39,992 nt of DNA. Origin: Promethearchaeota archaeon. Its GTDB lineage: Archaea > Asgardarchaeota > Lokiarchaeia > Sigyniarchaeales > SOKP01. Positions 1 through 39,992 of the stretch are shown here, piece after piece. The position numbers and the translations under genes were made by a program. The stretch is from NCBI GenBank assembly GCA_016840085.1, contig JAEOTA010000021.1, positions 1 through 39,992 on the forward strand, in the 5' to 3' direction. Positions within the stretch are counted from its first letter, which is position 1; every line of letters starts with the position of its first letter. The notes under the pieces were generated by a model. It saw nothing but the letters and a program-made list of their open reading frames with translations. It had not been told where the DNA came from and did no database searches.

Positions 1-114
1 CAAAACTGTTTATCGCTGGAAATTAAGGTTCACTCTTTTATTTCGACTGGAAAACTATCAGAACAAAAGATTGAGATGCAAATTATGATCCAATCTTCTC
101 ACCAGCACTGAATT

Positions 115-564
115 TTGCACCCACTCCAAAATTTTTCTTTAAATACTCTCATAAATAATGGAATTAACCATAAAAAAAACCAATTTACAATAGTCAAAAA
201 TAAAAAAATGCGGAAAATTGGAATGAATGAAGAGGAATGTAATATAGTTATGGCTCTAAAAAAGTGTCTCACGGATTATGAGATATGTAAGGCTATTTTT
301 TTAAAACATGAATGCATAATTAGCGAAATTCAAACCGAGATCAATATAAAAAAGACAACATTGTATAATCATGTAGATAGGTATCATGATATGAATCTTA
401 TATACAAGGATTTTAGCAAAGGAAAACAAAGAAATGGGTCACGATTTATAATAATAGCAAGACCGAGATTGGAGAGAGTGCTTAAGGAATTCAGAAGGAT
501 TATTCTTGAGTTTACTAAGAAGATTTCTGATAATAATAAAATTTTTGATAACAAAATTGATTAA
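115..564 (+). CDS. Putative winged-helix transcriptional regulator (true start probably ATG 208 or 223)
   Basis: IISEIQTEINIKKTTLYNHVDRYHDMNLI resembles an ArsR/MarR-type HTH followed by a wing. Confidence 0.55.
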   Translation: MHPLQNFSLNTLINNGINHKKNQFTIVKNKKMRKIGMNEEECNIVMALKKCLTDYEICKAIFLKHECIISEIQTEINIKKTTLYNHVDRYHDMNLIYKDFSKGKQRNGSRFIIIARPRLERVLKEFRRIILEFTKKISDNNKIFDNKID

Positions 565-821
565 TTTTTAGATTCGAGTATAAAAAGTTGCGGATAGGAG
601 AAATTCTCATGGAAGAGAAATTAGATTTGACCAAAGAGTAATAAATTTTAAATATTGGTCTATTCTAATATATTACCAACTAAATAAAAATTTAATAGAG
701 AATAAAACGATAGGGTGTAAAAGGCAAGGAAAAATGAATAATTCTGTAAAAATTATGTAAAAAATAAATACTTCTTTTTATTCTTTAATTTTAACAATTG
801 ATAATATATAATTTTCTATAA

Positions 822-2909
822 ATGAGCCAATATATACTAAATCTTAAGCAAAAATACCATAATGAGCTTGTAGAGTTAATTTTCACACTTTCACCTTCAT
901 TTACAAAAAAAGAATTTAATAGGTTTCAGGATCATTTTTCAAAAAAAGCTAGTAAACTTGAAATTTCATTCGGGGATAAAAAGAGACTAACAACCATAGA
1001 ATTAAAGAAATATCAGAAAGCTATAGATAGATTTATTTATAATCGGAGAAAATTTGCCGAAATGCTTGAAGAAACAGAAATTTCTTATAGAAAAATCCCA
1101 TTTTTAAAAATGATCAAAAATTCTACACAAGATTTAAAAGAAAAAGAAAAACTTCTAAAAGAATATTTAGAAGAATATGATGATAAAAAAGAACTTGAAA
1201 AATTAGAAGAATTTACTTATTTAACAGAAGAAGAGAGAATTGGGCTAGCTAAAAATTTAAAAGATACTATCTTAAGACAACAATCTAAGACACAGAAAGC
1301 AATAGAAAAGAGTTTAGACCCAACAGAAACACATAATGAAACACTAAAGAAAGAGTTTATCGATATACAATGGAAAAGGTATCAAAGATTCTTTGATGTA
1401 AATCCCGTCTTTCACAAAATATTATCATCTATTCTTTCAGAATTCTTAGAAGATTATTTTCGAGATCAAAAAGTATTAGATGTAAAAAGTCATCTTATTT
1501 CAATAATTATTATTCGAAAATATGTAATTAAAAAATTAAAAGAGAAAGAAAAAGAGTTTAAAAAAGAATTATTAGAAAGGCTTAAAAATTCAAAATATCG
1601 TTCAGATAGCACTTCTCAAGATGAAGTAATGCCAAAGAAAATCTCATTTCTTAATTTTTTTGCATATATTTTAACTCAGTCAGATCTTAAGCTTAGATTT
1701 GAAAATTCTGAAATTATAATATCTTTTGATATAAAAACACTTTATAAGAATTTTTTTGATTTATTATCAAAATACTCTAATGTAGTCTTTAGCTTTCAAG
1801 AAGGATTTATAATAGATGAAAATCATTTCCTCTTAACTGATTTTAAAAGAAACCTATTAAAAAAAATTAATTCTGAATTAAAAAGATTCAATGAAAATAT
1901 ACTTATATATGAAGAAATTGAAGAAAAAACTGGAGTAAAATTTAACTTTAAACAAATAATAGAGCCATTTTTAGAAGATTTTACTCTAGAACATCCAGCA
2001 AAAATACCTAAACAAAGACCAAGCAAGCACACAATTATAGAGAGATATCACCTAAAAACAGTGATGCTGAGTTTAGGTATTATTATTATATGTATAGTTG
2101 GATTGTCTATTTTTTCTGCTCCTGATAAGACACAATTCATAGCACAAAAACATGATTCTGTTCAAATCGACTATACAGTGTGGGTATCAAATAAATCAAA
2201 GGAGTATGATGTATTAAATCCGATACTCGACATTACCTTATGGATTCGGATGATACCAATTACAGAAAATGATACTACAGGCATTATGTTAGGTCTGTAT
2301 AATAATTTACTTGGAAAAGAACTGTATTATGAAAGTGAGTTAAAATGGCTGGATAAATGTATTGATCAAAATCGGGATGGGATAGATGATATCACAAATA
2401 AAACTGCATTAACATATGGTAACAGTACAGATCAATACTTTAATACAGCATTAATGATCAGATTCAAAATACTTGATATTGAAAAAGCTCCAGATTATCA
2501 AGAATCTCCTTTTAATAGAGAAAAAGTGTTCGGATTTTTATCTTACATTTTTCAAATGGTATGGATTATCACTCTTCCCATATTGCTTATGCTTATACCT
2601 ATCTTTATCACCTTAATAATAGATTTTATTTCTCGACATCCAATAGATTTTCGAAAAATAAATATACGGGGTATAGACCTCCGAAAAACATTTTCTTTAT
2701 TTATCAAGTATGGGATTTTAATAGGTATTCTGGTATCTATTCCTTATATTGTGTTTGGAATTATTAAGCTGCAATATTCGCCAGCACTTCTTAAAATAAT
2801 ATGGATGGAAAATCCAGAAGAAATTATTGTTCTCATTGCCACATTTAGTATCCCGTCTATTATAGTAACTGCAATTATATACCTACTGCTCTATAAAAAA
2901 GTAAAGTAA
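822..2909 (+). CDS. Multi-pass membrane protein with charged N-terminal region and FKBP-like extracytoplasmic domain
   Basis: TM segment VMLSLGIIIICIVGLSIF, then DSVQIDYTVW...GIMLGLYNNLLG resembling FKBP PPIase motifs, a DQNRDG Ca-binding-like loop, and three C-terminal hydrophobic segments. Confidence 0.55.
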   Translation: MSQYILNLKQKYHNELVELIFTLSPSFTKKEFNRFQDHFSKKASKLEISFGDKKRLTTIELKKYQKAIDRFIYNRRKFAEMLEETEISYRKIPFLKMIKNSTQDLKEKEKLLKEYLEEYDDKKELEKLEEFTYLTEEERIGLAKNLKDTILRQQSKTQKAIEKSLDPTETHNETLKKEFIDIQWKRYQRFFDVNPVFHKILSSILSEFLEDYFRDQKVLDVKSHLISIIIIRKYVIKKLKEKEKEFKKELLERLKNSKYRSDSTSQDEVMPKKISFLNFFAYILTQSDLKLRFENSEIIISFDIKTLYKNFFDLLSKYSNVVFSFQEGFIIDENHFLLTDFKRNLLKKINSELKRFNENILIYEEIEEKTGVKFNFKQIIEPFLEDFTLEHPAKIPKQRPSKHTIIERYHLKTVMLSLGIIIICIVGLSIFSAPDKTQFIAQKHDSVQIDYTVWVSNKSKEYDVLNPILDITLWIRMIPITENDTTGIMLGLYNNLLGKELYYESELKWLDKCIDQNRDGIDDITNKTALTYGNSTDQYFNTALMIRFKILDIEKAPDYQESPFNREKVFGFLSYIFQMVWIITLPILLMLIPIFITLIIDFISRHPIDFRKINIRGIDLRKTFSLFIKYGILIGILVSIPYIVFGIIKLQYSPALLKIIWMENPEEIIVLIATFSIPSIIVTAIIYLLLYKKVK

Positions 2910-2921
2910 TAGGAAAAAAAA

Positions 2922-3977
2922 TTATAATATTACTCCTCCTACATCACAAAATGCTATGGTAAATATATCAGAACTCAATGAAGAATAATCCTGTAACCAC
3001 GAAGGCTCAGATCCAAAAGGGATATCCCAAGTAGGATCGAGGAAACACCACGAATCCTCAGGATAATAGGGATCAGAGGTGCCGAATCGCCATAATCTGC
3101 ATGTTGGATAGCTTAAAGAGAACGCACTTGTATCTTCGATATGAACTAGGCATGTGCCATGATAAAACGCTCCCAAAGAAGGATGGCTTGGATCATGGAA
3201 TAATGCTATTGCGGTTTCAAACCCGCATGATTCCAAGAATGCCGCATCAAGAATTGCTTGATCTTCACAATCCCCCATTGCTCGAAATGCGGTCTCCACA
3301 GAAAATTTAGCATAATCTAACCCAAAATATTCTTGCCCTACGGTAATATTTCCATCCCATTCATAATCGATCTCATCCACACACCATTGATGGGTGGTAT
3401 TAATATCTGTTAATTCATTTCCGGTTAGCCCCCTTCCTGCCCAGTTCGGTAGCCACTCATAAAACGTATAGTTCATGATATATTCACATAAATACATGGT
3501 ATTATTGCCAAATTTTAATGCATCAGAAAATGCATTGGATACATTAGTGAAGTAATTATGTTGCCCACTCTCATGAAGAATAACATCTCGATAAAACCAA
3601 GTAACTTCTTCCCAGTACGCCTTACTCGTAGCAGAAGCAACATAGATTGGCATATAAAATCGTCGTACTGCTTCGGCAAATAATCCATACTGTATAGGTA
3701 AAATTTGCTTTTTAATATAGGAACATACCGAAGTATATTGACTAAGGAGTTCTTGATAATCTTCAAAAGTAGAGTTGTAATCTCCTGTTAAAATCTGGTA
3801 ATCTTGCAATAATTGGTCATATTCTTCTGATAAATCATTGTACTTTTTTTGAGTATTCTGTAATTGAGGTGCTATGGTGAAATAAGTTATACTGAATGTT
3901 GCTAAATTCGTGCCAATTAACGCTATTAATATATACCTCAATATTTTTTTTGAAATTTTATTTTCAGTCTCATTCAA
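2922..3977 (-). CDS. Membrane-anchored transglutaminase-like cysteine protease
   Basis: N-terminal TM helix, coiled coil, GDCEDQAIL catalytic Cys motif, downstream His (FYHG) and Asp (FLDPT). Confidence 0.75.
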   Translation of the reverse strand: MNETENKISKKILRYILIALIGTNLATFSITYFTIAPQLQNTQKKYNDLSEEYDQLLQDYQILTGDYNSTFEDYQELLSQYTSVCSYIKKQILPIQYGLFAEAVRRFYMPIYVASATSKAYWEEVTWFYRDVILHESGQHNYFTNVSNAFSDALKFGNNTMYLCEYIMNYTFYEWLPNWAGRGLTGNELTDINTTHQWCVDEIDYEWDGNITVGQEYFGLDYAKFSVETAFRAMGDCEDQAILDAAFLESCGFETAIALFHDPSHPSLGAFYHGTCLVHIEDTSAFSLSYPTCRLWRFGTSDPYYPEDSWCFLDPTWDIPFGSEPSWLQDYSSLSSDIFTIAFCDVGGVIL

Positions 3978-4071
3978 TTACATCACAATTTTTCTCTTTT
4001 TTTTTTATTTTTTTTAAATTCTAATACATCAATACTCTTTTATATATTTAAACTAAAAAACTTGTAAAGGA

Positions 4072-4455
4072 TTATATCTCTTTTAGAACTCTCTCAACTG
4101 CTGAGATTAATGCTTGTTCCTGTGTGTGAGTTAAGGTTGTGTCAAATTCCCTATTATTTTCTAGTAGCATATCTTTGAAGCTTAGACCTTCAATTAACAT
4201 CTTCAGAAAGCCCTTTAATTTATTACGATATGTATTTAAATATGGTAATGCGGTTTCCTGTTCCTTATCTAATGTGTTAGTGAATTCATTGATGTTAGCA
4301 ATTAACATATCTCTAAATCCTAACCCATCGATAAACATTTTCAAGAAAAGTATCCATTTGTTATGCATGTTAGCAATGGAATTTATAATCTTATTTAGTA
4401 GTATTATTAGAATTGCTCTATATTTTCTTTTTGCTTTTGACATTTCCCTTTTCAT
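4072..4455 (-). CDS. Hypothetical protein with an internal 46-aa-period duplication
   Basis: FLKMFIDGLGFRDML...EQETAL and FLKMLIEGLSFKDML...TQEQAL. Confidence 0.6.
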   Translation of the reverse strand: MKREMSKAKRKYRAILIILLNKIINSIANMHNKWILFLKMFIDGLGFRDMLIANINEFTNTLDKEQETALPYLNTYRNKLKGFLKMLIEGLSFKDMLLENNREFDTTLTHTQEQALISAVERVLKEI

Positions 4456-4766
4456 CCATCTGAAATAGTTATTAATTCATTTACTATCTTACATTCGTAA
4501 TTTTGATCTGTAGGAATTAGGTATAAAGGAAAAATATTTGAAAATGAATTATTAAGTAAGTAATCAATATGCCAATGAGTCTTTTTATTCATTGAAGATA
4601 GAGAGTGTCTTTTTACACGATTCCTTAAAGTTGATGATCCTGAATTTCCTAATGCAGATCCTATATATAAATAATAGCCTTTACTGAATAGGATCTTGTC
4701 TAAAGAACCGATTTGTATAATAATATTTTCATGTAAACATATAACCAAAATATAAGATCCTTTCAT
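4452..4766 (-). CDS. GIY-YIG (DUF123/Uri-like) nuclease, apparently C-terminally truncated
   Basis: KGSYIL, KGYYLYIGSA, RVKRH, HWHIDYLL and YEC motifs present; the family's C-terminal FGSSDCxCxSHL-type motif is missing. Confidence 0.75.
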   Translation of the reverse strand: MKGSYILVICLHENIIIQIGSLDKILFSKGYYLYIGSALGNSGSSTLRNRVKRHSLSSMNKKTHWHIDYLLNNSFSNIFPLYLIPTDQNYECKIVNELITISDG

Positions 4767-4857
4767 TTATTTTTAAAATACCTAAATTTTAGACCTTTGA
4801 ATAAAGACAAAATAATTCTAGAAGAACAAGAACTAATCTTAGTTAAGAAATAAAAAT

Positions 4858-5376
4858 CTAATATAAATCTAATTTTTGATTTTTTTCTATTATTTTGTCT
4901 CGTATTATAAGTATTATTGAAACAGATTGAATGACTAATAATGAATATAATATTAAATCAATGAAAACACTAGCATGTATGTCAATTCCTAACCAATTTT
5001 GATACCAACAACCAGGATCTCCATCACTATACATTAAACAACTGGTAACTGCTAAATATACAATATGAAATCCTAATGATGCAAAAATTACTAAAATGCC
5101 TAAGAGAATCTGAATATAGAAACTTTTTTCGATTTTTAATTTTTTATTTGGAATAAGTAAATTTAATTCCTCTTTTGATGAGAGTTGAAGATTTTCTTGT
5201 TTTTTTTTTAGAATTAAATTTCTTAAAATATTATTTTCATTAATTAAATTGTGATTTTCCTTATGTAAATGATGATATTTTTGGAATAAATCTTTATATT
5301 TATTATCTTGCTTATTTAAGTTGTAATCATTTTGTTTTGGTTCCACATTACTAGGGTTGAACTCTGTATCCCTCAT
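4858..5376 (-). CDS. Hypothetical membrane protein (coiled coil plus 2 TM)
   Basis: N-terminal coiled-coil heptads and two hydrophobic segments. Confidence 0.6.
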   Translation of the reverse strand: MRDTEFNPSNVEPKQNDYNLNKQDNKYKDLFQKYHHLHKENHNLINENNILRNLILKKKQENLQLSSKEELNLLIPNKKLKIEKSFYIQILLGILVIFASLGFHIVYLAVTSCLMYSDGDPGCWYQNWLGIDIHASVFIDLILYSLLVIQSVSIILIIRDKIIEKNQKLDLY

Positions 5377-5469
5377 GATTGATGCTCTGATTCTATATTA
5401 TTAAATTCTTAGAAAAAATTTGGTAATTTCAAGAGATTCAATTCATTCATAAAAAGAAAAATCCATTTT

Positions 5470-6678
5470 TTATCTATTACACTTTTTACTTTTTGGATCT
5501 CGTAATATAAATACACCCTTCTCTATATCATCTAAACATATTACATTTTGACCAAAACATAAGAAGCAGGGCGCCGCTCTTGCTTTCTGGCAATTAATAC
5601 AATAATCCTCTTGTTTATATTCTTTATTAATAGGTTCTTTGATTCTATTGTTGGAAATACTATTATACAATTTTTCATTCTTGTGGATTTTAGGTTTCTC
5701 AAATTGCAGTAGCGTTAAATTTTCTTGGCGAGGTGTTAAAGAGGCTTCTTTTTCTGTTAAAATTTGGACATATTTATTTTTATCTTTATTATCAATATGT
5801 TCAGTTTCTTTATGAGGTATATTAAGAGTTGGTTTTCCTACATTTGTTCTATGTTTACCATTTTTCTCTGAAGGTTTCGTAGAGACTGGAGATAGGTTTC
5901 TTAATTTTTTCTTTATTACTTGGTTATTTTCTATTTTTCTTAATTCCTCTAATAGTTGGTTTTGTGTTATTTTTCCTCTTTTTAAGGACTCAATTGTCTT
6001 AGAACTAAACTTATTATCAAGTAGTGCTTCTCCTATACGTGCTTTAACATACATGGTTCTTCTTGCTAATCCTAAAATCTCATGGTAGGTTTCTACAAAC
6101 GAATTTGTGTTATTGGTATGTGATGGAACTATAAGTGCATTTGATGCACTTATGAGTTTGTGATCTTGATTTTTAACTGAGGAACGTATGTATTTTCCTT
6201 TTTTTGTCTCTGGATGATCTTTTTCATGTAATCTTTTAAAACGAGCAATCCCTATATAAGACTCATAATCGTTAAAGTCTTTTCTACAAAAATTCTCCTC
6301 TAATTCTAATTCTAGTGCTTCTTTTTCTGTAAGATCATCCAATATGGCTGAGATTTTTTCCCAACCGAGCTCAACAGCTATACAAAAGCGATAAAATCCC
6401 TCAACCAATTCATTATTCTTGTTCAGAGAAATTGGATTCCTTAAACCAAATTTAATCATTGATTTTTTTAATGCTATGTAGGTTGGTTCCTTTCTAAAAT
6501 CACCGAATTCCTGTCTAACTCTATTCTGTGGATTTACTTTTACATCAACAACTCTGACCTGTCTAATTATTAGATTTTTCTTAGGATACGACTGATATTG
6601 ATTGTTCTCTTTTCTCTCACTTTTAAAATCTTTCACTTCTCTGTCCATCTTTTCTCTTAATTTTGTAGTTATTTTCAT
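5470..6678 (-). CDS. ParB/Srx-like N-terminal domain protein with HTH region and C-terminal Cys cluster
   Basis: LKKSMIKFGLRNPISL...LVEGFYRF...LELEENFCRKDF matches ParB/Spo0J motifs; C-terminal CINC...CFLC. Confidence 0.75.
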   Translation of the reverse strand: MKITTKLREKMDREVKDFKSERKENNQYQSYPKKNLIIRQVRVVDVKVNPQNRVRQEFGDFRKEPTYIALKKSMIKFGLRNPISLNKNNELVEGFYRFCIAVELGWEKISAILDDLTEKEALELELEENFCRKDFNDYESYIGIARFKRLHEKDHPETKKGKYIRSSVKNQDHKLISASNALIVPSHTNNTNSFVETYHEILGLARRTMYVKARIGEALLDNKFSSKTIESLKRGKITQNQLLEELRKIENNQVIKKKLRNLSPVSTKPSEKNGKHRTNVGKPTLNIPHKETEHIDNKDKNKYVQILTEKEASLTPRQENLTLLQFEKPKIHKNEKLYNSISNNRIKEPINKEYKQEDYCINCQKARAAPCFLCFGQNVICLDDIEKGVFILRDPKSKKCNR

Positions 6679-6774
6679 GGGTTAAAAATTACTTTCTTAA
6701 TCCTTTTTTATATACTTATAAGTATTTATGTAGCACACCATATATTAATGATAAGCAATACATATAAACTTTCA

Positions 6775-6807
6775 TACTATACCTGTATAGTAAATATATA
6801 GTATTTT
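6775..6807. promoter_or_regulatory. Palindromic 33-bp element, copy 1 (putative RHH operator/promoter)
   Basis: TACTATAC-CT-GTATAGTA followed by AATATATAGTATTTT; 32/33 identical to 13008-13040. Confidence 0.65.
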
Positions 6808-6821
6808 CAAAACCAAGAATT

Positions 6822-7190
6822 TTAATCAAGATTATTATTAACTCCATTAATATCTATATCTTTTATCCTCTCTGGGATGTTCTCGTCAGTTTTTTCCTGA
6901 GCTAATTGGGCCATTTGATAATTAAGCCTAATCAATTCTTTTGCAATTTTTCGCGTCCCATCAATAACCGCTTCAGAATGGCTTCGATAAACCTCTCTTG
7001 GTTCGCTAAAATTAAGATTCATCTCTACAGGAGCACTTGGAATTTCAAGTTCTTTATATACTTGGGTAATTAAAATTTGCTGGAAATAAGTAGGAAAAAA
7101 AATTAGTAATAAAACTACAATAAATAAAGTAGGTTTAAGCATTATCTTTAATTTAGTCCACCTTCTTGGAAAAGAGGGCCAATCTTTCAT
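6822..7190 (-). pseudogene. Chimeric ORF: N-terminus of a membrane/secreted protein joined to the C-terminal half of an RHH paralog
   Basis: YRSHSEAVIDGTRKIAKELIRLNYQMAQLAQE is near-identical to 13079..13306; the N-terminus is an unrelated hydrophobic segment. Confidence 0.65.
6895..6991. repeat. Diverged direct repeat of ~13128-13224 (RHH coding segment)
   Basis: Near-identical DNA with mostly synonymous differences. Confidence 0.85.
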
Positions 7191-7253
7191 TGATTTCCAA
7201 TTTTTTTTAAAATAATGAATTCTTTCTCTAATTTTCGTATACTTCTTTATTCG

Positions 7254-7487
7254 TCACTTTTTATGGCTTTTAACATTTTTTAACAGTCTTGAATACTCTC
7301 GCAAGCCCTTAAAGAAAATGAAAGTTGAAATTCCAGTAATTCCAATAATTATAATAATGAAGATAGGAAGTAAATAATCAATTAAAGGTCTAGGTATTTT
7401 AAATTTAAAGGAGTCATTGTAAAAAATCTTTGTATTCTTAGCGTAATCTCTCAAAATAATTAGATAAGAATACTTACCAGGTTTCAA
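7254..7487 (-). pseudogene. C-terminal fragment of a surface protein (Ig-like end plus TM anchor)
   Basis: PGKYSYLIILRDYAKN followed by hydrophobic anchor and basic tail; abuts the truncated propeller ORF in another frame. Confidence 0.5.
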
Positions 7488-8137
7488 CTTATCAATACTA
7501 AATGTAAATTTGATTTTCCTGTAATAAAAATATTATTAGAGTTATTAATAGCAATTCCGTATCCAACATCAGTCTCAGATGTGCTATAGATTTTATCCCA
7601 TTCCAATAAATAAGAAGTATTATATTTCAATACAACAATATCTTCAGAAGAAGAAAATGAATTAGTATATCCGCAAATGTAAATAAAATTTGAGTCACAT
7701 TTTATATCATATCCTACATCCGAATATTCTCCTCCCCATGTTATATTCCTTTGTAAATTCCCAAAAGAATCATAAGATAATAAAAAAATATCATCACTTC
7801 CACATACTCCATAACTGGCAGTTCTTCCGACCATATAAATTTCTGCTGAGGTGGAATTAATATCTAACACATAAACATAATCATTAAGCTCACCTCCCCA
7901 CGAAGTATTCCATATCATGCTTCCTAATGAATTATACTCGCATAATAATACATCATACGCATTTTTAGAAGAATTAAATATATTTCCTATGACATATATA
8001 TTATGATTGTCATCGGATATAACATCTCGACCAATTGTCTGATCAGTTTCAAACAAGTCTTCCCAATCAAATTTTGACGAAAAATGGGGAATATCTTGTG
8101 TCTTAACCACAGAATCCAGACACACTATGATACCCAT
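7484..8137 (-). CDS. Beta-propeller (SBBP-like) repeat protein, truncated
   Basis: Repeats WNTSWGGELND / NITWGGEYSDVGYDI / NIYVIG, EIYMVG, FIYICG, NIFITG; ends abruptly mid-repeat. Confidence 0.7.
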   Translation of the reverse strand: MGIIVCLDSVVKTQDIPHFSSKFDWEDLFETDQTIGRDVISDDNHNIYVIGNIFNSSKNAYDVLLCEYNSLGSMIWNTSWGGELNDYVYVLDINSTSAEIYMVGRTASYGVCGSDDIFLLSYDSFGNLQRNITWGGEYSDVGYDIKCDSNFIYICGYTNSFSSSEDIVVLKYNTSYLLEWDKIYSTSETDVGYGIAINNSNNIFITGKSNLHLVLIS

Positions 8138-8534
8138 TAAACACTTCTGGATTTATTATCCAACGTTTTAGGTTCCTTTCCTGAAAATAAACTTGAGGTT
8201 GTGAATTATGTTTTACTAACCTTGCATCAGTATTTATATCAGGATCCTGTGAGATATGTCTAAAGATATTATCTCTAAAAATAGGAGTAATAGTTAAAAA
8301 TAGAAATCGCATTATACCCATTACATAATTGTGCCTCTTTAAACAAATTTATAGAAATTTGTAAAGAAAAAAGGGGATTTTGTGATTATAAAATTCTTAT
8401 AAATTTAAGATACTCTGAACTAAGACACAATAGTATATATAAGGGAAATTATCTTTCTCTATTATTAGCAACAAACATATTTTTCAACTATTAGTAAGAA
8501 AAATCTGTGTGAAATATACTTAAGAGGGAATAAA

Positions 8535-8936
8535 TTGTCAAAAATAGGATTAAGTATAAGTATGATTGGAGGCATTTTGTTCTTTGCTTTAACGTATTTT
8601 TTTGCGAGACATTATTATAGTATGTGGTCATATGGAGAGGTAGGTGTCATAGGTTTTCTTTTTTATCTTTTTATTAATGGGGGTGCTATCGGTGGATCAA
8701 TTTTAGGATTTAGAGGTAAAAGAATTGGTTATTATATTTGCTTATCCGGAGGAATCAGTTTTCCCATACTGTGGTCATATTTTTATGGTAGTCCATATTA
8801 CTTTCTTTATAGTTTTTTTGAAGGGTTTATTGATGCATTTTACATTTCACTCCCAATGTTACTATTATTTATCGGTGGTATTACCAGTTTTATAGAATGG
8901 CGAATGGAACTAAAAAAAAATGATTTAATCTTTTGA
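8535..8936 (+). CDS. Hypothetical 4-TM membrane protein
   Basis: Four hydrophobic Gly/Phe-rich segments; GAGGGA upstream of the TTG start. Confidence 0.65.
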   Translation: MSKIGLSISMIGGILFFALTYFFARHYYSMWSYGEVGVIGFLFYLFINGGAIGGSILGFRGKRIGYYICLSGGISFPILWSYFYGSPYYFLYSFFEGFIDAFYISLPMLLLFIGGITSFIEWRMELKKNDLIF

Positions 8937-9750
8937 AAAAAAATAATTTTGCACAAATTGTATAGGGTATATGATTGCTCCCCATATTTCTAAAGGATCT
9001 CAGTATATCATATCAAGTACTTCAGAATATTTTAAATAAAAATAGAAATGTTCAACAAATTATATTTCTATCACACCTTACTCAATACAAATTCCTAATT
9101 TAAATATCAATTTTTTTATTAAAATCATATCCATTAGTTTAATGCTTCTTCTCTTGAAAAGAATTTTTTATACAATTTATCTGTTTTTTCGGGTCTTATC
9201 GGTATGTCCTTAAGCACATGCATAATACCAAATGTGATAAAATCCTCTATTTGAAAATATAGCTTTCAATATTTTTTTCTTACTCAAATGCACTTTTGAA
9301 ATAATATTACTAAAATACGTTTAAGATTTTGAAAATAGGGGTTTTTTCATATTTCATTAATTTTTCTTTATTGTTATTCTCATGGAGAAGTAAATATGAT
9401 TCTATTGGGATATCATTTCTTACAAGATTTAATAATATTTTTTTTAGAGATTATTAGTCTTCAAAAATTCCAAAAAAACATTATTTTATAATGTAAAATA
9501 ATTTTTACATGCAGAAATTGTTTTTTCCATTTCTCACTATAATATTTCAATAGCTAGTTTAAAAATTTGTTCTTTAGATGGTTCATAAATTTTTTCTGAT
9601 AAAACCATTGCTTTATTTTCTTCATCTAAATTTATATATTCCATCAATTACAAGAAGTTTTGAAAGATATCTACCTCTTAGATAAATGGACGATGGGAGA
9701 AACTAAAATAAACATATCTTATTATCAAATTCTAAAATAATAAGAGAGTT

Positions 9751-10341
9751 CTACTCGTTGGTCCTAGTGTTCGAATATAGTTTTCCTAACAAAATCTGTT
9801 CCCGCAGATTTCTTCTGCTTTTCACTATTATGGCAATCATTATTAAACCCATAATCACATTTTCCAGAATTTTTGCATATAGGTATCCCAAGCTCATTTT
9901 TCCCTCTAAACCAAAAGCAAGAATTAGTATCCCAACGAAATCATAGGGATCAACAAATGGCCATAATATGGGATTGAATAGATGTGTTAGAATATCCAAG
10001 AGAATATGGAATACATTTCCAAGCATACATGATAATACAAGAACAGGAGTTAATCTACATACATCTTTTACTTTTACTCTATCGAGGCCAAAAAGTTTAG
10101 AAGTCAGAATCGGATACAGAGAGACTGTTACAAATGTCGAGATGATTGTTCCAATAGTAACCGCACCAATTAAACTATGCAAGATAAGATGATCTGGTAG
10201 AATTCCATGGAAGAAGATAAATAGAATTGGTACCTCGATATCCGGTATAAAAGAACCGACAATTAATCCCGGTAAATTTAACCTTTTGTCGAGTTTTGAT
10301 AGTCCCCACGCAAGAGGATAGTGAAGTGGTGTTAGTGGAAT
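9751..10341 (-). CDS. DUF4184-like membrane-bound metal-dependent hydrolase (starts at ATT)
   Basis: Frame extends 53 codons upstream of the listed ORF: IPLTPLHYP...GSFIPDIE...HSLIG...HILLD; in-frame TGA just upstream. Confidence 0.7.
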   Translation of the reverse strand: MPLTPLHYPLAWGLSKLDKRLNLPGLIVGSFIPDIEVPILFIFFHGILPDHLILHSLIGAVTIGTIISTFVTVSLYPILTSKLFGLDRVKVKDVCRLTPVLVLSCMLGNVFHILLDILTHLFNPILWPFVDPYDFVGILILAFGLEGKMSLGYLYAKILENVIMGLIMIAIIVKSRRNLREQILLGKLYSNTRTNE

Positions 10342-10719
10342 TTTTAATCACTCTTAATAATATTTTTTTTTTAAAAATATCTACCTAATTTTTATATTTA
10401 TTATGTTTTTGAATATATGTAAGAAGTTATAAAATGATTTTTGATTTTGAATTAAGTTAAAATTATTTAAGAAAAAATGATTAAAAGAGAGATGTTACAT
10501 TGGATTTTAGATCTTAATGATAATTGTTATTAATAATCCTCTAAAATTAATTGTACAAAATTCAGATAATGTTCACAAACCTTATAATAATAAAGAAGAT
10601 AAATAAAACACGTGAAATTTTTTAGTAAAAAACCTTTCCTCAAACCATTTTGAAAATTTTATTAAATGTAAAAAACAATTAAATTTTTGGAGGATCAATA
10701 TAATCCTTCTTTAGATTGG

Positions 10720-11445
10720 TTATCTTAGTAACTCTCTTATGTAGTAAGCTATATCTGATGGTGGTGTTACTACTATTTCGTCAGGAAGATTAGTTTCAAG
10801 TCGAAGTAAATAATCTCTCACTTCTATTGGACCAATATCGACTAAATATATCTCTTCTTCATTTTTACAATTGATAAAATCGTTAGATCCTCCATAACAA
10901 TATAAAGCAAAGATTCCTTGATTAATTTCAAATGTTTTAATAAAATCTTTAGGTAATGCTTCCTCTAAGATTTGCTTTTTTTCTGGATCCGATGTAGCCG
11001 CAATAAGTTCATTATTTTTCTCATATGTTGCTATGATACAAGCTCTAACATGTTTTAAATAAATTTTATTAATGGGATATCTAGTCATTGTCTTAAAACC
11101 ATGAGAACCTTCTAATTTAACTCCATAACCATTAAGACGATGTTTAAATATTATTTCTTCAATTTTAGATTCTAGCTGAGGTTTCTTGAAAGTGATAGTT
11201 GCTACAACATTTTCAAGGTTTTCTGGGAGGTTATTTAAACGTTCATGAGCCCTTTCCACGTAAACTTCAAGGTCTTCTTTGGAATCAACAACGGGAGTTG
11301 AAAATATACCTATTTTATCAACCATAATATGTGGTATTTTGACTCTTTTGGCTGTTATAATTTCGTTTCGAATTTCACGATGTGCAAAATCCATTTTTTC
11401 TATATCAGAGACCATATCCTCAACAATACTTTTTTCTATTAACAT
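10720..11445 (-). CDS. Hypothetical protein
   Basis: 241-aa ORF with GAGGAG RBS; last gene of a three-gene run. Confidence 0.65.
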   Translation of the reverse strand: MLIEKSIVEDMVSDIEKMDFAHREIRNEIITAKRVKIPHIMVDKIGIFSTPVVDSKEDLEVYVERAHERLNNLPENLENVVATITFKKPQLESKIEEIIFKHRLNGYGVKLEGSHGFKTMTRYPINKIYLKHVRACIIATYEKNNELIAATSDPEKKQILEEALPKDFIKTFEINQGIFALYCYGGSNDFINCKNEEEIYLVDIGPIEVRDYLLRLETNLPDEIVVTPPSDIAYYIRELLR

Positions 11446-11457
11446 TTTTTCATCTCC

Positions 11458-12429
11458 TCATGATTGATGTTCACTTGTAGTCATTCTAAACCATTCAAAG
11501 TCTTGAAAAAGCTTACAAAATTCCCAAATTTCACCTCCACACCTTTCAGATTCAGTCCAAAGAGTGAAACTCTTGTTCTTATGTCTACGAATAAATTTAA
11601 ATGTTACATTATACCAATAATTTGCTAGCATTGGACTAACGGTTGTCCTAAGTTCTGATTCCTCATCAGATTCGAATAAACTACAACAAATTCGTAACCA
11701 GATATCTGACTCCTCCTGTTGTGTGTAAGGCAATCCGATAAGATCAGGTAAATTTGTTGAATATTCATAGAAACAGTAATTACATAGGGGCCCTGGTTGA
11801 ATAAAGTCCCAAACATCTATATTTCTACGTACTTCGTAAAGATATGATCCACCCATAGCCTTTAAAACATACATATTGTCGGTATGCCAGAGAAAATTTT
11901 GACATGTGATAGTATAATCTTCATAATAAGGTATATAAGGAATAGTCCATTCACTTGGCCACCATTCTTGTGTATAAGTAATTTTACCATATAAAGAGTA
12001 TACACGCAAAACAGAAGTTTTTGTCTGTGCATAACCTTCTATCCTAACTCTCAATCCATCAATGTCACTTTTGCCATATATAAGATTATCCCATACAAAT
12101 GATTTCCATGAAGCCGTGCCACCAATAGCAACAGATTTCTCCCCAAGCCATTCACCATCTACATAAACATTTGCAAACAGTGTACAAGTTGATCCAAAAG
12201 ATTGAGCATATGTTTTCACTTCAATTTTCGTATAACATGCATCACTTGGACCAACATTTTGCATTTCATAAGTATCATATGCACTGCCAGTATAATAATC
12301 TGCCTGCACATAATTATTAATATTAGGTGAAATTTCATCAATTTCTGTGTAGTGTGTTTGTGCAGTTGAAACTAAGCCTTTATCTATATCTGCATTTGGT
12401 TTAACATTTGCTGTTTGTGTCTTACCCAT
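11458..12429 (-). CDS. Hypothetical beta-rich protein
   Basis: 323-aa ORF, aromatic/Thr-rich beta-strand pattern, overlapping upstream stop, GGTGA RBS. Confidence 0.65.
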   Translation of the reverse strand: MGKTQTANVKPNADIDKGLVSTAQTHYTEIDEISPNINNYVQADYYTGSAYDTYEMQNVGPSDACYTKIEVKTYAQSFGSTCTLFANVYVDGEWLGEKSVAIGGTASWKSFVWDNLIYGKSDIDGLRVRIEGYAQTKTSVLRVYSLYGKITYTQEWWPSEWTIPYIPYYEDYTITCQNFLWHTDNMYVLKAMGGSYLYEVRRNIDVWDFIQPGPLCNYCFYEYSTNLPDLIGLPYTQQEESDIWLRICCSLFESDEESELRTTVSPMLANYWYNVTFKFIRRHKNKSFTLWTESERCGGEIWEFCKLFQDFEWFRMTTSEHQS

Positions 12430-12991
12430 TTTTTTTCACCTTCACTATTGGTTGTTTATTTTCTCTTTCTACAAATTCAAGTCCTGCTTTATCGTACATT
12501 TTTAATACTCTATTTATATAAGCATCTACAACTTCTTGAGTTATTACTTCTTCTCCCCAAAACGCTTTAGATGATACTTCAATATATTCATCAGTACATG
12601 GATCAATATATCCCTCCATCTCTTCTTCTTTTAATATTTCAGCAATTTTTTCAGCATGTGAAAAAATAACCTTACTTTCGAATTCAGGACTCCATTTTTC
12701 TTTAGTAAAGTCCTTTAAAAAAGTGTACATCAAGAAAAAACGTCCTGTTGCTCTTTGAAACGCTAAAGTCTGTATAAAGTCTTGGGTTTCTTTCATATAT
12801 AACCGAAACGTACCACGTGTTTGAAATGCATTGACTAAACGACTTTCTTCCAAATCTTCTATTTCTAATTTTCTTAAGGTCGATAAAAATTCATCTATTC
12901 CTTTAAAATCATTTTTTTTAATTTCTTGCCACAAATTTAATACATCTCTAATGGACATTGATTTAATATATAATATATTAGAAATGGGCAA
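12422..12991 (-). CDS. Hypothetical protein (start possibly ATG 12959)
   Basis: 189-aa ORF directly downstream of palindromic element copy 2. Confidence 0.6.
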   Translation of the reverse strand: MPISNILYIKSMSIRDVLNLWQEIKKNDFKGIDEFLSTLRKLEIEDLEESRLVNAFQTRGTFRLYMKETQDFIQTLAFQRATGRFFLMYTFLKDFTKEKWSPEFESKVIFSHAEKIAEILKEEEMEGYIDPCTDEYIEVSSKAFWGEEVITQEVVDAYINRVLKMYDKAGLEFVERENKQPIVKVKKNG

Positions 12992-13007
12992 TATATTTAA
13001 ATTTTAT

Positions 13008-13040
13008 TACTATATCTGTATAGTAAATATATAGTATTTT
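13008..13040. promoter_or_regulatory. Palindromic 33-bp element, copy 2
   Basis: TACTATA-TCTG-TATAGTA followed by AATATATAGTATTTT, just downstream of the RHH gene. Confidence 0.65.
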
Positions 13041-13078
13041 ATAAATTAGGGATCTCCGCCAAGATTATCTATAATTCA

Positions 13079-13306
13079 TTACTTTTTAAATTTTTTTATG
13101 TCCTTTGGGGTATCTACTTCAGTGTCTTCTTGAGCTAATTGGGTCATTTGATAATTGAGCCGTATCAATTCTTTAGCAATTTTTCGCGTCCCATCAATAA
13201 CTGCCTCAGAATGAGAGCGATAGAAATCTTTACCGTATTTTAGTATCAGATTTATTAATCTTTCAGGAATCTGCACACTTCTATACTCTTTTTTTGCTTT
13301 TGTCAA
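13079..13306 (-). CDS. Ribbon-helix-helix (CopG/Arc/MetJ-like) DNA-binding protein
   Basis: YRSVQIPERL beta strand plus helix, then FYRSHSEAVIDGTRK, a typical archaeal RHH pattern. Confidence 0.7.
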   Translation of the reverse strand: MTKAKKEYRSVQIPERLINLILKYGKDFYRSHSEAVIDGTRKIAKELIRLNYQMTQLAQEDTEVDTPKDIKKFKK

Positions 13307-13320
13307 CGTTCAATTCAGCT

Positions 13321-13989
13321 CTATATTGTATACAATTTTAACCATCGTTGTAAAAAAATAATTCCTTCATTTAATAAGCAATTATGATTATGAGCAATAA
13401 TATCTTCGAATTTCTGAATGCTATATAGCTTATCTATTAATTGCGTATTTCGAAACAGAGAATCTCCTGTTGTTCGTATGGATTTCGGATGTAAAGAATA
13501 AACTGCTTCTGTTAACGACTCATATGGCTCTTTTTGAAGATTAATAATAGGGAGTATCTCAACAAATTTATAGGCCTTAAGATCATATCCTTGCACTTCT
13601 AAATACCGATATATCCTTAGAATTTCTTCTTTTTCATGAGTACTAAATGAGAAAAGTGTTACTTCTCGTGTCTGTTTTAAAATTTCTAAAATAGTTAAAT
13701 AAAGCATATCCTGATAACTGCTATTTTCAATATAAAAAGTAAATAGCACATCATGTAAGAACAACCCACCTAAAAAAGTTGGATTTCCCTCGAAATCAAT
13801 AATTCCAATACGATAGGTATCTGGTATGGGATTAAATAAACTCTCCTTGTTATATTGTATGGTTTTTTTTACATATTTTACGTTAGGATCTCGTGGAATA
13901 GCTTCTATATGGGTAATTACCGGCTTCACACGAAATTGATTAAATATACTCCTTATAAGGTTCCATTTTTGCAACTCATTTAATTCCAT
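13321..13989 (-). CDS. RNase H-like (YprB/RNase_H_2, DEDD-type) exonuclease-like protein
   Basis: IGIIDFEG (Exo I DxE), SLTEAV and IIAHNHNC correspond to degenerate Exo motifs. Confidence 0.5.
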   Translation of the reverse strand: MELNELQKWNLIRSIFNQFRVKPVITHIEAIPRDPNVKYVKKTIQYNKESLFNPIPDTYRIGIIDFEGNPTFLGGLFLHDVLFTFYIENSSYQDMLYLTILEILKQTREVTLFSFSTHEKEEILRIYRYLEVQGYDLKAYKFVEILPIINLQKEPYESLTEAVYSLHPKSIRTTGDSLFRNTQLIDKLYSIQKFEDIIAHNHNCLLNEGIIFLQRWLKLYTI

Positions 13990-13994
13990 TTTTC

Positions 13995-16289
13995 TTATGC
14001 CTCCTTTTTTGGTAATTCAAGATAGGCTCTTACAAATTTAACTGCTGATGAATACAATTTTATGACAAAATAAATAGCTTTTATCAACTGTTCTTCTTTG
14101 TTTTCTACTAACTCATACTCTACTTCTCCAATATAATATCGAACTAAATCGACAAGCAGAAACGAATTAGTATAGAATTCTTTTATGCTTGTAATTTGTT
14201 GTTCTGGAAGTGTTGAGATGTCTTCCAAAATAATATGGTGTAACAGCGTATCAATTGCAATATTAAAGATCTGTTTAGTTTGGTTGAGGAAATTCGTAAA
14301 TTCCATTTCACTTTTAAGCATAGTAACTATCTGATCTTCATTATCCTGGAAAAACACGTCTGATTTCAAATGCGAGAAAAATTCAATATAATATAGGGTA
14401 TTAAGCTTATGCCGAAACACCGGAAATTTAATTTTTGTATCTACTAAATGGAGTTTTAGCAGGGAGATGATGCAACCTATATTCTGAATATGGAGTCTAA
14501 TTCCCATATTGTTCAAAAATAAAAAAAAAGTATGCAGATCCTTTCCCTCACAATGAAATGCTTGATTTTCAATGTAGCTATAGAAGCTTTTTAACTCGTA
14601 AAACCGATACCAAAAGTTAAAGCTAGCCGGAGTTCTCTCTATTGCATGGATAGTGCCAAATCTCAAGAGGATTAACAATGAAGGATATAATTTATCAGGA
14701 CGTAAAAGATGTGTTATATGGTTACTATTTACCTGATATGGTTTTTGAAGGAAAAGCTCTACATTATCAGACTTAAATTTTTCTAGTACATTTTCTATTT
14801 TCGCCTCCTCAAGTAATTGAGTATAGGTTAAACATGGTTCTGAAAATTTCTTTTTTTCCACATTAAATATTGGAATGGAAATAAGTTTCGAGGTTGGATG
14901 TGGAGAAAATAGGCGAAATACACCCCTTCCCATAGAGCTGCAATCAAGCAATATTGCAAAAAGGTTTTTTACTTCAGGAGAAAGACAGTATAATTGATAA
15001 GGATGATTGATTCTTAGTTTATAGCGTAATTCTGGGGGTATTTTAATAGTACCCTTATAGACAGTATACAACAATAATGATTGGAGAAAAGATTTTGCAC
15101 ATTTGAACTTATCAGAAATACTACTTTTTGCTTCTTTTTTTAGGGTTCGAATACCTGGGACAATAGTAGAATCATATATTTCTGGAAAAGATACATAATT
15201 TTCAACATCAGTAATAGTATCTGGTTTCACAGAAAGTAATAAATGTATTCCCTTTGCGCCTGAAAATATAATTAAAAAACAAGGAAGATTAAAACCTAAT
15301 GCTGTTCTGGTAATTGCTTTTGCCGTATTAAGTGTTAACTCCCAAATAACTTGTGGGGTAAACATACTGTATAATACCGAAGGCACATCAATGTCGATTA
15401 AAAAATAGAGTAGTGAATCTTTAGTACTTTTGGTTGAGCAATAGATGCCAATTATATTATTTTCCTTAATAATCTTTGTAAATTTTTCATGTGGGGTGGT
15501 CTTTGTTATGGTGTGGTGAAATTTCATCTTTGTGCCACCAATTGACACTGTTCTTCTTTTTTGTGGAACTCTATCTTCTTTTGCAATATCTAGGGTAATT
15601 TCTGCATGAGTATCTGCGCCATTTGGAAAAATATAATTCTTAAATATTCTATAGTAGTATTTATGTCCTAAATAGTCATGAATTAAGTCTAGATCATCTA
15701 TAGAAACAAAATTTCTTACTTCATCTAAAGGCTTTTTTTCTAAACTAGTTTCTAAGAGTAATTGTGTTCTCGTCTTTCCTTTATACAAAATATATACTTT
15801 GAATGATATCTGTTCTGAAAACGCAAGTTCCTCGAGCTGAAATAATCTTACAATGCTGATGAGATCTATTATAGAAATTCTATCTGTACTACATTCTAAT
15901 TCTATGGTATTGATCTTTTTATCTTTTTCAGAAAGTTCTGAACTTGAAAAAGATACTGAATTTTTCAGTGTACTAAACTTACTTAAAGAGTAATGTAATT
16001 TTGTTATTAAGTTTTTGATGGCATTGGAAGTCATATCTGTTACTTTATCTATTAGAGCAGTAAGTTCATGGCTTTTAATTTGTCCTTGTTCATAGAATTC
16101 ATGAATCATTTCAGTATCAGGAGTAGTAATTGATAGTGTGATGTGTATCTTCTGAGCGATATTCCAGAGAAAGTTATCCTTTTCCTGTAATTTTGTTTTA
16201 AGCATTTCAACTTCTTCTAAAAAATCAAAATTACTGGTTTTTAGATCCTCTATTATATAATTGAGTTTGGTAGCATAATAAGTACTCAT
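13995..16289 (-). CDS. Archaeo-eukaryotic primase (AEP)/primase-polymerase-like protein with large N- and C-terminal extensions
   Basis: Motif I YFLIDID, motif II IFSGAKGIH, motif III LLD followed by VFRLFSPHPTSK. Confidence 0.75.
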   Translation of the reverse strand: MSTYYATKLNYIIEDLKTSNFDFLEEVEMLKTKLQEKDNFLWNIAQKIHITLSITTPDTEMIHEFYEQGQIKSHELTALIDKVTDMTSNAIKNLITKLHYSLSKFSTLKNSVSFSSSELSEKDKKINTIELECSTDRISIIDLISIVRLFQLEELAFSEQISFKVYILYKGKTRTQLLLETSLEKKPLDEVRNFVSIDDLDLIHDYLGHKYYYRIFKNYIFPNGADTHAEITLDIAKEDRVPQKRRTVSIGGTKMKFHHTITKTTPHEKFTKIIKENNIIGIYCSTKSTKDSLLYFLIDIDVPSVLYSMFTPQVIWELTLNTAKAITRTALGFNLPCFLIIFSGAKGIHLLLSVKPDTITDVENYVSFPEIYDSTIVPGIRTLKKEAKSSISDKFKCAKSFLQSLLLYTVYKGTIKIPPELRYKLRINHPYQLYCLSPEVKNLFAILLDCSSMGRGVFRLFSPHPTSKLISIPIFNVEKKKFSEPCLTYTQLLEEAKIENVLEKFKSDNVELFLQKPYQVNSNHITHLLRPDKLYPSLLILLRFGTIHAIERTPASFNFWYRFYELKSFYSYIENQAFHCEGKDLHTFFLFLNNMGIRLHIQNIGCIISLLKLHLVDTKIKFPVFRHKLNTLYYIEFFSHLKSDVFFQDNEDQIVTMLKSEMEFTNFLNQTKQIFNIAIDTLLHHIILEDISTLPEQQITSIKEFYTNSFLLVDLVRYYIGEVEYELVENKEEQLIKAIYFVIKLYSSAVKFVRAYLELPKKEA

Positions 16290-16290
16290 T

Positions 16291-17016
16291 TTACATCATT
16301 ACCTCTTCAGCAACATGTTCAATGATATTTGATATTAGAAACTTGTTTAGATCTTCTTGAAAGTCATTATCAACTAACACATTGAGATATTTGACCAAGA
16401 GTAACAGTCTGCAGAGGATGGACATGCCAAAATTTTTTAAGTTGAACTCAACTGAATCTTCCCTACTCTTTACAAGCTCCAAAAGTTTAGTATCTTTTAT
16501 TGTATCTTTAAACCCTTCAAAAGAATCTATAAATAATCGTTTGTCCTTCTTGTGAGAAAGCTTGGAGGTAATAGTAGTAGTGTCTTTTACTTTGACTGGT
16601 GTTATTTCTTGTTTTCTTTTATTTGTAGCAATTACCTTTTTAAAATCCTCTTCAGAATTGTGTTGCATCTCTAAAAAAGTAAATGAGCAGTCCAGATGAA
16701 TTTCTATTTTCCGTCCGTGTATGCAAAAAAACATAAGAGAAATAATATTTATCTGACACTCATCAGGATTGAGAAGTGAATCTACAGGAAATGAGAGTAT
16801 GAAATATTGGGTTCCCATAAATTCTAGATTATTCTTACGTATTCGATAGATTTCTTCTACGCATTTCTCCGGATCGGATATTAACCCGATCTTATATCTT
16901 ATTGTGGTATGTTTTACAAAATCAGAAGCTATGTTTTCAATCTCTGTAGCGTCCGTTTTGTAACAACATACCTTAATGTTCTTAAATGAACTAAATAATA
17001 TACTTACAATTTTCAT
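16291..17016 (-). CDS. Hypothetical protein, first gene of the AEP operon
   Basis: 241-aa ORF whose stop is 1 nt from the AEP start. Confidence 0.65.
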   Translation of the reverse strand: MKIVSILFSSFKNIKVCCYKTDATEIENIASDFVKHTTIRYKIGLISDPEKCVEEIYRIRKNNLEFMGTQYFILSFPVDSLLNPDECQINIISLMFFCIHGRKIEIHLDCSFTFLEMQHNSEEDFKKVIATNKRKQEITPVKVKDTTTITSKLSHKKDKRLFIDSFEGFKDTIKDTKLLELVKSREDSVEFNLKNFGMSILCRLLLLVKYLNVLVDNDFQEDLNKFLISNIIEHVAEEVMM

Positions 17017-17187
17017 TTTTCCGATTCTTAGCCAATTAAATTAAATACATCCCCTATTCTGATCTTAAGTTTATAAACTCCGAGACTTTGTGAAATTCAT
17101 ATTTTTTTAAATTCCTAACAAAATAAGAGGCGAAAGCAAAAAATAAAGAAATTTGAGATATATTAAATGAAACGTAAAGGAAAAGGA

Positions 17188-17259
17188 TGGGGGGTATTTC
17201 AATATTAAGAAATATTAATTCCGGCTAAGAATCGGATTACCATCCGAAAAATACCCCCC
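17188..17259 (-). ncRNA. Putative ~72-nt structured small RNA or leader
   Basis: Closing stem GGGGGGUAUUU/AAAUACCCCCC, internal hairpins UCGGAU-GGUA-AUCCGA and UAAUAUU-UCUU-AAUAUUG, upstream TTTTTATATA (17284-17275), downstream pyrimidine tract. Confidence 0.5.
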
Positions 17260-17470
17260 ATATATAGAAACAACTATATAAAAAGCTAACTTAATATTTC
17301 CTCCCGTTATAGTATTGAAGTTTATAATAAAATGGCGAATTTGAAATAAGTATATGTAAATGTTATATAATTATGATATAATTATACTATTAGTATTTAA
17401 AGTCCTATAGAAATCTAAATTAAAAATTTTCTACTAACATGTAAAACTTTGTGTAGTGTAAATTCTTACA

Positions 17471-18091
17471 CTAATTTGATAACTTTACAATGTCATCACA
17501 CATATCATCGATGTAAAATATGTTATTCTTTCCCACAACTTGTGTATATTTTTTAGAAAGGGCTTGCTCCCAACTATACACAAATACTTTCTTTCCCATT
17601 TTTATTACTCTTCTTACAGTGTCTACCAAATCTGAATCTCCACTTATTAGAGCTGCAATATCATACGCATCTTGCTCTGCCAAATTAATCATATCTTTAT
17701 GAATTTGCAGATCAATTAATCTTTGTCTCAGTGTTCCATTTGGACGTACCTGCAATTTAACGATCTCTGTGTGAAATCCTGCCGATTGCAGGTATCTTAC
17801 AAATCTGAACTTTTTTCGATATTGTGTGGTATATTTCTTTCGAGGGATTCCTAAATACGCAATTGGAACAACTAAATGATAATTCTGAGCAATAATTTCT
17901 TTAAATTTTATATAATCGATACGAATATTATATGGTATTATGGGATGAAATAAATTGGCATGATCGAGAAAAATAATCATTCTATCTTTGATAATCCCTG
18001 ATTTTTCGATATAAAACTGAACTGAGTTGTCGAAATTGTCATTATCAAAATTATTAGTTTTTAAATTATTATATTCCACTACTATAACCAC
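17471..18091 (-). CDS. NYN domain (LabA/DUF88, PIN-like) protein; start probably ATG ~17980
   Basis: IFLDHANL, QRLID, ALISGDSD and FYIDD motifs. Confidence 0.85.
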   Translation of the reverse strand: MVIVVEYNNLKTNNFDNDNFDNSVQFYIEKSGIIKDRMIIFLDHANLFHPIIPYNIRIDYIKFKEIIAQNYHLVVPIAYLGIPRKKYTTQYRKKFRFVRYLQSAGFHTEIVKLQVRPNGTLRQRLIDLQIHKDMINLAEQDAYDIAALISGDSDLVDTVRRVIKMGKKVFVYSWEQALSKKYTQVVGKNNIFYIDDMCDDIVKLSN

Positions 18092-18550
18092 ATTTCTTGT
18101 CTTTTTTTGTGGGGTGTAATAGTTACGTTCGATTTAAAATTTAGATTTTCTTTCATAAAAAATAAAAGAGAGTGTAGGATTATAGAAAAATCACCTATAC
18201 ATTTAACGTCTGGCACACTTTTTGTGTATAGATTTAAAGTGTCGCAAATTTCCAGAAAAACAACTTGTGGTCCGAAAGTATCATAAATTAATTGGTTATA
18301 AGCTATTTAAACTCATAGCAATTTGGAATATCACGGATAAAACCTGGAGTTATAAGAAAATCTATAAATTTATATAAAATAAATAAGTAATCGGCATAAT
18401 AAAGGTATGAAGAGGTTTCCATGAAATTTAAACCCCTCTACCAGAATTTCAAATTTGGAAAATTATTATCTGAATTTTATAATGAAATGTTAAGATAAGT
18501 CAAAGAAGTTATAAATTTTTGCTGTTATAACAGGTGGTTTATTATTAAAT

Positions 18551-18757
18551 TTGAATAAAATTAATTGGCTAATTTACAACGCTATTAATCTAAACCTTGA
18601 CTCATTTACTATTAAAGTTAATCCAACAGACATGGAGCAATATAGAGAATATTTTTCAAAAGAATTCCCGAATGAATATGAAAATATGTTCTTTAAGTTT
18701 AATTTTATTGAAGGTCCTAATTCTAACGAATTTACAATCCAAATAAATAGAGTTTAA
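18551..18757 (+). CDS. Small hypothetical protein
   Basis: 68-aa ORF with protein-like composition. Confidence 0.35.
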   Translation: MNKINWLIYNAINLNLDSFTIKVNPTDMEQYREYFSKEFPNEYENMFFKFNFIEGPNSNEFTIQINRV

Positions 18758-18828
18758 ACAAAGAAGTAGCATATTATTAATTTTTAGATTTATTTATAAT
18801 TCTTCATTTTTTAATATATTCAGAGCCT

Positions 18829-19200
18829 CTATTTTGGTTTATATCCTGCTGTAGTTAAAGCACCCCTAAATAATTCTTTAAAACGATCATAATTTTTATC
18901 ATTAGGTTTGGGAATTAGTTGTCTATGGATGATATTAAAACCATCATTTTTAAGATTTTCATACAATACTTGATATAAATTCTCATCAATTATAATTACG
19001 GGAATTTCTTTTGAGATTAATTTTTCTAATTTAAATTTAAACGAATTTTCATATAAGAATAAAATGTCTTCTTCTTTGAAATTATACGTAATTAGAAATG
19101 GATTAAAATCTACTAGATAAAAACCATTTGTTTCAAAATCTTTAAGTATAGATTCTCTTTGTTCCGAAGTCTCATAAAATCTAGCACTAGGAAAAATAAA
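18829..19200 (-). pseudogene. Start-less 3' gene fragment (~125 codons)
   Basis: Open frame ...RFYETSEQRESILKDFETNGFYLVDFNPF...TAGYKPK* with no in-frame ATG/GTG start before the upstream stop. Confidence 0.5.
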
Positions 19201-19476
19201 AGAATTAGTACTCTTTCTGATGAGAAGTTACATAAATTAATTGACGATATTACCGAATTCAGAAATGAATTAAAAAGTCAGATTGAATCTGATAATAATA
19301 TAATAGAAAATCGTACACAATTTTTCGATTATAAACTCACATCTTTTAAGGCATGATTAGATAAATTTTTTAGTCAAGATTTGGATAATTATTGATAAGA
19401 AGTTAAAATTATTGTAATATTTTGATGGGATCAATAAAAAAAACCGACAGAATTACAAATAACAAGATGGTGCGTT

Positions 19477-21144
19477 ATGATTAGTATGAGTTATGATCAA
19501 ATCTATAATAATTGGATAAAACCCGAATTAGATAAGAGAAAAGCTGAAGGTTTAATTGAAAAGGCTTTTAAATTCTCGAAATGTCTCATTACATTTCCTA
19601 AAAATTCAGAAATAGTTGTAAAATTTAATTCGGAAATAGATGTAGTCTTTTTGGTTGAGGGCATTATAAAAGAAGATAAGGAAAAGGGTGATCCAATTTA
19701 TAATGAGGAAGTTAATGATATTGTGGATGTAATATTGCCTAATATAGATGGAGAACGAATTGCATTTATTTATCTACAATTCAACGGTAATTATTCAGAG
19801 GGTGTTTTATTTGATGTAATGTTTGATTTTACGCCAAATCACATTCTAAAGGATTCCGAGCTAGAACTCTCTTCTGAAATAGCACGCAAGTCGTTAGTAA
19901 GGCTATTACGAAAGGAATTGAGAGAAAAAACTGTAAGATATATAGTGCAGTTTAAGGATCTTTTAATTCAAAATGGATTTTGGGTCATACCAGCACTTTT
20001 GCCATCCCCCTTAAATAAAATAATCGTTGCCATCCAGAAAAATAATATATCTGAAGCAGGGGAACTGTTCCTCAACCATTGTTCGAATGAATTTTTAGAA
20101 GGTTTAATAGATAAATGGTTGGAGTTAGAAGAATTTAAGACAAGGAAAGATGTTATCGAAGAAGCATTTTTTTGCCATAAGAATGAAAGATATATCACGG
20201 CAATTAGCACTTTGTTACCACATCTGGAAGGTATAATTACAGAGTTTGGACATTCAGTTTCTACTGATATACTATTTCGACAAGAATCTAAAACTAAGAA
20301 AGTAAGGGACATATTATCAAATATTAGCTTGTCAACTTACGAATTTCAGAGTGTCCTTTATTTCACTTTCTCGTTTATCATTGATGGACCTATGTTGGAA
20401 ACATTCAATGATTGGTTCCAAAAAGTTAATGTGGATTTTCCAAATAGACACGCAGTAGGTCACGGTAAATACATAAAGGAATTATATACTAAGGAGAATT
20501 CAATTAAGGTTTTTTTATTATTGGACACAATTTATTGGATCATTAAAGAATTTCGAAATGTAAATGTAATTGAGCATCAAGATCTAACTAAAAAGCTACA
20601 TAAAATTAATATATTGGATTCTGAAGGTAAGATAGAGGCAGGATTAAAGGAGGTTGAAGAAATCCTTAACCACCCAAAATTTACTATGAAATACGATTTT
20701 TTTAGACAAGCTTTATATTACAAATTGGTTTTCTTCTATGAATTAAATCAATTAGATCAAGCACTCGAATTATTTGAAAAATATGGAATTAACGAATTGT
20801 CTGAAACATTTCTCAACCCATTCAATATTAAAAGTCTGCTTCTTGCTAAAAAAGGGGAATTTGAAGAAGCTCATCGTATAATTGATGAAGTTATCGAAAA
20901 GACAAAAGATAGATTGGAAAAATTGGACTATACCGATAATAAAGTTTTTACATCTATAAAAACATGTTCAGGATTTTTTGAGGCCAATCTATTATACAGT
21001 TTCTTGTATTTTTCCGCTAGTTGTTCCTTCTGCGATAAATTAAAATCTGTTTCTTTTTCTATATCATCTGATGCTTTTTTTTCTTTCTTAACTATTTGCC
21101 CTTTATTTTCTTTTATCATTCCTAGTTTTTTCTTAATACTATAA
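19477..21144 (+). CDS. HEPN-like RNase domain plus TPR-like repeats; C-terminus after ~20930 likely spurious
   Basis: LLPHLEG and NRHAVGHG (Rx4H), then TPR-like helices; tail is the antisense of the next gene. Confidence 0.6.
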   Translation: MISMSYDQIYNNWIKPELDKRKAEGLIEKAFKFSKCLITFPKNSEIVVKFNSEIDVVFLVEGIIKEDKEKGDPIYNEEVNDIVDVILPNIDGERIAFIYLQFNGNYSEGVLFDVMFDFTPNHILKDSELELSSEIARKSLVRLLRKELREKTVRYIVQFKDLLIQNGFWVIPALLPSPLNKIIVAIQKNNISEAGELFLNHCSNEFLEGLIDKWLELEEFKTRKDVIEEAFFCHKNERYITAISTLLPHLEGIITEFGHSVSTDILFRQESKTKKVRDILSNISLSTYEFQSVLYFTFSFIIDGPMLETFNDWFQKVNVDFPNRHAVGHGKYIKELYTKENSIKVFLLLDTIYWIIKEFRNVNVIEHQDLTKKLHKINILDSEGKIEAGLKEVEEILNHPKFTMKYDFFRQALYYKLVFFYELNQLDQALELFEKYGINELSETFLNPFNIKSLLLAKKGEFEEAHRIIDEVIEKTKDRLEKLDYTDNKVFTSIKTCSGFFEANLLYSFLYFSASCSFCDKLKSVSFSISSDAFFSFLTICPLFSFIIPSFFLIL

Positions 21145-22073
21145 ACTTCATCGTTAGGTATAGACAGATTTTTTCCTTCCAGCTTGTCATATGAGATGAG
21201 TAATGCTTCCAGCATTAATGAGATTTTATCCTCCCATTCATTAGCAAAACCAGTTGTAATATTAGAAATGACATCATGAACTGATAAATTACCTTTTTCC
21301 CTAATTTCATGCAACCACCTGATAATATCATCCGAAATTTTTTGTTTAATGACTGACTTGAAAATAGATGATCTTAAAAGGTCTAATAAGCTAATAAGGT
21401 GTTGAAAATTCATGATTCGTCGATTTCTCTTAAAATAAAATAGATCATGATGTTGATGGTGGAGTGCCTGAGAAAATATGTCGTGTAAAATGTTTTCAAA
21501 TAAATTTCTTAGTAAAAGTGGCAAAAGAACAAAGGTTTGGGGATCATAAGCAACCCGATTAATGATGCTGATATGGGCGTCGTATTGCAGCAATCGAAAT
21601 TTCTCAAAATCATTATCTATAAACTTATTCTTATCGGTTTTACTATCGAATGTTATTATAACGAATTCATCAAATTTCTGATTCTTGAATCTTTGAACCT
21701 CTCTCACTAATGGCTTAATTTTAGGAAGAATATCATCCCTAAGATGTTCAGCATGATTAAAATGGTTATAATCACCACCCGTCATCCATCCTCTCTTAAA
21801 ACAATCAAAATTGGTCTCCTTGATAAAATAAAGCAGCTCATATAGCTGAGGAAGACTTAAAGGGTCAGTTAATCTCTCTTCAGACAAATCAAAATCAGTT
21901 AGAAATTTCTCTCTTGTTTTTGAGAGTCTCTTCATGCAGTCTGGATGGGCTCCATCAGGGATGTTCATATAAATAAGCTTCTCAAAAAAAAGCGATATTT
22001 CCCGTTGAATTTCATCCCATTCATACCTTAATCGTCTTTCTATAATCTTTCTAAATTCTTCTATATTCTTCAT
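20928..22073 (-). CDS. HEPN/DUF4145-like domain protein, probably 3'-truncated
   Basis: LLRNLFENIL and IREKGNLSVH resemble the DUF4145 RxxGNxAxH motif. Confidence 0.55.
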   Translation of the reverse strand: MKNIEEFRKIIERRLRYEWDEIQREISLFFEKLIYMNIPDGAHPDCMKRLSKTREKFLTDFDLSEERLTDPLSLPQLYELLYFIKETNFDCFKRGWMTGGDYNHFNHAEHLRDDILPKIKPLVREVQRFKNQKFDEFVIITFDSKTDKNKFIDNDFEKFRLLQYDAHISIINRVAYDPQTFVLLPLLLRNLFENILHDIFSQALHHQHHDLFYFKRNRRIMNFQHLISLLDLLRSSIFKSVIKQKISDDIIRWLHEIREKGNLSVHDVISNITTGFANEWEDKISLMLEALLISYDKLEGKNLSIPNDEVYSIKKKLGMIKENKGQIVKKEKKASDDIEKETDFNLSQKEQLAEKYKKLYNRLASKNPEHVFIDVKTLLSV

Positions 22074-22634
22074 TTGAGATTTTCCGAAGGGGGATTTTGT
22101 TTAAATTGATTTTGACAAATATACCTTATGAAAATGAAAATTTAAATTATATGGTTAAAGGTCAGTAAAGATTAAATGATTTGTCTAATTATCTGAATAA
22201 TTATCAATTTTTCTTTAAAAATCTTCATTTATATGACCATTTTAATGTTTGAGAGGTAAGATAAAAAATAAAAAAGAAAAAAAATAAATAATGAAGATAT
22301 CACAAGAGGCTCGATAAATGGATTTTTAAAAAAATTGAAGAAGATATCTGCCATTGATACAAAAAAAAATCAGGAGAATAAATCAGAAAAAATGATTGAA
22401 ATTACCTATTTGGGTATATCATATGTATTAAATCATGTATACAATAAATATATTTGAAGAAATACTTAATTCTTAATTAGTCTTATTTACTAGATTCCAA
22501 TTTACTTTTCCACAATTACACCGAACTGCGTCAGGATCTTGACCTTTCGTAGTAAGATATAACTCACCCTCTGGATTCTTAAAATCTCAATTCCTCATTT
22601 TTTATTTAAAAATTCTACCAAAAGAGATAAAATC

Positions 22635-22802
22635 ATGGGTATTGAATCAGATCTTTATATCACAAGAAGGTTGATGGTATGCCCCTTCGACAATGTATGC
22701 CACTTGCCAAAACATCATTTTCTATGCAAAATTCCAGAATGTAGAGAGTGTCCTGATTATATACAAAATGTCAAAAGGTTAAAATCACGGATTCTTTTTT
22801 AA
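22635..22802 (+). CDS. Small Cys-rich (metal-binding) protein, 55 aa
   Basis: MGIESDLYITRRLMVCPFDNVCHLPKHHFLCKIPECRECPDY...; below the ORF-track cutoff. Confidence 0.6.
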   Translation: MGIESDLYITRRLMVCPFDNVCHLPKHHFLCKIPECRECPDYIQNVKRLKSRILF

Positions 22803-22816
22803 TTCTTAAACCAAAA

Positions 22817-22948
22817 ATGTCAGAGAATAATAAGAAGTTAGAAAATTTTCTTAAGAAATTCAAGGATACACGAAGACCAAGTAAAAAGTCTGTTCAATTA
22901 ACGTTTACTCGAAGTTTGAATGTTCTTAGACCTTCAGAAAAAATCTAG
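22817..22948 (+). CDS. Small basic protein, 43 aa
   Basis: MSENNKKLENFLKKFKDTRRPSKK..., 14 nt after the Cys-rich ORF. Confidence 0.35.
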   Translation: MSENNKKLENFLKKFKDTRRPSKKSVQLTFTRSLNVLRPSEKI

Positions 22949-23157
22949 TCCGTGATCATCATAACTTAATTCATTGAAATTTAGATCATGATGACCTTCG
23001 ATTGATTACCTTCAAATGAATTATCATCATTTTTAATAGTTGGGGATATATTTAATTTATTGCATAGAATAATAATATTTATAATTGGAATATCCAAAAT
23101 AGAGAAATTATTTGAATATTCCCATTGTAGGCCTATTAAATTTCGGGGTATAAAAAT

Positions 23158-24063
23158 TTGGTTCAATTATATGAAAAATTAAATGGTAATACAATAACAG
23201 TCAAAAATTCTCAGATTCCTAATAATATTCGAGAAATTATTATAAGACTTGTGAATAAAATTGATCCAAATATTGAAATAAATATTGTCGTTAAAGGAAA
23301 AATTGGTTATGAAATGTTAAATGACAATAGATTAGATAAAAAATTAATCAAATTAAGGTTTGATGAGATTAACAAAAATCATGGATTAGCAATCACTAAA
23401 TACGATTTTTTACTCGAACAGTATAAAGATTTAAAAATTTGTTATGTTAGTATGGAACATAATAATTTATTGCAAGATATAATTCATGAGGCAATTCATC
23501 TTAAAGATCCATGGAAATTAGAAAGATATTTAGATAACGAAGGAGGCAGTATAAACAATTTTATATATAATATGCTTGATGAATTTGTCGCAGAATATTT
23601 CACCATCTTAAATTTATTAAATATCCATGATCTGTTAGAATCCAATTCTCTATTTAGAATAAAGAGGATCAATCCAAATGATTATAATAATCTTTATGAA
23701 AGATTTAAGATAGTAAAAGAAAATGGTCTTTTATCTGAAAAAAGCGATAAAATTATTGTTAAATTTTTTGAAGATTTTTTAATACCTATTATGTATGTCC
23801 TAGGTCAATATAGAGCTTTTATTGAATATCTAAATATAGATCTAGATTTGAATAAATACCCTATAAATCTATACAATGATTTTTTATATTCAATACAAAA
23901 CGATTGGAATCCCGATTTAATTGATTTCTTTAAAAAAATAAAAGATCATCTAATAAAATCTCAAATCGAAAATAGAACTGAATTGTTTATTAGAGAATAT
24001 TATGATTTATGCGATCATTTTCTAAATTCTCCTAATTCTATTTTACGATTAATTATTTCATAA
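23158..24063 (+). CDS. Putative zinc metallopeptidase
   Basis: IIHEAIH (HExxH) plus downstream DEFVAE third-ligand motif. Confidence 0.55.
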   Translation: MVQLYEKLNGNTITVKNSQIPNNIREIIIRLVNKIDPNIEINIVVKGKIGYEMLNDNRLDKKLIKLRFDEINKNHGLAITKYDFLLEQYKDLKICYVSMEHNNLLQDIIHEAIHLKDPWKLERYLDNEGGSINNFIYNMLDEFVAEYFTILNLLNIHDLLESNSLFRIKRINPNDYNNLYERFKIVKENGLLSEKSDKIIVKFFEDFLIPIMYVLGQYRAFIEYLNIDLDLNKYPINLYNDFLYSIQNDWNPDLIDFFKKIKDHLIKSQIENRTELFIREYYDLCDHFLNSPNSILRLIIS

Positions 24064-24385
24064 ACAATTAATTTATGTAAATTAAATAAAATCTGGAGTT
24101 AGAAAAAAAATTCTAAGGGATTCTTATCTTATATTTATTTTCTCGAGTATTATTTCATATAATCAAGAAGTATAAATTTGTATTACAATTAAAAATAAAA
24201 CAAAAAACCAAATCATAACTGCGACAATTAATTCTTTGAAATCAATACGACAAACATCGCTGTGATGAGGAAAATAATGATTGGAATGATTGGAATGTAG
24301 AAGAACATTTTGGAGAACATTATAAAGATGATTATGTATAATATTAAAATATATAACCAGATAGTTTCAGTTGTTCCAGACGATT

Positions 24386-25552
24386 TTATAATGATTCTAA
24401 TATCTTTTTTAATATTTTAACCCTATCGATTTTTTCCCATGTAAAATCTGGATCTATTCTGCCAAAATGTCCATATGCTGCTGTTTTTTTGTAAATTGGA
24501 CGTTTCAAATTCAGATCACTTATTATTACTCCTGGTCTAAAATCAAATGTCTTTAAAATCCCATTATAGAGTTTTTCAATAGATATTTTTTCTGTTCCAA
24601 AACAATCGATATCAATAGATAAAGGTTCAGCTTCTCCAATAGCATAAGAGACTTGAATTTCACATTTATCAGCTAAACCCGCTGCTACAACATTTTTTGC
24701 TGCATATCGCGCCATATAAGAAGCAGAACGATCAACCTTTGATGGATCTTTTCCACTATAAGCCCCGCCCCCATGATCCATAACACCATAAGAATCTACT
24801 ATAATTTTTCTGCCTGTTAATCCAGAATCGCCATGCGGACCCCCTATTACAAACCTTCCAGTACGATTAATATATATTTTTGTTTCGTCATCAATTAATC
24901 CTTTCGGTATAACATAATTGATTACTTTTTCACGTATTTCTTTTTCAATTTGCTCACTTGAGACATTTTCTATATGTTGAGCAGCTATAACTATTGCATG
25001 GATTCTTTTTGCTTTTCCATCTTCATATTCTACAGAAACTAGACTTTTCCCATCAGGTCTTAAAAATGGTATTATTTTTTTTTTTCTAGCTTCTGCTAAC
25101 CTTCTAACAAGACCATTTACAAGGTGAGTTGCCAAAGGCATAAATTCGGGGGTTTCATTTATGGCATAACCGACCATTATTCCTTGATCTCCAGCACCTT
25201 GTTTCTCTATTTTATCTCTTTCTATTCCTTGGCTAATGTCGGGGGATTGTTGATGTATAGTATTAATTATAGCATAGCCTTGATAGTCAAAACCCATAGA
25301 TGAATCATCATATCCAATTTCTTTAATTGTTTCTCTTACTACTTTGTCATAATCAATATTCATTCCCTTTTTGGCAGAAATCTCTCCTCCAATTAACACA
25401 AGCCCAGTCGTTACAAAAGTTTCACAAGCAACATGAGCATCTGGATCCTTTTCTAAAAACGCATCTAAAATGGCATCGGAAATTTGATCACATATTTTAT
25501 CAGGATGACCTTCAGTTACAGATTCTGCTGTTATAAATCTTTGGTATGTCAT
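24386..25552 (-). CDS. metK: S-adenosylmethionine synthetase, bacterial/eukaryotic type
   Basis: [48 protein letters not shown]. Confidence 0.97.
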
Positions 25553-25704
25553 AATGGTAAAATAAGAAATCTGAACTAATAAACTACATTACAAACTGAG
25601 ATTTTTCTAAATTTATTTAATTTCAAATAATTGAGAGTAATATTGAAATGAAAAAGACGAATTAATTAAATTATAGGATGTTAGTAATCTCAAATTGTGT
25701 GAAA

Positions 25705-25836
25705 ATGGACTCTAAACAAGAAAAGGAAAATAAGATTGGAAAATGTGAAGTGTGCGGATATTATACAATTTATTTACTTGGTGTTAAATTTTGTCCGCAT
25801 TGTTTTAAAGAGAGATTTCTTAAAAATAAAAAATAG
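25705..25836 (+). CDS. Small zinc-ribbon protein, 43 aa
   Basis: MDSKQEKENKIGKCEVCG...FCPHCFKER: two CxxC motifs. Confidence 0.55.
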   Translation: MDSKQEKENKIGKCEVCGYYTIYLLGVKFCPHCFKERFLKNKK

Positions 25837-26081
25837 AATTAAATCATTATTTTTTATAATCATATAAAATTTTTCTATTTGTTAATGATAATATTCTATT
25901 TGTTAAAAATCAAATCCAACATAATATAAGAGAACAAATAATTCAATTAATTGAATCACTAAAAAACCTGAAACTCCAATTTTCAAAAAACAATACATTT
26001 CACATAAGAGATTTAGATTTACATATTAAAAATTATTAGATTTATTTTGTGGCTCAATTTTAATGAAAAAAATAATTAAAT

Positions 26082-26567
26082 TTAGTAAATTATTGCTTTT
26101 TTAACTTTGATTTCAGCAGTTTCGATTTTAAAATCATATTCTCTTAAACGGGCATCTATATTTCGGTAATCCAATATTTTTCCCATATTGTATTGGAGAT
26201 GAGTGATCTCTAATTCTGTAGCGGATTTCGGTAAGGCAATAATATTTCTTCCACCATCAACAGAAGCAAAGAGATAATGCTTTACAAAAGAACCACGATA
26301 AATCACTTTAGCAATTACCATCCAAGCCTTATTGTTTGGAAATTTTTTAACCCATTCTTCATCTAATTCTTTACCCGAATCTGGATCATCTGGATGTTTT
26401 GTTAGAATATTTAACCCAACATCAGGCTTATATGTATATATTTCATTATTTATATCATACAACCAATCTTTTGGATTTGATGTTTTTAATATAGTTTCAA
26501 TATCTTCAAATTTCAATTTATTCTCACCTTTTGGTTTAATTTTAATAAAAATTTCATATAAACTCAA
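26082..26567 (-). CDS. Hypothetical protein
   Basis: 161-aa ORF downstream of the wHTH cluster, same strand. Confidence 0.65.
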   Translation of the reverse strand: MSLYEIFIKIKPKGENKLKFEDIETILKTSNPKDWLYDINNEIYTYKPDVGLNILTKHPDDPDSGKELDEEWVKKFPNNKAWMVIAKVIYRGSFVKHYLFASVDGGRNIIALPKSATELEITHLQYNMGKILDYRNIDARLREYDFKIETAEIKVKKAIIY

Positions 26568-26647
26568 CTATTGTTACTATTTAAAATTGTCTTTGAAAAT
26601 GACAAAAATGTATAAGAATTATAACTTACATAAATCAATTCTTATTT

Positions 26648-26974
26648 CTAACTTAATTTAGGAACATCAATTCCAAAATCTTCTAAATTAAATATTTTTT
26701 TATATCTTAAACCTCCTCCTCTTACAGGAATAGGTTCTACAATATTAAAATTTGCCCATTCACTCCAATGTCTGATAACTTTATCTTTCCCTCCAGCAAT
26801 TTTATCTGCGATTTTTCTACTACTATTTTCGCCATCACTTAAATAATATATTTTTTTTTTTTCATCATCGTCTAATACGCTAATTAATACATCTTTTACT
26901 TTACCCCAAGCTTGGAATTTTGTCCATTTTACTAACTCTTTTAACAATTCTATTATTTGTTCATCTCTTTCCAT
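26648..26974 (-). CDS. Small winged-helix protein
   Basis: IYYLSDGENSSRKIA HTH pattern; overlaps upstream gene. Confidence 0.65.
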   Translation of the reverse strand: MERDEQIIELLKELVKWTKFQAWGKVKDVLISVLDDDEKKKIYYLSDGENSSRKIADKIAGGKDKVIRHWSEWANFNIVEPIPVRGGGLRYKKIFNLEDFGIDVPKLS

Positions 26975-27806
26975 AATTTATATCCTCACCTTTAAGAATT
27001 TTCAAAATAGCCTCTTCTTTTTTAATTTTGCTTTCTAATACTTCTTTTATAGTATTAAATAAAAATACTGTCGTAAAAAACTTATATCCATATTGTTTTA
27101 GATACCTCTTTGCGTGTTTTGTTAAAGGATCTTCTCTTTTAGAAGGATCAATATTCTTATATGGATTTATAACATATATTCCTTTTATTTTATCAAGATC
27201 GAAATCATTGTCTATTGCCGTATCAATCCATCCTCTTAATTGAAGAATCTTTTTTTTAGTTCCTTGCCTTTTGGTTCCTTCAAGTTCTAATAAATAAGTT
27301 TTGTCCTCGTATATGAAGGAAATATCGTGTTCACCCTTGTTTTTATGATGAGTCACATTTTCAAATCCTAACTGTTTTAAACAAAAAGTAACCGATTCTT
27401 CTAAAGGTTCGCCGCTTCCATATAGAAGTCTCTCAATAATCTCAAATTCATTAATTTCTTTCCTTAATTTTTCTATATCTTTTAATTTTTGACTTTTCGA
27501 TTCGAAACTATATTTACTTAACCATTTTGGTTTATGTTGGAGTTGTAAAATTTCATCATACATATATTTGGGAATATAAATCGTGGTCTCACTTGGTTTT
27601 TTATATGCTATTGAAAGTTTATCAAATTCTACGAGGTAATTAAGTATATCTCTAGTTTTTGTTGTTGAAATATTTACTATTTCACTAATATCTTTTACAG
27701 AGCATAATTTCTGATTTTCTTGTATATATTCTTCTACAGCATTATAAATCAAATCAAGATCTTCATTAGTGAATTTTTTACTGTTTTTTTTTAACCTTTT
27801 TCTCAC
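26961..27806 (-). CDS. wHTH plus PD-(D/E)xK (restriction endonuclease-like) protein
   Basis: N-terminal SVKDISEIVNISTTKTRDIL HTH; LEE...LGF...HDISF...LLELEG nuclease-like motif with E in place of K. Confidence 0.65.
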   Translation of the reverse strand: MRKRLKKNSKKFTNEDLDLIYNAVEEYIQENQKLCSVKDISEIVNISTTKTRDILNYLVEFDKLSIAYKKPSETTIYIPKYMYDEILQLQHKPKWLSKYSFESKSQKLKDIEKLRKEINEFEIIERLLYGSGEPLEESVTFCLKQLGFENVTHHKNKGEHDISFIYEDKTYLLELEGTKRQGTKKKILQLRGWIDTAIDNDFDLDKIKGIYVINPYKNIDPSKREDPLTKHAKRYLKQYGYKFFTTVFLFNTIKEVLESKIKKEEAILKILKGEDINYGKR

Positions 27807-28166
27807 CTAATCAAATAAATCTGATTTTTCATAATAAACTGCATTGCCTTCTCTTTTAGTTAAGAGGAATCCGTTATTCTTTAAGTTCGAGATTTTCTTT
27901 TTTACAGTTATCTCAGCTACATCTTCATTTTGAGCTACTTTTTTTGCTAAATCTGAATAACTTAGTGTTCCATCTGCTAAATCCAATATTCTTTTTGAAA
28001 CACGATCCTTCTTAATTTCGTTTTGAAACTTATCAATAACCTCTCGATTGCCAATTTTTAAGAGTAATTCAATATTTTGTAGCTTTTCTAAGATTTCTGC
28101 TAATAATTTCTTTTCTAACGTCATATTAATGCACATGTTATTTTTTTTCTGACAATAGATAATCAA
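27807..28166 (-). CDS. Small ArsR-like winged-helix protein (start possibly ATG 28124)
   Basis: ILDLADGTLSYSDLA...TVKKKISNLKNNGFL...GNAVYY. Confidence 0.7.
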   Translation of the reverse strand: MIIYCQKKNNMCINMTLEKKLLAEILEKLQNIELLLKIGNREVIDKFQNEIKKDRVSKRILDLADGTLSYSDLAKKVAQNEDVAEITVKKKISNLKNNGFLLTKREGNAVYYEKSDLFD

Positions 28167-28488
28167 ATTTGCGTTTGTAATACCCTCTCTTAAGGCTTAA
28201 AACTAATCCATTTTCTCTCAAATCTTTAATGAAATCACTCACAGCTCTTTGAGAGATTTTAATCCTGTCTGCTATTTCACTTGTGCTTAATTCACCATCC
28301 AGCAAATTCCAAGCTATTTTTCTTGGTTTTGTTGAAGCAACTTTCTCAATTTCTTTAATAATATTATCTTTTGCATAAATTTCTATTATTTTTTGAGTTT
28401 TTGAATTATCTTTTACTGAAATTTCTAATAATTGCCGAATAGTTGTAATCTCTTCATATAACTTTGAAAATTTATTTTCGTTTTCCAT
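28138..28488 (-). CDS. Small ArsR-like winged-helix protein
   Basis: LLDGELSTSEIADRIKISQRAVSDFIKDLRENGLV. Confidence 0.75.
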   Translation of the reverse strand: MENENKFSKLYEEITTIRQLLEISVKDNSKTQKIIEIYAKDNIIKEIEKVASTKPRKIAWNLLDGELSTSEIADRIKISQRAVSDFIKDLRENGLVLSLKRGYYKRKFDYLLSEKK

Positions 28489-28821
28489 GTTATGTATATA
28501 ATAAGAAGCTTTTGCTTATAAAGTAACTTCTTAATTATACTATACACATATTTTTCTATTAATAAATAATATATTAATAAATCAATAAATTAGAGGACTC
28601 TAATTTTTTATATACCATTTTGTTAGCAGATTAATAATTCAATATAAATCTTCTTTATATACGAAGTTGATATTGAAATCCGCAACATTTAATTAATAAG
28701 AAGTAGTAATAATATACTTGTCGAAAGAAAAAAAAAATTATTCAGATTGTTTCCATTTATAGAAAAATCTCTTGAATTTTTGCGAGTTAACGTTTACTGT
28801 TTTCACATTATATTCCGTCTT

Positions 28822-29145
28822 TTAATCATCAATGGCATCTAATAACATATTTTCTTCGGCTTCTACTTCCGATTCTATTTCTTCTTCCAGCGATTCCTCA
28901 ATAACTTCTTCGACTTTCTCTTCAGGGTGTTCTAACATCCACTTGTATAATAAGAAACTCCCTGTTACTTTATTCTTCCAAATCGCTGATTTTTTGGTGT
29001 CTTTTTCAAACTTTCTCATCTGCTCAATTAAATCATCAGTAATGTTAATTTCTTCATCATGTAAATCTAAAATTTTATCTCCCACATTTATATTCTCTAA
29101 CGATAATTTATCATTCAATTTTGTCTGTTTTGTTTTTTTAGCCAT
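28822..29145 (-). CDS. Hypothetical acidic protein, possibly truncated
   Basis: 107-aa ORF that ends as a second 'D..E' unit seems to start. Confidence 0.5.
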   Translation of the reverse strand: MAKKTKQTKLNDKLSLENINVGDKILDLHDEEINITDDLIEQMRKFEKDTKKSAIWKNKVTGSFLLYKWMLEHPEEKVEEVIEESLEEEIESEVEAEENMLLDAIDD

Positions 29146-29503
29146 TATAAATCATTCCATTCTTAATTTGGGTTATTTTTCTTAATCATTTTTAATATAA
29201 ATTTTATTAAATAAATAGAAAATGTTTGACAATATAAATCTATGTTTTAAGTGATTGTTCGGTTAATCTACAGACAGATATGATATTAAATGATAATTAA
29301 TATTAATTTCATAGAGATCGATCTTCAAATAACCTAAATATTTGGCATATATTCGTTTACATACTGTCTACACCTATTAGAATCAATTTTTTTTATTTGT
29401 CAATATTAAAGAGTAGACACTGTAAGAATATCAAAATCGGGATTTTTTTGAAAAATTAATATCAAAAAACCGAACTGGATGAGGCAAAAAAATTAAGAAT
29501 TTT

Positions 29504-29986
29504 TTATTTCATCTTCAAACTTTTTATAAAATCATGTATAACCTGATCTTTACTAATCTCTTTAGATTCTTCGGAGAACTCCTCAGAATAGAATATAATA
29601 TTTGGTTTATATGGTCTTCCATTATCTAATTTATGTATATAGAATCGTTTAATATATTTACTTTGCTTAAATTCTGTTGTATCAGACATTCTATTTAGAT
29701 ATATTGCGAATTTATCATTTTTTATCATATTACCCTGATTCTCTATATTAAAACCCATTGTTTGCAATTTATTATGAGCTACGTCTAATAATTTTCCAAA
29801 TTTAATCCTAAGTTTTCTTTCTTTACTTCTATTACTCCTAATTTCTAAATATTTCTCTAAAACTCTCTTAATTCTTCTCTTATAAAAAATTAGTTTCCAT
29901 TTAATTTTACTAAACCATAAGAGAAAAATTCCAACAATTATGCCACTTATAATTCCTCCAATTATTGCAATAATTAATTGTTCCAT
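29504..29986 (-). CDS. Hypothetical protein with N-terminal TM anchor
   Basis: IIAIIGGIISGIIVGIFLLW then a basic domain; GAGAGGA RBS. Confidence 0.65.
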   Translation of the reverse strand: MEQLIIAIIGGIISGIIVGIFLLWFSKIKWKLIFYKRRIKRVLEKYLEIRSNRSKERKLRIKFGKLLDVAHNKLQTMGFNIENQGNMIKNDKFAIYLNRMSDTTEFKQSKYIKRFYIHKLDNGRPYKPNIIFYSEEFSEESKEISKDQVIHDFIKSLKMK

Positions 29987-30129
29987 CTAGTTATTTCCTC
30001 TCATATAGTAGGTTTTAATAATTTCAATAATAGAACTCTACTAAAAAGATAATTATAGAAAATAAAATTTATTTTTGTAATTATAAATCAAGAGTTGAAT
30101 TTCGTTCATATGCCTCTTTTTAAATTACT

Positions 30130-31146
30130 TTAAAGAAAACCTTTATCAATATTTTTTTTTAGAATTACTTCAATAAGTCGTTGAGTTATTGCATTTTTAT
30201 TTTCTCCAAAATGTAACTCTTTATGACAATTTGGACAAATTGCACATACATTATTTATTTCATCGACCCCCTCTTTAGCAAGTGGAATTAAATGATGCGT
30301 CTCAAGATAAGGTATCTTATCAGCTCTTTGAAATGGTGCCAATTTATTACAACATTCACAATTACCCTTTGCTCTAATTAAAGCTAAAGCAGCAATTCTA
30401 GGATCTCGAAAATATTGCTTTACAAGTTGATAATTTTCTTCTTTTGAATATTTTTTCTCTTTTAAACTCTGTAATAATTTATCTTTTTCTAATGGCTGAT
30501 CTTTTACTTTTTTCTCAAAATATTCTTCTGACTCTTCTACAGTTTCATAAATTATAAAATCTTGGATATGTTCTTTAGATTTTTTTGCAATTTTACCAAG
30601 AAAGCAATCTAATGTGGTTAAATCTGTTCCAAGAAAATCTCTTAACTCGTAAAGTTTTTTATTAATAGCTATATAATCAGAACCCCAACTTCCGGTAAAT
30701 TCGGGAGCTTTACCCAATAAATATAGTGCCTTTTTAGATCGAATGTTCCATACTCCATATTCTTTTGGATTATATACATGAAGAATAGCGGTTGCTAACC
30801 CATTATTTACTCCTCTGATATGATATTTACCATGTAAATAAACCATATTATCAAATCTATCTTGAATATTAATCGATTCATCGAGCAAATATTTTAATGA
30901 TTCTTTTAATTTTTCCATGTCAGCTAAATACCATTTCTTTTGTCTTTCAAGTTTATCCCATGATTTATTATTTTTTACAAAACTTTCAAAATCTTCTTTA
31001 GTTAACGAATCAATATTAACAAACATATCTCTTAGAGAATCATATGCCTTATATCTCTCTTCAACGATCTCTTTAGCAGTTTTTCCATTCCAAACGTCCT
31101 TCAAATTCAAAAAATCTTCAAACAACCTTTTAATATCAATTTCCAT
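30130..31146 (-). CDS. HNH endonuclease (McrA-like C-terminus) with N-terminal recognition domain
   Basis: CECC...YLETHHLIPLAKEGVDEINNVCAICPNCHKELH; GAGGT RBS. Confidence 0.85.
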   Translation of the reverse strand: MEIDIKRLFEDFLNLKDVWNGKTAKEIVEERYKAYDSLRDMFVNIDSLTKEDFESFVKNNKSWDKLERQKKWYLADMEKLKESLKYLLDESINIQDRFDNMVYLHGKYHIRGVNNGLATAILHVYNPKEYGVWNIRSKKALYLLGKAPEFTGSWGSDYIAINKKLYELRDFLGTDLTTLDCFLGKIAKKSKEHIQDFIIYETVEESEEYFEKKVKDQPLEKDKLLQSLKEKKYSKEENYQLVKQYFRDPRIAALALIRAKGNCECCNKLAPFQRADKIPYLETHHLIPLAKEGVDEINNVCAICPNCHKELHFGENKNAITQRLIEVILKKNIDKGFL

Positions 31147-31322
31147 ATAATTACCTCATATTTTGTCTTACTATTCCTTTTTTCAATTAAAATTTGAACC
31201 TTCTTGACATTTTTTATTTTTACTTCTCTATATTGATGTATCTTAAATTTAAATATGTGATTTTCCCTATTAATATATAGAAATTATAAAAATATAGAAG
31301 ACAAAACAGCAAGGAAATCAAT

Positions 31323-32279
31323 ATGAAAATAAATTTTAAGTTTAATTCTAAGTCAAGTAGTCAAAATATTCAAGAAGCTAAACGTTTAGCAGAAAAATGC
31401 GGGGGAGTACTTGAAGGAAAATTATATAGTATTGATTTTGATTCATTTAATGATAAAGACTTAGAGCAATTATTTTTTCTGATAGGACATTTAAAAGGCT
31501 CGGTCATTACTATTGACGGTAGCGAACCCTTTAACGCAGCAAAATTATTTAATGTCGTAAATTGTAGGGATAAACTTCTCTGTAAGGGGTCTTGCAATCA
31601 TATTACTTTTGGATATTACCCTTTAGCTCAGTTCAATTTACAATACGGAGCTTATATAAAAGAAGGTGTGTTGTCTACATCCGACCCATCTTTAATAACG
31701 CAGATTTCCAAATTTTTAGATCCCATCGATGATACTCACTTTAAAGTTAATAAAGAATTGTATCTCAAATATCTTAATGAAATTACTGAGCTTGAAAATC
31801 AATTCTGTGAAAAATATGATAAAGAAAAAATCAAAGAAGAAATTGCAAAATTACCGGAAAAAGTAGAACTTGTTAGTGAAGAGAGAGCTTTCGAACAAGA
31901 AGAATATACCGGTGATGATACTATTATAAGACAGATTTTAAGTGCCGCAGAAATTGATGATAAATTCTCTTTTGATGAAATCTTAGACTGTTCTAAGTCT
32001 GTTTCACTCTTATTAAATACAGTTAAAGGTCATTATATTAACAATACCGATGTTTTGATATACTATCATCCTTATGTAAATAAATTTGTTTTAGCTAAGT
32101 TAAAAGTCTTAGAAGATGAATTTAATAATTCAGATGAGGAAGAAGAAATAGCTGATATTATTACAAAAGAAGAAGGGATATACTGTATTAAAGATTCATA
32201 TAAAGAATTGTATTTTAAAGCGTTTGACATACAAGATGGACAAGCTCAGAAATATTATGAATTCATAAGGAAAATGTAA
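31323..32279 (+). CDS. Hypothetical protein
   Basis: 318-aa ORF with a Cys cluster (C-x5-C-x3-C). Confidence 0.65.
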   Translation: MKINFKFNSKSSSQNIQEAKRLAEKCGGVLEGKLYSIDFDSFNDKDLEQLFFLIGHLKGSVITIDGSEPFNAAKLFNVVNCRDKLLCKGSCNHITFGYYPLAQFNLQYGAYIKEGVLSTSDPSLITQISKFLDPIDDTHFKVNKELYLKYLNEITELENQFCEKYDKEKIKEEIAKLPEKVELVSEERAFEQEEYTGDDTIIRQILSAAEIDDKFSFDEILDCSKSVSLLLNTVKGHYINNTDVLIYYHPYVNKFVLAKLKVLEDEFNNSDEEEEIADIITKEEGIYCIKDSYKELYFKAFDIQDGQAQKYYEFIRKM

Positions 32280-32340
32280 AGAAGTTCTTATTAACCCCCT
32301 CTCAAATTTACCAATCCTATCCTTTTTTTTATCTCCGTTT

Positions 32341-35300
32341 TCAATATATTTTTGACTTACCTAATTTATCCCATCCAATCATTATTCTATGGGAAAATTG
32401 CTCAGCAACATCCTCTAAATGAGTGATGAGAATAATTTTCTTAAACATTGATTTCAATTCAAGAATTTTATTAACAAACAATTGACGAGAAGTTTCGTCA
32501 TCCAAAGTACCAAGATCACCCTCATCAATGATTAGCGTATTAGATTTTCTAAATACTGCTCCCTTAGTGTCAGGTATTTCTGCAATGCGTTCCATTATGG
32601 CAAATCGAATCGCAGCATTAATTTGAGTTTTTTCTCCACCGGAAAATGTATCTGCTATTCGTTCTTGCTCCCCGTCAAATACGTAGATATCAAATCCTAT
32701 CTGATTTTTCCTTGTAACAGGTTTAAATCCAATAAGACTTATCCGCCCTTCAGTAAGATCACTTAAAATTTGGCTCGCTCTTCTTGATATAGCGGGTAAT
32801 ATCTCTTCTATTGCGAATTTAGGAACACCATTTAAATGGAAAATATTTTTCTTTAATATTGTATAAATTTCAATATTTTTTTTTAGTTCTTTAAGCTTTA
32901 TCTCGTTTTCTTGGACTTTCTGTTTTAAATTTTTAATCCTGTTAATATTTTTTACGATGTTTTTGATTTCTAGATTTGTGAACTCAATGTCCTTCATAAT
33001 TTTTTCTAATTTCTCATTAAGCTCTCCCGCTTTTATCTCATATTCATCATATTTCTTATATCCCGATTCATATTCTTTTAACTTTGGAGTATTAGTTTCT
33101 AAATTTTTATCAATCTCATTTATATCTGTTTCATATTTTTTAATTAAGGCGGTGAAATCTTGAGTTTTATTTAGCTTGATTTCGATTCCTTCCTTTTGTT
33201 TTTCCTTTGCTTTTAAACTGTCAGATTCTTTCTTTATACCTAAGAGTAAATCATTATAATCTTCGGTTAGCTCTTTTTCTATTATAGATTTTTGGAGGTC
33301 TTGTATCATCTTATCATAATTAGTAATTTTTTCTCGAGACTCTTTGTTTTTTGAATCATAATTCTGGTGTAACCGTGTTTGTTCTAAAGCTAATTCATCA
33401 GAAATAAACACATCCTTTGTTATAAGTTCTCGTTGAGGTATATTCTTCTCTAATTCATTTTTTGTCTTTTCTTCAAGTGCTTTAAATTCTTTTATTCTTT
33501 TATTATCCTTATACTCTTTAACTAAAGGTATTTCAACTTTTTGAAGCCTTTCCAGTCTTTCAGAGAATCTTCCGTTATTTATTAGGATATTGAAGGCTTT
33601 GTCTTTTGTAATTTTCGCACTAATGTTTTTAAGTCTATCGGTTTTTTCTGTCATTTGATTAAGAATTTCCTTTAATTGCTCTTCAAACTGTATTTTTATG
33701 TTGTCTTGTATTTCTCTATTTTTTGTGATTTCAGTTTCAATCCTTTCTTTATCAAGGCTCTTTTCCTCAATATCTTGTTTTCTAATTTCTAAATTTTCTC
33801 TTTCTTTTTTCAAAGTATCAAACTGTGACAATTCTTCTTTAAGTTTAGAATAATCTTGTTGATTTTTCTTAGATTCTTCTAAGTTATCTTCAAGTTCTTT
33901 TTTATCTTCTTCTAATTTCTCAATTAACTCTTGTGTTTCCACATATTTTATAAAAGGATCTTCAAATTCTTCTAATAATTTCTTAATATTTTTTAGTTCT
34001 TCTTCAATAGTTTTATTCTCTTTCTGTAATTGAATTACCTGAGCTTTAAATTTATTATGCTCCTTTTCATATTCAGGTAATTCTTCAATACTAACTAAAT
34101 AAGCTCTAATCTCTCCCTCAATACTAGTTACATCTTTTTCTAAATCTTTTAGAATTTTTTTGCATCTTTCTCCTGCATCAGTAAAAATTTTTAATTTAAA
34201 TAGTTTAACAAGTCTTTCTTGCCTTTCACCTGAAGTTAAATTCGAGAAAATCTGTAGCTCTTGTTGACGTATAAAAAATGAGGAGGTAAAACTTTCATAA
34301 TCATAACCTATTATATCCTGAATTTTCTGTTCCTTTTCTGGAATTGGTAATCCCTGATAAAGAGGTTCTCCATCTAAAATAATACTAAGCTTTGGGGAAC
34401 GGGTGCTTCTTTTTATTTGGAGATTTGCATCCCCTATCATTAACTCAAGATCAACATATCCCCCTTTATATAATATTTCTTCAAGAACCATTCCCGCATC
34501 TCTTCTTGAACTTCTTTTAAACAGCGCGAATGTAATCGCATCAAGTATGGAAGATTTTCCAGAACCAGTAGGACCTTTAATAACATAAGAAGAATTATCA
34601 AATTCAATTTTATTGGGACCTTTTCCGTAATTATTAAAATTTTGAAAATCGATTGATTTCAAAGTTATTGAACCAGAAGTAGTAAGGTCAATAGTTTTCA
34701 ATTCTTTTTCTATAAGTTCTTTTCCAATTTTTTTAATTTCTTTAAAATAATTATAATCGGAATATTTCTGCTCTACAAAGTCTTCAAATAGGCTTATAGG
34801 ATCTAAGTTTAACTCCCTTAAATGTTCTAAATCTTCAACCTGCTTCTCAGTATATTGAATATCCGTATAAAACGAGTTTGAGAAATAATTCTCTATTTTT
34901 TCTTTATCAATTTTTATTTCTTTTCCTTTTGGATACTCAATTTTGATCTTACAAATGGCATTTTCGATCTCTACTTTATCAGGTAATTTTGTTAAAATAA
35001 ATTCCATAAAATTTTCTAAGGTATCTGGGATATCAATATCTATTTTAAATAAATTCCTGCATTCAAGTTTCCTGTATTCTAGATCATCATTTTCGACATC
35101 ATAGACACAGTAATATTTATCAGAATCACGTTCACCCATATCGAGTCTATCAATAGAACCTGGGATAATTATTCGATTATTTTTCCATAATTCTTGACGT
35201 AAATGAACATGACCAAAAATAACTAAATCAAATAATTCTTTCTGAACCATTTCTCTATTAAATTTGAATTCACCATAAATTACATCCGGATTATTTGTCT

Positions 35301-35904
35301 CTCGAATTTTAGCTCCTTCTAAAAAATAATGCCCAATTAATATTTTTTTATTACAATTTTTTAACTTTAATTCCACAATTTGTGCGATATAACGTTCAAT
35401 AATTTTTTGAGCAATAAAATAATTGTTTTGGCCTTTAGGGATTTCAATCCCTGCATTCCGAGCCATTTCAACGAGAACATCAAAATGAATAAACGGTAAA
35501 AATAGAAGACCAATAGTAGTCTGATGAAGAACAATTGGTTTAAAATCGGTTATTACATCCACATTCGGAAAATTGGAGAGTTCTAAAATATCAGCACCAC
35601 GTTTGGGATGCCTTATAGAATCATGATTGCCCCCAATTATAAACACTGGAATATTATTTTCATAAAGAGGGATAAAAATCCTTTTTCTTATTATTTTTCT
35701 AATTGTAGGAGAAATAATTTGACGTTCATACACATCGCCTAGGAAAATTACATAATCTGCTTTTTCTTCGATTGCTGACTTTGTGATAATTTCACAATTA
35801 TCAATTACATCTAGGTTTCTTTTGGAAATATTAAGTTCATAGTCTTTAAGATATGGATATGACTTCCCGAAATGAGTATCACCTATAAAAAATATTTTAG
35901 TCAT
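32341..35904 (-). CDS. mre11-rad50: Fused Mre11 (SbcD) nuclease - Rad50 (SbcC) ATPase
   Basis: GDTHFG, GDVYE, GNHD and GHVH phosphoesterase motifs; GPTGSGKS Walker A, FIRQ Q-loop, long coiled coil, FSGGEK, IIDEG and ITH. Confidence 0.9.
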   Translation of the reverse strand: MTKIFFIGDTHFGKSYPYLKDYELNISKRNLDVIDNCEIITKSAIEEKADYVIFLGDVYERQIISPTIRKIIRKRIFIPLYENNIPVFIIGGNHDSIRHPKRGADILELSNFPNVDVITDFKPIVLHQTTIGLLFLPFIHFDVLVEMARNAGIEIPKGQNNYFIAQKIIERYIAQIVELKLKNCNKKILIGHYFLEGAKIRETNNPDVIYGEFKFNREMVQKELFDLVIFGHVHLRQELWKNNRIIIPGSIDRLDMGERDSDKYYCVYDVENDDLEYRKLECRNLFKIDIDIPDTLENFMEFILTKLPDKVEIENAICKIKIEYPKGKEIKIDKEKIENYFSNSFYTDIQYTEKQVEDLEHLRELNLDPISLFEDFVEQKYSDYNYFKEIKKIGKELIEKELKTIDLTTSGSITLKSIDFQNFNNYGKGPNKIEFDNSSYVIKGPTGSGKSSILDAITFALFKRSSRRDAGMVLEEILYKGGYVDLELMIGDANLQIKRSTRSPKLSIILDGEPLYQGLPIPEKEQKIQDIIGYDYESFTSSFFIRQQELQIFSNLTSGERQERLVKLFKLKIFTDAGERCKKILKDLEKDVTSIEGEIRAYLVSIEELPEYEKEHNKFKAQVIQLQKENKTIEEELKNIKKLLEEFEDPFIKYVETQELIEKLEEDKKELEDNLEESKKNQQDYSKLKEELSQFDTLKKERENLEIRKQDIEEKSLDKERIETEITKNREIQDNIKIQFEEQLKEILNQMTEKTDRLKNISAKITKDKAFNILINNGRFSERLERLQKVEIPLVKEYKDNKRIKEFKALEEKTKNELEKNIPQRELITKDVFISDELALEQTRLHQNYDSKNKESREKITNYDKMIQDLQKSIIEKELTEDYNDLLLGIKKESDSLKAKEKQKEGIEIKLNKTQDFTALIKKYETDINEIDKNLETNTPKLKEYESGYKKYDEYEIKAGELNEKLEKIMKDIEFTNLEIKNIVKNINRIKNLKQKVQENEIKLKELKKNIEIYTILKKNIFHLNGVPKFAIEEILPAISRRASQILSDLTEGRISLIGFKPVTRKNQIGFDIYVFDGEQERIADTFSGGEKTQINAAIRFAIMERIAEIPDTKGAVFRKSNTLIIDEGDLGTLDDETSRQLFVNKILELKSMFKKIILITHLEDVAEQFSHRIMIGWDKLGKSKIY

Positions 35905-35924
35905 TCGTTATTCCTCTTTATTAT

Positions 35925-37591
35925 TTAATCTTCAGGAAAAATTTTTGTTACGTCTGCTTTTTCTATAGTCTTAATTGTTTCGGAGAGAGAACGCTTCTGT
36001 CCAAGCAGATCTTTAAATAACACATCATTTTTATAGTCTAGAATGTCGATCATCGTAGGAACGGCAATCGCGTCTCCATATACCAAACATTGTCTTTTTA
36101 TAAGTCCAGAAATCATAGCACGCCATTTTTTTGGATTAGGCAAATTCTTTACAGTTCTTTCAATATCTTTAGTGTCTGTTAAATTTAGAATAAATCGATT
36201 GGCAATTTGAGAGAATACTTCATCATCTATTTGAGAGGGGCGTTGATCTACAAATGCTAACGTTAATTGAAACTTTCTCATCTCTCTTGCTATTCTATCA
36301 AAAATAGTGTATCTTATTACTCTAGGTTGTAAGAATTTGTGTGCTTCTTCGAGAACAACTACTAAAGGAGGTAGTTCACTTTCCTCTTCTCTTTCAGAGT
36401 ATATTTGGTATAGTCTCCTTGTTATCATATTAGCTATAAAATAATATAGATGTCGATTAATACCATATTTACCGAAATCCACGATAATTGATTTTCCTTC
36501 TACCAATTTTTTGAAAATATCTTCAAGACTATCGTCTCTTTTTGTGTCCCCTCTTTTTTTAAGGAACTTATAACTTTTAAATCGAATGATTCTATTACGC
36601 AATGCATTTAAAGAAAACTTGTTGATCTCTTTATGATCTTCTGCTTTTATACTATTAATTACATCTAGCAAATTACTATACTCTTCTGGTTTACTTCTGA
36701 CTAAATTTTCTATATAATAAAGCACGTTAATACTTGGTTCACTTAAAGTTTGCGCACTTGCAATAATATCTCCTAATGCAATATTCTCTTTATAAACAAA
36801 AAACGGTTCTGCTCCATCAGCAACTTTTTCTTTTGTATCTAATTTCCCAAGGCGATAAATTTTAACTTTATCAGGAAAATACCATGCCAAGCCTTTTGTC
36901 TTATCTGCCCTCGAAACCATACCATATTCTCCTTGCATGTCAAAAAGTAGCAATTGTGAGACTTTATTTCGTAATATGAATAAGCATAATATTTTGTTCA
37001 AAATAGACTTCCCAATTCCAGTCCTTCCAAATAGTCCATATGGTTTCTTTACTAATTGAGCAAAGTCAATAGGAACTGGATAATTGAATCCTCTTAATGT
37101 TCCAATCGCATCAGTATATTCAGAAGTTTTATAAATTAAATCGATTTCTTCTTCTGTTACTTGACGTCCTTTAGAAAAAATCGGAGGAATAGTATCAAAT
37201 TCTCTCATTAATTCTTGGAATTCTAAATCTTTTTTTGCTTTATTTGGTAAAAGCTTTAAACAGCTTAAATCCGCAAGACCGTATAATTCCTCCCCTCTCA
37301 CGCCTTCGATTTGACTTGATGGTAATAACCCAACAAAAGGAGAATTTGCAAACCTCTCTGCTATTGGGTTTCCGGGATAAAATAATCTCGTTATTAATGT
37401 ATAATACAATAATTCATCAGTTTCAATTACAATAGGTTGACCAAGACGCAAATTATATGGACGACCTAGGATTTTAGTGTAATTCCTGTATTAGTATCAG
37501 CATGGCACACATCCCCAATTTTGTTTGATTCCTGCGAACCCTCTAATTCTTCCAATTCTATTTCAATATCTTTGTCTCTTTTTTCGGTCAT
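35925..37591 (-). CDS. herA: HerA helicase/ATPase with a 1-nt frameshift near 37472-37475
   Basis: GRTGIGKS, FDMQGEY, LEEAH, IAREMRKF, DQRPS; ATG at 37591 with AGAGGT RBS is out of frame by one base. Confidence 0.85.
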
Positions 37592-37641
37592 TATAAATTA
37601 ACCTCTAAATCATTTTATTTTAATTATTTAATTTGTTTATA

Positions 37642-38709
37642 TTATCGTGATAATTGATCCAAAATTTCGTGGAACGACCTAAATTGCCTTCCATTAATAT
37701 CAACAGCGCCATCCAATATATCTTCTGCTTGTAATCCGAGTTCTTTGAAATGTTCAATAAGTTCCATTTCATAGTTATCCTTAAGGTCTCTTACACTTTT
37801 AGCAATTTTATGAGCCTCAAGCAAACCAATAGGATATCCGGGCATTAATTGTACCATCGAATATGCAGCAAGTGATGAGAATAAAATTGTTGGATCAGTT
37901 ATATCTCTTCCAATATCAATCCTGAACCATTTTGAAGCTTCTTTATGTAATTTTGCATAGTAGACATCACCCCATATATCAAATTTTGTTTGAGCTTCAA
38001 ATTTTTCTTTTGGAATTGATATATACGTTAAATTAGGGTATTTCTCATTATAGTATGTATTAAGAAAGTAATCATCAGTATAAATATCATGAAAAATGTG
38101 AGATGTGGTTGATTTTGAAATTCCTACAAGAGAAATATCATTCATTCTGCAGTTTACTAAGATGCTCTTATATATAGGATCTCTTTCTAATGCTTTAAAC
38201 GTGAGTAATGCCCCATCTTTCAGAACAATACAATTATTGCAATTTTCTGTTATTGTTTCTAACGTTCTATCTTCTAAATAACTCAACACATTGCTAGCAA
38301 CTATTTGAGGTACTCGTTCCATGAGGTTTGCGGCTATATCTGTAGCTTTAGTATATATGGAGGGTTGATTCGCTAATACTTTTGGATTGAAACTAATCAA
38401 ATTCAAGTGATCATACACTTTTGGAGGTGAAAGCATTTTATAATGAAAATCCCTTTTACTATTTTTAGAGACTTTATATTCAGTTACCCCTATTCTAAAC
38501 AACACAACCCATGTTTCCGTGCCTAAGAATGAAAACAGGAAGCTAAATGAGCCATCAATAGCTATTATTGGGGGAATTAAGTCTAAAGTTTCTGATAATT
38601 CAAACTCAACTATTTCAAAATCACCAATATCAAGGGATTCTGGTTTTTCCTCCTTGATTTTAGATAATTTTAATAACTCAATTAACTTTTTTATATCTAT
38701 ATCCTTCAT
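37642..38709 (-). CDS. nurA: NurA 5'-3' nuclease
   Basis: IAIDGS, LKDGAL, VGISKS and GYPIGLLEAH motifs; adjacent to herA. Confidence 0.88.
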   Translation of the reverse strand: MKDIDIKKLIELLKLSKIKEEKPESLDIGDFEIVEFELSETLDLIPPIIAIDGSFSFLFSFLGTETWVVLFRIGVTEYKVSKNSKRDFHYKMLSPPKVYDHLNLISFNPKVLANQPSIYTKATDIAANLMERVPQIVASNVLSYLEDRTLETITENCNNCIVLKDGALLTFKALERDPIYKSILVNCRMNDISLVGISKSTTSHIFHDIYTDDYFLNTYYNEKYPNLTYISIPKEKFEAQTKFDIWGDVYYAKLHKEASKWFRIDIGRDITDPTILFSSLAAYSMVQLMPGYPIGLLEAHKIAKSVRDLKDNYEMELIEHFKELGLQAEDILDGAVDINGRQFRSFHEILDQLSR

Positions 38710-39992
38710 ATTTTATCTTTTTTTAATAATAATTCATTTTTAGGAATATTTACTCCACAATATTTACATTTAATCGATTGATCTTTCTTATATGCTTGAA
38801 TTAATTCTTTAGTTATAACTTCTCCACAGAAGGGACATTCATAACTTTTTGTTTCTATTAAATCCTCTACTATTGGTATTTCTGATATTGGAGCAATTTC
38901 AATTAATTTCATTATTTTAGCTTGGAGCTCAGATTGAAAATTACTTGCGTTTCTTATTTTAATTTGAATTTTTTTAATTAATTCGTCAAATCCATCGTAC
39001 TTTTCTGCAGTTTTTTTTGCTTTAAAATAAAGTGAAATTGAATCTACAGCTGTTTTAACTGCTCCTGACAGATCTCTTTTTTGTATTGATTTAGCATTTT
39101 TTAGAATTTCATCTGCTTCTATGACTAATTTTTCAAGTTCAATTCGCTTAAGTTTTGATTCAATATCTTTTAAGACATCATTCAATTTTTTATATTCAAC
39201 GGCTAATTTTTCAGATTTTATTAAATCAATAGCAGATAGAAAATTATTCTTTGCTGACTTCCATTCTATTTCGGCTTGAGAGAACTTTTCTTTTTCATGT
39301 AATTCTTTAGCGATTATTAAATGTTGTTCTCCATTCTGAATATAAACCCTACATATATTATTTTTAATAATTTTCAAGGCATCTCGAATTTTTTCCTCTT
39401 CTTGTCTGGAAGGTGCTTTTTTTAGTGCTAGACTATAATTATTAATTACTTCTTTCCAAGTATCTATAGCCTTTGAAAATGAGCCTTTTGAATAATATAA
39501 ATTAGCTTTCTTATCTAATGCATTGGATTCCATTAATAGATTTTCAAATTTACTAGCTTCAAGTTCTTTTTCCTTAAATCTTTTTTGTTTTTTCTTTTTT
39601 CGAGATTTTGAATAATTTTTTAGCCATTGTAAGTGATAATTCGCATAAACAACCCCAACCAATACAGCTATTCCTACGATAATTAAAAGCCCCAGACCAA
39701 AAAGACCCCAATCTATTGGAGGAATGCCTTTAGAACCATTTCCACCCCCATCATCATCGCCATCGCTATTGGAATGACCTTCAGTCGCGATGATACTCGC
39801 TTGAAAATTTTCACTTATTCCTGAATCATCTGTAATTACAATTGTAAGGCTCATCTTATGATTTATTGGAGTCGTATCAGCTATAGAAAAACCCCAATAA
39901 AAAGCGCTACTAAACGATTTTGTTTTATTCACATCTACAGTTCCAAAATCCATATTTCGCTCAACAGAATTGACGAATGAGATATATGGATC
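38706..39992 (-). CDS. Single-pass membrane protein with helical/TPR-like repeats and C-terminal zinc ribbon (5' end outside window)
   Basis: Frame is open to the window edge; TM FGLGLLIIVGIAVLVGVVY; CPFCG...CKYCG; ATGA overlap with nurA. Confidence 0.7.
   Translation of the reverse strand, partial: DPYISFVNSVERNMDFGTVDVNKTKSFSSAFYWGFSIADTTPINHKMSLTIVITDDSGISENFQASIIATEGHSNSDGDDDGGGNGSKGIPPIDWGLFGLGLLIIVGIAVLVGVVYANYHLQWLKNYSKSRKKKKQKRFKEKELEASKFENLLMESNALDKKANLYYSKGSFSKAIDTWKEVINNYSLALKKAPSRQEEEKIRDALKIIKNNICRVYIQNGEQHLIIAKELHEKEKFSQAEIEWKSAKNNFLSAIDLIKSEKLAVEYKKLNDVLKDIESKLKRIELEKLVIEADEILKNAKSIQKRDLSGAVKTAVDSISLYFKAKKTAEKYDGFDELIKKIQIKIRNASNFQSELQAKIMKLIEIAPISEIPIVEDLIETKSYECPFCGEVITKELIQAYKKDQSIKCKYCGVNIPKNELLLKKDKI

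Follow-up and report, generated by a model that had tools for sequence, protein, structure and literature searches.

The window, a 39,992-nt stretch of a Lokiarchaeia (Promethearchaeota) contig from a genome of 4.68 Mb, carries on its minus strand a gene cassette headed by orf241 and, in front of it, an intergenic region with a predicted small RNA gene (Table 1). The order of the cassette genes (orf241, an AEP-superfamily polymerase, an RNase_H_2-like protein and a putative RHH protein) is conserved, and a gap of 1 nt separates orf241 from the AEP gene. The cassette is followed by ParB-like, HTH and surface-protein genes, and is often preceded by an NYN nuclease gene. Across loci the neighbours include genes of a defence type (NYN, TIR, a faint Abi_C match and RNase III); at a single locus, the RNase III gene lies immediately 5' of the RNA gene (L060:3715-4548). 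The distribution of the cassette is patchy, with the AEP gene present in 17 of the 161 genomes of the class, and the AEP homologs formed 80 clusters among 1.84 billion representatives. A search of viral contigs for AEP relatives found none, and neither an integrase nor a tRNA gene was found beside RNA-bearing cassettes on their contigs or loci. A distant relative lies 3 kb from a tyrosine integrase, and in L160 (G127:C32 202241-211446) an NYN-like gene, a distant cassette, a ParB-like gene and a tyrosine integrase form a single block, which is the best evidence for an integrative nature of the cassette family. The cassette is thus a probable part of an integrated mobile element.

Table 1. Features of the cassette and its upstream region, in window coordinates
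Feature	Position	Strand	Remarks
NYN-domain nuclease gene	17471-18091	-	PF01936, E 2.6e-14; recurs upstream of the cassette in 8 loci
Promoter 1	17394-17409	-	BRE-like purines and TATA (17401-17394); 17/17 loci, several invariant columns
Palindromic putative operator	17360-17390	.	over the predicted promoter 1 start site; PWM built on 17 loci, with 17360-17379 as the best site of the window
Small RNA, ~200 nt, predicted	17175-17375	-	ends inferred from TATA spacing and U-tract
Shine-Dalgarno-like GGAG element	17295-17305	-	in the 5' domain; 7/10 SD match in the window
P1 5' arm, G-rich	17249-17261	-	pairs with 17199-17187
Extra hairpin over guide 5' end	17232-17247	-	locus-specific; an extra hairpin also here in L026 and L029
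Guide (antisense segment)	17223-17236	-	P2 5' arm plus loop
P2 recognition hairpin	17219-17231	-	loop UAGCC 17227-17223; loop unpaired probability 1.0
UUCUURA-type motif	17205-17211	-	between P2 and P1 3' arm; four invariant alignment columns
P1 3' arm, C-rich	17187-17199	-	strain variant AA to GG stays paired as U-G
CC and U-rich tail	17176-17186	-	candidate archaeal terminator; kept in homologs
Promoter 2, cassette mRNA	17070-17081	-	TATA 17077-17070; 17/17 loci, -59 to -78 from start codon
Target in 5' UTR	17020-17033	-	overlies the Shine-Dalgarno window
orf241, cassette head gene	16291-17016	-	N-terminal Ig/FN3-like beta sandwich, linker, C-terminal helices
AEP-superfamily polymerase, 764 aa	13995-16289	-	fold nearest LigD/Prim-PolC; catalytic motifs invariant
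RNase_H_2-like exonuclease fold protein, 222 aa	13321-13989	-	first DxE invariant; Cys at last acidic position
Small putative RHH DNA-binding protein	13079-13306	-	assigned by sequence pattern; Pfam match absent
Second operator copy	13007-13026	.	downstream of the RHH gene; score 15.7

Pfam and fold searches with the whole cassette proteins, rather than with single domains, returned AEP, Ig-like and RNase H-like folds. The polymerase belongs to the AEP superfamily by its DxD, SGxKGxH and third Asp motifs on an AEP fold, with D299, D301, S343, G344, G347, H349 and D449 invariant. Its model matched 6sa0_A best (Z 19.2, rmsd 3.1, 262 aligned), and the Z scores were 19.2-17.8 for Prim-PolC/LigD polymerases, 14.1-11.8 for replicative primases and 7.4 for RepB', so that the modelled fold is of the repair type and not of the plasmid-replicase type. 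An initial annotation of this DNA had spoken of a replication operon, a label that this fold does not support; the catalytic motifs are intact and a ParB-like gene is a neighbour, but no helicase was seen and no origin was identified at the cassette. The N-terminal domain of the polymerase is probably ferredoxin-like in the model (Z under 7, a weak match). For orf241 the fold searches gave generic Ig/FN3-like matches alone (Z up to 8.4), which barely covered the C-terminal part. Its N-terminal domain is shared with a chromosomal protein of ~320-400 aa in many genomes of the class, which in the window's genome is encoded 5' of a GPN-loop GTPase gene (L131:3724-4689; G000 C78) and has no Pfam family. 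The exonuclease family carries His-Asn-x-Asn-Cys at the expected last catalytic Asp, with the Cys invariant, and may be inactive or of altered chemistry.

The region upstream of orf241 was compared among 17 distinct homologous loci, which served as the training set, and three out-of-set loci (L068, L066 and L107), giving 20 copies. In the 17 loci the elements follow one another in a constant order: promoter 1, the palindrome, a GGAG-containing 5' domain, P1, P2, a UUCUURA-type motif, a CC-U-tract, promoter 2 and the UTR with the target. Promoter 1, positioned between -303 and -430, is predicted to drive the small RNA. The initial annotation had let the RNA begin near 17259 behind a TATA-like box at 17284-17275. 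This box exists and may give rise to a shorter form, but the box kept in all 17 loci is that of promoter 1; the RNA is therefore predicted to be longer than first proposed, and a 5' boundary near 17259 was not supported. The second TATA box that had been proposed to serve the mRNA is indeed conserved, and promoter 2 is followed by a UTR of ~35-55 nt, frequently with a 5' hairpin. A covariance model matched 17180-17264 with 50.3 bits, the window having belonged to its training set. Neither the window nor any of 8 homologous loci had an Rfam 15 match at the gathering threshold (top local match U54, E 0.23, far below it), so the Rfam check suggested initially returned no family. The RNA was also considered as a box C/D or H/ACA guide RNA, but the alignments lack invariant boxes and the guide is one unbroken stretch on a hairpin loop. 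In L009, the upstream region contains three spaced copies of the CCGATAAG motif around the orf241 homolog.

The Shine-Dalgarno-like element in the 5' domain matches the full SD at 8-9 of 10 positions in 8 of 16 loci, and no conserved ORF was found behind it. In one subclade (L005, L033, L035, L041, L045, L055 and L064) an AUG follows after 16-18 nt and opens a frame of 17-30 codons that runs through P1 and the guide. A leader peptide was rejected, being limited to this subclade and absent from the window. The GGAG element may pair with the 3' tail, which looked plausible in single folds, most clearly in L066, but this pairing showed no cognate preference (p 0.86). The UUCUURA-type motif is a candidate protein-binding site, judging from its conserved columns.

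The minus-strand 72-mer folded with -29.1 kcal/mol (z -4.41). The closing stem P1 recognised in the initial annotation proved real, with 13 bp instead of 11. In place of the two internal hairpins described there, the minimum-energy fold contains three, and the one that had gone unnamed, P2, is the conserved hairpin that presents the guide. Two-sided changes occurred at 6 of the 7 modelled P1 pairs, above shuffle and slide controls, with the structure derived from the same alignment. One locus (L030:1-110) has an RNA gene without the P1 5' arm and with an inverted repeat in its place, close to the contig end; the lost arm may be an assembly artefact.

Read on the coding strand, P1 used 13 G-U against 4 A-C pairs, and a 98% identical strain carries three changes in the core, two from U-A to U-G in P1 and one from U-G to U-A in P2, which are tolerated solely on this strand. 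The G-U usage therefore places the RNA on the coding strand. The initial annotation had offered a hairpin origin recognised by the primase as an alternative. Such a DNA hairpin, acting as origin or primase-recognition site on single-stranded DNA, would suit the position directly upstream of the AEP gene and the strong inverted repeats, but it is highly improbable because of the G-U strand bias, the strain variants, which point to RNA and to one strand, and the guide-target covariation described below. Moreover, promoter and terminator motifs flank the structure, the loop sequence is variable, and the distance between guide and target ranges from 0.2 to 2.8 kb across homologs.

The exact 14-nt complementarity of guide and target, reported initially as ending 3 nt (17019-17017) before the ATG at 17016, was found as described. 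The 14-mer has just two sites in the genome, the guide and the target, and when the intergenic region was dinucleotide-shuffled, 4 of 1000 shuffles contained a distal inverted repeat of at least 14 nt. Among 3793 start regions of the genome, the cognate one ranked first for the guide, with -29.8 (mean -8.3, sd 3.2). Over the 17 loci, the duplex energy averaged -25.7 kcal/mol for cognate and -13.1 kcal/mol (sd 3.5) for non-cognate pairs, each target beat at least 499 of 500 of its own shuffles, and the cognate guide came out on top for 15 of the 17 targets, the two exceptions being near-identical sister guides. Permutation of the guide-target pairs never reached the observed value (0 of 200000), a figure that overstates independence because the loci are related and kinship inflates the statistic. 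Between related loci, two-sided changes in the seed helix were seen three times (L005/L033), twice (L003/L068) and four times (L035/L041), and the compensatory changes are distributed over several distinct branches in the tree of the AEP. The homologous loci thus keep both the fold and the compensatory complementarity to the start region, the comparison for which the initial annotation had called. Comparative support for the pairing and its covariation, which we take to be real and conserved, is strong. A further near-pairing noted initially, between the P1 3' arm and 17054-17043, is present in the window, but across homologs pairing of this arm with the 5' end of the UTR did not exceed that of non-cognate pairs (permutation p 0.09); judging from the TATA spacing, transcription from promoter 2 probably starts within this site. 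In the guide-target duplex, G-U and A-C were even (8 versus 8), for which reason pairing between two RNAs is not proven by this count, and pairing of the guide with DNA stays formally conceivable.

In local folds of nearly all 19 loci, the guide occupies the 5' arm and loop of P2, the loop being GC-rich and 3-10 nt long. Contact between loop and target was assessed by opening-cost calculations, RNAcofold not modelling that contact, and net binding of the guide after these costs was favourable (-5.7 to -13.8). The duplex spans ~14-20 bp, frequently with mid-duplex bulges, and a YUNR loop motif is not conserved among the loci. The seed helices fall between -28 and -4, with the genome-wide SD peak at -18 to -7.

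Guide and target share a strand and, in the window, are separated by 189 nt. This arrangement would also be expected if promoter 1 produced a single leader of ~360 nt whose P2 loop paired in cis with the start region, forming a pseudoknot or a switch, and in most loci the spacing is indeed fixed, with the guide ~200-240 nt before the start codon. However, in L068 the covariance model located the RNA 2.7 kb 5' of the cassette with an inserted 800-aa gene between them, and its best site in the 8.4-kb locus was its own UTR (-27.1), while the L066 guide pairs with its own UTR across 1.3 kb (-25.0); L107 provides a third out-of-sample guide-target pair. Two separate RNAs acting in trans are favoured because the pairing spans inserted genes, including one in opposite orientation, and because the second promoter is conserved, as is the U-tract between the two parts; the spacer is poorly conserved. 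A cis leader is therefore quite unlikely, and from the initial proposal of an antisense RNA or switchable leader the antisense RNA stands, its fold and covariation being kept, while the purely cis leader does not.

Our main interpretation, to which we assign a probability of roughly 0.68, is that translation of the orf241-AEP-exonuclease-RHH cassette, part of a probable integrated mobile element, is repressed in trans by an antisense RNA that starts pairing through its loop. Transcription from promoter 1 would yield a stable RNA of ~200 nt, whose P2 loop would first meet a largely unpaired part of the short 5' UTR produced from promoter 2. From there pairing would proceed along the P2 5' arm to give a duplex of ~14-20 bp over the Shine-Dalgarno window, blocking docking of the 30S subunit on orf241 and probably, by virtue of the 1-nt spacing, on the AEP gene too. 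Guide and target would drift together, giving specificity groups comparable to incompatibility groups. Several observations count against this antisense mechanism: an SD motif is weak or absent in many UTRs; a bare antisense RNA would need neither the UUCUURA-type motif nor the SD-like element or the hairpins of the 5' domain; and the distant AEP clade does without this RNA, to the extent that the covariance model can detect it.

Further copies of the palindrome over promoter 1 lie downstream of the RHH gene, both in the window (at 13007 and 6774) and at 7 other loci. The palindrome is probably the operator of the RHH protein of the cassette. It does not define a host-wide regulon, since the genome contained 63 matches against ~100 in shuffles, which is no enrichment. 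Binding of the RHH protein to this operator would probably tie the RNA level to cassette expression: if the protein represses promoter 1, expression of the cassette would lower the level of its own repressor RNA, and the coupling would be switch-like. The copy at 6774 belongs to a stretch (5470-7190) with a second RHH paralog (59% identical) and a ParB_N gene, which is a duplicated cassette tail, other genes lying between the copies. On another contig of the window's genome (G000 C21, ~590-660), a truncated copy of promoter 1 and operator, closely resembling the start of an L002-type RNA gene, is joined to an unrelated gene fragment and represents the scar of a second element.

The RNA was confined to one AEP clade (100/97) and, among the genomes searched, to the genus of the window. 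The covariance model did not detect it in the distant AEP clade, nor did it give a match in other families or in a 150-genome sample of the phylum, but with only 7 pairs, and having missed L066 and L109, the model does not allow this to be read as absence outside the genus. A DNA search with the leader within the genus returned short AT-rich matches only. In three loci of the distant clade (L008, L020 and L021, of G127), another short conserved segment lies ~190 nt before the orf241 homologs and ends with CUUUU just 5' of promoter 2; its folds and UTR pairing were weak and inconsistent.

RNA genes without a detected AEP cassette occurred in four genomes (G080, G071, G070 and G067; 79-95% complete), the RNA persisted beside deleted or truncated cassettes at three loci (L109, L039 and L107), and once distant copies had been located no cassette of the RNA-bearing clade was shown to be RNA-less. 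Such solitary RNAs fit decay of an addiction-like module, retained immunity to incoming elements, or plain deletion bias. Within the antisense reading, they raise the possibility, which we hold only tentatively, of an addiction or defence system in which the cassette is toxic when translated and the RNA acts as an unstable, type I-like antitoxin; the repair-type rather than plasmid-replicase-type AEP fold and the defence-type neighbours would agree with this. On the other hand, the target is a 4-kb multi-gene enzyme cassette and no small peptide, ParB-like and RHH genes follow the cassette, a 200-nt gene is also simply a smaller target for deletion, and the assemblies are incomplete.

The restriction to one AEP clade, the conserved single-stranded motif and the multi-hairpin 5' domain could also be accounted for by an RNA that serves as scaffolded guide or cofactor of a ribonucleoprotein, with the AEP N-terminal domain, probably ferredoxin-like by its weak match, or orf241 binding the conserved motif. 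The variable guide would then lead the protein to its target, either the RNA of the UTR or the coding strand of the DNA past promoter 2, with silencing or primed synthesis as the outcome; a G-U bias of the duplex, not being significant, does not oppose this. The kissing-loop geometry and the mid-duplex bulges, however, suit protein-free RNA-RNA pairing, a conserved template sequence 5' of the guide is absent, the top start-region target of the guide genome-wide is its own cassette, and none of the cassette proteins was recognisable as Cas, TnpB or Argonaute-type. We consider this reading unlikely, and keep it open because the UUCUURA-type motif and the SD-like element, which has no conserved ORF, are unexplained. 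If anything less likely is its further-reaching form, in which nature would have made the guide re-programmable on a scaffold that is conserved and bound by one of these two proteins. The AEP would then work as an RNA-guided ribonucleoprotein without relation to CRISPR, TnpB or Argonaute, and self-targeting of the UTR would serve autoregulation or priming.

Returning to the antisense reading, several known control RNAs are comparable. RNA-OUT of IS10 is read from the opposite strand of its target gene, which makes the two complementary by default. The RNA-OUT loop base-pairs with the RNA-IN 5' tail, thereby blocking the ribosome binding site; as predicted in our case, a stable stem-loop starts pairing at an unstructured mRNA 5' region, and the initiating sequence sets specificity (PMC4737173). 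In contrast, the Asgard RNA lies on the same strand as its target, upstream and non-overlapping, in an archaeal host and with an AEP cassette instead of a transposase. Because the RNA is encoded in tandem without overlap, every change in guide or target needs a compensating one. In CopA/CopT of R1, Inc RNA of ColIb-P9 and RNA I of ColE1, a short GC-rich recognition loop is carried on a stem, divergent loops define specificity groups, and plasmid copy-number RNA modules include an RHH-type repressor; all three traits resemble those of the Lokiarchaeia locus. These plasmid RNAs are cis-encoded, match their targets over the full length and act on an established initiator or primer of replication, whereas the duplex described here has 14-20 bp with bulges, no conserved YUNR and no identified origin. 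Recognition by a hairpin loop, as predicted here in nearly all loci, and a target over the translation start are shared with the cis-encoded antisense class, but guide and target occupy the same strand, and the RNA falls outside these families because it does not overlap its target.

IstR-1/tisB, AgrB/dinQ and OrzO/zorO consist of a non-overlapping neighbouring sRNA with short complementarity to the 5' UTR, the same layout as that of our RNA and its target. Type I antitoxin RNAs are described as cis- or trans-encoded (PMC8309996). The present target is not a small hydrophobic toxin but a 241-aa beta-sandwich and helical protein heading an enzyme cassette, and for this reason the RNA is not a classic type I antitoxin. 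Among archaea, the Methanosarcina mazei intergenic sRNA154 and sRNA41 mask ribosome binding sites (PMC5867862); these are chromosomal regulators with several targets, whereas the Asgard RNA has one dedicated, linked and co-evolving target. The Asgard mobile elements known as Aloposons and Atabeyarchaeia MGEs carry ParB-like and CopG-type RHH genes (PMC11529989), and ParB-like and putative RHH genes are also found around the Lokiarchaeia cassette. A term search gave no mention of antisense or noncoding RNA in PMC11529989 and PMC8813620, and in the literature searched no Asgard archaeal element was described as having a dedicated antisense control RNA. The RNA is thus apparently an undescribed antisense control RNA with no Rfam family.

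Classic loop-initiated control RNAs lie opposite their targets, whereas the 20 natural guide-target pairs described here record a specificity change that takes two mutations. They would offer largely orthogonal repressor-target pairs for translation control in archaea, and the RNA would mark a hitherto undescribed class of Lokiarchaeia elements that encode an AEP. With it, RNA-based gene control could also be tested in the lineage nearest to eukaryotes.
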